Source: Octopus sinensis
Taxonomy: Eukaryota
Direction of reading: 5' to 3'
DNA: 64,000 nucleotides
Assembly: GCF_006345805.1 (NCBI RefSeq)
Contig: NC_043005.1
Location: 67,456,001-67,520,000 of the forward strand
The translations under genes and the position numbers were made by a program. The notes under the pieces were generated by a model. That model saw nothing but the letters and a program-made list of their open reading frames with translations. It searched no databases and was not told the DNA's origin. This document shows positions 1 to 64,000 of the stretch, in pieces. The stretch's first letter is position 1. Every line of letters starts with the position of its first letter.

Positions 1-596
1 GTGTGATACGTGCACACAGAAATACGATATGATTTAAATGTAAGCACATGTATACATATATGAATATCTATGTATGACTATATTTGTGTATGCAATTTCT
101 TATGATAATTACATTTATGTGTGCTTATACGTGAGATTTTTATTGACTGCTTCCTAATGCATATCCATTTCTAGCAAGTGCAGAGCCGCTTACATAACCA
201 CATGTAGTCTGAATATGTCTGAGCAGGCATATTTCTACATGTGCATATATAACTCCGTCTTTATAATACATATGTATAGGTAGTGTGTTTGTGTGTATTT
301 ATAGACGTCAGAATATTCAATTTTGTTTCTACACATATCTGAAATATATATCTGAAACAAATGATGCGATCGTTTAGGTGCCATAATTCTTTTGACCTCC
401 TGCCAATATATATAATCTCGTACTGTCTCGTTTGTCATTATACTTCGCTTGATTTTCCTCGAGATTTACCGCAAATTTCACCGTCTACAGTAATTTGCTC
501 AGTAAATAAGCTGACATTTATCTTCTTAGATCTCCTATTTGTAGCAATGTTCTCATTATTCCATAATCCTTCACTAATCTATAATTCAAATTTCAG

Positions 597-698
597 CACA
601 GTAGAGAAAGGAGGAAAAGTTGGTTTATTCGAACCGATGGATTTTGTGCCGAAGGTCGTCGACCAAAACAATGAAAAGCCGACCTATTCTGACAATAA
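597..698 (+). CDS. Candidate coding exon of an unidentified host gene (TVEKGGKVGLFEPMDFVPKVVDQNNEKPTYSDNK)
   Basis: Branch-like CACTAAT about 20 nt upstream of a TTTCAG acceptor (AG 595-596). The 102-nt open segment ends at AA|GTGATT (phase 2-2); alternatively it is terminal, with TGA 700-702 and AATAAA 705-710. GKVGLF..DFV loosely resembles an SH3 C-terminal strand. No homolog recognised. Confidence 0.4.
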
Positions 699-1044
699 GT
701 GATTAATAAACTATAAAGAAAACCATTTAATTTTTAACATACGTCACCTACAACTGAAACTTCCCTTAATATATACATTTTTTTTTTCTTTTAACTTATT
801 CAGTCTTTCTTCGGCCATTTAGATTCGGAAAACTTTTCCGGTTTACAAGATGTAAACTATAATCTACCAAGTTTATTATTCATTTTATATTGTTAATGCG
901 TAGATTGATGGTTGATTGTAAGAGGAATTTATAGCCAAGTAAAAATGATTAAGAATAGAATGCCAGTTTATTATAAGAAGAGCTGGAGAGGACTAATACT
1001 ATGTATACACAGATTCGGACAGCCACAAGTGTGTGGCTTTGCGT

Positions 1045-1080
<36 letters not shown>

Positions 1081-1091
1081 TATATATATAT

Positions 1092-1175
<84 letters not shown>

Positions 1176-1187
1176 ATATATATATTA

Positions 1188-1420
1188 CGGCACAACTACT
1201 ATACCTCTACTCATCCCGCTCTATTTAGTATTATACCAAAAGACATCAAAACGGAAACAGATCTCATAAAATTCAAAAGTCCTCCAGACAAATTTCTCCA
1301 AACAATCCCGGACCTACCGCCAATGTCCGGATATGTCTCCAACAATAATAACTCTTTGCGAGAGTGTGCCATGGTGTCCCATATATGACTGAGGTGTGAA
1401 TCACGATCTAAATGACTTCA
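1188..1420 (+). mobile_element. CR1-like LINE 3' end fragment
   Basis: Translates to LFSIIPKDIKTETDLIKFKSPPDKFLQTIPDLP..SGY.SNNNNSL, the typical C-terminus of this LINE group. Same family as 11500-11815. Abuts (AT)n. Confidence 0.65.
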
Positions 1421-1618
1421 TCAAACACACAACCCATACACATGTATTGAAAGCATGCAGTTATATATGCACTCATAGAAATATGCCTCCTCAGACATAT
1501 TCACACTACATCTAGTTATGTAAGTGGTTGTACAATTAGAAGAAACGGAGGCGTATTAATAAACGGTCAAGAAAAATCCTTCGTATAAGTACACACCGAA
1601 AGTTATCTTTGACATCCA

Positions 1619-1703
<85 letters not shown>

Positions 1704-2935
1704 TTGTTTATATACATATGTATATATACAAAGAGAGAGAGAGATGTATATAATACTAGTATCTAGTTATGATCATGATATCAAGATTTCAAGGTGGTAA
1801 CCATATCCGAAAATATTACATGGCTTTTTAGAAGGCTCTTGTAACGTACAGAAGCTGAAAATTACAATAATTGAATGTAGGAATAACTTAAACATTTCTC
1901 CTTCCAACATAGGATCAAAAATAGGTGCCCCAGCATGGCCACAGCTCATGAGCTGAAACTGGAAAAATCAAAATCAATACCCAAAGCAGAACCAATTGAT
2001 TGGGTGGTAATATAGTAATTGTAATTAATATGTGGTTAAGAAATCTTTGTTTCATTCCAACTGGTAGCACCTTGGCCAGATGTATTTTACTTTGTCTTAG
2101 AACTGACCAATGACTCAGTAGTGAAATTAGCGTAGGAAGAAACTATGCGTAGAGAATTAGATATGCGTGTGTGCGTGTGTATGCGTGTGTGTTTGTGTGT
2201 GTGTTTGCGTATGTGTTGCTGTGCGTGCGCATGTGTGCCTATGTGTCTGCATGTGTAAGTGCACGCTTGCGTGTATCTGTATGGGTAAGCACCAGTAAAA
2301 GTATGCATTAGTTTCAGCCTGTTTGCTTTTGTCGCCTAGATTTACATCAACAACTGTCAAAATAAAACAAGAGTTGTTCATGCATCGTTAGATTATATAA
2401 CTTTTCGGATGAATAGGTTACAGACTGAAATAAATATTCAATCCGTATGAACAAATGATAGACGAATGAAAAAATAATGATGCATATTCCTAATGATGCA
2501 TAATCCTAATGACGCATATACAGAAAATTCCAAAAGCAAAGGAAGGGACCCATGCAACAGAAATCGATACGAGAGGACCAGTCCAGACGTATACTGCAGT
2601 ACTGGACATTCTAAAAAGATATCCACGTTCAGGTGGATATTAAGATTGCATTTTGGTACTATTCCTGCTTCCGTCAAAAATAATTATTTTTGAACTTTGA
2701 TGTCTGTTTCTAAAATACCTTGGAAGGAGTGACTTCAACTTTAACGTTGAAAACTGTACTATATATAATTATGTATGTTTATATATATATATATAATGCA
2801 CAATATATGGATTAAAATAATCCTGTGGTATTCACAGAAAAGCTCCTTTGGTGGACCAGTTTTTTTAACTGGTGAAATAGATATATTTATCTCATACGGC
2901 CTGATTCTCTCCATCTCTCCAGCTATCTATCTCTG

Positions 2936-3002
<67 letters not shown>

Positions 3003-4295
3003 ATGTTATATATATATATATATATGAAAAATGCATTAGATACTACAAAACGTACTCGTAAGACAGACACAGAAGACGCAAAAATGAGTATTAGTATTTT
3101 TTATTGTTAACTGAAGTTTCTCGCCGCCTTAGAAGTAAATAATGCCAGATGAGTCGACCGACCTAGATTCGATCAGAGACACTCTAACCAAATTTGGGTC
3201 GGTTGAGTCATTCTGCACTATGTACTTATTTTTGAGTACCTATATACTCCTGTTGAAAACGGATTTTTTTTCTTGCATGACGCAGCACTTCTGTGCATAA
3301 ATAAAAATCACGTCTGAAAAATTGTAGTTAACCACAATCAATCTGTTCTTATTATGCATTCTTCACCTGTCTGGAAATCTTCAATTCGTTTGGATTTAGA
3401 GTCTATAGATGGTTGTGAAACAGATGCAGTGAATGTAACCATGTGCCACTTTGATCACCCGTTGTGCATTCAGTCCAACACGTGAATGTATGCATAACTC
3501 CAGGAACAAGTTCATATTTACTTTAATGAGAACGTAGTTGTCGTTATACATTGTGTGTATGCAATCGCACCCACCCTAACTTGGTGCTTTTACTATTTAA
3601 ATACCTGGTTCTCACAAATCTTTGATATATGTGTGTGCGTGTGTGTGCATGTGTGTGCGTGTGTGTGTGTGTGTGTGTACGTATGGAAAACGAACCGCCG
3701 CCAACTATTGTGCCTATATGTCTGTGCACACCTTTCAATGCCATATATACAATGAAGTCAGTAAACCTGACGGAAGCCTCAAAAGACATTTTCAGATCCA
3801 CAAAAATCAGAATTTAACTGCAAGCTCTTGGTGGCCCAAATCAGATATGCAAATTATGTGGATGTCTTTTCAATACGTTGTCTGGTTTTAAAAGCCACAT
3901 CAGATGCCATGATGGATCTAAGGTGTAGGTACAAGACCTCTGCATATGGAGTAGACAACCACCATATATATATGTGTGAGTGTGTATCTGTGAGTGTATT
4001 TATATGTATATATCTATGTATGTACGTATATATATAGAACGTTTATATATTTGTTGTGCAAGATTTTTTTTTTATGTGAAGTCGTGTGTTGAAACAGATA
4101 TTGTAATATTTCGGCATGGTCATTTTGCCAGTTTAGTCAATAAAAACACACGCACTATATATTTGGTGTTATTTTGCTTCGGAAATTAGATTAAGATTAA
4201 TGTAAAAAATAAATAACACTGAAGCAAAATAACACCAAATATATAGTGCATGTATTTTTATTGGCTAAACTGGCAAAATGACCATTCCGAAATAT

Positions 4296-4326
<31 letters not shown>

Positions 4327-4738
4327 GGCGCAGGAGTGGCTGTGTGGTAAGTAGCTTGCTAACCAACCACATGGTTCCGGGTTCAGTCCTACTGCGTGGC
4401 ATCTTGGGCAAGTGTCTTCTGCTATAGCCCCGGGCCGACCAATGCCTTGTGAGTGGATTTGGTTGACGGAAACTGAAAGAAGCCCGTCGTATATATGTAT
4501 ATATATGTATATGTATGCGTGTGTTTGTGTGTCTGTGTTTGTCCCCCTAGCATTGCTTGACAACCGATGTTGGTGTGTTTACATCCCCGTCACTTAGCGG
4601 TTCGGCAAAAGAGACCGATAGAATAAGTACTGGGCTTACAAAGAATAAGTCTCGGGGTCGATTTGCTCGACTAAAGGCGGTGCTCAAGCATGGCCGCAGT
4701 CAAATGACTGAAACAAGTAAAAGAGAAAGAGAAAGAGT
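4327..4738 (+). mobile_element. tRNA-derived SINE, family A (full length)
   Basis: GGCGCAGGAGTGGCTGTGTGGTAAG head with A-box and GGTTCAGTCC B-box, internal (TA/TG) repeat, tail ...CATGGCCGCAGTCAAATGACTGAAACAAGTAAAAGAG. Near-identical copies at 31232 and 43746. Confidence 0.85.
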
Positions 4739-4794
4739 ATATATATATATTTACACATACATACACACAAAAACACACAGAAAAATAGAGAGAG

Positions 4795-4873
4795 AGAATG
4801 AGCGTCCAATAACACGATACTTATTCCACATCCTCGCGCTGTTGCGTTTTCTCTTTGTTCATATTTGGATTAA

Positions 4874-4877
<4 letters not shown>
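4795..4877 (+). mobile_element. PLE-type 3' tail fragment
   Basis: GAGCGTC.AATAA...TCCTCGCG.TG...TTTGGATTAACT followed by (AT)n. Homologous to the opposite-strand copy at 4953-5105, which carries an HHR. Confidence 0.5.
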
Positions 4878-4915
<38 letters not shown>

Positions 4916-4952
4916 ATATATATATATAGATATATATATATATATATATATA

Positions 4953-5105
4953 TAGTTAATCCAAACAAGAAAACACAGAAAAAAACAGCAACGCGAGGAC
5001 AATTAAAGTATTATTTGACGCTCAGGAGGTTTAACGTTTCGAGCGGAGCTCTTCGTCGGAAACAAGGAGAAGGAAAGATCACAAGAAGGGAAGACAGAGG
5101 AAAAA
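4953..5105 (-). mobile_element. PLE-type 3' end with hammerhead motif
   Basis: HHR-like core at 5029-5063 followed by the same tail as 4795-4877, ending in (AT)n. Confidence 0.6.
5029..5063 (-). ncRNA. Minimal type I hammerhead ribozyme variant (U4C)
   Basis: Minus strand GUUU-CCGACGA-A-GAGC-UCC-GCUC-GAAAC-GUU^AAAC: 4-bp stem I, 4-bp stem II, loop-less palindromic AACGUU stem III (dimer type). Confidence 0.55.
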
Positions 5106-5138
5106 AATATTTTTATTAAAAAAAAAAATATATATATA

Positions 5139-5178
<40 letters not shown>

Positions 5179-5182
<4 letters not shown>

Positions 5183-5360
5183 TTTATAGAAGGAGCTTCT
5201 ACAGGACTAGAACTGTTCATTCAAAAGAAATCATCAGGATTTCTTATGATGAAACAGTTCTAGTCCTGTAGAAGCTCCTTCTATAAAATAATTAATTTAC
5301 TCTGCTATGTATTGAGTACCTTATTTACTGTGGTTAACCCCGTCTCAACCTGGGACCTAC
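5179..5360. mobile_element. Fold-back PLE 3' end (inverted arms centred in a hammerhead)
   Basis: TTTTATAGAAGGAGCTTCTACAGGACTAGAACTGTT(T)CAT is the reverse complement of ATGAAACAGTTCTAGTCCTGTAGAAGCTCCTTCTATAAAA. The loop contains TCATCAG (CUGAUGA on minus). The right arm continues ~70 nt further to (AT)n. Confidence 0.7.
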
Positions 5361-5409
5361 ATATATATATATATAAATATATTACATGCATATATTATAT
5401 ATATATATT

Positions 5410-5442
<33 letters not shown>

Positions 5443-6444
5443 ATTATAATATATGGAGAGAGTGAGAGAGAGAGAAAGAGATAGTACTGCACAAATAGAA
5501 GCCGAAACATAGTGATGGAAGTAGTATATCTGTGCTTGACAAAGAAAATATGAAATAATTGATAAGCTGTAAACGAAAAGAAATAATAGTCTATTTCGAA
5601 AGATTTTAAAATATTTTATCTACCTTTTGTGTAATGAAACCTGTCAGTCTTTGCCTCTCCTCCTGAGTTACGTTGTTCTTCAACAGAGACGAATTATCAA
5701 AAATTTGATGTAAATCTACAAGATTGTTTTCTCTTTCTGAAATGAAAATCGAAGTATTAATTTCTATACGTCAGATGAATATCGTTACGATTATATTATT
5801 CAATGTATAAATGTACTGAAAAGTTAATAGAAGACCAGATTCAGGTTCAGATAAACCTGAAGTGTGTATATTGAAAATTGATTTGCTAGTGTAACCGGTG
5901 ATCTGATGAGCAAGCTTTCTTTATTAGGATTAATATGTGAAAATGCAACTGTACTGTATAATGCAGAGCTTACATATAAATAAGAGCCGACGCGTAATTT
6001 CTTCCATCCATATATTAATATTACACGAAGAAAGTTACGAAACACTCGAACACTCGTCATTAAATAAATATGTATTCACCTCTCATATCTCCAGATTCTC
6101 TGTTTATATGTAAATGTGTGTGTGTATTTGTACACACACACACACACAAACACACACACTCACACACATGTGGAACTCCTTTTTACAGGAGATTAATAAA
6201 AGGATTATACAAAGAGAATATAATACGACGATGGAGGATAACCGCACACAAACATTAATTTGCTCAGTTCATATTCAAAGAACATTCTTTTTAATTATTA
6301 CAAAGGTGAATGAGGCTCGGCAACAGCCGTATGTGGCCGCATCATTCGAGCAGAATACGATTAATAAGCCCCTGGATTTCAACCCCACCACCATATATAC
6401 GCTTTGTCGTTGGTAATACTCCACCTCTTCCAAACCTGTGAATT

Positions 6445-7050
6445 CCGTAGCAACGGCTTTCGTCACCGGTGATGACCCCGAATAAAAGTCAGAATCAACA
6501 CCCAACTTTTCTTTCAGTTCACGAGAGGCATTCAGTCATGACTGCTTTTGATCTTCTGTGAGCAAACGAGGCACAAATTTTGCTGCAACTATTTTCATTT
6601 GCAATCACTCACTCAAAGTTCGTTGGCAAGGGCTTCAGGACACACCAGCCATATCAATAAGTACGCTACTTGTTCAGTGACAGTTTTTCAAAATCAGTTC
6701 ATGAAATTGCTTTTTATTCGTTAAGGATGTCGACGGACGCCCTGAACGAGACTGGTCTTCAGGCGACAAGTGACAACTCCTAAACCAGGGAAACCATGCG
6801 TAAACATGTGTTTTGCTCATGGCAGCGTCCTTGTAAGCTGTTTGAAATATGAAAACTCTTTCGGACGCCGATTTCCTCGGCCGAAAACAGAATTTCATGG
6901 AAGCATGCTGTTCCTTCGTTTCAGCCATCGCAAAAATTGACGAACAGGGGAGAAGCACTGCAAAACAAAGACGCACCTCAAGACAGTATGAGTATGACTG
7001 AAGCCGAAGACGCCGCTCGGCAGACTGATGCCTGAAGAATAACATAAAGT
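6445..7050 (-). mobile_element. mariner transposase 5' fragment (degenerate)
   Basis: ETKEQHASMKFCFRPRKSASE..FQTAYKDAAMSKTHVYAWF..F......EDQSRSGRPSTS (HTH region) and a downstream VITGDES motif. Confidence 0.85.
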
Positions 7051-7354
7051 GGTTGTATATGTGTGTCCGTCTGTACCCTAAAATGCTCGCTATTAAGTGA
7101 CTGAAACAGGTGAAAGATAAAAGATTATACAGAAAGGATAAAGCTTCTTTGCGAGCTATATAATCTCAACGAGTCTGTTTTTTTTATTTCCTGTGAGGTA
7201 TATATTGTTCCCTGGACCATCCGTAGGGCGAATACTCAATTTTACTGGCTCAGTGAATCAGAGCAATGCAAAATGAACTGGCCTGCTATAGAGCAAGAAC
7301 ACAAAAATATTCACTCCTGAATATTTGTTCTTTATATATATGTGTGCATATATA

Positions 7355-7399
<45 letters not shown>

Positions 7400-7416
7400 C
7401 CGTGTGTGTGCGTTTG

Positions 7417-7458
<42 letters not shown>

Positions 7459-7827
7459 TACACGCAAATATAGCAAATCTTGATTTGAAGGAACAGTATA
7501 TATATATCTGTACGACTAATTGAGATATATTAGTTCATCGTTTGTTTTCAAGATAGACTTAGAAATTATCATGGGACTAGTTTATAGTTTATTATATTTA
7601 TAGCTTATAGCATAATGTATTACGTGGTTGCATGAGAACCGAAATTTCTTTGTTAGACAAAGGTTGCACAAGTTTTCACCTCAAGTGTAGATATCATGAT
7701 AATAGATAATAAGTAGACGTATTACTGGCTTTATTTTGTCCTAAATTACTTTATATTGTTTTAAATTATTTTTTATGGCGATATTCCATTCTTAGTGAAA
7801 ATTTGATGAAATTATAGTCAGTTTTAG

Positions 7828-7861
7828 AATGAGATGTGTGGGAGGGGGATATGCAAACAAA
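7828..7861 (+). CDS. Candidate micro-exon (MRCVGGGYANK)
   Basis: TTTTAG acceptor and consensus AAA|GTGAGT donor. The 34 nt are in frame with the 597-698 exon (phase 2 to 0). Confidence 0.3.
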
Positions 7862-7969
7862 GTGAGTATCCGATAAGCAAGTTAGAGAAACGACACCAAA
7901 ATGAAGAAAATATATTTAGAATACATTTGATAAAAAAAAAACATTATTCAAATAACCTTCGTCTCTCAG

Positions 7970-8029
7970 AAAATCTGCCACAAATGTGTGGCCACAGATC
8001 TGAAGCACGTCACAGAATTTGTGATATGA
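7970..8029 (+). CDS. Candidate exon (KICHKCVATDLKHVTEFVI*)
   Basis: CTTCGTCTCTCAG acceptor after a 108-nt intron; phase 0 continues the previous exon. Ends at TGA or at a weak donor TTT|GTGATA. Confidence 0.27.
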   Translation, partial: KICHKCVATDLKHVTEFVI

Positions 8030-8244
8030 TTTCTTCTCTCTGATACATAACCACTCGATAAGTTTAGTAACTTTTTCTTGCTTGCTGTAGGATTCCTGTA
8101 AAGACGAGAAGAAACAGAAATTTAAAAGGATATACTAATGTTTAAATTAATATCACTTAAATATGTAATACATTCAATATGTAATACATACAAGATACGC
8201 ACGCGGAACCATACTTATACATTTCATTTATCCTTTAGATTTTA

Positions 8245-8430
8245 TTTTGTTCAGTCATTCAATTGCGACCATGCTGGGCTGCCGCTCTGAAGGGTTGAGT
8301 CGAACAAATCGGCGCTGGTACTTCATTTTATTTTTAAAGCCCGGTACTTATGCTAACGGTTTAGTTGCCGAATTGTTACGTTACAGGAACGTACACAAAC
8401 CAGCACCAGCTGACAAGCGATGTTAGGGAC
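8245..8430 (-). mobile_element. Family A SINE, diverged 3' half
   Basis: Reverse complement of the family A tail (CAGTCATT..ATTGCGACCATGCTGG..., TTGCCGAA..GTTACG). Confidence 0.6.
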
Positions 8431-8639
8431 AAATATACGCATATACACAAATATACACTGGTACACATATACACCTGTATATATAAAAGATAATTACTTG
8501 TTCCTTGTATTAGTTATTGAGCTGCAGCCATGCTGGAGCACCGCCATTTGATGTTGCTACGTAATTTTTACTTCACTAATTCTTTTCAGGACTTGACAAT
8601 ATGTGCATGGGTGAGATTGGCACCGCTGTCCTCATTTGC

Positions 8640-9200
8640 ACTTACCGCTATGAAGTTGGTTAATCTAGGACTCTTGAGAGTAATAGATCTAGTTTTGTTT
8701 TGAGAACATCTACAGCCATCGCATGTAGCTCCCTTAGGTTCTTCCGAGGAATATTGAAGAGTTGTCGGCCTTTAAAACCCAGGCTATTGTAATATCTTGT
8801 CTTATATTTTGATGGCAAAGTCGGAGGCTTTGACACTATGTAGGGATGCCCCGTATTAGAGTTAGTGTAACTCTGAATGCCAGAGTTTAGTAGAAGTCCC
8901 TCCAGTTTTTTCCAGATGTATATTACGGCATATCTTTCCCGCCTACGCTCCAGGGAATAGAATCTCAATCTCTTGAGTCTTTCCTAGTAGCTGATCTACT
9001 GCATAGAGGCTATCTTCCTCGTGTAGCTTCGTTGGATTGCCTCAAGGTCAACAATTATTTTTACACTAGTTGATGACCATAGCTGGGAAATTTCCGCCAG
9101 AGGACCATTATGGTTTCCTGATTTCTCGTTCTAAAAGTTCTAAGAATCCATCCAGTCAGCTGCCCGTAGTTCTTTGCCAGCTTAGCAACATGCGTGTGGA
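8640..9200 (-). mobile_element. CR1-like LINE, 3' part of RT ORF (stops/frameshifts)
   Basis: WILRTFRTRNQETIMVLW...LEAIQRSYTRKI...YSLERRRERYAVIYIWK...GRQLFNI....LKTKLDLLLSRVLD. Confidence 0.85.
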
Positions 9201-9259
9201 CGAATTAATAGATGAAGAAGTATGAATCAAAATTCATGAGCTTACTACATAAGTGGACT

Positions 9260-9580
9260 ATGATTATAGTTCATTACAGAAGATGGTGGAAGACTTTCAG
9301 TATGGAAAAGTGCGTGAAAAGGGCGCACCTTCGCATTTTACACACGATTTTAAATCGCGAAGTGTAGGATCTTCATCTACAAGAAGTGTTGTAGACATCG
9401 AAGAAACGATAATTTCAATCTGGTGACATGAGATGAAATGTGAATGTTTTATAATCTGGACCGGAAAGCTCAGTTCATGACATGGCATCACATATCTCCG
9501 ATGTCTAAGAACCTCAAGTGCCTTCAATTGGCATAGAAAATCATGTTGACAGCTTTTGTGGATGACAGGGGTAGCTTTTT
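9260..9580 (+). mobile_element. mariner transposase relic
   Basis: YNLDRKAQFMTWHHISPMSKNLK...KIMLTAFVDDRG aligns by eye to mariner YxPETKxQSxxWxHxxSPxxKKFK..KVMxTVFWDxxG. Confidence 0.6.
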
Positions 9581-9659
9581 TGCTTGATATTCTGGAAGAA
9601 AAAATCTTTGCTTCTTACCACACAGCAACACGCATACACACACACACACACACAAACAG

Positions 9660-9697
<38 letters not shown>

Positions 9698-9794
9698 TGG
9701 TATATACATACATACATATATATATGTGTGTGTGTGTGTGTGTACGTGTGTGTGTGTACGTGCGTGCGTGCGTGTGCATGTGTGTGTGTCTGTA

Positions 9795-9985
9795 TTCGTC
9801 ACCACTTGACAACTGGTGTTGGTACGTTTACGTCCCCGTAAATCAACGGTTCGGCAAAGGAATCTGATAGGATAAGTACCAGGCCTAAGAAAAAATAAGA
9901 CATGAGGTCGATTTGTTCGAGTAGAACCCTTCAAGTCAGAGCCGCAGTGTGACTGCAGTCATATGACTGAAACAAGCAAAAGATT
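9795..9985 (+). mobile_element. Family A SINE, 3' half
   Basis: CTTGACAACTGGTGTTGG..TTTACGTCCCCGTAA..CGGTTCGGCAAA..GATAAGTACC..ATGACTGAAACAAG. Confidence 0.7.
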
Positions 9986-10339
9986 AAAGGTATATATATT
10001 CACCACCCTTGTATAATAATGCGCTAAGTAGAATGTTTTACGAATGTAGGAATGCAATGAGTAAGTGGGAAATCAAATAAATGCATAAGTGTCATCAACG
10101 ACCTCCTTCAGATGCGCTCATTTGATTATCTTTTAAAGAGCCCATTCTTGGCAGAATGTCATTTGTCTATTAAACAATTTACTAATGGAAAGACTCTCAA
10201 GAGAGGACTGAAACTAGGGGAAATCCTTAAAACTAAACGATGTTGATATAATGTGGCTCAACAGTTCTTAGCTCGGATATGGGACTCATGAGCTATAATC
10301 CGAATACTGAATGGCACAATAGTTCAGTTGTACGAGCAT

Positions 10340-10510
10340 ACTGACTCTATGATAGTCATTGCTATATTTCGCACGTCTTAATTGCAAGCAAAATTCTTTC
10401 AAATGTTATTTTACGTAGATTAACCATCATCTTTGCACTGAGTATTCTGGAAGCCAGTGTGGGTTCAGTTCTGGTCGAGGAACAGTGAACATGATATTCG
10501 GCTTAAATTA
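10340..10510 (+). mobile_element. RTE-clade LINE RT fragment
   Basis: IASKILSNVILRRL....ILE.QCGFSSGRGTVNMIF (one frameshift), RT motifs 1-2 region. Confidence 0.65.
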
Positions 10511-11004
10511 TAGATTCAAATAAAGCGAAGTCATAAAAATACCAAATATAGTGATGGCAGTAAAAACTTGAAAATATAGATTACAAAAGAAATAGACCAA
10601 ACTTTCTTAATGGAAGTAAACATTAAAAGTATAAATATAAATCAAACCTAAAATTCTGTCTTTGTTATTCTATCATAAACATGTCTGTTTTTTTTTATAA
10701 AGGTAGATTAACACACTGATATATAAGAATATAGACTAGAAGTATTCGTTATCTCTTTTGTCAGTAAATGTTTTTCTTCAAAAGAGTCGTGGTCATCCTA
10801 TTAGCCTAGCGGGATATCAACTTGTCTGCCAGTCTACTAATAAAACTTTATTTCTGTTGTCCTGGTACGCATGACATTTAATTAGTCTTTAAAAGATTCC
10901 TAGCACACAAGAATAGATTAATTCGCCTGCACCTACATACACATAGATCTTCATTTACTCAGTGCATATACATGCGTCCATATATATATGTGTGTATATG
11001 TATG

Positions 11005-11121
<117 letters not shown>

Positions 11122-11467
11122 TGCACATGCGTTTGTGTGTATTAATTTTTTCCAAGAACCAGCTCCATAATGTAGAGTTTATCAATATCACATACATAAT
11201 ATATGTGTTGATAAATGCTACAAGCTGGTATTTCGTTCGGGAATGTGCCTTTAAAAGCATATGGTTTTAGAAAGGCACAGTACACTTCTTCAAAACTAGT
11301 AAAATCGCAAACGATCGGAACTGAACGAGAACGATATATGTCGATATGTCACAGTTTTGACTCTGCTCATCAGTGTCGTATCCCAGCCATATTATATTAT
11401 ATTATATTATATTATATTATATTATATTAATATATATATATATATGTGTGTGTATATTATACATATA

Positions 11468-11498
<31 letters not shown>

Positions 11499-11499
11499 G

Positions 11500-11813
11500 T
11501 ATGGCCTCAACAGGCCCTGCCCTATTTAACATTGTCCCGAGGGAGATCAAAGAAGAAAAGGATCCCATCAACTTTAAACAGAGTCTGGATAGTTCCTTCA
11601 AAGAATACCAGATAAGCCACCCATAATTGGATACAACTCACCCAACAAGAACTCACTACTTGAACAAACTGGATACAACTCACCCACACAAGAACTCACT
11701 ACTTGAACAAACTTGACTTAAACAGGATTCGAATAATCCTATCAGGTGGTGCTGTTAAGTTAGACATGACCTGGACCAATCTTTGGTCGAAACATATCTA
11801 AGTTTATCTAAGT

Positions 11814-11815
<2 letters not shown>
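11500..11815 (+). mobile_element. CR1-like LINE 3' end with an internal ~43-bp tandem duplication
   Basis: ASTGPALFNIVPREIKEEKDPINFKQSLD...IPDKP; GGATACAACTCACCCA..CAAGAACTCACTACTTGAACAAACT occurs twice. Confidence 0.7.
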
Positions 11816-11847
<32 letters not shown>

Positions 11848-12131
11848 CATCAAACGTGCAGAAATGACGTACTCCAAATGAATTAAAAAGGTGATATCAT
11901 CCAATGGTAGAGAGAAATTGGTGAATCATACCCGGATTTTCCACATTACACAAAAGGCGATACGCCATCATGGCCTCAGTCAAATAGCTGAAACAAGTAA
12001 AGGAGTGTCTATATATTTTTGAATAAAAGAAGTGCAAAAATACCATTTTAAAAACCACCAATCCTACGATAAATATTAAGGTAGCAGTCTTGCTAACCAC
12101 CTCCGTCTAACTGTTTTTAACAGTAATAATG

Positions 12132-12168
<37 letters not shown>

Positions 12169-12171
<3 letters not shown>

Positions 12172-12469
12172 CGTGACCGACCAGGCTATCAGATGCTGCT
12201 ACACATCGCTGGTCACAATGCGCTTCGCATTGTTTTAGTCTTCAAATGACGCCACCCCAGTGGCTAAGCGAGCAGGCCAAAACAAGACAGAGTGAGAGAA
12301 AGTTATGGCGAAAGAGTACAGCAGGGATCGCCACCATCCGGTGCCTGAGCCTCGTGGAGCTTTAGGTGTTTTCGCTCAATAAACACTCACAACGCCGGTC
12401 TGGGAATCGAAATCGCGATCCTACGACCGCGAGTCCGCTGCCCTAACCACTGGACCATTGCGCTTCCAC
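12169..12469 (-). mobile_element. tRNA-derived SINE, family C
   Basis: Minus strand GTGGAAGCGCAATGGTCCAGTGGTTAGGGCAGCGGACTCGCGG..GATTTCGATTCCCAG (A- and B-box-like), unrelated body, flanked by microsatellites. Confidence 0.8.
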
Positions 12470-12503
12470 ACACACACACACCCACACAATATCATATATA
12501 TAG

Positions 12504-12631
<128 letters not shown>

Positions 12632-12637
12632 ATATAA

Positions 12638-12696
<59 letters not shown>

Positions 12697-12998
12697 TATA
12701 ATATATATATATTTCAACAATTGAGGGCAAAATTAATTAATTATTAATCAATTTCACCAAGTGTTCAGTATGCAAAGGGACCATTCAAGGCGAATTCAAA
12801 TTATTACATTATATAAAAGGGCTTAGTAAAATAAATTACTTTGCCGCATACTGAACTCATTAGAAATAGCAGCTAAAAAACTTTTTTAAAGCTATTTCTA
12901 ATACTTAAAGAAAATCTCTCTCATATATAGTGTTTGCTTAATTCAACTCACAAAAGTTTGGGGGTAAGGACATCGAAAAATCAAATGCTAAGGTTATT

Positions 12999-13049
12999 TG
13001 AGAACGTACGTTTCAAGATTAGTCAAAACACACTTCCATCATCAGCTCA
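12999..13049 (-). ncRNA. Type I hammerhead ribozyme, monomer copy 1
   Basis: UGAG-CUGAUGA-stem II-GAAAC-GUAC-GUU^CUCA on the minus strand. Confidence 0.7.
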
Positions 13050-13549
13050 GAAATTCCTTGGTTTGGATTTGGAAACACTGAAAATAAGAACATACCCTTT
13101 CGAAGATCTGCTCGTAACTAACAGTGCCAACAAATTCAAATAAGCAAGCGAAGAATCTCTGTTCTCCCTCCCCTTTCCACCAGCGTGGGTTAAAATCATC
13201 AAACACTATGCTTATTTCGGTAAAATCCGAAGCATTAATCAGAGGGAGATTAATTATAATTTCAACAATTGAGGGCAAAATTAATTAATTATTAATCAAT
13301 TTCACCAAGTGTTCAGTATGCAAAGGGACCATTCAAGGCGAATTCAAATTATTACATTATATAAAAGGGCTTAGTAAAATAAATTACTTTGCCGCATACT
13401 GAACTCATTAGAAATAGCAGCTAAAAAACTTTTTTAAAGCTATTTCTAATACTTAAAGAAAATCTCTCTCTCTATATATAGTGTTTGCTTAATTCAACTC
13501 ACAAAAGTTTGGGGGTTAGGACATCGAAAAATCAAATGCTAAGGTTATT

Positions 13550-13601
13550 TGAGAACGTACGTTTCAAGATTAGTCAAAACAACACTTCCATCATCAGCTC
13601 A
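13550..13601 (-). ncRNA. Type I hammerhead ribozyme, monomer copy 2
   Basis: Same motif on the minus strand. Confidence 0.7.
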
Positions 13602-14498
13602 GAAATTCCTTGGTTTGGATTTGGAAACACTGAAAATAAGAACATACCCTTTCGAAGATCTGCTCGTAACTAACAGTGCCAACAAATTCAAATAAGCAAG
13701 CGAAGAATCTCTGTTCTCCCCCTTTCCACCAGCGTGGGTTAAAATCATCAAACACTATGCTTATTTCGGTAAAATCCGAAGCATTATCAGAGGGAGATTA
13801 ATTATAATTTCAACAATTGAGGGCAAAATTAATTAATTATTAATCAATTTCACCAAGTGTTCAGTATGCAAAGGGACCATTCAAGGCGAATTCAAATTAT
13901 TACATTATATAAAAGGGCTTAGTAAAATAAATTACTTTGCCGCATACTGAACTCATTAGAAATAGCAGCTAAAAAACTTTTTTAAAGCTATTTCTAATAC
14001 TTAAAGAAAATCTCTCGAAAATTTTTCGATGTCCTTACCCCCAAACTTTTGTGAGTTGAATTAAGCAAACACTATATATGAGAGAGATTTTCTTTAAGTA
14101 TTAGAAATAGCTTTAAAAAAGTTTTTTAGCTGCTATTTCTAATGAGTTCAGTATGCGGCAAAGTAATTTATTTTACTAAGCCCTTTTATATAATGTAATA
14201 ATTTGAATTCGCCTTGAATGGTCCCTTTGCATACTGAACACTTGGTGAAATTGATTAATAATTAATTAATTTTGCCCTCAATTGTTGAAATTATAATTAA
14301 TCTCCCTCTGATTAATGCTTCGGATTTTACCGAAATAAGCATAGTGTTTGATGATTTTAAACCCACGCTGGTGGAAAGGGGAGAACGAGAGATTCTTCGC
14401 TTGCTTATTTGAATTTGTTGGCACTGTTAGTTACGAGCAGATCTTCGAAAGGGTATGTTCTTATTTTCAGTGTTTCCAAATCCAAACCAAGGAATTTC

Positions 14499-14550
14499 TG
14501 AGCTGATGATGGAAGTGTTGTTTTGACTAATCTTGAAACGTACGTTCTCA
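14499..14550 (+). ncRNA. Type I hammerhead ribozyme, monomer copy 3
   Basis: TGAG 14499-14502, CTGATGA 14503-14509, GAAAC 14535-14539, palindromic GTAC loop, GTT 14544-14546 cleavage triplet, CTCA 14547-14550. Stem II is imperfect (U.U first pair, GGA/UCU, AGU/ACU). Confidence 0.72.
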
Positions 14551-15039
14551 ATAACCTTAGCATTTGATTTTTCGATGTCCTTACCCCCAAACTTTTGTGA
14601 GTTGAATTAAGCAAACACTATATATGAGAGAGATTTTCTTTAAGTATTAGAAATAGCTTTAAAAAAGTTTTTTAGCTGCTATTTCTAATGAGTTCAGTAT
14701 GCGGCAAAGTAATTTATTTTACTAAGCCCTTTTATATAATGTAATAATTTGAATTCGCCTTGAATGGTCCCTTTGCATACTGAACACTTGGTGAAATTGA
14801 TTAATAATTAATTAATTTTGCCCTCAATTGTTGAAATTAAATTAATCTCCCTCTGATTAATGCTTCGGATTTTACCGAAATAAGCATAGTGTTTGATGAT
14901 TTTAACCACGCTGGTGGAAAGGGGAGAACAGAGATTCTTCGCTTGCTTATTGGAATTTGTTGGCACTGTTAGTTACGAGCAGATCTCGAAAGGGTATGTT
15001 CTTATTTTCAGTGTTTCCAAATCCAAACCAAGGAATTTC

Positions 15040-15089
15040 TGAGCTGATGATGGTGGTTGTTTTGACTAATCTTGAAACGTACGTTCTCA
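15040..15089 (+). ncRNA. Type I hammerhead ribozyme, monomer copy 4
   Basis: Same core; the 5' strand of stem II is altered (TGGTGGTTG). Confidence 0.6.
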
Positions 15090-15370
15090 AATAACCTTAG
15101 CATTTGATTTTTCGATGTCCTTACCCCCAAACTTTTGTGAGTTGAATTAAGCAAACACTATATATGAGAGAGATTTTCTTTAAGTATTAGAAATAGCTTT
15201 AAAAAATTTTTTAGCTGCTATTTCTAATGAGTTCAGTTTTATGCGCAAAGTAATTTATTTTACTAAGCCCTTTTATATAATATATATATATATTATATAC
15301 TCTTTACTCTTTTACTAGTTTCAGTCATTTGACTGTGGCCATGCTGGAGCATATATATATATATTATATA

Positions 15371-15600
15371 ATTATTATCTGAGGGAATAAAATCCAAACT
15401 TACAAGGAAAAAAATCAATTTAGAAATACTAAATCAAATTTCACACAATATAATATATATATATAAAATTAGAAAAAAACACCTTTTATCAATTCAAAAT
15501 GAACAATTAAATTACACCATCTAGAAAATTTCATATAATAGAAATATTAAAATTAAAATAACTATAAAATGTCAATGATTAATAAATTGCGAAATATAAT
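15371..15600 (-). mobile_element. PLE 3' terminal fragment related to the 8-kb element
   Basis: Minus strand AATTTGATTTAG..CTAAATTGATTTTTTTCCTTGTAAGTTTGGATTTTATTCCCT resembles the tail at 60141-60200. Confidence 0.5.
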
Positions 15601-17699
15601 AATAAAAACGCATATAATACCTATTATATACGTACGTATGTATGTATGTATGCATGCACACATGTATGTATATATGTAAGTATGTATGTACAGAGATGTA
15701 TAACTTATAATAGTGCCGTGATGTATATATGTAACCTAAACACCATTCGTTTGGGAAATAATTCAACGTATTGAAATTCAATTACAAAAACATATCCGAA
15801 ACAAAACTCTATTTATCGATATGTGAAGCTCGAGACTGAACCAGAAACCTCTTGACTGAATTATTTGCACAATATGCAATACGGTCCATGTTTACTATGT
15901 TTGAAATGAGAATATTTTGCTGACTTGTGTCAAACGCATTATGTTTACAAATGTGTAGCAAAAATAAATAATCATTACAAATTCAAATTCATTCAAAATA
16001 TAAAAGGTTTGTTGTGTTTTCATAGAATTTAACACCTTCCTTTGACATGTTTTCTATTTGTCTGAAATCAATATATGTACATACATAAATAGAAAATCCG
16101 TATGGAAGTCTTTAGTTTTTTGGGGGTTCTTTTTTTTTTACAAACTAACTTCTTAATATCAAACACTTTGCTGTCACAAAAATCTTGGTTTGATAAACTA
16201 CCTCAGCAACTCAGTTGTCGCTCGGGTAGCTGAAAATAGCAACCGAAATTCTTACACATCACCACTTTCTTTAATAAAACTTATATTGAATAATAGAGCG
16301 TTTAAGGCTATATTTTGTAGGATAAATCCTATTAATAAATGATAAATGGTCATGATTGCAACATTTTTTTTTTCAATACAGCTAATATACTATTTCTGAA
16401 TAATACCACAGTTTACTTTAATGCAACGGGAGAAGGCTTCTGCATGGGCCCATGCACTATCTGACATAGCAAGCTAATTGCCCTCAAATTTGACATCACC
16501 TACTTTTAAGGTAACGAAGGATACAATAGTAAATGTAATCCCGTATACAAAACAGACACGATAATCTTTATAAAAATATGGTTAGTTGGTCGGTTGGTCG
16601 GTTTATTGATTTCTAAGTTACATTGTAGAGAGAAAGGGAATACAGGGGAAGAGGGACAATTAGTATAAGAGGAACAGTGCAAGTGCACATAGTAGGCTTG
16701 GTGGCAAACAATGAGTAAAGAACGCTATAAACGCAAACAGTGAGGCAGAAAGACTCATAGAAGTATAGTGGGAGGAGGACATGCTGGAAGTGAGGTAGGA
16801 GTGGCACAGTTAAAGATAAAGGGAGAGGGCAGTCTAAAAAAGGTGCTTTATTATAGCATAAAAAATATTAGTAGAAATAAAAATAGAAATAAAAGATAGA
16901 TAAAAAAAGTACAGTGAATAAAAGATAGATAAAAAAAAGTACAGTGAATAAAAGATAGAAGGGAACCGAAAGAATGAGTTGGAGGAAAAGCTGATAAATA
17001 GAATAGAAAGAGAACAGGCGCAGGAGAGAGAGAAAGTGTGTAGGTGTGAGGGTGAAAGGTCGAAAGTCGATAGGGAAAGGGTAGTCAATAATAAACATAT
17101 TATGGAAGAAATTAAAGCATTTATTTAAAACTTTATTTGAAAAATAATAAAAATAGAGGTACAAAGAATAGAGTTATCAATGGAAAAGGTATTTAAACAG
17201 TTCGACGTGTAAAGGTTTTATGTTTCTCTCTATAAATCAACGTTTTATAGAGAGAAATAAACATAAATGGAAATATTTCTGTATCAAATATAAATAGAGA
17301 AACAAGTTCGTAATACGTAAAATGAGAATATGAACTGACACATTCAGAAATACGAGTGTGTGTATGTATTAGATATATACTAACACAAAATATATAAATA
17401 TATATATGCATACACAAATTCACACACATACATTCACACAGATATACACATATCCATGCATACACATACACTCACATCCACATACACACATATATATTAA
17501 TTTCAATCTAACAAATATTTTTCTATTGAAAATTTACATTCATTTCATTATATTTTCTAAGCAACAAGAACTTTGATGGAAACTGAATTATGATTTGTAT
17601 ATGTGCGCCATATTTCCTCTTATTAACCTTAGTGGCAAAAGTATACTTCCAAAGTTACCCTTCATATGACAGGTGACTCGTTTGTATATTTAACCACGC

Positions 17700-18700
17700 T
17701 CAAGTCGCCAAGAAACACCTCGATCATTTTTGTGATCATGTTCTACTAGCGTGAGGCTGATAAAAATGTTTCGTTTTACATCTACAATCTGATTTCTGGC
17801 ATTGTTCGTAGTACTAATATTCCACCAATGATCTGGTTGTTGATGTTCAGCGAAATGTTTGAACCCTTTATAGTACCTAGTATTATGGAGAGGGAGATAA
17901 AAGACAACGTCATAATATATATCCGTGTTTTAAATGGCTACCGTATTTCTTCCATGTAAATGTTTAGTTTTAACACGTGATCTTAGATCAAGCCATTGTG
18001 AAGCAACAACGAAATGTATGATTGAGTATGCAAGTATCATGGTATGTATATGTTGTGTATATGTGTGTGTCTATGACGCGTGCCGTTAACATACAACATT
18101 TGAAATGGTGAGGTGAACAACCAATATATCTTTGCAACGTCTTCATAGTTTTGATAGGCATAAAGAAAAAATTTCTTACTTTCACTGTTGAAGGCAGATT
18201 ACGAGTAGTAACTGAGTTAATGCTTATAATTTTGGCATTTCCATGCTTGACCCAGTCTTGATGTGCTAAATCAAGACTCTTCTTCAACTCAAAAGTTTCT
18301 CAGATATCAGACAAATGTTGGATCGCATTCAGATCATATAACATACCTATTAGGATGATAACCATAACTGCGACTACAGTTCTCACATAAATAGTCGTTT
18401 CACCAGCTTTAGGACATGGATTAATAGTATCATGACTCTGGTGTTTGATCGCAGCTTTGAATGAAGTTGATCACATCAATAAACGTCACATCTCCCTCCG
18501 TTGTAACATATGGACTTTGGATGGGTACCTGTTTAATTATCACTACTGGAAATCGAAAAGTAACCAAAAGCTTCTCATTTATTAGATGACGCGGCATGCC
18601 AATCATCTACAGGCACTCAGGGCACCGATAACATATTTCTGTGCATCCCCTAACACTTTCTCCAAATAAACCAATTTAAACTATCTGGATATTGCATATG
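17700..18700 (-). mobile_element. Possible very degenerate LTR-retrotransposon (Ty3/gypsy-like) pol remnant
   Basis: AKIISINSVTTRNLPSTVKVRNFF...RYIG resembles the RT connection motif KxxAIxxxPxPxTVKxVRxFLG. Other motifs are only faint. Confidence 0.25.
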
Positions 18701-19408
18701 TCCCAAACAACATCAAACATAATCTTTTGTGTCAATAGAATCATCTCATGGTAGTAGTTGTTCTTGGTGCCTGGATCATTATATCAGAATCATGACGTTA
18801 TTCTTCTTTGATCGTGACCTCCAGAGAGTATGCTAATGAAATCTTACATGCATTAATTTAATGAAACACTCTATACGTTTATTCAGTAGGTGAGTAAAAT
18901 AAGATTCCAATATTATTGTCTTTTACTTAGTATGTATGTGAAGTTAACCAATTGCACTGATGTAAACGGAGAAGATACTAACAGCAAAAAAAAAAAAAAA
19001 GAAAATGCGATAGACGCAAATCTACGCTGATATACCTGCACATACACACTTATAGACTAAACTTACATAGCATTAGTCGACCACAGATTTTGGTGGAACC
19101 GAACCGGTAACCATGTTGCAATAAACGAACATCTTACTCGGTTATACATTGTTTAATTTTAAATCAATTTTTCTGAATCCTCTACAACAATTCTTTACAT
19201 TTCTTAATTCTTCAATCGCTAATATTTCAGTTGGTAAAGCAAGACTATATTTCATCAAAACATCACGAGCATACACGAAACGTCTTGTGATATTTTCGGT
19301 AATTTCAAAATAATTTTCATCAATATTTTATGCTCTAAAAGTTGTGTCACTGTTTTAAACATTAACGAAAATTTAAACCAATATTAAGTGTAATAACATT
19401 CCATACAG

Positions 19409-19529
19409 CAAATCCAGTACGACTGTAATATGTTTACCCCAGAAGTGAGTGAAAGAGGTATTAAGTGTTTTGAAATGTGCAATTCCAGAAACAGTGAACC
19501 GAAAGAAAGAAGGTGCAGTGGTATACCAG
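19409..19529 (+). CDS. Candidate Cys-rich exon (QIQYDCNMFTPEVSERGIKCFEMCNSRNSEPKERRCSGIP)
   Basis: CATTCCATACAG acceptor, 121 open nt, CCAG|GTGGGT donor. No homolog recognised. Confidence 0.3.
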
Positions 19530-20098
19530 GTGGGTCTGGCTATAGTTAAAGAAGGAGAGGCTGCAATTTATGAGAATAAAGTCATTTTGTGAGTCAGTTT
19601 TTGACAGTCAGTCAAATAGCCCTTTGTTTTATTTTTGTATGGATGGTTTAAGATGTTTATGTGTAACAATAGCACTGCATCACAATTATGAGCAGTACCT
19701 TAATATTGATCTTATTTGAGTGTTGTAGCGCTGATCAGAGCTAAAGTAATTGCAGTGCGTACGAGAAAAAGCAGTCTCTGTAGTGTTGTGTTGACAATGT
19801 TTAATACATGAGGACGCCATGTACTATCAACTAAGGTTTTGAGACGCAGCATCTGTAGTAAATTTAAGTGTTTCGGTTTAGTCTCGTTCCAATAAAGAGA
19901 GACTGAAGAAGGAGATATTTCATGATATGGGTAACTACTGTATCGTTGTCCCGTCCAAATATATTAGGATGCTATGAAGCTTTTCATCCATAGTTGTAGT
20001 TTAGGTCTAGTTTAAAGTGTTTACATTGCATATATATGACTGCAAGTACGTGTACGTGTGTGTGTGAGGCTGTGTGTGTATTTGTGTGTATGTATCAC

Positions 20099-20174
<76 letters not shown>

Positions 20175-20178
<4 letters not shown>

Positions 20179-20512
20179 ATGTTTCTTTATTAGCCACAGA
20201 GGGCTGGATACAGACGGGACAAATTACAAAGTAGAGCTTTTCTTTTTGTGGAGTAAAAAAAAGTGGGGTAGGTTTTCGATCAAAAGGGATCGTAGAAAGG
20301 AAAAAAACAGAAAAGAAAAAAGACGATCAATAGGAATCGTGTATCACAGAAATTTTATGATGTAAAGGGGGAAGGGGAAAGCAGATAAGGTTTATCCATG
20401 GAAAGAAAAGCCTACAGAAAAGACCACGGTAACCTCGGTCATTAATGGCACATGTTGACATTTATTTGCAAGTAAGTAACTCTCTGTTTTAATTTTTTCC
20501 GGGTTCATAGGA
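20175..20512 (-). mobile_element. LINE 3' UTR fragment (possibly Tx1/L1-type) inserted in (ATAG/ATTG)n
   Basis: Pyrimidine-rich minus strand ending ...TTTGTCCCGTCTGTATCCAGCCCTCTGTGGCTAATAAAGAAACATATC plus (AATC)n. The tail matches family B SINEs. Clade assignment is from memory only. Confidence 0.55.
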
Positions 20513-20518
20513 TTGATT

Positions 20519-20591
<73 letters not shown>

Positions 20592-21188
20592 AATCACACA
20601 ATAGTAAAGAAGAGTTATCTTGAGCACGGTACTGTTTCATGCTTTTCCGAAAAGTGTTTACAAGAGTCTTAAATATATCTATGACTAGACGATGTACTTC
20701 TATGGTTTACATATGAATGTTACCTGCTGAAAGTTTGTAAACAAAAATCCTATGTGTTAGACGGATGGTTTGGTAATGGATGCTTAATCTGCTCTGTTTG
20801 TTGTGACAGCCTACATTGTTATAGCATTATAACATCAAGACATCTCTAGATCAGAACGTTTAACAGCTTTGATGTAGGTTTTATAAATTTTGGACAACTG
20901 TTCGGTGATCGATCGGATATTTACTGAAGCAGAATGTCTGGTAGTTGTTGCCAAGGTGTATTACACAATGAACAATGCAATAGACTTTAACTTCATTCAC
21001 CAAAAGAAATTCGCGTGTATTCAAGAAAATAAAGAGCGTTGGTTGTTGAAATTTTTGTGATCAGATCTATTTTGGAATGATAGATCCCTGCATTGTAAGA
21101 AGCTTGGTTTCGGGGTCAGTCTCCGGCCGATTAAAAGCCTTGTGAGTAGATTTGGTAGTCGAAAACTGAGAGAACGTCGTATACACAC

Positions 21189-21254
<66 letters not shown>

Positions 21255-21416
21255 GTATGTATGTATGTATGCATGCATGTATTTAATTAGAGGATATGTG
21301 AACCTCATGAAGGGATGGTTTCATCCAAGGAAATACTGGTTCAATACCTAGTACTTTGGGGGTAATGAATTTCCTTAAAATAATAGGTATATATAAAAAT
21401 TTAGTTTGTATTCACT

Positions 21417-21821
21417 TAAAAGAACAAAAGAAAATGGAGATTAGAAGATTAATAATTGTTTCTTATTAACAGCGAATTTATCATCTTCACCTACATTTGT
21501 TTCAATTAATGCTCAATAAACATTATATTCATATTAATGTGAGATGAGTACAATATCATCAGAAGCAAAAAAAGATGTATATTTGTATGCTATATGCGTG
21601 CTAATGAATTCATCTCTGTTCTCTAAAATGAATTCTTAAGCACACATATAACGTTCAAATGTACATCTTTTCTCCCCGCTGATGATATGGTACTCATCTC
21701 ACTTTAATGTAAATTTAATGTTTATTGAGCATTAATTGAAGCGGATTTAAGTGAAATTGGCCAATTTGCTGTTAATAATAAATAATTAACCTCTTAATCT
21801 GTTTTCTTTTCTTCTTTTAAT
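21417..21821. mobile_element. Fold-back / MITE-like element with ~190-bp imperfect inverted arms
   Basis: TTCAATTAATGCTCAATAAACATTA and GTGAGATGAGTAC.ATATCATCAG are mirrored; centre GAATTCAT...ATGAATTC near 21620. Confidence 0.8.
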
Positions 21822-21841
21822 TATATCTATATCTATATCTG

Positions 21842-22258
21842 CTTCTTTACTACCCACAAGGGGCTAAACACAGAGGGGACAAACAAGGACAGACAAGCGG
21901 ATTAAGTCGATTACATCGACCCCAGTGTGTAACTGGTACTTAATTTATCGACCCCGAAATGATGAAAGGCAAAGTTGACGTCGGTGGAATTTGAACTCAG
22001 AACGTAACGGCAGACGAAATACCTATTTCTTTACTACCCACAAGGGGCTAAACACAGAGAGGACAAACAAAGACAGACAAACAAACAGATTAAGTCGATT
22101 ACATCAACCCCAGTACGAAACTGGTACTTTATTTATCGACCCCTAAAGGATGAAAGGCAAAGTCGACCTCGGCGGAATTTGAACTCAGAACGTAGCGGCA
22201 GACGAAATACCGCTAAGCATTTCGCCCGGCGTGTTAACGTTTCTGCTAACTCGCCGCC
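21842..22258 (-). mobile_element. tRNA-related SINE, family B, with tandemly duplicated 3' module
   Basis: GGCGGCGAGTTAGCAGAAACGTTAACACGCC head, GAGTTCAAATTCC B-box, CTTTGCCTTTCATCC..GGGGTCGATAAA central domain. The module occurs twice (21842-22022 and 22023-22210). Confidence 0.9.
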
Positions 22259-22275
22259 CTATCTATATTTATATC

Positions 22276-22370
<95 letters not shown>

Positions 22371-22399
22371 ACATATCCCGTTTTTAATAAATACATGTT

Positions 22400-22553
<154 letters not shown>

Positions 22554-22654
22554 GATAGATAGATAGATAGATAGATAGAGATATATGTATATATGTATGT
22601 GAGTGTATGCGTGTGTGCAACTGTGACTGTGTTTGAGCCTCCTACACACCTTTT

Positions 22655-22775
22655 GAACCGGTACTTGTGTGTTTACTTCCCCGTAACTTAGTGGTTCAAC
22701 AGAAATTCTTCAAGGCGGTACCCCAACATAACCGCAGTTTAATGAGTGAAACAAGTAAAAGATAAAAGATAAAAG
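22655..22775 (+). mobile_element. Family A SINE 3' fragment
   Basis: TGTGTTTACTTCCCCGTAACTTAGTGGTTC..GGCGGTACCCCAACATAACCGCAG..GAAACAAGTAAAAGATAAAAG. Confidence 0.6.
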
Positions 22776-24269
22776 AAACACTAGTTTATGTGTTGATATA
22801 TCTGTCTATACCTGTGTTAAGTGTTGACTATCGTGATTACAGTGATGAAGAAAGGTAACTTCTAATCAGTTGAGATTGCAGCCGTAATTAGAAAAAATGT
22901 CAGTAACTTTAATGGACATTAATCTCCAAACTTTTCTAGCTTTAATAACTTTAATTAACACTAATCTGCAAAGAAGTGAGAACCTCCTCAAAATGCCATT
23001 AGACCAAACATTGAATGGAGTTTTGCAGGGTGAGAATTTGATCTTTGGTAGTTATGCTCAAAACTCTGACCACGTTTTGTTCTTGTTCGATCTAAAATTA
23101 ATATAATACTCAGAACTATCAAGACCTGAGAACGATGATTAGACATGTATCTTAAATAACATAAAATTCAATGATGTAACAAATGAAAATAATAACACTG
23201 GTAAATCTCCCTAGGGTGTTTTCTGCGACGGCGCAATTAGCAAATTACTCCTACCCCAAAATACTATATATTTTAGATCTTTTGGAAACTTTTCTTTCCA
23301 TTGTGTTCCGTTGTGGAGACCTAATAAGACTAAAACTTGTCGAAAGTTATCATCGTAATTACTAGTGATGGGAATCAACTTCTACACATTCCACATGGTG
23401 TGTGCTTTGAAAGTAATATTCATCAACTTAAGCAACTTTAACAACTTTACTCCACGTTACGTTTTAATTTCAATGGTTTGAAAATTATTTTGTCTCACCA
23501 TATTGAGTATGGAAGCATGCAATTGTCTCTATGTTCTTCATTAGAAGACACTCTTGGAAAATGCTACAATGTAATAGTATCAATTTTTCAAGCTATGTGG
23601 CCGTGTTTAGGAATGGCCATAGACATACGTAACCTGTGAATACAAACTGATTGACAAGGCTTTTTATGCAGATATTTGTAATGTCTGGGAGAATGTCAGC
23701 GAAATTAAAGAGTTACAAACAGGAATTGAAATCTAGTTGTGGTTTTATTTCACCAAATTGCTGTTGTAATTATTCCGTCCGTAAATTTCTGCTTTTTCAG
23801 CCGTCCTGTTATCACAGCTAATATGTCCGCTACCAACCTGTCTCTAGGCTTATGTAATACTGCATAACTCAACGTTTCTTTCCTTAGTGAAATATGGGAA
23901 TGATGTAGATGAAAATTCGAGACCTTTCTATGGGGATAACTAAAAAGTAATCCATAATTTTGAGATTAAACGATAACTTTACGCTGTTAAGATTACTTAT
24001 AATGTTATAAAACTTACAGACTGTTGTATTTATACTGTTAGAAGGAAATAACAATAAGAAATGTTAACAGTTTATAAAACGAGGAAACGCTGCACACAAT
24101 ATCTCTGTTGATGGGAAGCATAATCATCGTTGCCGTTTCTATATTTTTCATTTATTAAAGCAGCAGGTAAACTATAGAATGGAATGTATAAAATCTAATG
24201 AACCATGAAGACAGAGCTGTCGACATACTTGTCCTTGCATTGACGAATGCGACTTAATCTGAAAGATCA

Positions 24270-24360
24270 TATTTTCTTGACGTCATTTACTTCGACCGGA
24301 AATCCTGCGTACAGCAATAAATTGGATGATGTATATCTTATCAGCCATATTGGAATAAAG
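24270..24360. promoter_or_regulatory. Candidate housekeeping-type promoter motif cluster
   Basis: TGACGTCA (CRE) 24278-24285, ACCGGAAAT (ETS) 24295-24303, ATTGG (reverse CCAAT) 24321 and 24349, GCCATATT (YY1-like) 24344-24351, all within 75 bp of non-repetitive, CpG-containing DNA. Confidence 0.35.
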
Positions 24361-24769
24361 TGTAAAGTTGGCCTTGAAAGGATTACAGCGTTGAGCGAAA
24401 ACAAGTATAACTAAATACTATAACACATATTCTCCCTCCTGCGGCTCAGTGGAAAGTGTAAAAGTAAATAAAACAAAGGCAGCTACGGGAGTCAAGCATA
24501 AAGTATGTTACTGTTGCCATCGGAGCATTGTGTTCAATACCACACAACGTGAAGAAATATTTGGGTACTTTATAAATATCCTACAATCTTGGAGTATTGC
24601 AAAAATCGGTTTTACTTGGAACTGAATGCATTTTACGTAAAGTACTGACTGTCTGAGGACCTTGTTGTGATTTAATAGTACAAATCCCCGGTACACACAA
24701 TATCTTAAGTTGAGAATATCACAATACTAGTTACTATGCGATGTCTTATAATATGATCATAGTGCTATA

Positions 24770-24905
24770 CGCACAAGGTAGGTGGATAATTGATTACATC
24801 GACCCCTGTATTCGGTTGGTACTTGTTTCATTGACCCCGAAAGGACGAAAGGCAAAGTCGACTTCAGAGGAATTTAAACGCACAGCCTAAAGACGGATGA
24901 AATGT
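24770..24905 (-). mobile_element. Family B SINE fragment
   Basis: GATTACATCGACCCC..GACCCCGAAAGGACGAAAGGCAAAGTCGAC. Confidence 0.75.
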
Positions 24906-25617
24906 TACGGTACCATGACCTAGCTATTGAGTTACAACGACTATGGGAACGTACGGAGAAACGTATTCCTGTAGTTATAGGTATATTAGTAACTACCCCT
25001 AAAGATTTGAACAGATGGATAGAGGAAATACGCATAAAACATAGTTCGATGCACCGCTAGGAAACAGTGTTATTACAGACAGAAAGGATGCTTAGAAAAG
25101 TTCTTAGCATCTAAAGTTTTTTTTGTAGCCCGATGTTAGAATTTGTTTTCTTTTCCAACAGTTTTATCTGCTGCGCGTATATGAAATAATAAAAATGTTT
25201 TTATTATTAACTTCAGGGTTTAGGAAAACACAAAGTACGATGATCGTTTAAGAAAGGACGTATAACAACTTGTTTAATGAGAAAAATAGTTATACAAAGA
25301 CAACGGGAGGGACGAAAAGCGTTATGCAAATATAATACAGAAAAGTTAGCAATTTATAAAATAAAATAATTATACAGGAACAAAAGACATATTTAATAAA
25401 TCCCACAATAATTTTAAAATGATGAAATTAATAAGAAATATAGGATGAAAAATATTTAGGATTCATCTCACATATAGAAGAAAAACTGCACACAAAATTG
25501 AGTCAGAGTACACGAGTTCCAATTGCCCATCATTGCTGCTGCTGTCTCGTACATCCAAAAAATATTCTTTTGCAGTTTTTGAATTTGGTCGGAGTAGATA
25601 ACATATTGTAATATCTT

Positions 25618-25795
25618 ATTTCTTTTTTGCCCACAAGGGGTTAAAAATAAAGGGGACAAACAAGGACAAAAGGGATTAAGTCGATTACATCGACCCCAGT
25701 GCGTAACAGGCACTTAATTTATCGACCCCGAAAGGATGAAAGGCAAAGTCGACCTCGGCGGAATTTTGAACTCAGAACGTAGCGGCAGACGAAAT
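25618..25795 (-). mobile_element. Family B SINE (5'-truncated)
   Basis: Near-identical to the module at 21842-22022. Confidence 0.85.
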
Positions 25796-26396
25796 CACCA
25801 CTGGAACTCTAACGATAGGAAGTATATGAGTGAGAATTTTTAAAAATGTAAAACAGCATCAAAAGCCCTGGTCTAAATGCAGAAGCCATAGTTGGAATTT
25901 AGCTGTACACAGTTAATGCGTAACTACAAATACCGTTAAACAAAATAGTGAAAAATAACAAGTTAGAGACCAGACAGACATTCAGTACAATGAAACAATC
26001 AACATCGCTAGTTCTGGCTGGCAAGTGCTTTCAACGTCTGTGTATATTCAGTGTTATGCCAATGGGCAACATATTGAATATTCAATATGAAAAAGATAAT
26101 AAACTGTATATGCTTGTAGAAAACATGGTACATGACAGCAATGTGATCACAACCATCTGTCCACACTGACGAGATCAAGGAAATCCATTCAGCTATAATT
26201 ATTAAGCAATAAATTAAAATCTTAATGCTCTGGAAAATATTTCAATATCTTCTGATCGAGATATCACCTTGGAGGAAGCCGGCAAACAGCCAAGGATGTT
26301 GAGACTGAAAATTAGGATGCAGAGTATAAAAGTGAAAGTATCTATAAAAATCGAAGCACTTGCCATGACTAAGAATAAAACAAACAACAAATCTTC

Positions 26397-26800
26397 TTTC
26401 TTTATTGTCCACAAGGGGTTAAATATACAGGTGACAAACAAGAACAAAGGGATTAAGTCGATTACATCGATCCCATTGCGTAACTGATACTCATTTAATC
26501 GATCCCGAAAGGATCAAATGCAAAGTCGGCCTCGGCGGAATTTGAACTCAGAACGTAGCTGCAGACGAAATACCTATTTCTATTTCTTTACAACCCACAA
26601 GTGGCTAAATATAGAGGAGACAAACAAGGACAGACAAACGGATTAAGTCGATTCCATCGACCTCAGTGCTTAACTGGTACTTAGTTTATCGACCCCGATA
26701 GGATGAAAGGCAAAGTCGACCTCGGCGAAATTTGAACTCACATCGTAACGGTAGACGAAATACTGCTAAGCATTTCGCCCGGCGTGCTAACGTTTCTGCC
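26397..26800 (-). mobile_element. Family B SINE with tandemly duplicated 3' module
   Basis: Two modules joined at GACGAAATACCTATTTC, the same junction as at 22015-22030. Confidence 0.85.
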
Positions 26801-26870
26801 AAATCTTACTAAGTCACGTTACTCAACTCACCGTTACAATAATAGCTGTGCTAAGCACTACTACACACTA

Positions 26871-27828
26871 CGTGGCTGGGCTGAAAAGTTCATAGGCTGA
26901 CTATGAAGTGGCGATGCATTATTAATTTCAACTTTTCAACTTTTCTTATTGATAATTCCATCGTTTATTTCCCGATGAACAGAAGTCTAACTGTTCAAAG
27001 AAGACTTCAAAACCACATAGTAGCGACTTATCTTGAAAATAAACAAAATTTGGCAACATGATGTCATCAATTACTTTCAGAAAACCCGTTTAGTTCCCGA
27101 GTTCATTCATACTGACATGCTTGCTACATTAAGGTATGAACTCTAGCTTTATCAACAGTACAAAAGTGGGCAGTTGAATATCGGAGGGGAAAGGAAAGAC
27201 TTGAAGATGACCCAAGGTCTGGAAATCCTACAGCTGATATTGATTGCGTTCACCACAGGTGATTGGCTATAATTCAGATATTACTATGTCTCGTGTGAGA
27301 ATTGAAGATATTTTGCACAATGAACTTGGCATGTCGGAGGTTTCTGATCGGTGGGTGCTAAATCTTCTGATAAATAGTCAAAAGCACACCAGGCTGATTA
27401 CATCACGGGAAAATCTGTCATTACTTCAGGCATATCCAGCTGGTTTCCCTGGACGTTTCCTGACCCTGTGTGAGTGTTGATTTCATCACTTTCAGGCAGA
27501 AAACCGTTTTCAATCGCTGCTACGCGTGACTGTGGCTGTGAAATGGTTTATCCCCACTCCCTATTTTCCTGATTTGGCCCCATCTGACTATCATTTGTTC
27601 CACAGCATAAGAAAACACAGCTAGGAATCAGTATTGCAGTGATGATGACGACATATCTGCTGAAGATCACGTTTTTGACAGGATGAATGTTCGTTCACCA
27701 ATGTGATTTAAGCACTGCAACACTGATGAAGAAGTACGTGCGCAGCAAGGGCGACTATGTTGAAAAATAAACATCATTTGGTCACATTCCATGTGAGTAT
27801 TTTGGTCAGCCTATTCAGTTGACCCTTA
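26871..27828 (+). mobile_element. mariner element, internally deleted, with degenerate TIRs
   Basis: TA-flanked CGTGGCTGGGCTGAAAAGTTCATAGGCTGAC ... GTCAGCCTATTCAGTTGACCCT. Peptides ALSTVQKWAVE..RGKERLEDDPRSG and PYFPDLAPSDYHLF. Confidence 0.9.
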
Positions 27829-28289
27829 TAAGCAGGGAAATTCAATCAAGTTAGAACAGTTGTACACAACTGAGACATCTAATAACGATCTAATACACAT
27901 TTAATAACAATAAACGTATAAGACATAAAATGTATTACACAACCCAAATGCACCCTAGATACAAACATTATCATTAATCCACTAGATGTAGTAGTCGTAA
28001 AGGTTGCGTTATACAGATGGTATAAACGATTACCGGTATAAACGATTACTGTTTTATTAATAATGCCATTCGTTCTATGTATTCGCCAACGGTCAAAGGT
28101 AGGAATTTTTTCACAAATTATCTACTCCGTCTTTCATACCGACTATACCTTGGTAGTAGCACATGCCTCCCTCATATACATCATGTATCCGTTGAAACAA
28201 TGAATATCAAGAAATGTTGTATAGTTCTAACTGCAGACACAAGTGAACTGCCATGAAAATTACCACACAGATCCTTTAGCCCTGATTTA

Positions 28290-29640
28290 TACAAGGAGAC
28301 TAAAAGGGTATGAATCCAGTCTTGAGACTCTTTCTGAGTTTTCCAACAGTGACAAATTAATATTTAAAAGTTCAAACATTTTGTCACCTCCATATTTGAA
28401 GACTTCTGCTCAGATTCCATCAGCGCCAAATAAATGCCATTTAGAGTTGGTTCAAATGCCATCTATTCTATAACTGGAAAGTGTTCGACTTTTTTCTATC
28501 ATCCCTATGTTAGCGTATGACGGTCTATTCTAAAGTACAGAAAATGTCCTACCCAGCGCTTATAAATAGAAGCCGTCTCAGTCAGAAGCAAACGCTCATT
28601 TGCTCTTCGCATTGGAGCTATTGAAGATGATTTCAGGTCATATACCTCCTTAACATAAGGTTACAAACCCTTGGCATCATTTCAGCTGCTTCTTGTGACC
28701 CTTCTGCTCTATCATTCCACCATTCCTGCTTATTTTTTCTTAGAGCAGTCTGCCTTTCCCTTTGAACTTTCAGTAAGCTTCGTTTGAGTTGGGGTTCAAA
28801 GGCTGAGAAAGAAGTGTATTGCTTAAGTTTTGTTTTTCTAAAATTAGATCAGGAATTTCCGCTGATCTAAGAACCAGTTACCGGGCTTACATGATTTAAA
28901 TTGCAGCCTGAAGTACTTTTGTTTTGAAATCTCACGGATTGTTTGGATCAAGATTGATACTTTCTACAGCATCGTGGAATCTTTGCAAGTTGCTTGATAA
29001 TTTAAAGTTTGCAACGTTTAACTTTTTGGGTACTTTAGGACCAGACAGTCGATTTTTAGGCATTATCGAAAAACTTATTTTTCCACGCACTAGACGGTGG
29101 TCAGTCAGGCTCTCTGCTTTTCTCATGGCCCGAACGCTAGAAAAGTCTTTCATATCACGTTTTCTGATCAAAATATATACTACGGGATGCCTGTGCAACA
29201 AGGTGGTTTTATATTATTTTTCTGCTTAAACAGAGTGTTGGTAATAACTAGATTATTTTCAGTACAAAACGTCAAAAGAGCTGTTCTATTTTTATTACAT
29301 GTTTTAATCCCATGTCGACTTAAAACAGGTCATGAAACATAGTCCTTTCCAACTCTTGCGTTGAAATCTCCCAATATAATCAGCTTCTCATAAATTGGTA
29401 CTTTCCTCAACATTTGTGCTAGATCATCATAAAGCTGTCCTACAGTTTCATTAGAATGGGACATTGTTGATGCATAAAAACTGACAACGGCAAGGAACCT
29501 AACTTTTGTCAGTTTAATACGGCATGACAAGGTTCGTTCAGATACACCACTTGGGAATTCTGCAATTGAGAATACTAATGAATTCTTGCGAGCAAACCCA
29601 ACACCAGATTCTCTATGCTGACCCTTAGGTAGGCCTCTTT
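28290..29640 (-). mobile_element. RTE-clade LINE, APE endonuclease to start of RT (degenerate)
   Basis: RESGVGFA.KNSL, SFYASTM..LYDDL..KLIILGDFNARVG, RKRD..VRAMRKAESLTDHRLVR, GADGI*AEVFKYGG. Confidence 0.9.
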
Positions 29641-29899
29641 AAAAAATAGTATATCCATAAGTAGATTCATTTGCTTGACCCTCACCAGAGAGACGAGTTT
29701 CAGAGAGCGCAACTATATCAACGGAATATTACATAAGCTGACATACAATAAATGCAGTACGCCTTTCTGGCCTCTTGTTGAAATTATCATCAAGGGGAGT
29801 GCGCAAATTCTAACAGCCAAAATTCAAAGGATGTCCTTTCAAAGCCAAGATTTAAAGGATGTTTATTCAAAACATGTTTGTATATATATATATATACAT

Positions 29900-30170
29900 G
29901 GTCTCTTTATTGTCTTTCTATTTTTTGTTTTTCCTGTCCGTCTTCGCATCGCCTATCTGTCCGGATGTTGCGTTCTTGTTACATGTTTTAGAGTTATATA
30001 TATATATATTATATATATATATATGTGTGTATGTATATATATGAATCCAAAACATGTAAACAGAAGACAATGATAACAGACGACAATAATACATCCGGAC
30101 AGATAGGCGATGCGAAGACGGACAGGATAAACAATAAAAAATAAAAAGACAATAAGAAGATAATGTGTAT
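29900..30170. repeat. Tail-to-tail pair of a short PLE-type 3' end around (AT)n
   Basis: CCTGTCCGTCTTCGCATCGCCTATCTGTCCGGATGT on plus (about 29932-29967), with its exact reverse complement at about 30092-30127. Confidence 0.7.
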
Positions 30171-30363
30171 ATATATATATATAGGCATGTTTGTATGTAG
30201 GTATGTATATATGTATGTATGGATCTATCTATCTATCTATCTATCTACACAAACACACAGATGCGTGTATATAAAATATATATAAACTGTATAATAAAGA
30301 TAGATAGATAGATAGAGAGATAGAGAGATAGAGAGATAGATAAATAGATAGATAGATAGATAG

Positions 30364-30430
<67 letters not shown>

Positions 30431-30992
30431 AAGAAAGAAAGAGTGAGAGGTATATAAATGATATTTGTCTCTGAATCAATCTATATGCGAAAGTGTGCGT
30501 GTCTGTTTAAATGTACGGAAGGGAATATTTATATATATGCATATACTGCTGTGTGTCTCTCTTCCTGTACATCTACGTATTCACGATCATGTGTAAATAC
30601 ATCTGCAGTTTTTCTCTTCTATCGACATAAGAATCTCATATGGTATCTATGGAAACTTCTTGTCTGTTCATTTAAAGTTGTTGCTCATTAGCATTAGAAA
30701 ATCTTGTACTAAAGTCCTAGATTATACTAAACCTCCTGAATAATGCAAGAAATAACATTACAACTGAGATTTACCATGTGTTCTGATTATGGAATCTGCT
30801 TACCTTATTTGACGACGTCATGACAAGTAGCTCTGGCGTATGCACTGGCAGGTTCATACACATACGTAAGCATTTTCTTTCTCTCTTTATATGTGTACGC
30901 GTTTGTTTGTGCGTATTTGTATTTGTGTGTGTGTGTATATCAATATATATATATGCATATCTCTCTCTCTATATATATATATATTATATATA

Positions 30993-31028
<36 letters not shown>

Positions 31029-31064
31029 TTTATGTATGTATGTATATGTGTGTGTGTATATATA

Positions 31065-31117
<53 letters not shown>

Positions 31118-31149
31118 ATATATATATACATACACATACATATATATTG

Positions 31150-31181
<32 letters not shown>

Positions 31182-31231
31182 TATACATCTTTCTGTTTTT
31201 ATGTACAAATATAAAAATAAATAAATATATA

Positions 31232-31535
31232 GGCGCAGAAGTGGCTGCGTGGGAAGAAGCTTACCTCCTAACCACATGGTTCCGGGTTCAATACCACTAC
31301 GAGGCAACTTGTGTCTTCTATTATACTCTCGAGCCGACCAAAGCATTGCGAGTGGATTTGGTAGACGGAAACTGAAAGACATGCGTCGTATGTGTCTGAT
31401 TGTGTGTGCGCGTGTGTGTGTGTTTGTGTGTGTGTGTTGTGTGTGTGTGTGTGCGTGTGTGTGTGTAGCCTAGCGGTTCGGCAAAACAGACCGATAGAAT
31501 AAGTACTAGCCTTACAAAGAATAAATCCTGGGGAA
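31232..31535 (+). mobile_element. Family A SINE
   Basis: Same head and body as 4327-4738, 3' end incomplete. Confidence 0.85.
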
Positions 31536-31959
31536 GATATATATATCATTCAATGCACACTGTATCAAATTACGTACAGCAAGTAGAGTATTGCCATGGA
31601 GACAATGTGATTAAACAGATTTATGTAACCAATCTCAGGTTCAGAACACATAGTGTGTGTCTTAATTAAACTAACCATATGCTCTGACCCTGCAGTTTGC
31701 TTGTAGACTCAAGACTCATTACATAAATCTGCCTATTTACAGAGTCTCTATTCCAGGAATCGATTAGTAGGTCTTATTTTAATATGGCGTACAATAAATG
31801 ATATTTAGTTTTCACTGGAAGGTGTACCTGCATTGTCGATCCTACCTTAATGAAAGAGGAATATATGTATATGTGTATATATATATACAAGTAGTTTAAA
31901 TGTCTGACAACCCAGCACAGTCCATTAGACGGGGGGGGGGCATTTTGCTCGTATACATA

Positions 31960-32073
31960 CATATATGAAGAAGGAGATTAAAATCAAAATAAGCAGCAAG
32001 GATATCCAGAGGTAATGCACTACGATCGTTTCATGCATGAAACGATCGTACTGCATTACCCCTGGATACCCTT
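31960..32073. mobile_element. Spacerless palindrome formed from a PLE-type hammerhead 3' half
   Basis: 31998-32073 is a 76-bp palindrome with 3 mismatches; the core 32021-32050 is perfect. Each arm reads CATGAAAC-GATC-GTA. The left arm runs about 35 nt further to (AT)-rich repeats. Confidence 0.7.
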
Positions 32074-32124
32074 CTATATATATATATATATATATGTAAA
32101 AGTAAAAAAAATATATACAAACTG

Positions 32125-32480
32125 GGACAAGAATGTGAAACACCTAGAAGACGACACAAGAAACACAGGACAGGACATTCGAAGCCCTCAATCATCAGTC
32201 AAGAACCGGATCATCTTCGCAATTTCGGCTGATTAATCTTGAGATTGCTCCGATCTGGGCAGCCCCCAAGGGAAATCTAAGGCAAGCGCATTAGATCCCT
32301 TGGAAGAAAGCCTCGAATGTATACAACACAAGGACGGAAAACGGACGATGTACACGAATAAAAATACAAAAATACGTAAAAACAATAAAGAAAGCACGGA
32401 TAAGAATACAAATACGTAAAAACAATAATGGTAAGGATAAAAACAAAACCAGGACGTCAGGACAAGGGTCTTTCGACAGG
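32125..32480 (-). mobile_element. Probable PLE-type 3' end, degenerate
   Basis: CTGATGA..GAATGTC motif followed by a pyrimidine-rich tail into (AT)n. Confidence 0.35.
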
Positions 32481-32957
32481 ACGAGTTGAGTTTGGGGCTG
32501 GCTAGTGGAAGAGTGCCTTTAGGCCACAGGAGACAAACAAATACGTGTTGCTACAACGACTGCTGGATGCGAAAGGGCAAAGCAGCAGTCGCTGGCTGGT
32601 CACGTAGGGACAAAAGAGAGGAGAAAGGGACAGATGAGGAGAGAGAGAAGGGGAACAAGGGAGGAGAAGAAAGAGAGGGAAAGAGACAGATCGAGGGGAA
32701 TATAAATATATACAAGAAGACACAACAATGATATATTAATATATTAAGATTCGCCATCAATTAAAAACCAAAACAGAATTAATTAAAAAAAAGGTGCAAA
32801 ATAGCACCAGCGATTGCTAGAAATAAGAGTAAAAGAATTAGTGAATTTTTTAAAAGCCACAAAAACACTAACCTCATGACATTTACGGGAGGTGAGCACA
32901 GCAAACTAAAAGGACCTTTTCCTATTGAGATTGACTCACAAGAAGAAATAGCTGGAT

Positions 32958-33571
32958 CAGGGCCGTCGCATGAATTTTAGATGCCCCCTGCAACTGTTTG
33001 CTTCGAGGCCCCATGTCTTTAATCAAAATTCATAATTTATGCACCTTTATTATCTGCAAAAATCAGACATAGACCTTACAGCTTGTATTTTAGAATCATC
33101 ACAGCAGACTCTGGTGTGATGATTCTAAAATACAACACATAAGAAAATCCTAACGGTATATCTTATTTCTACCCCCTCCGTACATGGAAAGATACACACA
33201 TACATACAATACACAAACTTCTCTGTGTGCGCGCGCGTGCGCTTTGCTTTTGGTACAGAAAGAATTTTGTCTCCAGTTTTTATTGCCTTAGGAGGTCAAA
33301 GGCCACTGTTCTAGGTACAAAGTCACCAGCATTTCAACAACGACAAATAACAACACCAAATATATGTGTATGTATACACCACACATATATATAATATATA
33401 CATATATATATATATATATATCCCCACACACCAACCACACCACACACACACACAATATAATATATATATATATACCCGGGCAAACAGAGTGAGAGAGAGA
33501 GAAATGAACAGAGAAAGAGATACTAAGAGATGTGTGTGTGTGTTTTGTACACGTCTATCTCCTTCTCTTTT

Positions 33572-33607
<36 letters not shown>

Positions 33608-34287
33608 CTGGCCAACGCCTTGTGAATGGATTTAATAGACTGAACTAGATAAAAGCCAGCCGTATATATGTGTGTGTATGTATGAATGTTTGTACGTATG
33701 CCAATAATTTTTTTTATACGTATGTGTAAGTATACAAGCTCCACCTTCATCATCATTGCCTATTTTGCTTGTTTTTTTCTCTTAAAGTTATTCATTATTT
33801 TGAATTTCTTTCGTTTTTTTTCTTTTGTCTCCCTAGAGAATTCATTGAAAATTTATTTTTCATTTAGGTTTTTTACGTTTCTTTAAAATTCATTTACGGT
33901 ACACCCACATATTTTTTTGCCTCGTCTGACTTGAAATTTTCAGTTAACATCTTAACCAAAGTAAATATATTTCTTTACTGCCCACAAGAGGCTAAACATA
34001 GAGCGGACAAACAAGGACAAACGGATAAAGTCGATTACATCGATCCCAGTGCGAAACTGGTACTTTATTTATCGACCACGAAAGGATGAAAGGTAAAGTC
34101 GACCTCGGCGGAATTTGAACTCAGACCGTAACGACAGACGAAATACGGCTACGCATTTCGCCCGGCGTGCAAACGTTTCTGCCAGCTCGCCGCCGGCTCA
34201 TCTATGTAGCTTGATCTTAACATGGGGACCCTCAACCGTGGAGGGCCCTGCGACCGCAGGAGTTGCAGGGGCTCAGTGATGGCCCTG
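32958..34287. mobile_element. Non-autonomous hAT-type DNA transposon with nested insertions
   Basis: TIRs CAGGGCCGTCGC / (rc) CAGGGCCATCAC; 8-bp TSD AGCTGGAT / AGCTGGAC (7 of 8 match). Confidence 0.85.
33969..34194 (-). mobile_element. Family B SINE, full length, nested in the hAT element
   Basis: GGCGGCGAGCTGGCAGAAACG head through to the ...GTAAAGAAATA tail. Confidence 0.9.
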
Positions 34288-34446
34288 AGCTGGACAAGTC
34301 TTTATCATGTGATTTCGAAATTTAACCAATGACGTCTTGTTTCTCCTGAAAAGCATCTACCTACTACTCAGGACTAAAGAGATAGTAGTTTGCTTCCTAC
34401 TAGTAAATGAGAAAAGGAAACCGTTTACAACACACCCACACACACA

Positions 34447-34508
<62 letters not shown>

Positions 34509-34509
34509 A

Positions 34510-35290
34510 TTATTTCTAAGTCTCCCTAAAGAGACTACGACGGCAGCGGTACTAGATATTAATAGTTATCGCCAAGCTAATATGGCATTCCATAAATATA
34601 GGACGAAAGCTGCCGTTGATTAGCACCAAGAGACCATCGCCTCTAGCTAGGTATATGACACACGAACCTGCGTCCATTATAACCTTCGAACAGGGGAGGT
34701 CAGCCTCTTCCCCTTGTTGGTCAGGCACCTGCAGACGTGTTTCAGAGTATTTGCCGTTTATCAATGCAGAGTAGCCGAACCCAGCAGACTTCGCTACTGA
34801 CCGTCTGTTCGAAGAATTATTTACCTAAATTCAGTGGAATACATCCACTGGTTTTCAAAAATAGAAATATTATTATTTCTAAGTCTCTCTAAAGGAAATT
34901 ACGGCAGCGGTACTGGATTATTAATAGTTATCAAGTTATCGTCATTGATGGGGCAGTTCGACAATGTGCACTCCTCAGAGTTTTGAGAGGAAGCATGTAC
35001 CAGAGTTGGGAGTATGCTGGTTCTTCCGAGTTTTATTGATCTTGATGTTCCTTAGGCGCCGTTGTTTAGCTAAAGATGGTAGATAGCCATTCAGGGTTAG
35101 ATCTCTGAGGAACTGTTTGGTGTAGACAGCTTTATCGGTCACGTTGACGCAATTGTTGTTTATACGTGCAATCTCGTTCCTCACGTGAGCGACTTTGGCT
35201 CTGGTAGGCAAGGCTGATTCGTAGTGGACGAAAAGTTTTCTATTAGCGGCTTAACAGTAACTTAACAGATCAAATTCTACAACTGACTCG
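34510..35290 (-). mobile_element. Penelope-like element, RT thumb region plus 3' partial tandem repeat
   Basis: RKLFVHYESALPTRAKVAHVRNEIARINNNC...FLRDLTLNGY (PLE post-RT motif HxxSxxP..K...R......L..NGY). A ~60-bp direct repeat occurs at 34510-34570 and 34872-34930; ends in (AT)n. Confidence 0.8.
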
Positions 35291-36500
35291 ACTAACAACC
35301 ATTACTACCACTGCCATCCTGATACCTCTACTAACACCAACAACATTATACACCACACTGACCAATAAAAATATAACAGCTTTAACACTTCAACCACCAC
35401 CAACACGACAGTCATAACTATGACTGACCAGCCATCGAACTCTATGCGCCCTACTAAAACCACTCACAGCCCCCCCCCCACCACCACCACCTAATACATC
35501 CATACCTACGACGTTCACTGCTGCTGCTGCTAACAATACCCTGGTTACAGACATCACTGATGCCCTCACACAGACAGACAAACAACTGCTAAGCCACGGA
35601 CCTGGAGATTGAAACTGGATATAGTCCAACTTCTGTTGGACAGCTTACCAATTAAAATGGATTACGACCCTTAAACCCACTTTCTCTCACACACACTCAC
35701 ACACACGACATCCCTGCCAATATCTTCACCTCACTATCGACATCATCGCCGATATTACCCTCACCATCATCTGCATCTTCTACATCTTCTTTCCCATCAC
35801 CAACTTTACCGTCTTCATCGGCGTCATCGTCATTATCTACCCCTTTACCTCCCAACTCCTCCTCCTCCACCCCTTACATCTCCCTCATCATCATCTACCC
35901 CGTCTTCATCATCATCTCTTTCTTCTTCTTCTACCTCTTCCCCCTACGCTACACTTAGATTCCCCGTCTACCACCTCGACAATCCACTCCACCCCGTACT
36001 CAACACCAAACTAACTAGACTCAAGCAACCCATTATTTAACATATTAGATAAACGCCCTTCCCCATCATACAACCTTACTAAATCCCAATGGCTGTACTC
36101 GCAAGACCTAAGAAACAAAAACCTCATCTACCTACCTCCAGAGAAAGAGAAAGAATCATGCATTATAGACAAACATACCTACAACAATTTAGCTATCGAA
36201 CACCTCAGGGACACCACACTATACGAAACGGTTTACAACCTCACACCTCACCAACTGGAGTCTACCATCAACACCAGCTAGACCAACATCTGTCACCAAA
36301 CGAATCTCTCTAAGAAGACTAGACTGAACTACACATCTAAAAACACCAAACTTCCCTCCTCCTACTATTTAATAAAACCCCACAAACCCAGACCTAAGCT
36401 TAAAATCAGATCCATAATATCAGGAATTAACGGTCCTTTCTATAAGATTTCCTGGCTCCTCTCAAAACTCCTCACGCCCTTACTACACACATACCCCGCC
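35291..36500 (+). mobile_element. Penelope-like element, N-terminal region and start of RT (inverted relative to 34510-35290)
   Basis: TDKQLLSHGP, then NLTKSQW..DLRNKNLIYLPPEKEKESCIIDKHTY..HLRD...LPSSYYLIKPHK..LKIRSIISGINGPFYKISWLLSKLLTPLL (one in-frame TAG). Confidence 0.85.
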
Positions 36501-36793
36501 TTTAGCTAAACAATGGCGCATGAAGAACATCATGGTCAATAAATCCCGGAAGACCAGCATTTTCAGTTGTATTTATTTATTAATTGATTATAATGATATG
36601 TGTAAGTTATTGTATTTTAGCTCATAATTTATCTCTGCATTTTAATATAATAATATACTAACCGGCTACCTTCCTCCTATCGAGTCCGGTAACGTTTGTT
36701 TATCGTTTGTTTATACTTACTCTAATTGCTTCGTCCATTCTTTTCTCGTTCGAACAATTACTTGTAAATTTGATATGTATATATCAGATATAT

Positions 36794-37085
36794 TCATATA
36801 TAAAAGTCAAGTTGTGTGTCTGTCTCCTACGATTTAGATTCCTAACTACTCCCACATTTTGCGGTGCAGTTTAACCAAAACCGGGTATCTTATAGTCGTG
36901 ATTCATATCGAGCCCTTCTGGGTATTAGCGCGCGTCTACGATGAGTCTACGATTTAAAAAAAATTTACCATCATTTTTTTCCATTTTAATGCATTTTTTT
37001 CGCTATTTTTTGGCTATAACTCTCTAAAAATGCTTATATAGTTATTTCTCTTACAAACCCGTGCAACGCCGGGCGATACTGCTAG
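36794..37085 (+). mobile_element. Helitron-type non-autonomous element
   Basis: 5' TC start, 3' CCCG..CGGG hairpin followed by ...GCTAG|T terminus. Confidence 0.65.
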
Positions 37086-37199
37086 TATTCATATAAAGCA
37101 TTATATCCGTATTCGTAAGTGCTTTTCTTCACCCATTCATTAGTAAGACTCTTTAGACTATTCATTCCTTAAATATTTTTATTTTTGTTTTTATTTTTA

Positions 37200-37960
37200 C
37201 TTTATTGATAGTTTTAACGGACCTGAGCAACGCCATAGCTTTCAATTATAAGCTGACCGATTAAGTTGTAAGATTAACTTTGACTTCACCTTACTACCCG
37301 TAGGGATATTGGGATTAGGTTTCTGTTAATAAGTAACGAGTAATAACATCGCACTACGGTTTTACCTAATTTTTCTTTCATTGATATACTTATGTATTGA
37401 ATTTCTCCAAACAGGTTCAATATAAGTTAATTCCGTCAATTCATTTTATAATGCTCTATTATATAGCAGTCAGCCTCTAACTTTTGATCCCTGTGACATG
37501 GATCATACCATTAAACTCATCACACAACGTCTTACCCTCACTATCAGTATAATTGAAACACGATGTAAACCTCACAGCCTGCGGGGACTTCTCCTGGAGG
37601 TGACTTATGATAGCACAAAGAAATGAAGTTCTTACCATTCCTTACTATTTCTATTATATTATTTTTATTTTACTTTATTATTTTGACTTACTTCCTCACA
37701 TGTTAGTTTCCTAACATTTTGTCTCTCTGATGAAACCCTGAGGCTCAACCATTGCCGAACCCTTGTCCAATGTTTGTTCATCCCTGTATATCACTGGCGT
37801 GATGTGGAAATCGTCGAAGATTTGGCAACCCCATGGTAGGAACAGCTGCTAGAGTTTAGTATTTGTACACTCATCTATTTATTTGCATATTCCATTCGTT
37901 TATTTGGATCACTTACAAATATGATTGTAATCAATTGATAAATATATATAATTGAATGTT
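37200..37960 (+). mobile_element. Probable PLE 3' region with degenerate, extended-stem-II hammerhead
   Basis: CTCT-CTGATGA (37727-37733) ... GAACAGCTGCT-AGAG (37840-37854). Confidence 0.4.
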
Positions 37961-38210
37961 TACAGGCTGATGTTTGTCGATTGTTTATCTTCTCTATTTT
38001 CTTATTTGCCTTATAAACCCTGGGTAAATTTCTGATTTACCCTCACCCATACCTTGTATTCAATTGCGATATTGCCCTGAAATAGTAAGCACTTGGATAT
38101 ATATATACGTCGGTATACATCTAGTAGTATATTGGATATTTAATATCCCTTAGATGGTTATTTAACCTCTAATTCATACAGACATATATACTATATATAT
38201 ATATATATAT

Positions 38211-38447
38211 ATCCGGGGTGTTTAAAACGTCCGTCCGCAGTAAGTATTTAACGGTTTTCGGGCGATTCTTGTATACTGATCCTTTACTTGCTCCCCAGGC
38301 AAAAAAGTCTGGCAGTGTTAAATCAGGTGATCTTGGTAGCCAAAGTCCCTTAAAAATAATCTGTTCAAATAAAAACTCTTGAAACAGTGGCATGGTAATG
38401 CGCAGCATGAAAAAATTCACTGCGAAGAGACTTTTTGAATACCCTAT
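38211..38447 (-). mobile_element. Internally deleted Tc1/mariner element
   Basis: WLPRSPDLTLPDFFAWGASKGSVYKNRPKT (WPPRSPDL motif); TIR-like CCGGGGTGTTTAAAA / (rc) TAGGGTATTCAAAA in TA repeats. Confidence 0.75.
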
Positions 38448-38495
<48 letters not shown>

Positions 38496-39399
38496 CCCAG
38501 AACTGCTAGAACATGAAACAAAATATTTTAATTTAGTTAATGTGATTTACGTTGTGAGCACAAATTCTGACGAGATCAATATTGTCTTTCATCATTCAGC
38601 GGTCGATAAATTATAATACCAGTCACACAGTTCATCATGATCGACTATAACCCAAGTTAATTTTGAGGCCTTGTGCCTTTGGAAGAAATCAATATTTGCT
38701 TTTCATACATTAAACCGATAATCAAGCAAGTTAGATCAATTAGAAATCTTGTTCGTGATCTTCTTATCTTTTTACATAACGATGCCAAATCTCTTGAAAT
38801 TATTCAACAAAAATATATTTTTATAAGGCAGAACAAGTTATTTCTCATTGATGCCCAATACCGAAATAAAAAAGGGTTAATATTTAATAATTGGATTCCT
38901 TTCATTTTGTTTCTCGTTACTCAGGGCTAAAAACAACATTAGATTTATAATTACTTCAAATGTAAGCCCTACTCATGATGCGATTTGATACATTACTGCG
39001 AATCAAACGGCAATTTCAAAAATTTCCTTAATTGTCTTTCATCTTCGTTTTCTTGTTCAGTGGTACGTGATTATTCTCTGAGCTTCAACTAAATACGAGC
39101 TGATTTTATCGAATTATTGACTAAATATCCCAAGAGACTCCATATTGCTTCGGCTAAATAGGCACCAGAGTATTCTGGTTTTTCAGAATTTGTCAATATC
39201 TATTGGTAACTTTTCTCATCTAGATTGTTATCGCAACTATAAACCTCAATCATTCGTTCATTCCTGTTTTCGTTGTTATTCATCCTTAGTACCATCTCTG
39301 AGAGAGCAGTCTCATAATGAGAGGAATGCTGTTCACATACATCAGCATTTTTTTTATATCAGGCACACTAAAGGGTAAAGAGTTCCTTCGGTCATGAAT

Positions 39400-39693
39400 G
39401 ACCACATGATTGCACCTAGAAATTTCCTTTTCCAAGCACAAGTCTGAGCAAAGTTGTTTATGGACGAGCAGCAGTCGCCTATGCATATCAGACGCCGATG
39501 TTACTCATGACAAAAGCAAAAGCAGATACTGCCTGGCACCAGTGACGTCGCAATTCATTTCTACAGCTAAGTGAACTGGAGCAACGTGACCTAAAATGTC
39601 TTGCTGAATAAAACAACACAGCAGTCTGGAAATCGAACTCACTACTCCATGACTGTAAGCCCGACACTCGAGCAACTGAGTCATGCGCCTTCA
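39400..39693 (-). mobile_element. tRNA-derived SINE, family D
   Basis: TGAAGGCGCATGACTCAGT..GTGAGTTCGATTTCC..GCAAGACA..CTCCAGTTCACTTAGCTG; related to 46880-47120. Confidence 0.7.
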
Positions 39694-39789
39694 GGCATTG
39701 TGCTGACCGAAATATTATCTAAACATACACTTTGATGAATCCAAATTGGAATCTAATATTGACTCATATGAACTGGATGAAATCTTCAG

Positions 39790-40400
39790 GTATGCCTAGA
39801 AGTGGTAGTCAGGGACATTAATTGGACAGGTGGCGTTAATGTCAATATCAAGCTACTAACACACCTCCGATTCGCATATGACCTGTTCTCATATTGGAAA
39901 GTACGGCACAGCTGCAGAATGACCGTGCTGATGGAGTAGGACACCCATAGCGCGGCATTTGGCCTTAAGATGAACCACATGGAAAGAAAATACACGTAGT
40001 TCGAATAGATGTGGGAAGTTAATGAAATCGAGGAAGTAAAGGAGTACGTCTATTTGGGACACCCAGTGAATATGCACCGAGACTCTTCAACAGAACGTAC
40101 TATTTGCGCTCTTATAGGCAAATGAGACATGGGTTATACGAAGAGAGAAAATTGATTGGCTATAGCCAAAATGCTATTGAAAATTAATTCTGGGAATATC
40201 ATTACACGAGCATTTTCGAAAAGATAATTTGAGAAAGTTGCAGTGTGAAGGATGTGTGTACAGAATACCGAAAACACAAGTTTTGGCTGGACCAGACATG
40301 TCACAACGTTTACAGAAACATGTGGGCCCGCGCAGTTGCCCAGTGCTATGCAATAGAAAGGAAAATATCGTTTGGAAATCAGTCTGGAACTCCAAATTCC
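39790..40400 (+). mobile_element. RTE-clade LINE RT 3' fragment
   Basis: CLEVVVRDINWTGGVNVNIKLLTHLRFAYDL (LRFADD motif), FGLKMN, YVYLG, W.RAV. Confidence 0.8.
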
Positions 40401-40429
40401 GCACGCAAATCAAAATCTAGCTGTCCATT

Positions 40430-40870
40430 GCAAGTGTCGAATCATTGCATTTTATATGACAGTGAATCGTGGACACTGACAAAGAAATTATCAAACGGAC
40501 TAAATGGATGCTACGAATGGCCCTAAATGGAAAATGGCAGCAACGTATGACAAATGAATGTCTTTATGGAGACCTGTGGAAAGTTAGAGAGAAGATCAGG
40601 TAAAGACAGATGTGACTGTCTGGTTACAGCTTGTGCCGCTCTGAGATGGAAGTATCCAAATTAGTCTTGTGGAACCCACTTTATAGTGATGTGAGAAGAG
40701 GAAAAATTTGCCACCCCTACATCGACAAGTTAATTGCAGATACTGGCCTAGAATGTATCCAGGACCTCGAGGCAGTGATGATGAACAGAGAAGTGTGGCA
40801 GGTAGACTTTGCTGCTGCGGTCCGGGTTGGAACCCGGCCATAATAATAAATAATTTACTCACTCCCTGAC
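40430..40870 (+). mobile_element. Second RTE/RTE-X LINE 3' end
   Basis: ILYDSESWTLTK..NGLNGCYE, CRSEMEVSKLVLWNP..RRG..YIDKLIADTGL..LEAVMMNREVW, with short-repeat tail. Confidence 0.8.
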
Positions 40871-41707
40871 TGCTTCCTAGTAATTAGCCCACATGATTCC
40901 TAGTCCTTAATCCTAGTAATTAATTAGGCAGTAATCCGAAATGAATACCGAGACATCTACTGTCGTTTTCCATTTTGAATCTCGTCAGGTTTTTATTACA
41001 CTAAGGTCTTAGTACGGAAAATAATTTCGCAATGCGACTACATCTTTACTATTTGTATTATATATCACTGCATATATTCATACCAAATTTCAAGTCTGAT
41101 ATAACTATTGCTAAAATATTGCAAGGAAGATACAATAATAGTATATTGGCTCGTTGATTGGAATATAAATTTGATCAATTACTTTACACCAGTAATCTTC
41201 AGGATAAAATGTAACTGTTTTTGATTAATTTTCTGCACAGGTTACACATGAGAATAGAATATTTGTATCATTAATTCACTGTCTACGATAAGCGAAAAAG
41301 ACCGAAATAATTTGTATCTCTTGGTAAAAGGAACGTGTATTGAATTTACGTTAGACTTCATGTCTTAGAAATAGCATATTTCGATGCCTTTAACCAAAAA
41401 GAGAAAATTCTTTCTTTTTTTAATTTACTCATCACATTACACTGATGAAACCAGTAAAAATGGCAGATGGACGAAAAAAGAAATAAACAAAACACACGGG
41501 AAAACATTACTGTTTGGAAAACAGAAGACAACTGATAAAATTTCTAAAAAATATAATAGACATTAAAAAAATAACTTGAATAATGAAAGCTTCCTCTCCC
41601 ATCTTTAATGTGAAATGTATATGTATATATGTGTGTGTGTGTGTGTGTGTGCGTGCGCGTGTGTGTGTATGTATAATATATATATATATACACACATATA
41701 TATATAC

Positions 41708-41758
<51 letters not shown>

Positions 41759-41908
41759 CATATATATATACATATATACATATACATATATATATACATA
41801 TATACATATACATATACATACACATACTATATATATATATATATATATACATGTACATATACATATACATATATATATATACATACATATACGTATATAT
41901 ATATATGT

Positions 41909-41986
<78 letters not shown>

Positions 41987-42271
41987 CACATATGGCATTT
42001 AAAGTTTATGACAGTTGTTGCGGTGGAAATTGTCCAGATTGATGTATGACATCTCACCTGTTAGTAATCATACCGGTTTAAAATTTTACCTGCAGATGTT
42101 GATTATACATTATGATGTAATCGATGCATACATAAATAAAGCATTATCGAGACATCAGAGAAATTGTACCTTAAATTTGAAACTAAATTTGTGTTCTCTT
42201 TTTACAAGTACAGCACAACTGGAAACAACTCCAGACTTGGATCTACGGTTTAAATTAGATTCGGTATTTTT

Positions 42272-42672
42272 TTGTTATCTCAACCCCATTAAAAAAATTG
42301 GGTTATCTTCTCTAACAAAAAAAATTGTTTAACCCTCAATAAATCAAAACAAAAAATCAAAAATTTATAAACATGAAAAGTGAAAAGATTAAACATCTTA
42401 TTGAATTTGATAATCGTTTTATAACAAATCATACAAATCTGAAAAAATTAATAAACATGAAAACTGAAAAAATAAGCATTTTATTGAATCTCACATTTTT
42501 ATAACACATCATACCATATCTATTGAGGAGGCCAAATGTCAACAATGTGTTGGAGTATTGAATCAAAAGGATCTGACCCTTTTACTCCAATCTCTTGTCG
42601 TCACATAAACACAACATTTTAGGGGGAGATAACACAATTTTTAATGGCAATTTTTTAATGGGGGTGAGATAA
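42272..42672. mobile_element. Old MITE-like element with nested inverted subterminal repeats
   Basis: TTATCTCAACCCCATTAAAAAAATT (42275-42299) versus AATTTTTTAATGGGGGTGAGATAA (42649-42672), a second inner pair, and an internal ~80-90-bp tandem duplication. Confidence 0.5.
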
Positions 42673-43745
42673 CCGAAATGTACCTTGGATTTGGAACAAC
42701 AGTATCCAGCCAACACTTGATATCTTCATAGTTGTTTAGGTCACTCAGAACTCTCTGTCATCGTCCCTACTCTGAACTAATGTGCTATGCATTCATGGAC
42801 CTAGATTTATGCGTTCTTCGGCCTAGACTTTATACATTGATGGGCCTAGTGTACGTTGATGTTATTACTGTGACTATTATTATCATCCCTATCACTACTA
42901 CTACCATTACTATTCTTATTATTAGTAGTTTTATTGTTAATAAAGGGCTATTCTATTATATAATTTGATAATTCAATTTAATTTATGAATATCGATAATT
43001 TTGTTCCCTTATTTTCCTTTAATATTAATTTTATTTATTTAGGAGTTTATATTTATTCAGCTACTCTACTTACTATTGTTTACTTGATTTTTGTATTACG
43101 CATCATTCAATCACTTAAACCGATTAAATGTATGTTTAGACTAATGAACACATCGTGACGCACACTCGCGTCTATGGTTTATTAATTTGTCTTTTGATGT
43201 AAGAATTCAACAAATTTCTTCAACACACAGTTCCTACCATTTGCTTTCTCTACTATATGGTTTAGCTCTACTAATTATTTTCCAGGTAATTTCACATTCC
43301 TTATCATTATCTTTTATTGGCCACAATAGTAACAACAACAACATCACCATGCGCTAAGAAACCTAATAGAAAATATACTATCATTCACTACTCAAAGGAT
43401 AAAACACATTTGCTTACTACTGACTCATTCTTGGACAGTTAGTCACTTGTTATTATAAGCAGCAGAGTTGAAAAGTTCAGAATTTAGGTTATTTTTAGAA
43501 TACTAAAAATACGTGTATGAAGCATTTTGGTTGTACATGTATTTAGTGCAAATGGGATCTGAAACGCTGTTCATAGCAACCCGAAGAAGCAACAATTATC
43601 ACCAAAACGCACACCAAGATGCAAAATTTTGCAGGGTGCACAACATTGCAACAGAATCATATGTAGGCGCAAAAATGGAATGGCGTGATTGACTGCAAAA
43701 TAAAACAAGATGATAAATCTCTTTTCTTCTTCTTCTTAAAATATA

Positions 43746-44165
43746 GGCACAGGAGTGGCTGTGTGGTAAGCAGCTTGCTTACCAACCACATGGTTCCGGG
43801 CTCAGTTTCACTGCGTGCCACCTTGGGCAAGTGTCTTCTACTATAGCCTCGGGCCGACCAAAGTCTTGTGTGTGGATTTGGTGGACGGAAACTGAAAGAA
43901 GCCCGTCGTATATATGTATATGTATATATATATAATATATATATATATATACATATGCGTGTGTTTGTGTGTATGTCGCCACCAACATCGCTTGACAACC
44001 GATGCTGGTGTGTTTCTGACCCCGTAACTTAGCGGTTCGGCAAAAGATACCGACAGAATAAGTATTGGGCTTACAAAAAAGTCCTCAGACCGATTTGCTC
44101 GACTAAATGCGATGCTCCAGCATGGGCGCAGTCAAATAACTGAAACAAGTAAAAGAGTAAAAGAG
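43746..44165 (+). mobile_element. Family A SINE, full length
   Basis: Same head, body and tail as 4327-4738. Confidence 0.88.
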
Positions 44166-44198
<33 letters not shown>

Positions 44199-44200
44199 TT

Positions 44201-44255
<55 letters not shown>

Positions 44256-44339
44256 GACATATATATATAGACATATTTACATATATAGACATATAATATA
44301 TATACATATATATACATAAATATATACATATATATATTA

Positions 44340-44430
44340 TATTAAATTACAGATAAAACCACTATTAGGCATATCAAACAATGAAAAACATAAGCCAATA
44401 CATAAAATTAATTTAATTTATATTATCTTA
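44340..44430 (-). mobile_element. PLE 3' end fragment related to the 8-kb element
   Basis: ATTACAGATAAAACCACTATTAGGCATATCAAAC..AATACATAAAATT is homologous to 51973-52037 and abuts (AT)n at the same position. Confidence 0.6.
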
Positions 44431-44685
44431 AATATATACCAAAAGTATTAAAAGTTTACTAAAAGATATATATATATACATACATATATAACATATATAT
44501 ATACATATATATATATACATACATATATATATATATATACATATATATACATACATACATATATACATATATATACATACATATATATATACATATATAT
44601 ATCTACATACATATATATACATATATATGTACATATATATACATATATATGTACATATATGTACATATATATATATATATATATG

Positions 44686-44723
<38 letters not shown>

Positions 44724-45524
44724 ATATATATATAATATATATATATATAAACATGCATACACACACAAACATACACATATTAAGATGACGCCGTTAGCAG
44801 GAAAGCTCCAGAATCTAAAGGAAGGAAGGGAAAATAAAAATGTATTAAAATAATCTAAAATAAGTTGAAATGAGGTCTGAAAAGGTTTCATTTTACTGAT
44901 ATATTTAGGGATATTCACCAGTACATTATATGCAGGTATATATGTGTATATATATACCTGTATACACATTCATATAAACATGCATTCAGACATGTATACG
45001 CATTCATATATACATGCATACAGACATGTATACACATTCATATATACATGCATACAGACATGTATACATACATAAAATGCATACACAACATATGAGGAGT
45101 TACATATCTACAAATATATATATATATATATATATATGTACATACACATATATACGTACGTACATACATACATACATATATACATACACACAACGAGACA
45201 CACATATGCAATCATATGTTAAATGTTCATAAATTAGCAGGTTACCTACTAATGAGATGCACCTCCCAAATTTTTATTTTCTCGATTAAGAACTTCCTTA
45301 TCAACAGTAGTTGTCACGTAGTTCAACCCAGAACAGATATCTACACATGTATTGCTGCTTATTAAAAATATCCTATCGTAATTCTATGTCTAGACAGGAT
45401 CCATTTTGAAATAATATAATGATACTAGTAAATTACATGTTAAGAGAAAAATTATACTATTTTCAATCTATCAATAGTTCTATCTATTTATTTACAACTG
45501 TCACGGCACTCCCACATTCTTCTT

Positions 45525-46025
45525 AATCTTCTTCTTCTTCTTCTTCTTCTTCTTCTTCTTCTTCTCTTCTTTCTTCTTCTTCTCCCCACCCTTCCTCTTC
45601 TTTTCTTCTTCTTCTTCTTCTCCTCTTCTTCTCTTCCTCTTCTTCTTCTTTCACTTCTTTTCCATTCTTCTTCTTCTTCTTCTCCTCCTCCCCTTCTTCT
45701 TCTCCACACCCTTCCTCTTCTTTTTTCTTCTTCTTCTTCTTCTTCTTCTTCTTCTCCTCCACTTCTTCTTCTCTTCCTCTTCTTCTTCTTCTTCTTTCAC
45801 TTCTTTTCCCCTTCTTCTTCTTCTTCTTCTTCTCCTCCCCTTCTTCTTCTCCACACCCTTCCTCTTCTTCTTTTTTCTTCTTCTTCTTTCTTCTTATTCT
45901 CCTCCTCCTCCCCTTCTTCTTCTCCACACCCTTCCTCTTCTTTTCTTCTTCTTCTTCTCCTCCTCCTCTCCTTCCTCTCATCCGCCTCCTTCTTCTTCTT
46001 CTTCTTCTTCTTCTTCTACTTCTTC
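45525..46025. repeat. (CTT)n-based pyrimidine tract with higher-order repeats
   Basis: TCTCCACACCCTTCCTCTTC and TTTCACTTCTTTTCC motifs recur within (TTC)n. Confidence 0.9.
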
Positions 46026-46879
46026 CCTACCAAGAATTCACAACGACCTCGAACCGACAAGAGTAAACAAGAGAGACAGAGTCTGGAAGAAACAAGGAAA
46101 ATGCCACTTGTATTTGAACACTATGCAAATATTCTTTAAAAAAAAAAAACTTCTTTTAATTTTTCCAAAATTTAATTGTTTTCTATACTTACAGTTCAAA
46201 AAGTCTCATTGACTGAAACTGGTACTGAAATGTTTTTTGTGAAATTATTTTACCATTTTCTATCTTGACATTTTTCCACATATATATATATATATGGTTC
46301 TCCAGAATGACCGCGGCCGCATTGCAGAAACGAGTAAAAGGGTTTATATATACAGATAGATAAGAGTAAATGTAAGGGAAAGCAAGTTACGCAAGTCGAT
46401 GTTCAAAAAATATCAAATACATTAAATATAAAAAATGTAAATATGTACATTATTTAGTATTAAATGTATTTAATATTCTTTAGTGTATCGACTTGCCTAA
46501 CTTGCTTTTCAAATCTCTTGAGCACTACGAAATATATCCTATACAGAGAAGACCTGTCTCTAATCTATACATCATATGCCACATCTGCTGGCCCTGAGGT
46601 GAATATTTGTACATACATTATAGCAGTCATACGGTTTCGCAGACTGTCATCGCTTAATTGTTCTCTTAATGCTGCATGAATGTGAGTTTTCAGTTTTGCT
46701 ATGGACCAACATTCATTTGCATAAAATTGACAACGCTGGACGCCTGTTACTGTCGGTGTTGCCACCTACATTGACATATGTCTTAATTCCATTATGTAAT
46801 CTTTTATTGTTTTTTTGCATTTTTCGTCTACGGTGAGCCATAATACATAATGAAGACATTAAATACCAAGTGAACATAC

Positions 46880-47120
46880 TTGGATTAGCGGTTAGGGTAT
46901 TCGGCTCGCGATCGTGAGTTCGATTCCTGGTTGTGCAATGTGTCCTTGGGCAAGATATTTTATTTCACAATTCTCCAGTTCACTCAGCCGCAAATATGAA
47001 TGCTACATATATTTCAAAAAGGGCCAGACATGTCACATTCTTTGTCACACTGAATCTTTTGAGACGTATGTTAAGGATACGCGTATCTCCGAAATGTTCC
47101 TCCATTTGCACTTTAATTTC
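46880..47120 (+). mobile_element. tRNA-derived SINE, family D
   Basis: AGCGGTTAGGGTATTCGGCTCGCGATCGTGAGTTCGATTCC..GTGTCCTTGGGCAAG..CTCCAGTTCACTCAGC. Confidence 0.7.
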
Positions 47121-47359
47121 ACGAGTAGGTTCTCCCATTGAGCAGATCAATTGTAACCCTCATCGTCGTACTCGGAGGAGTACCAGTTAGTTAACTACCA
47201 AGTGATGTCGGAGGCTAAAGCTATTTAAAGTGAAGAAATGTTTTTTCAATGAGCCAGTCGCATTTCTAAGCGACGAATGCATATGTCTAAAAAGAATTAC
47301 TCCACACCTATTGAATTCCATCGAAGTCCTGTTACGCTAGAAATTTCTTTCGCCTAGAA

Positions 47360-47731
47360 CAGGGATTCTCAACCGTATTTTCTTTATGGACCGTTTTGAT
47401 TACTATTTTATTCTGGTGAACTCCCATAACCATTCGATGTTTAAAAACTAATTTTATACAAACCGCTTTCAAAATTCCTATTTTGTTTTTCTCACATTGA
47501 CTTGTGTCGGTTGAACTATGTAATGTAAAATGTTAGAGAAAGAAACCTAATTTTTGCAATACGCACCAATACATACAGCTTAAGCAAGACTTTTTTCAGG
47601 GGCCCTTGAAATACTATTGTAGATCCCCAATTAAGCATTTTGTAACAGGGACCCCATCACCCACCCTATCCGAAAACAGATATCTTATATGGACCCTCAG
47701 GGGCCATATAGACCCCGGTTGAGAAGCACTG
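47360..47731. mobile_element. hAT (Charlie-like) MITE
   Basis: TIRs CAGGGATTCTCAACC / (rc) CAGTGCTTCTCAACC. Left flank GCCTAGAA fits the nTCTAGAn target preference; the right TSD is not preserved. Confidence 0.7.
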
Positions 47732-47982
47732 AACAACAAAAATATCTAAACAAAGACCAGAGGAATATCATTCCTAGCTGCTGGATGGCAATTGACTGTA
47801 CTGTATTCATCCACCCATTGAAGGTTTGTGTCTCCTTCAGCAGGGCGTCCAACCAAAACTACCATCACGTTTGATGGTATGTACGACAACAAAAGGTTTG
47901 AAGCTACCCTTCCACGCTGCAATTGCTTTTGTTTCAGCACACGATCTCAGATCAAGTCACTTGCTATGCATGTACATATCCG

Positions 47983-48020
<38 letters not shown>

Positions 48021-48194
48021 ATATATATATAGCGAAATAATAGGTCAACTAATTATTGATACTTTGAGGCCTTGCTTTGTAAGTTAGTTGCAATAATTGT
48101 ATAAACTCAAAAATTCCTTTCATCATCAAAAGTGAATGGAAATATCAAAACGTTTTCCTGGCGCCCACATATATACGGATATCACGTGTAAAGC

Positions 48195-48430
48195 AGAAGA
48201 AGAAGAAAAAAAAGAGGAAGAAGAAGAAAAGAAGAAGAAGAAGAAGAAGAAGAAGAGGAGGAGGATGGGGAGGAGGAGCAGCAGGAAGGGAGAAGCAGGA
48301 GGAGAAGATGGAAGAGGTAGAAGAAGGAGGAAAATATGAAGAAAATGATGAGGATGAGGAGGAGGAGGAGAAGCGGAGGAGGAATTAGAAGAAGAAGAAC
48401 AACAACAACAACCACAAAAACAACAACAAG
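48195..48430. repeat. (GAA)n/(GGA)n/(AAC)n compound microsatellite
   Basis: Direct inspection. Confidence 0.9.
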
Positions 48431-49073
48431 GGCAAAGATAAAATACAACGTTATATTCAAGTATCCCACGCAAATTTGATAATAGTAAAAAATAAATAAT
48501 ATAAAACATGAGACATGTGAAAAACACCAGTAATGGAATAGATGTGGAACTCTAATACAATAAATAAATATATAATTTCCACACGTAAATATGATAGTAT
48601 ACCTCCATTTTGGAGGTATCAGATTACGAATGCATAAAAAACACATTAGCGATAAATTCCGGATTTTGTATATTATAACGCTTTTGAAGTAACCAGAGCA
48701 GATAAGAAGACAAGACAGCATACCAGAGGTCACTGCCAAGCCGTGATAGTGACGCAGTTTCCGATTCGTTTCCGAAGATTAATGGCTCAGCTCTATATGT
48801 AACATTGTTTGGGAGAAAAAGAATTCAGCAAGAGTCATACAAATGTCATTCCAAAGACGAAGCAAACAGCAACATCAAAAGCTGTGGGAGCAGTTGTCAA
48901 TGTGAAATATGTGGATGAATCTGGACATGTAAATATGTGGCACATACTGTTGGATGTGTAACATGTGGGGCAAAATGATGAGGTCGAAAGCTAGCACGAA
49001 GAGTCATACATCATATTCGGCGACGAGTTGTCATGTAATGCGTTTGTGTGTCTGAGTCTGTGTCTGTGTGTGC

Positions 49074-49185
<112 letters not shown>

Positions 49186-51789
49186 GTGTGTGTGTGTTGA
49201 AAAATACAGATGAGAAAATAATTTTATGTCTGTGCATGTGTGTAATTGTTTTTGGCTACGTTAATAGGTAACTCAGAATATACGCAGGCTTTAAAACCAT
49301 TCAAAGGGTTCTGAGAATTGTTGTAGAAGGCGAAGATATTTTCTGCAGAGCGACGAATTGTTCCGAATGCTTACAACAGGTTAGACTATGTAAAACGTTC
49401 GTCACAAAAGAGCAGGAATGTTTCTTCGGATAAATTTCTATAATAACAACTCTGATGACTCAGTCAGAAACGTAACGAACAACGCTCTGAAAGCTCTGCA
49501 AAACGTAATCTGTAACGGTAACTACTTTGTATACATGTCCTCAATACGTATCTCTCAGAAGAACAGTTCACATAGCAGTCAATACCTGTATGAAGCATAG
49601 ACCAATACTGACGAGGATAATACTGACGAATAAAATTTTGTAAGCCTCTTTTACTTTTGTGAGGCCTTATTGGCATAATATTGGTGTTGCAGTACTCGGC
49701 AATTTGATTTGAATACTGACGACATATGATAACTTATTTGCAATGATCCACTGTTTAAATCCTCATCCATAATGATGGTAATGAGATTGTAATGAGGAGG
49801 AAGGTTAGGTGGAAGCGGAGAATATCAAATCTACAGACTAGTCTTAATCATATATACTTGAATATACTTGAATATACTTGAGTGAATTTCTCTCAATTCT
49901 CAGCAAGTACTTCCACGCTATACAGAAGTGTATACTTGCTGGAAGAACAGAATAAGCCTGCTTCATCGAAAACATATAATGACTGAGCAATTTATCGTCA
50001 AATATGTTTAGCAAGTCTCGACTTAAGATGATTGACATGCCTCGACTCAAAACGTTATCTAAGTCGTGGCTCCTGGAGATGAATAATTTCGAGTGATTTA
50101 ATTTGATTTTTTTAAATTATGCCTTGCTGAAAACAATGGCAAAATAAAATAAATATTATGTTCGTTATTAAGTGTCAAGTTTTTCTCTCTTATATATAGC
50201 TAAGGTATCCATTCGTAATTCTATTTCTGCACAAGACTTTTTTTTCAAATAATATGAATAAATTTTGTAGATAATTATCGATGACACATTCTCATGCTTA
50301 CCGTCAGATTCATCTATAACTCTTAGCACGACTAGCTTTAGTGCAATACTAAAGCCACATTAATACATTTATCACTTACACTACTCAATATGATGGTCTG
50401 TAGAAACCATATGATTCACGTTCTAAATATTATCAAGAGACCCCCAGCCGCTCCTTCTTTGAGCAGTCATTTAGCTACTTGTTTTGCACTTTCCTCGAAG
50501 AGTTGGTTAACTAGCTTTCCAGTTCTTATGCGACTGTCCCGAAAGTATTTTTATTCTTCTTTCTGTATATACCATTTTGTCTTGATCTTTCTTTCTTCTT
50601 TTTTTATTATCTTTTAGTATATTTCTTTCTTTTTAACGCATTGAAATCGTGACAATGTTCGATATAATTTCTTTCATCATTACGTTGAAATTTTCTTCAT
50701 TCACCCACCTTCCTATGGTCTCTTATTCTCCTACGTTTTAAGAAATATTACACTATTGTGTTAGATATGATGTCATACGTTGCTGCTGCAGTTGTCGTCT
50801 AGCATCAGGACGATTCTAATCAAACAGACCTATACCAAAGGCATGCAGCCATTCCGCCGATTAGATTTAATAAATTGTGGTTTTGGTTGTAGTCATCACT
50901 CTTGATGTTAATGGCTGATGTTGGTTTCGTCATCGTTGTCGTCGATGTTATTGTTGCTGTTGTTTAGCCTACGGTTAAATCTAATGGATTATATCTATTG
51001 TGAAATGCGCTCCAGCTATGATGATTCATGTTTATGAACTCATCTGACCTCAACCAGAACTGGTATTATAGTTGTAGCACCATGTTACTTTGCTATTGTT
51101 CATTTACTCCGGTTCTAACCTTTTATTTTCTTTACGTGTTTTGTTACTGGTATCAGTCCTTAGAGAAGACTCAATTTAATTGCTTGACCTTCTAAAATAA
51201 CTTCAAAATATCCCTCATAACCCACCCTACCGTGCAAAGGAATGACGTTCGATTGCAAACTACGAGATACACTAGACTGGAAAATAAAAATCGACTGTCA
51301 GCAATGGAACGTCTTTAACAATAGGTTTCATTCACTGGACTTGATTCTGCGACTATACATCAACAAAAATAATAAAATTGTATTGTTTGCTATTATAGAT
51401 AGTAGGTGCATATAAAGAGAAAATGAAAGGTAAATCTATAATTAACAACGAAGTGAGGATGACCTTAAACTAAACACTACTTCCATTCAATGCATGCAGA
51501 AAAGCGAAGGATGAAACAATACGACAATAAATAAGATACTAAATCATATCAGAGAGAGAGAGAGAGAGAGCGATATAGAAAAAGCGAAACAAACAGTAAA
51601 AAAGTACTTCAATACGAATCTGTACCTGTTATTGTTCGTATAATGAATATGTATAACTACGTAAGTTTTAAATGATTTTTTATTTCCTTATCTCTGATCC
51701 CATTATAACGAATCCTTCGTCTTTATCCAATGAGCGAATGCTTCTTTAGCCTTTCAATATTCATACACACACGGATGCATATGTGTGTG

Positions 51790-51829
<40 letters not shown>

Positions 51830-51887
51830 ATTATATTATATATATATACACTTGTATGCACACACACACACGAACCCCCCACACCAG

Positions 51888-51945
<58 letters not shown>

Positions 51946-52058
51946 TATATATATATATATATATAAAATATTATTAGAGACAAAACCACTATTTTGCAAA
52001 ACAAACAAGGAAAGACTTAATCAATACATAAAATTTTAATAAATAGTCAAAAAAACCG

Positions 52059-52101
52059 CTACTACAATTGTTTCTTGTCTTGATCGACAATCTTCAGGTG
52101 G
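52059..52101 (-). ncRNA. Type I hammerhead motif, left arm
   Basis: Mirror of 59989-60031. Confidence 0.6.
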
Positions 52102-55100
52102 ACTTCCAATCTAAAATATCAATATTTTAAAATATAAAAATAATAATTTTAAAATAATTAAAGTATGAATGAAAAAATGTAAATATATAATCCATATATA
52201 ACCTATATATAATCCATATATAATCAATATATAAACAATATATAAACTAAAATAAACACTATCAACAATTAAATATAAAATATAAAATATAAAATATAAA
52301 ATATAAAAAAAAACAAAAAAATAATAATAATATAATAATAAACTATATATACACCCATACACATATACCTAATTATATATAACCATATCTAACTACATAC
52401 ACTAAATCACACACCTATATATATATCCCTATACGTACACATAAAAACGTCTAGGCAACTATAAATAAATAAAATAGTTAAATACTTCAACACAATACTT
52501 ATTCATACTCCCACACACACACACATACAACCCACATTCACGCTCTAGAAAACGGACATCACTTAAAATTATGAACGGAGAAATGGAATAAATGGAATTA
52601 AAAATTATATTCACTTGGTAAAACTAACACTACTTAAAAATTATGAATGAAACAATGCAATAAAACAACAGACATCGCAAATAGACACAAATTACTACGA
52701 ATTCCTTAACAAACCTACCATGATAACCAAAACTCATAAAAACATATAATGATAAAATCTCCCTTACTAAACTCTATAACATACCTATATAGCAATCCCC
52801 CTAACCTAAACATTCACACACAAATACACACACGTAAACCACACACCCACGACATATACAAATACCCACACCACTTACACATACCTAACATACATATAAA
52901 CCTCAACATATACTCCAAAAACCCACTCAACCCCACACAGACAAATAAACACAAAAATTATGAATGGATTCTTTTATAAAACTACCATGATAAGCTAAAA
53001 CTCACAAAACATAAATGATAAAACCTCCCTTTACTAAACACTATAACATACTTATATAGGAACCCCTTTAACCTATACATTCACACACAAATACACACAC
53101 ATAAACCACACACCCATAACAAATACAAACACCCACCCCACTCACACACACCACAAGTACATATACGCCTCAACATATACACCAAACAAAATTACTTTAC
53201 CAAGGAACTTAACATATGTATAAAAAGTATAACCGCTCTGGAAACGAACATCTTTTAAAATAATGAATGGAGAAATGGAATAAATGGAATTAAAAATAAT
53301 ATTCACGTGGCAAAACGAACACCACTCAAAAATTATGAATGAAACAATGTAATAAAACAACCAACATCGAAAATAGACAAATTACCACGAATTCCCTAAA
53401 AAAAACCATGATAAACCAAAACTCTTAAAAACATATAACGATAAAATCTCCCTTTGCTAAACTCTATAACAAACCTATATAGCAATCCCCCTAACCTAAA
53501 CATTCACACACAAAAAACACACACGTAAACCACAGACCCACGACTTATACACATACCTATACTAACTTATAAACCTCAATATACACCAAAAACCCACTTC
53601 CTCCCCACACAGACAAATTAACACATACATCCCAAAACCTAAATAACAACCCATATACACATTCACACAAAAACACACACACACGCAAAACACACACACA
53701 CACAACAGATACATATACTCCCTCACATATACGCATATACATCCTTACTAAACTCGATATATACAACAATATTTACACACCCACACTCATACAGATAAAT
53801 AAATTATACAACTAAAAACTCACACACAATCTCATATACATAAACACTCCAATAAAAAACAACATTAAATACATCGTAATTAACCAGAATATCAAAAATA
53901 ACAATATGACATAAGGAGAAATAAAATACATACTTACAAGTCAGTTTCAAATTATGAAGTGAAATTAAATGCTTAGCCGTTAAAAAATCAAACCAAAATT
54001 ACGTTACCATAGAAATATAACTTATGTAAAAAAAGAATACGCGCCATGGAAAGTAAACGTCATTTAAAATATGAATGGAGAAATAGAATAAATGGAACTA
54101 AAAACTATATCCACGTGGCAAACCAACACTACTTAAAAAAAATTTATTATGAATGGATTCTTTAATAAAACTACCATAATAAATTATTATATACAATTAT
54201 AAGCTTTAGCTCATCTTAGCAGCTCTAACAAACAACTTGCAGTAACCCAAATCTATTCTCGATGCCTGCCTTACTACTACACTATTCCATTCCCAATTCC
54301 AAGCAACGCTAGCCCACCACCCGGTTACAATTCCCAACTCCACCCATTCATTCACAATTTCAACGACGTTCACCTCCACAGCGCTACATATAAGCCTCAA
54401 CATATACACCGGAGATTCAATTTCACATCCGTGCGGATGGGTGAGATTATACATTGAGTGTAGTGATGGGGCTCCCATTACTATACACATTTGTACCTGT
54501 GTGGTAGTCTCCATGTGTATATTCACGCACGGGTATAAATGCAGGGGGTACACGCGCACGGCATGTACGTGTACCCCCTCACATGTACATATGCATGCTA
54601 GTTGGGCTCGATATGTGCAACAATGTAATCGCGCCCGCATACATGCATATGGGCGAGTTGCACAATCAAAATACGCACACGTGTGTGTGTGCGTTCCCTG
54701 GTTGTGCAATTCACCCATCTGGGTGTGAGTGGGTGTAAACGTATTGCTGTGGATGTCGAGCTTGATACGTATGTATATGAGTGTGTATTGGGGGTTGTAC
54801 GTATTTATTGTGTGCATGTGCTTCACGCACGTGCGTCCATGTATGGATGAATATATTGGGATTGCTATGTGGGTGTAAATTGGGTATGGAGGGGGGAGTT
54901 TTGTCATTGTATGGGTGTAGGTTTCATTTGTGATGGTGGTTTGTTGGTGATTTTTATATGTTCTGTATATTGGGTTAGTTATGTATTATTCTAGTGTGTA
55001 TAATTGTATACATATGATTGGTGTGAGTGGGATTACGCCCATTTTTAGGGATGTATGTGTTTATTCGTCCGTATGGGGCGGGAGTGGCCGTTTGGTGTAT

Positions 55101-55599
55101 ATGTTGAGGCTCACATGCAATTCCAGGTACGCGCGAATGAAGTGGGCACTTATATTTGTTATGGGTGTGTATACTTTATTATAACAGACAATACCCAAAT
55201 AAAATCTGTCAATTCAACATACCAAATAAAAAACAAAAAACAAAGGGATCGTAAACATTCACACATACATACAAAACTCAATAAAAACACCACTAAATAA
55301 CACCCATCAACATATAAATATATCCTCCAAAATACATATAACAAATGCATAATAAAAATACATAATAAAATAAAATAAAATAAAAAATATATAAATAAAG
55401 AAAATAAAAAATCTAATATAATTATTAAAGTTTTAACATACCATAAACTGTTATATTAATATACATTAAAAATGAACTAATTAAAACAAAGAAATATCAA
55501 TAAAGACTAACTATAATTAAAGCCTAGACTACATACCAAAAAATATTATCTAAACTAATTTAAACTAAACTAAAGTAACCTAATAGGGAACTATTATTG

Positions 55600-56170
55600 C
55601 TATTTATCATGAAACTTATTATATAGGTAAAGTAACTTATGTCTGCATTTTATTTTGCGCTCTTCACCAGTATTAAGTAAATTATCATACTTATAAAATA
55701 AAATTTCTTTAAACTCATTAGAGCATAAATAACAACAATTAGCTCCTATAGTATATGATTTAGTTTTACAAATTATTTCCAAATTAAACTATAATTAATA
55801 TTTAGTGATTTAAGACTCCAAATGTACTTACTAAGTCCAGTTGAGTTGATTACGTTTTTATTTTTAAAAGAATTCATATGTTGTGCGATTCTTAGTTTTA
55901 TTTTTGAGGAAGTAGAACCTATATAAACCGCTTTTGGGTAATTATTATTCTTAAAGTTATTATCATGTAATGTAACTATACATTTATACACTACATCGTT
56001 AATATCACAATTATTATTTAATATACAATTAGATTTATCTCTACATGTACAATTAATATAAGTCTTATCATTATTAATATTATTATCAAATAATTTCTTT
56101 TTATAAAAATTATTCAGTTTATATTTATTAAATGAAGAAATAATGTTACCAACATTATTAGTGGTAGTAC
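55600..56170 (-). pseudogene. PLE GIY-YIG endonuclease domain, 5'-truncated, one frameshift near 55780
   Basis: TTTNNVGNIISSFNKYKL...CTCRDKSNCILNNNCDINDVVYKC...VYIGST...R..QHMNSF...STGLSKYIWSLK..NYSLIW / IICKTKSY...CYLC.NE....LLN....KCRH: Cys-rich linker plus GIY-YIG of PLEs. Confidence 0.9.
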
Positions 56171-56483
56171 TTCCTCAAAAATAAAACTAAGAATCGCACA
56201 ACATATGAATTCTTTTAAAAATAAAAACTTAATCAACTCAACTGGACTTAGTAAGTACATTTAGAGTCTTAAATCACTAAATATTAATTATAGTTTAATT
56301 TGGGAAATAATTTGTAAAACTAAATCATATACTATAGGAGCTAATTGTTGTTATTTATGCTCTAATGAGTTTAAAGAAATTTTATTTTATAAGTATGATA
56401 ATTTACTTAATACTGGTGAAGAGCGCAAAATGAAATGCAGACATAAGTTACTTTACCTATATAATAAGTTTCATGATAAATAG
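56168..56483 (+). pseudogene. PLE GIY-YIG C-terminal part, in-frame TAG at 56262-56264
   Basis: TSSKIKLRIAQHMNSFKNKNLINSTGLSKYI*SLK..LIWEIICKTKSYTIGANCCYLCSNEFKEI..LLNTGEERKMKCRHK; stop at 56481-56483. Confidence 0.9.
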
Positions 56484-59400
56484 CAATAATAGTTCCCTAT
56501 TAGGTTACTTTAGTTTAGTTTAAATTAGTTTAGATAATATTTTTTGGTATGTAGTCTAGGCTTTAATTATAGTTAGTCTTTATTGATATTTCTTTGTTTT
56601 AATTAGTTCATTTTTAATGTATATTAATATAACAGTTTATGGTATGTTAAAACTTTAATAATTTATATTAGATTTTTTATTTTCTTTATTTATATATTTT
56701 TTATTTTTATTTTATTTTATTATGTATTTTTATTATGCATTTGTTATATGTATTTTGGAGGATATATTTATATGTTGATGGGTGTTATTTAGTGGTGTTT
56801 TTATTGAGTTTTGTATGTATGTGTGAATGTTTACGATCCCTTTGTTTTTTGTTTTTTATTTGGTATGTTGAATTGACAGATTTTATTTGGGTATTGTCTG
56901 TTATAATAAAGTATGCACACCCATAACAAATATAAGTGCCCACTTCATTCGCGCGTACCTGGAATTGCATGTGAGCCTCAACATATACACCAAACGGCCA
57001 CTCCCGCCCCATACGGACGAATAAACACATACATCCCTAAAAATGGGCGTAATCCCACTCACACCAATCATATGTATACAATTATACACACTAGAATAAT
57101 ACATAACTAACCCAAATATACAGAACATATTAAAAATCACCAACAAACCACCATCACAAATGAAACCTACACCCATACAATGACAAAACTCCCCCCTCCA
57201 TACCCAATTTACACCCACATAGCAATCCCAATATATTCATCCATACATGGACGCACGTGCGTGAAGCACATGCACACAATAAATACGTACAACCCCCAAT
57301 ACGCACTCATATACATACGTATCAAGCTCGACATCCACAGCAATACGTTTACACCCACTCACACCCAGATGGGTGAATTGCACAACCAGGGAACGCACAC
57401 ACACACGTGTGCGTATTTTGATTGTGCAACTCGCCCATATGCATGTATGCGGGCGCGATTACATTGTTGCACATATCGAGCCCAACTAGCATGCATATGT
57501 ACATGTGAGGGGGTACACGTACATGCCGTGCGCGTGTACCCCCTGCATTTATACCCGTGCGTGAATATACACATGGAGACTACCACACAGGTACAAATGT
57601 GTATAGTAATGGGAGCCCCATCACTACACTCAATGTATAATCTCACCCATCCGCACGGATGTGAAATTGAATCTCCGGTGTATATGTTGAGGCTTATATG
57701 TAGCGCTGTGGAGGTGAACGTCGTTGAAATTGTGAATGAATGGGTGGAGTTGGGAATTGTAACCGGGTGGTGGGCTAGCGTTGCTTGGAATTGGGAATGG
57801 AATAGTGTAGTAGTAAGGCAGGCATCGAGAATAGATTTGGGTTACTGCAAGTTGTTTGTTAGAGCTGCTAAGATGAGCTAAAGCTCATAATTGTATATAA
57901 TAATTTATTATGGTAGTTTTATTAAAGAATCCATTCATAATAATTTTTTTTAAGTAGTGTTGGTTTGCCACGTGGATATAGTTTTTAGTTCCATTTATTC
58001 TATTTCTCCATTCATAATTTTAAATGACGTTTACTTTCCATGGCGCGTATTCTTTTTTTACATAAGTTATATTTCTATGGTAACGTAATTTTGGTTTGAT
58101 TTTTTAACGGCTAAGCATTTAATTTCACTTCATAATTTGAAACTGACTTGTAAGTATGTATTTTATTTCTCCTTATGTCATATTGTTATTTTTGATATTC
58201 TGGTTAATTACGATGTATTTAATGTTGTTTTTTATTGGAGTGTTTATGTATATGAGATTGTGTGTGAGTTTTTAGTTGTATAATTTATTTATCTGTATGA
58301 GTGTGGGTGTGTAAATATTGTTGTATATATCGAGTTTAGTAAGGATGTATATGCGTATATGTGAGGGAGTATATGTATCTGTTGTGTGTGTGTGTGTTTT
58401 GCGTGTGTGTGTGTTTGTGTGTGAATGTGTATATGGGTTTGTTATTTAGGTTTTGGGATGTATGTGTTAATTTGTCTGTGTGGGGAGGGAGTGGGTTTTT
58501 GGTGTATATTGAGGTTTATAAGTTAGTATAGGTATGTGTATAAGTCGTGGGTCTGTGGTTTACGTGTGTGTTTTTTGTGTGTGAATGTTTAGGTTAGGGG
58601 GATTGCTATATAGGTTTGTTATAGAGTTTAGCAAAGGGAGATTTTATCGTTATATGTTTTTAAGAGTTTTGGTTTATCATGGTTTTTTTTAGGGAATTCG
58701 TGGTAATTTGTCTATTTTCGATGTTGGTTGTTTTATTACATTGTTTCATTCATAATTTTTGAGTGGTGTTCGTTTTGCCACGTGAATATTATTTTTAATT
58801 CCATTTATTCCATTTCTCCATTCATTATTTTAAAAGATGTTCGTTTCCAGAGCGGTTATACTTTTTATACATATGTTAAGTTCCTTGGTAAAGTAATTTT
58901 GTTTGGTGTATATGTTGAGGCGTATATGTACTTGTGGGTGTGTGTGAGTGGGGTGGGTGTTTGTATTTGTTATGGGTGTGTGGTTTATGTGTGTGTATTT
59001 GTGTGTGAATGTATAGGTTAAAGGGGTTCCTATATAAGTATGTTATAGTGTTTAGTAAAGGGAGGTTTTATCATTTATGTTTTGTGAGTTTTAGCTTATC
59101 ATGGTAGTTTTATAAAAGAATCCATTCATAATTTTTGTGTTTATTTGTCTGTGTGGGGTTGAGTGGGTTTTTGGGGTATATGTTGAGGTTTATATGTATG
59201 TATAGGTATGTGTAAGTGGTGTGGGTATTTGTATATGTCGTGGGTGTGTGGTTTACGTGTGTGTATTTGTGTGTGAATGTTTAGGTTAGGGGGATTGCTA
59301 TATAGGTATGTTATAGAGTTTAGTAAAGGGAGATTTTATCATTATATGTTTTTATGAGTTTTGGTTTATCATGGTAGGTTTGTTAAGGAATTCGTAGTAA

Positions 59401-59988
59401 TTTGTGTCTATTTGCGATGTCTGTTGTTTTATTGCATTGTTTCATTCATAATTTTTAAGTAGTGTTAGTTTTACCAAGTGAATATAATTTTTAATTCCAT
59501 TTATTCCATTTCTCCGTTCATAATTTTAAGTGATGTCCGTTTTCTAGAGCGTGAATGTGGGTTGTATGTGTGTGTGTGTGGGAGTATGAATAAGTATTGT
59601 GTTGAAGTATTTAGCTATTTTATTTATTATAGTTGCCTAGACGTTTTTATGTGTACGTATAGGGATATATATATAGGTGTGTGATTTAGTGTATGTAGTT
59701 AGATATGGTTATATATAATTAGGTATATGTGTATGGGTGTATATATAGTTTATTATTATATTATTATTATTTTTTTGTTTTTTTTTATATTTTATATTTT
59801 ATATTTTATATTTTATATTTAATTGTTGATAGGTTTATTTTAGTTTATATATTGTTTATATATTGATTATATATGGATTATATATAGGTTATATATGGAT
59901 TATATATTTACATTTTTTCATTCATACTTTAATTATTTTAAAATTATTATTTTTATATTTTAAAATATTGATATTTTAGATTGGAAGT

Positions 59989-60031
59989 CCACCTGAAGAT
60001 TGTCGATCAAGACAAGAAACAATTGTAGTAG
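59989..60031 (+). ncRNA. Type I hammerhead motif, right arm
   Basis: CUGAAGA 59993-59999, perfect stem II UUGUC/GACAA, GAAAC 60016-60020, palindromic AAUU loop, GUA 60025-60027. Stem I is weak (CCAC/GUAG with a C.A mismatch). Confidence 0.6.
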
Positions 60032-60244
60032 CGGTTTTTTTGACTATTTATTAAAATTTTATGTATTGATTAAGTCTTTCCTTGTTTGTTTTGCAAAATA
60101 GTGGTTTTGTCTCTAATAATATTTTATAATATTTTACTATAAAATTGGATTTAATCCTAAATCTGATTTTTTCCCTGTAAATTTGGATTTATTCCCTAAT
60201 ATTTATTATATATATATATATATATATATACATACATACATATA

Positions 60245-60680
60245 CAAGGGTTGGACAAAATAATGGAAACACCTTAAAATTTCAAACAAATTTGTTTTAA
60301 TACGTGGTAGGACCGCCTTTGGCAGTAATTACACCTTAAATTCAGGGAGGTATGGACTCATACAAACTTTGAATTGTTTCCCAAGGAATTTTTGTCTATT
60401 CTTCAGCTAAAACAGACTTCAGTTCTAATAGTGATGATGGTGGAGGATATCGACTGCTTACTTGTATTTCGAAAATGCACCATAAATGTTCAATAATATT
60501 GAGATCTGAGCACTGTGGTGGCCAGATAAGATGTTCAGCTTCACTAGAATGTTCCTCGTACCATTCAGTAACAACTTTAGCTATTTGCAGAGGGGCATTA
60601 TCATCCTGAAAGTTTGCGTTTCCCTCTTCCGGAAACTGTTCCGCAACCATAGGATGAAGTTGATCCGATAGTATTCAGCT
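60245..60680 (-). mobile_element. Tc1-like element 3' part with one TIR
   Basis: NFQDDNAP..AKVVTEWY..HLIWPPQCSDLNIIEHLW (DD34E region); TA|CAAGGGTTGGACAAAATAATGGAAACACC terminus. Confidence 0.85.
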
Positions 60681-60692
60681 AACTAGATATAA

Positions 60693-60740
<48 letters not shown>

Positions 60741-60829
60741 CTGATAACGAAAATGAGAGTGTATATATATTCACATCAAAAAAGTTTTTATTAAAACCTT
60801 TTCCACAGCGTATATAACACTGGTAACAC

Positions 60830-62050
60830 TGACCTACATATGTTTCGACTTTATCGACTGCACATTGTTCTGCAGGCAATTATGCATCCTAGTCGCTGAA
60901 GTTTCATCAAGTGTTCATCAGTCACGTCGTTTTCAAAGTGAATTCATACAAACAAGCGTCCTCTGGTGGTATTCAGTTGAAGATGTTAGCGTTACTTTTT
61001 AAATCCAATAGAATTTTGGTCTTACAATCACCTATACTGGTATTAGAGTTGAAGCGTGGTTTTAAATTGTTTATTCAGTTTTTCAATTAATTGTAGCAGC
61101 TTTGTTTACATTCTTCTGTATGGAGTACATTCTTTTTTCAGAGGTATCTTACTTACTTGTGGTTTATACCTTCCAAAAATATTATTGTTATTATTATTAG
61201 TAGTAGTATTTGTATAAATATCATTATTACAATCATTAGTGTAACTTGCATAATTACTATAGATGGTGAGTTGTACATATTTAAATTGTTTAAACGTATA
61301 TTTTCTCAAGTGCTGACACCTTAAAGCCTGTTCTCGCCTTGTGTTTATAACTGTAAATTTAGATGTGGAAAATTAGTACATTTCTTCCACATAAAAGTCA
61401 CATCTATTATAACCTATTCTACAAGGTTTTGGATAGCCGGCATCTGTACCAATCTGTGAGATAAAATGTTATCCACCATATGATATATTTTCTTCGCATT
61501 CCTCAATTACTGCAGATCAGTTGTACCTCAAATTTTGTTGATGAGCTGTTTTAATATTACAGTGAATATCCCGGTTATTTTGGCACACGTTGTAGCTCTC
61601 TTTTTGCCTTGCATTATTCGTAGAATCAGAACACCAAATCAAGTTCAATTGCGACAGCTGTTTTCTCTTATAACACGCTAAGGATTTGTTGCAGGCGCTA
61701 CCTTCGTTCGTTTTTATTCATGTGGAATTTTCAGCTTCCATCTTCTATTCGCTATCTTGCCTCAGTCCAGTTCCATCAAGGTTTTGTGGATTTAATTAAA
61801 TGTCCATGATATTTTAATTTGTTTGAAAGTAATGTGCACAGTCTTCCACGATTATCTGAGGTCTTCATATTTTAGGATTCTCATTTCATACACGCGTTTA
61901 TATTGCTTTCGCAAAGTAACGTAACTCCAAAAGATTAGGGAGCTACTTTGTAATTTTAGTATGGTGCGGTGCTCTGGACGTGTGTATCTTAGGGTCTTCT
62001 CCGTTGTTGCTACAGTTTTTGAAATTTTCAAATTAAGTGACAATTTTTAA
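60830..62050 (-). mobile_element. Possible old PLE remnant with degenerate hammerhead
   Basis: AGYPKPC...RC motif, CTGATGA (60915-60921) and GAAAC-ATAT-GTA (60835-60846) on minus; the ORF is heavily decayed. Confidence 0.3.
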
Positions 62051-62424
62051 ATATGGTTGAGTACAGGAATCGACGTAATCAACTTATCCTTTCACCGATA
62101 TTGCTGACCTTGAGCCAATATTTGAAGCCAATGTTTGTGCGTCTGATCTGATTACAACCTACAGTTTGAACGAACGATTGAAGTGGGCAAATTATATTAC
62201 GTTATTGGGGTAAATGGTTTGTTACAAGTCGGCAGAATAGTGAAAAAATAGCAGAAATGCTTACGTGTATGTTCCAAAATTCAGGCATGGAGCTCTAGTG
62301 AATTTCATAGTGTTATTGTTGACATTTATCTTCTGGGCGAAATCGAACCAACAGATCTCCCATAGAAAGGAAGTATTCCAACCGTAAAGATTATCTTTAC
62401 CGATATGTTTTACTCAAACAACTA

Positions 62425-62682
62425 TATTATGTACATTATTTACAATTGACGGATATTTATCCTCATCTTGTTTGTTGATAACACAACGTTTCGGCTTCAT
62501 CAGGTATCTTGGAGAAATTTCGAACCTAGTTTCTCATTTCTAAGGTATTTTCGATGTTGTTGTTGTTGTTATTATCATTATTATTATTATTATTAGTTAT
62601 TCAAGGCACTGCCTGGAATTGAACTCGGATTCTTGGGGTTAGTAGCACCTCCTCTTAGCCATTACGCTATACACCCGTGGGC
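62425..62682 (-). mobile_element. tRNA-headed SINE-like element with hammerhead-bearing PLE-type tail
   Basis: Minus strand: TAGCGTAATGGCTAAG (A-box), CTACTAA anticodon-like loop, GAGTTCAATTCC (B-box), (AAT/AAC)n, then ATAC-CTGATGA-AGCC-GAAAC-GTT-GTGT (stem II collapsed). Confidence 0.7.
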
Positions 62683-62791
62683 AATTATAGCGTGCCTTGA
62701 ACAGATAATAGTAACATGAATAATAATAATAATAATAATAACAATAATAATAACAATAATAATAATAATAACAATAACAATAATAATAATA

Positions 62792-62827
<36 letters not shown>

Positions 62828-62829
62828 CC

Positions 62830-63015
62830 TCAGCAAAAATTACTTTAGGAATGAGAACCCAGGGTTGGGTTCAAAATTCAACCTGGACACCCTATGAAAG
62901 CTGGTGTGTATATCAGCCGAAACGTTGTGGTAACAACAAACAAGATGAGGACACATATCCGTCCAATGTAAATAATGTAAATAATGTACAAAATTCCTCA
63001 TCTCGAAAATATAGA
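62830..63015 (+). mobile_element. Second, inverted copy of the same hammerhead tail
   Basis: CAC-CCTATGA-AAGCTG..CAGCC-GAAAC-GTT-GTG followed by AACAACAAACAAGATGAGGA..ATATCCGTC; core mutated, stem II intact. Confidence 0.7.
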
Positions 63016-63799
63016 ATAGAACTATATTAGCAGTCCATTTTTAAAAGGCGGTGTGACTTGAGACCCATTTGGCTACTATTTCTATCGGGAGAATAGCTTT
63101 TTGGATCGCCTTCCCTGGTACAAATGATGGATACATATTTCCAGTCCTGCCACAGGTCTGACACATTTTTTCTACTTGCTCTTGATAATATATCAGTTTA
63201 TACAGAAATTCTTAGCAATTCCTCCAGCCATTCATCCATTTTCTACATTCACTATTCCTCGGACGGTGCAAGAGGTAGAATGCTCTGACCTCCTCCATAG
63301 AGTCCAGTCTGACGCAACCGTTATAAAATTTTCCGGCTGGATTCCAACACGTGACCAACTGGCACAACGGATATTATCAAAACATGTCGTTCATGGTCTA
63401 GGCCTAAGTCTGCAGCAATTTTGCCAGGTTTGAAGAATGTGAATTGTGGTTCTTTCCTGCGGCATTCAAACCACATGCTCGTATTACCAGAGCTGAGACT
63501 TCTTAACGCAGAGAAGTAGTGGCTCGACCTGATACGGGTCCTAATCTCTTAGCAATTCATTTTCAAAAATATATATTATCCATTTTTGTTTACTCACCTA
63601 TTGATTTAATTTCTAAAGTATTATTAGCGAGTTTTAAGTGTGGTTTTACGGAAAATACATTTCATGACGTTCCTGTAATTTTAGAAAATACAAACGTCAC
63701 GTAATCATACTTTTTCTCTGTTACAAATCTTGATTACTTTTATCTACATAAAAATACAAATCATTAAAATAATGAGTTTTAGCTTAAGCACAAAGCTAG

Positions 63800-63990
63800 G
63801 AAGTGGGACAGTAGATTAATATCGAGCACATTACTTGAGTGGTACTTGGTTTTATCGATTACGAAAGGATGACTGGGAAAGTCGACCTCGACAGAATAAA
63901 GATTTAGAACAGAAGAGGACGTAACTAAATACCACAAAGTAGTTTTTGGGTAATCTACTGATTCTGCCAATCTATTACCCTTACAAATTA
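63800..63990 (-). mobile_element. Diverged family B-related SINE
   Basis: TGGTACTTGGTTTTATCGAT..GAAAGGATGA..AAAGTCGACCTCGAC. Confidence 0.6.
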
Positions 63991-64000
63991 GTAGAATGAT

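What the first reader, a model, noticed from the sequence alone, without database searches (positions are those of the whole stretch)
51962..60205. 8.2-kb near-perfect palindrome built from a Penelope-like element with a ~3.7-kb 3' region
Seen: two ~3.95-kb arms differing by scattered substitutions and homopolymer indels, a 253-bp spacer, a GIY-YIG fragment at the centre, HHRs ~130-210 nt from the outer ends, unique flanks and (AT)n on both sides. After the endonuclease stop (56483) there are about 3.7 kb of non-coding sequence, far longer than the few hundred bp I associate with PLE pLTRs. Inference: a young insertion of a PLE lineage with a giant structured 3' UTR, duplicated at insertion. 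A read-through transcript would give ~4 kb of dsRNA, a strong ADAR/RNAi substrate in a cephalopod, and the DNA could extrude a cruciform.
Basis: partly seen in the sequence, partly recalled or inferred. Interest (0 to 1): 0.9.

Follow-up and report, generated by a model that had tools for sequence, protein, structure and literature searches.

The report
Head-to-head Penelope-like retrotransposon insertion
The 8.2-kb palindrome is real, but it is the usual double, head-to-head insertion footprint of a young, roughly 1,000-copy Penelope-like retrotransposon (Hydra clade); its one unusual feature is a 3.7-kb non-coding, strongly self-pairing 3' region that belongs to the element.

Summary
Arms 51962-55914 and 56168-60128 differ by 11 substitutions and about 13 one-base indels. 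The 253-bp "spacer" is simply more of the left copy.

The structure is two 5'-truncated copies of one ~6.24-kb Penelope-like element (PLE). They lie head to head with their 3' ends outward, inside a (TA)n tract.

The ORF carries the Hydra-clade motifs described in the literature. Both arms hold a hammerhead ribozyme core on the sense strand.

The 3.7-kb region after the endonuclease stop is part of the element. It follows the endonuclease contiguously at about 98% identity in 16 of 20 other loci.

Half of the sampled insertions have the same head-to-head partner. In all 11 such structures, one outer end is "short" and the other carries a 77-nt tail, as here.

The arms share 12 private substitutions, so they come from one source and most likely one event. 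Reverse transcription primed on both strands of the target, as published for a PLE in vitro, explains the structure.

An assembly fold-back is unlikely. The arms stop exactly at the element termini and the two flanks differ.

The long, self-pairing 3' region is unusual for this clade, where elements are generally under 3 kb. Its function is unknown. The dsRNA, ADAR and cruciform ideas remain untested. Interest is moderate to low.

The parts
51790..51961 (.). Left part of the interrupted (TA)n target microsatellite
   Evidence: Read directly from the sequence. Every outer end of this family in 20 other loci abuts (TA)n.
51962..56167 (-). Copy A: a 5'-truncated PLE copy on the minus strand, reference positions 1991 to about 6176. 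It ends at the short 3' terminus.
   Evidence: Matches a full-length reference copy at 97.6%. The 5' breakpoint at 56167 was mapped base by base.
51962..55599 (-). 3' non-coding region of copy A (left arm)
   Evidence: The stop codon of the remnant ORF is at 55600-55602.
52059..52101 (-). Hammerhead ribozyme motif of copy A. The core is at 52071-52097.
   Evidence: Pattern match. Helices were read from the sequence and from the family majority sequence.
55600..56167 (-). C-terminal endonuclease-coding remnant of copy A, containing CxCx5C, GIY, YIG, R..H, CxxC, E, N and CxH. It has one frameshift near 55779, probably a homopolymer assembly error.
   Evidence: ORFs 55773-56174 and 55600-55788; alignment with homologues; indel context.
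55915..56167 (-).
   Evidence: Reference positions 1991-2243 are present only in the minus-strand copy.
56168..60205 (+). Copy B: a 5'-truncated PLE copy on the plus strand, reference positions 2244-6243. It ends at the long 3' terminus.
   Evidence: The junction 56167|56168 has no filler and no microhomology.
56168..56483 (+). Endonuclease-coding remnant of copy B, with a private nonsense change (TGG to TAG) at 56262-56264
   Evidence: 56263 is A here and G in 16 of 16 other copies.
56484..60128 (+). 3' non-coding region of copy B, 3645 nt. It contains diverged direct modules (58463-58854 resembles 59136-59551; 58902-59147 resembles 59170-59414; 57911-58096 resembles 58725-58904) and an inverted module at 56916-57041.
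   Evidence: Self-comparison. Predicted long-range pairing of 56.9-57.9 kb with 57.9-59.3 kb. z = -11.5. The 256-aa ORF at 57111-57881 is broken in 16 of 16 other copies and has no Pfam hit.
59989..60031 (+). Hammerhead ribozyme motif of copy B. The core is at 59993-60019 and the predicted cleavage is after 60027. Both arms carry G>A at 60030, which weakens helix I.
60129..60205 (+). 77-nt tail, present at the right end only. In tandem copies it runs straight into the 5' UTR and start codon of the next unit.
60206..60244 (.). Right part of the (TA)n target microsatellite

Best explanation
The palindrome is most likely the product of a single integration of a Hydra-clade Penelope-like retrotransposon into a (TA)n microsatellite.

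The element unit is about 6.24 kb. It has a 44-nt 5' UTR, one ORF of roughly 840 codons encoding a telomerase-like RT followed by a C-terminal GIY-YIG nuclease, and then 3.7 kb of non-coding 3' sequence. That 3' sequence ends with a type-I hammerhead ribozyme, a further 100 nt, and an optional 77-nt tail.

Inferred mechanism:
1. The element's nuclease cut both strands of the (TA)n tract.
2. Each free 3'-OH primed reverse transcription of element RNA from the same source.
3. One cDNA began at the short start site (equivalent to 60128) and the other at the long start site (equivalent to 60205).
4. Both cDNAs stopped early inside the nuclease-coding region, at reference positions 1991 and 2244.
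5. The two cDNA 3' ends were joined directly, each serving as template for the other's second strand.

The result is two 5'-truncated copies, head to head, with their 3' ends outward.

Shown here: the anatomy, the breakpoints, the shared private variants, and the recurrence of the same architecture and end asymmetry at other loci. Inferred from published in vitro work on another PLE: priming on both strands.

The 3.7-kb 3' region is an integral part of the template RNA that grew by internal direct and inverted duplications. I consider it most likely a non-coding passenger or regulatory region rather than a new functional module (about 0.6 against 0.4).
For: Family identity:
- Intact and near-intact ORFs at other loci end in the same nuclease.
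- RT motifs FIQIDIDNYYSSI and GGLYRDDLLL are present, together with DKT and R/KWK motifs. The linker is CxCx5C (CTCRDKSNC). There is no CCHH, and CxxC and CxH flank the conserved E and N. This is the motif set published for the Hydra clade (PMC8557442).
- Relatives reach the Pfam GIY-YIG cut-off (P0139 scores 22.7 against 22.6).
- A confident AF2 model (pLDDT 85.5) of a 44%-identical relative has telomerase RTs as its best PDB folds (E = 3e-9).
- The hammerhead core sits on the sense strand of each arm. The family majority sequence forms helix I of 4 bp, helix II of 5 bp, and helix III of 2 bp with a palindromic AAUU loop. That is the metazoan type-I architecture described in PMC4209133.

The 3' region is linked to the element:
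- The whole arm is contiguous at 97-99% in 16 of 20 loci.
- Candidate counts are similar along the element: RT 908, EN 576, mid-3' 1047, 3' end 1177.

The insertion architecture recurs:
- Ten of the 19 other distinct loci carry a head-to-head partner. Their junctions abut with 0-3 nt of overlap, or hold 38-83 nt of element-derived filler.
- In all 11 inverted structures scored (ten other inverted structures and the window), one outer end is short and the other long. The chance expectation is about 0.5 per pair.
- All ends abut (TA)n.

One source: the arms share 12 substitutions absent from 16 other copies.

Published mechanism: a purified PLE protein cleaves and extends both strands, and starts reverse transcription at two internal sites that delimit the tail (PMC11167929). 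The inverted 5'-truncated partner and the tail at one end are described as typical of PLEs (PMC8557442).
Against: - No reads, RNA data or second genome were available, so the single-event origin and priming on both strands are inferred for this family, not shown.
- Pfam does not recognise either domain in the octopus-type ORF itself.
- Rfam does not recognise the hammerhead.
- The fold match of the nuclease domain to a GIY-YIG enzyme (T4 EndoII) is the top hit but not significant (E = 0.27).
- No reference Hydra-clade sequences were at hand for a phylogeny.
- The element is twice the size described for the clade.
- In vitro, the two RT start sites showed no strand preference (PMC11167929). The strict one-short, one-long rule seen here is therefore not yet explained.
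Confidence: 0.8

Rival explanations
1. A single 5'-truncated copy inserted first. A host process such as fold-back replication, template switching or hairpin-capped break repair later duplicated it in inverted orientation.
For: The arms share 12 private substitutions, which this scenario also predicts. The junction has no filler.
Against: The duplication would have to stop exactly at the element's 3' terminus. It would also have to convert a long end into a short one, or the reverse. The same short/long asymmetry and termini that end exactly at the element boundary recur in ten other inverted structures at unrelated sites. That points to the integration machinery, not to random host repair.
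Confidence: 0.07
2. Two independent insertions of the same family went into the same (TA)n tract in opposite orientations.
For: The family targets (TA)n and has about 1,000 copies. A second, tiny PLE 3' fragment sits in another (TA)n tract of the window.
Against: The arms share 12 substitutions plus shared indels seen in none of 16 other copies. No target sequence lies between the two 5' ends. The complementary short and long ends fit a coupled event.
Confidence: 0.06
3. It is an assembly artefact: a fold-back chimeric long read, or a mis-join, created one arm.
For: The assembly is error-prone in homopolymers. Palindromes are hard to assemble. No read data were available.
Against: A fold-back read would retrace the flank, but the left and right flanks are different sequences. 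The arms have different 5' breakpoints 253 nt apart and different 3' termini. They differ at 11 substitutions, split about evenly between the arms. The same architecture occurs at ten other loci. The locus lies inside a 110-Mb scaffold.
Confidence: 0.04
4. The 3.7-kb 3' region is a functional RNA module rather than a passenger. Candidate roles are a scaffold for RNP assembly or dimerisation, an internal promoter acting in the pseudo-LTR, or a decoy for dsRNA-sensing pathways.
For: It is retained full-length in 16 of 20 copies. It folds far better than shuffles, z = -11.5, with nested long-range stems of up to 24 bp. A relative manages with about 560 nt between ORFs, so the expansion is lineage-specific. 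The family is nevertheless very successful.
Against: All copies are 97-100% identical, so retention says nothing about selection. The pairing comes largely from CA-rich against GU-rich low-complexity modules and their duplicates. Copies with internal deletions of the region exist and sit at ordinary termini (L027/L032 and L023). Whether those deletions arose before or after insertion is unknown.
Confidence: 0.3

Closest known systems
Hydra clade of Penelope-like elements (Craig et al. 2021, PMC8557442)
   Same: Single ORF with a C-terminal GIY-YIG nuclease. DKT and RWK-type motifs. CxCx5C linker. No CCHH. CxxC and CxH around the conserved E and N. Hammerhead motif. Insertion into (TA)n. Occurrence in aquatic invertebrates, including molluscs.
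   Different: The described elements are "generally short (<3 kb)". This unit is 6.24 kb because of a 3.7-kb non-coding 3' region. An N/K-rich low-complexity insertion splits the region between RT and nuclease. Phylogenetic placement against reference Hydra sequences was not done.
Canonical PLE insertion architecture: pseudo-LTRs, an inverted 5'-truncated partner, and a tail of 30-40 bp at one end (Penelope, Poseidon, Neptune, Naiad)
   Same: Direct tandem partial copies and head-to-head inverted partial copies occur at about half of the loci. An optional terminal extension is present at only one end. 5' truncation is frequent.
   Different: The tail is 77 nt rather than 30-40 nt. Both partners here are long (about 4 kb), which gives an unusually large and clean palindrome with no full-length copy.
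Poseidon PAc of Anolis carolinensis in vitro (Frangieh et al. 2024, PMC11167929)
   Same: It supplies the mechanism invoked here: the protein cleaves and extends both target strands, and reverse transcription starts at two adjacent internal sites whose interval corresponds to the genomic tail.
   Different: It belongs to a different PLE clade. In vitro there was no strand bias in the choice of start site, whereas here the two ends of all 11 inverted structures scored use different sites.
Twin priming of human L1 (own knowledge: Ostertag and Kazazian 2001)
   Same: A second 3'-OH at the target primes a second cDNA on the same element RNA, which creates inverted segments in one event.
   Different: L1 twin priming gives an inversion with a deletion or duplication inside a single copy, not two outward-facing 3' ends. 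The L1 nuclease is of the APE type and nicks the strands sequentially.
Metazoan type-I hammerhead ribozymes of PLEs (Cervera and de la Pena 2014, PMC4209133)
   Same: Conserved core CUGAnGA...GAAA, a short helix I (4 bp), and a 2-bp helix III capped by a palindromic 4-nt loop (ACAAUUGU can pair between two copies). Located in the terminal repeat region.
   Different: The 10.1-11.1 pair is U-A instead of the usual G-C. The motif is not detected by the Rfam models. Self-cleavage is untested. The two copies in this window carry a helix I mismatch.

Membership tests
Penelope-like elements (PLE) | Reverse transcriptase of the telomerase-related type | tested here: met
   RT motifs A, B and C are present in the octopus ORF and conserved in homologues. 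An AF2 model of the 44%-identical relative P0001 (pLDDT 85.5) has TERTs as its top PDB folds (6zdq E = 3.4e-9, 3du5, 7qxb). Pfam RVT_1 does not hit. The fold test was run on a relative, not on the octopus protein itself.
Penelope-like elements (PLE) | GIY-YIG endonuclease fused to the RT in one ORF | tested here: met
   GIY (VVYK), YIG (VYIGST), R..H, E and N motifs are at the C-terminus of the same ORF. Family relatives P0139 and P0111 hit Pfam GIY-YIG; P0139 scores 22.7 bits against a 22.6 cut-off. The AF2 nuclease-domain model has the expected beta-beta-alpha-alpha-beta-alpha order, and its best PDB hits are T4 EndoII, though only at E = 0.27. Pfam does not hit the octopus fragment directly.
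Penelope-like elements (PLE) | Pseudo-LTRs: partial tandem copies and/or an inverted 5'-truncated copy next to the insertion | tested here: met
   Direct upstream partial copies occur in L015, L017, L018, L021, L024, L026, L028 and L031. Inverted partners occur in L013, L015, L016, L017, L018, L019, L023, L027/32, L030, L031 and the window.
Penelope-like elements (PLE) | Optional terminal tail at only one end of an insertion | tested here: met
   There are two discrete termini 77 nt apart. One of each is found in all 11 inverted structures scored.
Penelope-like elements (PLE) | Hammerhead ribozyme motif in the terminal repeat | tested here: inconclusive
   The core descriptor used in the literature (cuganga N7-17 gaaa) matches on the sense strand of both arms. 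Helices I to III can be drawn on the family majority sequence. Against this, there is no Rfam hit, no covariation is available among 98%-identical copies, and cleavage was not assayed.
Hydra clade of PLEs | C-terminal nuclease lacking the CCHH motif, with a CxCx5C linker, and CxxC and CxH around the conserved E and N | tested here: met
   The linker is CTCRDKSNC. There is a single Cys between GIY and YIG. CYLC ... E ... N ... CRH follow. The criteria are from PMC8557442, section 11.
Hydra clade of PLEs | DKG modified to DKT; an RWK motif at the N-terminus | tested here: met
   QSDKTRNLYK and ISRIKWKAFYY occur in the N-terminal ORF of L029, aligned with ADKT and RWRAF in the homologues.
Hydra clade of PLEs | Insertion into (TA)n | tested here: met
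   All outer ends in the 20 loci and in the window abut (TA)n.
Hydra clade of PLEs | Short element (generally <3 kb) | tested here: not met
   The unit is 6243 nt in a reference copy. The paper words this as a tendency, not as a criterion.
Hydra clade of PLEs | RT groups with reference Hydra families in a phylogeny | not testable with these tools
   No Repbase or supplementary reference sequences were available.

The most novel reading that the evidence does not exclude
The lineage-specific 3.7-kb self-pairing 3' region, together with the routine creation of multi-kilobase head-to-head copies, could make this family a systematic generator of long hairpin RNA and dsRNA loci in an octopus-type genome. 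Either the 3' region or the palindromes would then have a function. Possible roles are RNP scaffolding, a promoter within the pseudo-LTR, or substrates for self-targeting small RNAs or ADAR that regulate the family.
Probability: 0.12. Interest if true: 0.6.

Novelty: new member of a known kind. Interest (0 to 1): 0.33.

Why it matters
The palindrome itself is explained by known PLE biology, so it should not be read as a new kind of structure.

The family is still useful. It has about 1,000 very young copies (the best-matching RT-region copies are 99-100% identical), about half of them with head-to-head partners. Breakpoints, filler and the strict one-short, one-long end rule can be read directly from the sequence. 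That is a natural record of the poorly understood PLE integration reaction.

It also shows that a Hydra-clade PLE can carry a 3' region larger than its ORF. This matters for repeat annotation, because such regions are easily called "unknown repeat". It also matters for assembly quality control of palindromic loci.

Tried and rejected
- Rfam, at gathering and E<=10 thresholds, on the window ends and on a copy with the consensus hammerhead: no hammerhead hit.
- Pfam on the nuclease fragment, the 641-aa ORF, the N-terminal ORF and close homologues: nothing.
- A profile of the family against PDB sequences: nothing meaningful.
- Monomer MFE fold of the hammerhead region: not hammerhead-like, z = +0.6. 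This is expected for a ribozyme with a 2-bp helix III, so it is uninformative.
- Second ORF in the 3' region. The 256-259-aa frames at 57111-57881 and 54206-54985 are broken in 16 of 16 other copies and have no Pfam hit. I rejected them as chance frames in stop-poor CA-rich sequence.
- ADAR footprint. There is no family-wide excess of sense-strand A>G. The right arm's 4 A>G among 5 private changes show no ADAR neighbour preference.
- The idea that the 3' region grew by capturing its own pseudo-LTRs. This is not supported, because the terminal hammerhead and tail segment is not repeated internally.
- Search for an empty-site haplotig. The left flank is single-copy.
- Counting intact ORFs genome-wide. 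Within the sampled loci, one-base indels are as common as substitutions, so ORF integrity cannot be judged from this assembly.
- The other four hammerhead-core matches in the window (26166, 40967, 49452, 60902) have no helix II and look like chance.
Full report

Yes. Inverted-repeat detection finds blocks that are 96-100% complementary and tile 51962-55919 against 56163-60128. A gapped alignment of the left arm against the reverse complement of the right arm places the arms at 51962-55914 and 56168-60128. Outside the flanking (TA)n it shows 10 substitutions and 14 one-base indels in about 3,950 nt; the later multiple alignment counts 11 substitutions and about 13 one-base indels. The gap between the arms is 253 bp (55915-56167).

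Base composition mirrors across the centre, with strong opposite GC and AT skews.

The right arm is followed by 77 bp (60129-60205) with no counterpart on the left, and then by (TA)n. The left arm abuts (TA)n directly.

The left flank (50900-51750) is single-copy in the 2.72-Gb genome. The right flank is a Tc1/mariner (DDE_3) remnant. The two flanks are not reverse complements of each other.

**2. What the arms are**

The centre carries an ORF remnant on the minus strand (55773-56174, continuing after a frameshift to 55600). The same C-terminal piece lies on the plus strand (56265-56483).

The 538-bp plus-strand piece has at least 576 candidate matches in the window's own genome. The 40 that were scored are 97-100% identical.

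Other loci show that this piece is the C-terminus of a long ORF. One copy has an uninterrupted 641-codon frame. Full-length copies start at an ATG 44 nt into the unit.

The protein has these features:
- RT motifs FIQIDIDNYYSSI, IPMGAPDSAQATDLVG and GGLYRDDLLL.
- An N/K-rich low-complexity linker.
- A nuclease domain with CTCRDKSNC (CxCx5C), VVYK, VYIGST, R..H, CYLC, E, N and CRH.
- Near the N-terminus, IKWKAFYY and SDKTRNLY.

Pfam recognises neither domain. The database homologues are 33-44% identical in BLASTP local alignments (P0001 44%) and 480-880 aa long, with the same layout. A family profile finds 32,890 cluster representatives, and two of them reach or approach the Pfam GIY-YIG threshold.

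An AF2 model of the octopus nuclease domain has the GIY-YIG order of secondary-structure elements. Its best PDB hits are T4 EndoII, a GIY-YIG enzyme, but only at E = 0.27.

A confident model of relative P0001 (pLDDT 85.5) matches telomerase RTs best (E = 3e-9 to 1e-7). Group II intron, retron, DRT9 and R2 RTs follow.

A telomerase-like RT fused to a GIY-YIG nuclease defines a Penelope-like element. The specific motif set is the published description of the Hydra clade (PMC8557442 section 11): DKT, RWK-type, CxCx5C, no CCHH, CxxC and CxH around E and N, insertion into (TA)n, and a hammerhead.

**3. The hammerhead**

The descriptor used in the literature (CUGAnGA, 7-17 nt, GAAA) matches at 59993-60019 (+) and 52071-52097 (-), which is the sense strand of each copy. 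There are six matches in the window against 1.39 expected. The other four lack a helix II.

In 29 of 31 family copies the sequence is CCAC-CUGAAGA-UUGUC-GAUCAA-GACAA-GAAA-C-AAUU-G-UA|GUGG. That gives helix I of 4 bp, helix II of 5 bp, and helix III of 2 bp capped by the palindromic loop AAUU. The stretch ACAAUUGU is an 8-nt palindrome. This fits the metazoan type-I hammerheads that are thought to act as dimers (PMC4209133).

Both arms of this locus carry the same G>A change at helix I position 1.3 (60030).

Rfam does not report the motif, and the monomer does not fold into it. I therefore treat the ribozyme as a motif-level identification. Activity is untested.

**4. Is the 3.7-kb region part of the element?**

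Yes. I fetched twenty 10-kb loci around other copies of the nuclease piece. In 16 of them the whole arm, from the equivalent of 56168 to 60132 or 60244, is one contiguous match at 97.5-98.9%. Mapping against a full-length reference copy gives the same picture. The exceptions carry internal deletions or truncations.

Candidate counts along the element are of one order: RT 908, EN 576, mid-3' 1047, 3' end 1177. The region is therefore not a separate, more abundant repeat.

The unit is 6,243 nt. A relative from a marine metagenome is caught as a tandem with only about 560 nt between one ORF's stop and the next ATG, a unit of about 3.2 kb. That is the size the literature gives for the clade. The octopus-type element therefore has a lineage-specific expansion.

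The region consists of T-rich, CA-rich and GU-rich low-complexity blocks. It contains several diverged direct copies (72-85%) of modules of roughly 100-420 bp, and one inverted copy. The terminal hammerhead segment is not among the repeated modules, so I dropped the idea that the region grew by swallowing its own pseudo-LTRs.

The RNA is predicted to fold far better than dinucleotide shuffles: -1028 against -866 +/- 14 kcal/mol, z = -11.5. The segment 56.9-57.9 kb pairs with 57.9-59.3 kb in stems of up to 24 bp.

The long open frames in the region are broken in all 16 other copies and have no Pfam match. They are not genes.

**5. How the palindrome arose**

Mapped on the reference copy, the left copy covers positions 1991 to about 6176 and the right copy covers 2244-6243. 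They meet at 56167|56168 with no filler and no microhomology. The "spacer" is thus the extra 253 nt of the left copy.

The arms share 12 substitutions and several indels that none of 16 other copies has. The 11 substitutions that separate them are split about evenly between the arms. Their divergence is 0.28%, against a family mean of 1.2%.

The architecture is the rule for this family. Ten of the 19 other distinct loci have a head-to-head partner. Their junctions abut with 0-3 nt of overlap, or contain 38-83 nt of element-derived filler. Eight have a direct upstream partial copy, a pseudo-LTR.

Every outer end lies in (TA)n and uses one of two discrete termini 77 nt apart. In all 11 inverted structures scored, including this one, one end is short and the other long. 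If the ends were chosen independently, that would have a probability of roughly 4e-4.

In tandem copies the long end runs straight into the 5' UTR and start codon of the next unit.

All of this matches published PLE biology:
- A tail is often present at one end only (PMC8557442).
- In vitro, a PLE protein cleaves and extends both target strands and starts reverse transcription at two internal sites that delimit the tail (PMC11167929).

I therefore read the locus as one integration with reverse transcription primed on both strands. Both cDNAs aborted in the nuclease-coding region and were joined to each other.

**6. Rivals**

An assembly fold-back is unlikely, for these reasons:
- The flanks differ.
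- The arms stop exactly at the element termini.
- The 5' breakpoints and the 3' termini differ between the arms.
- The same design recurs at other loci.

The assembly is, however, noisy in homopolymers. Eleven of the one-base differences are deletions in the left arm only. In the ORF, one-base indels equal or outnumber substitutions in most copies. The frameshift in the left copy, and the lack of intact ORFs in the sample, should therefore not be over-read.

A later host-mediated inverted duplication, or two independent insertions, are each possible but fit the end asymmetry and the shared variants poorly.

Gene conversion between the arms could make the insertion look younger than it is.

**7. 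What remains open**

The function, if any, of the 3' region is unknown. The copies are too similar for conservation to be informative.

The only proxy I could compute was negative: there is no family-wide excess of sense-strand A>G. The right arm's four A>G changes out of five private substitutions are a small-number oddity with no ADAR-like sequence context.

**8. Verdict**

The structure is a textbook-type complex insertion of a known retroelement class, here a new, large-bodied member of the Hydra clade. It is of moderate interest as material for studying the PLE integration mechanism, and because of the unusual 3' region.

Noticed in passing
window 60030 and 52060: Both arms carry the same G>A change in hammerhead helix I (position 1.3, giving a C.A mismatch). 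It is absent from 29 of 31 other copies. The template RNA therefore already had a weakened ribozyme.
   Followed up: partly
window 56432, 56915, 57303, 59175: Four of the right arm's five private substitutions are A>G on the sense strand, whereas the family-wide share of A>G is 8.5%. Their contexts show no ADAR-like neighbour preference. The numbers are too small to interpret.
   Followed up: partly
left arm 51962-55914, and ORF regions of L013-L032: One-base deletions in short homopolymers are as frequent as substitutions. Eleven lie in the left arm alone, and most ORF copies carry 1-12 frameshifts alongside 1-19 substitutions. This is typical of long-read assembly error, so the ORF integrity and activity of the family cannot be judged from this assembly.
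   Followed up: yes
window 60250-60700 (minus strand): A Tc1/mariner-type transposase remnant (Pfam DDE_3, E = 3.6e-7). Its end abuts the (TA)n tract that the PLE used as target.
   Followed up: partly
window 44335-44465 (minus strand): A fragment of about 130 bp, 80% identical to the last 78 nt of the PLE 3' end, embedded in (TA)n/(TATG)n. It is probably a heavily 5'-truncated copy of an older related family.
   Followed up: partly
L027/L032 (G000:C4:140.96-140.98 Mb) and L026/L028 (G000:C2:171.69-171.71 Mb): These are larger head-to-head structures of the same family. One has a copy complete to its 5' end. The other has two full-length copies, each with an upstream pseudo-LTR, about 10 kb apart, which suggests a palindromic structure of more than 17 kb. 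In L027 the full-length inverted copy ends inside the reverse complement of the tail. That hints that the template RNA starts within the tail and so has a terminal redundancy.
   Followed up: partly
L030 locus positions 2851-2888 (sense orientation): The 38-nt filler at a head-to-head junction is a patch copied from another part of the ORF (about reference positions 795-832). This is a sign of serial template switching during integration.
   Followed up: no
window 26166(+), 40967(-), 49452(+), 60902(-): Four further matches to the minimal hammerhead core descriptor. None has a convincing helix II, so they are probably chance matches (1.39 expected per window).
   Followed up: partly
L034 positions 644-668: In a marine-metagenome relative, a hammerhead-core match overlaps the ORF start codon. 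This recalls the Anolis Poseidon element, where the ORF begins in stem II. No clear helix II was seen.
   Followed up: no
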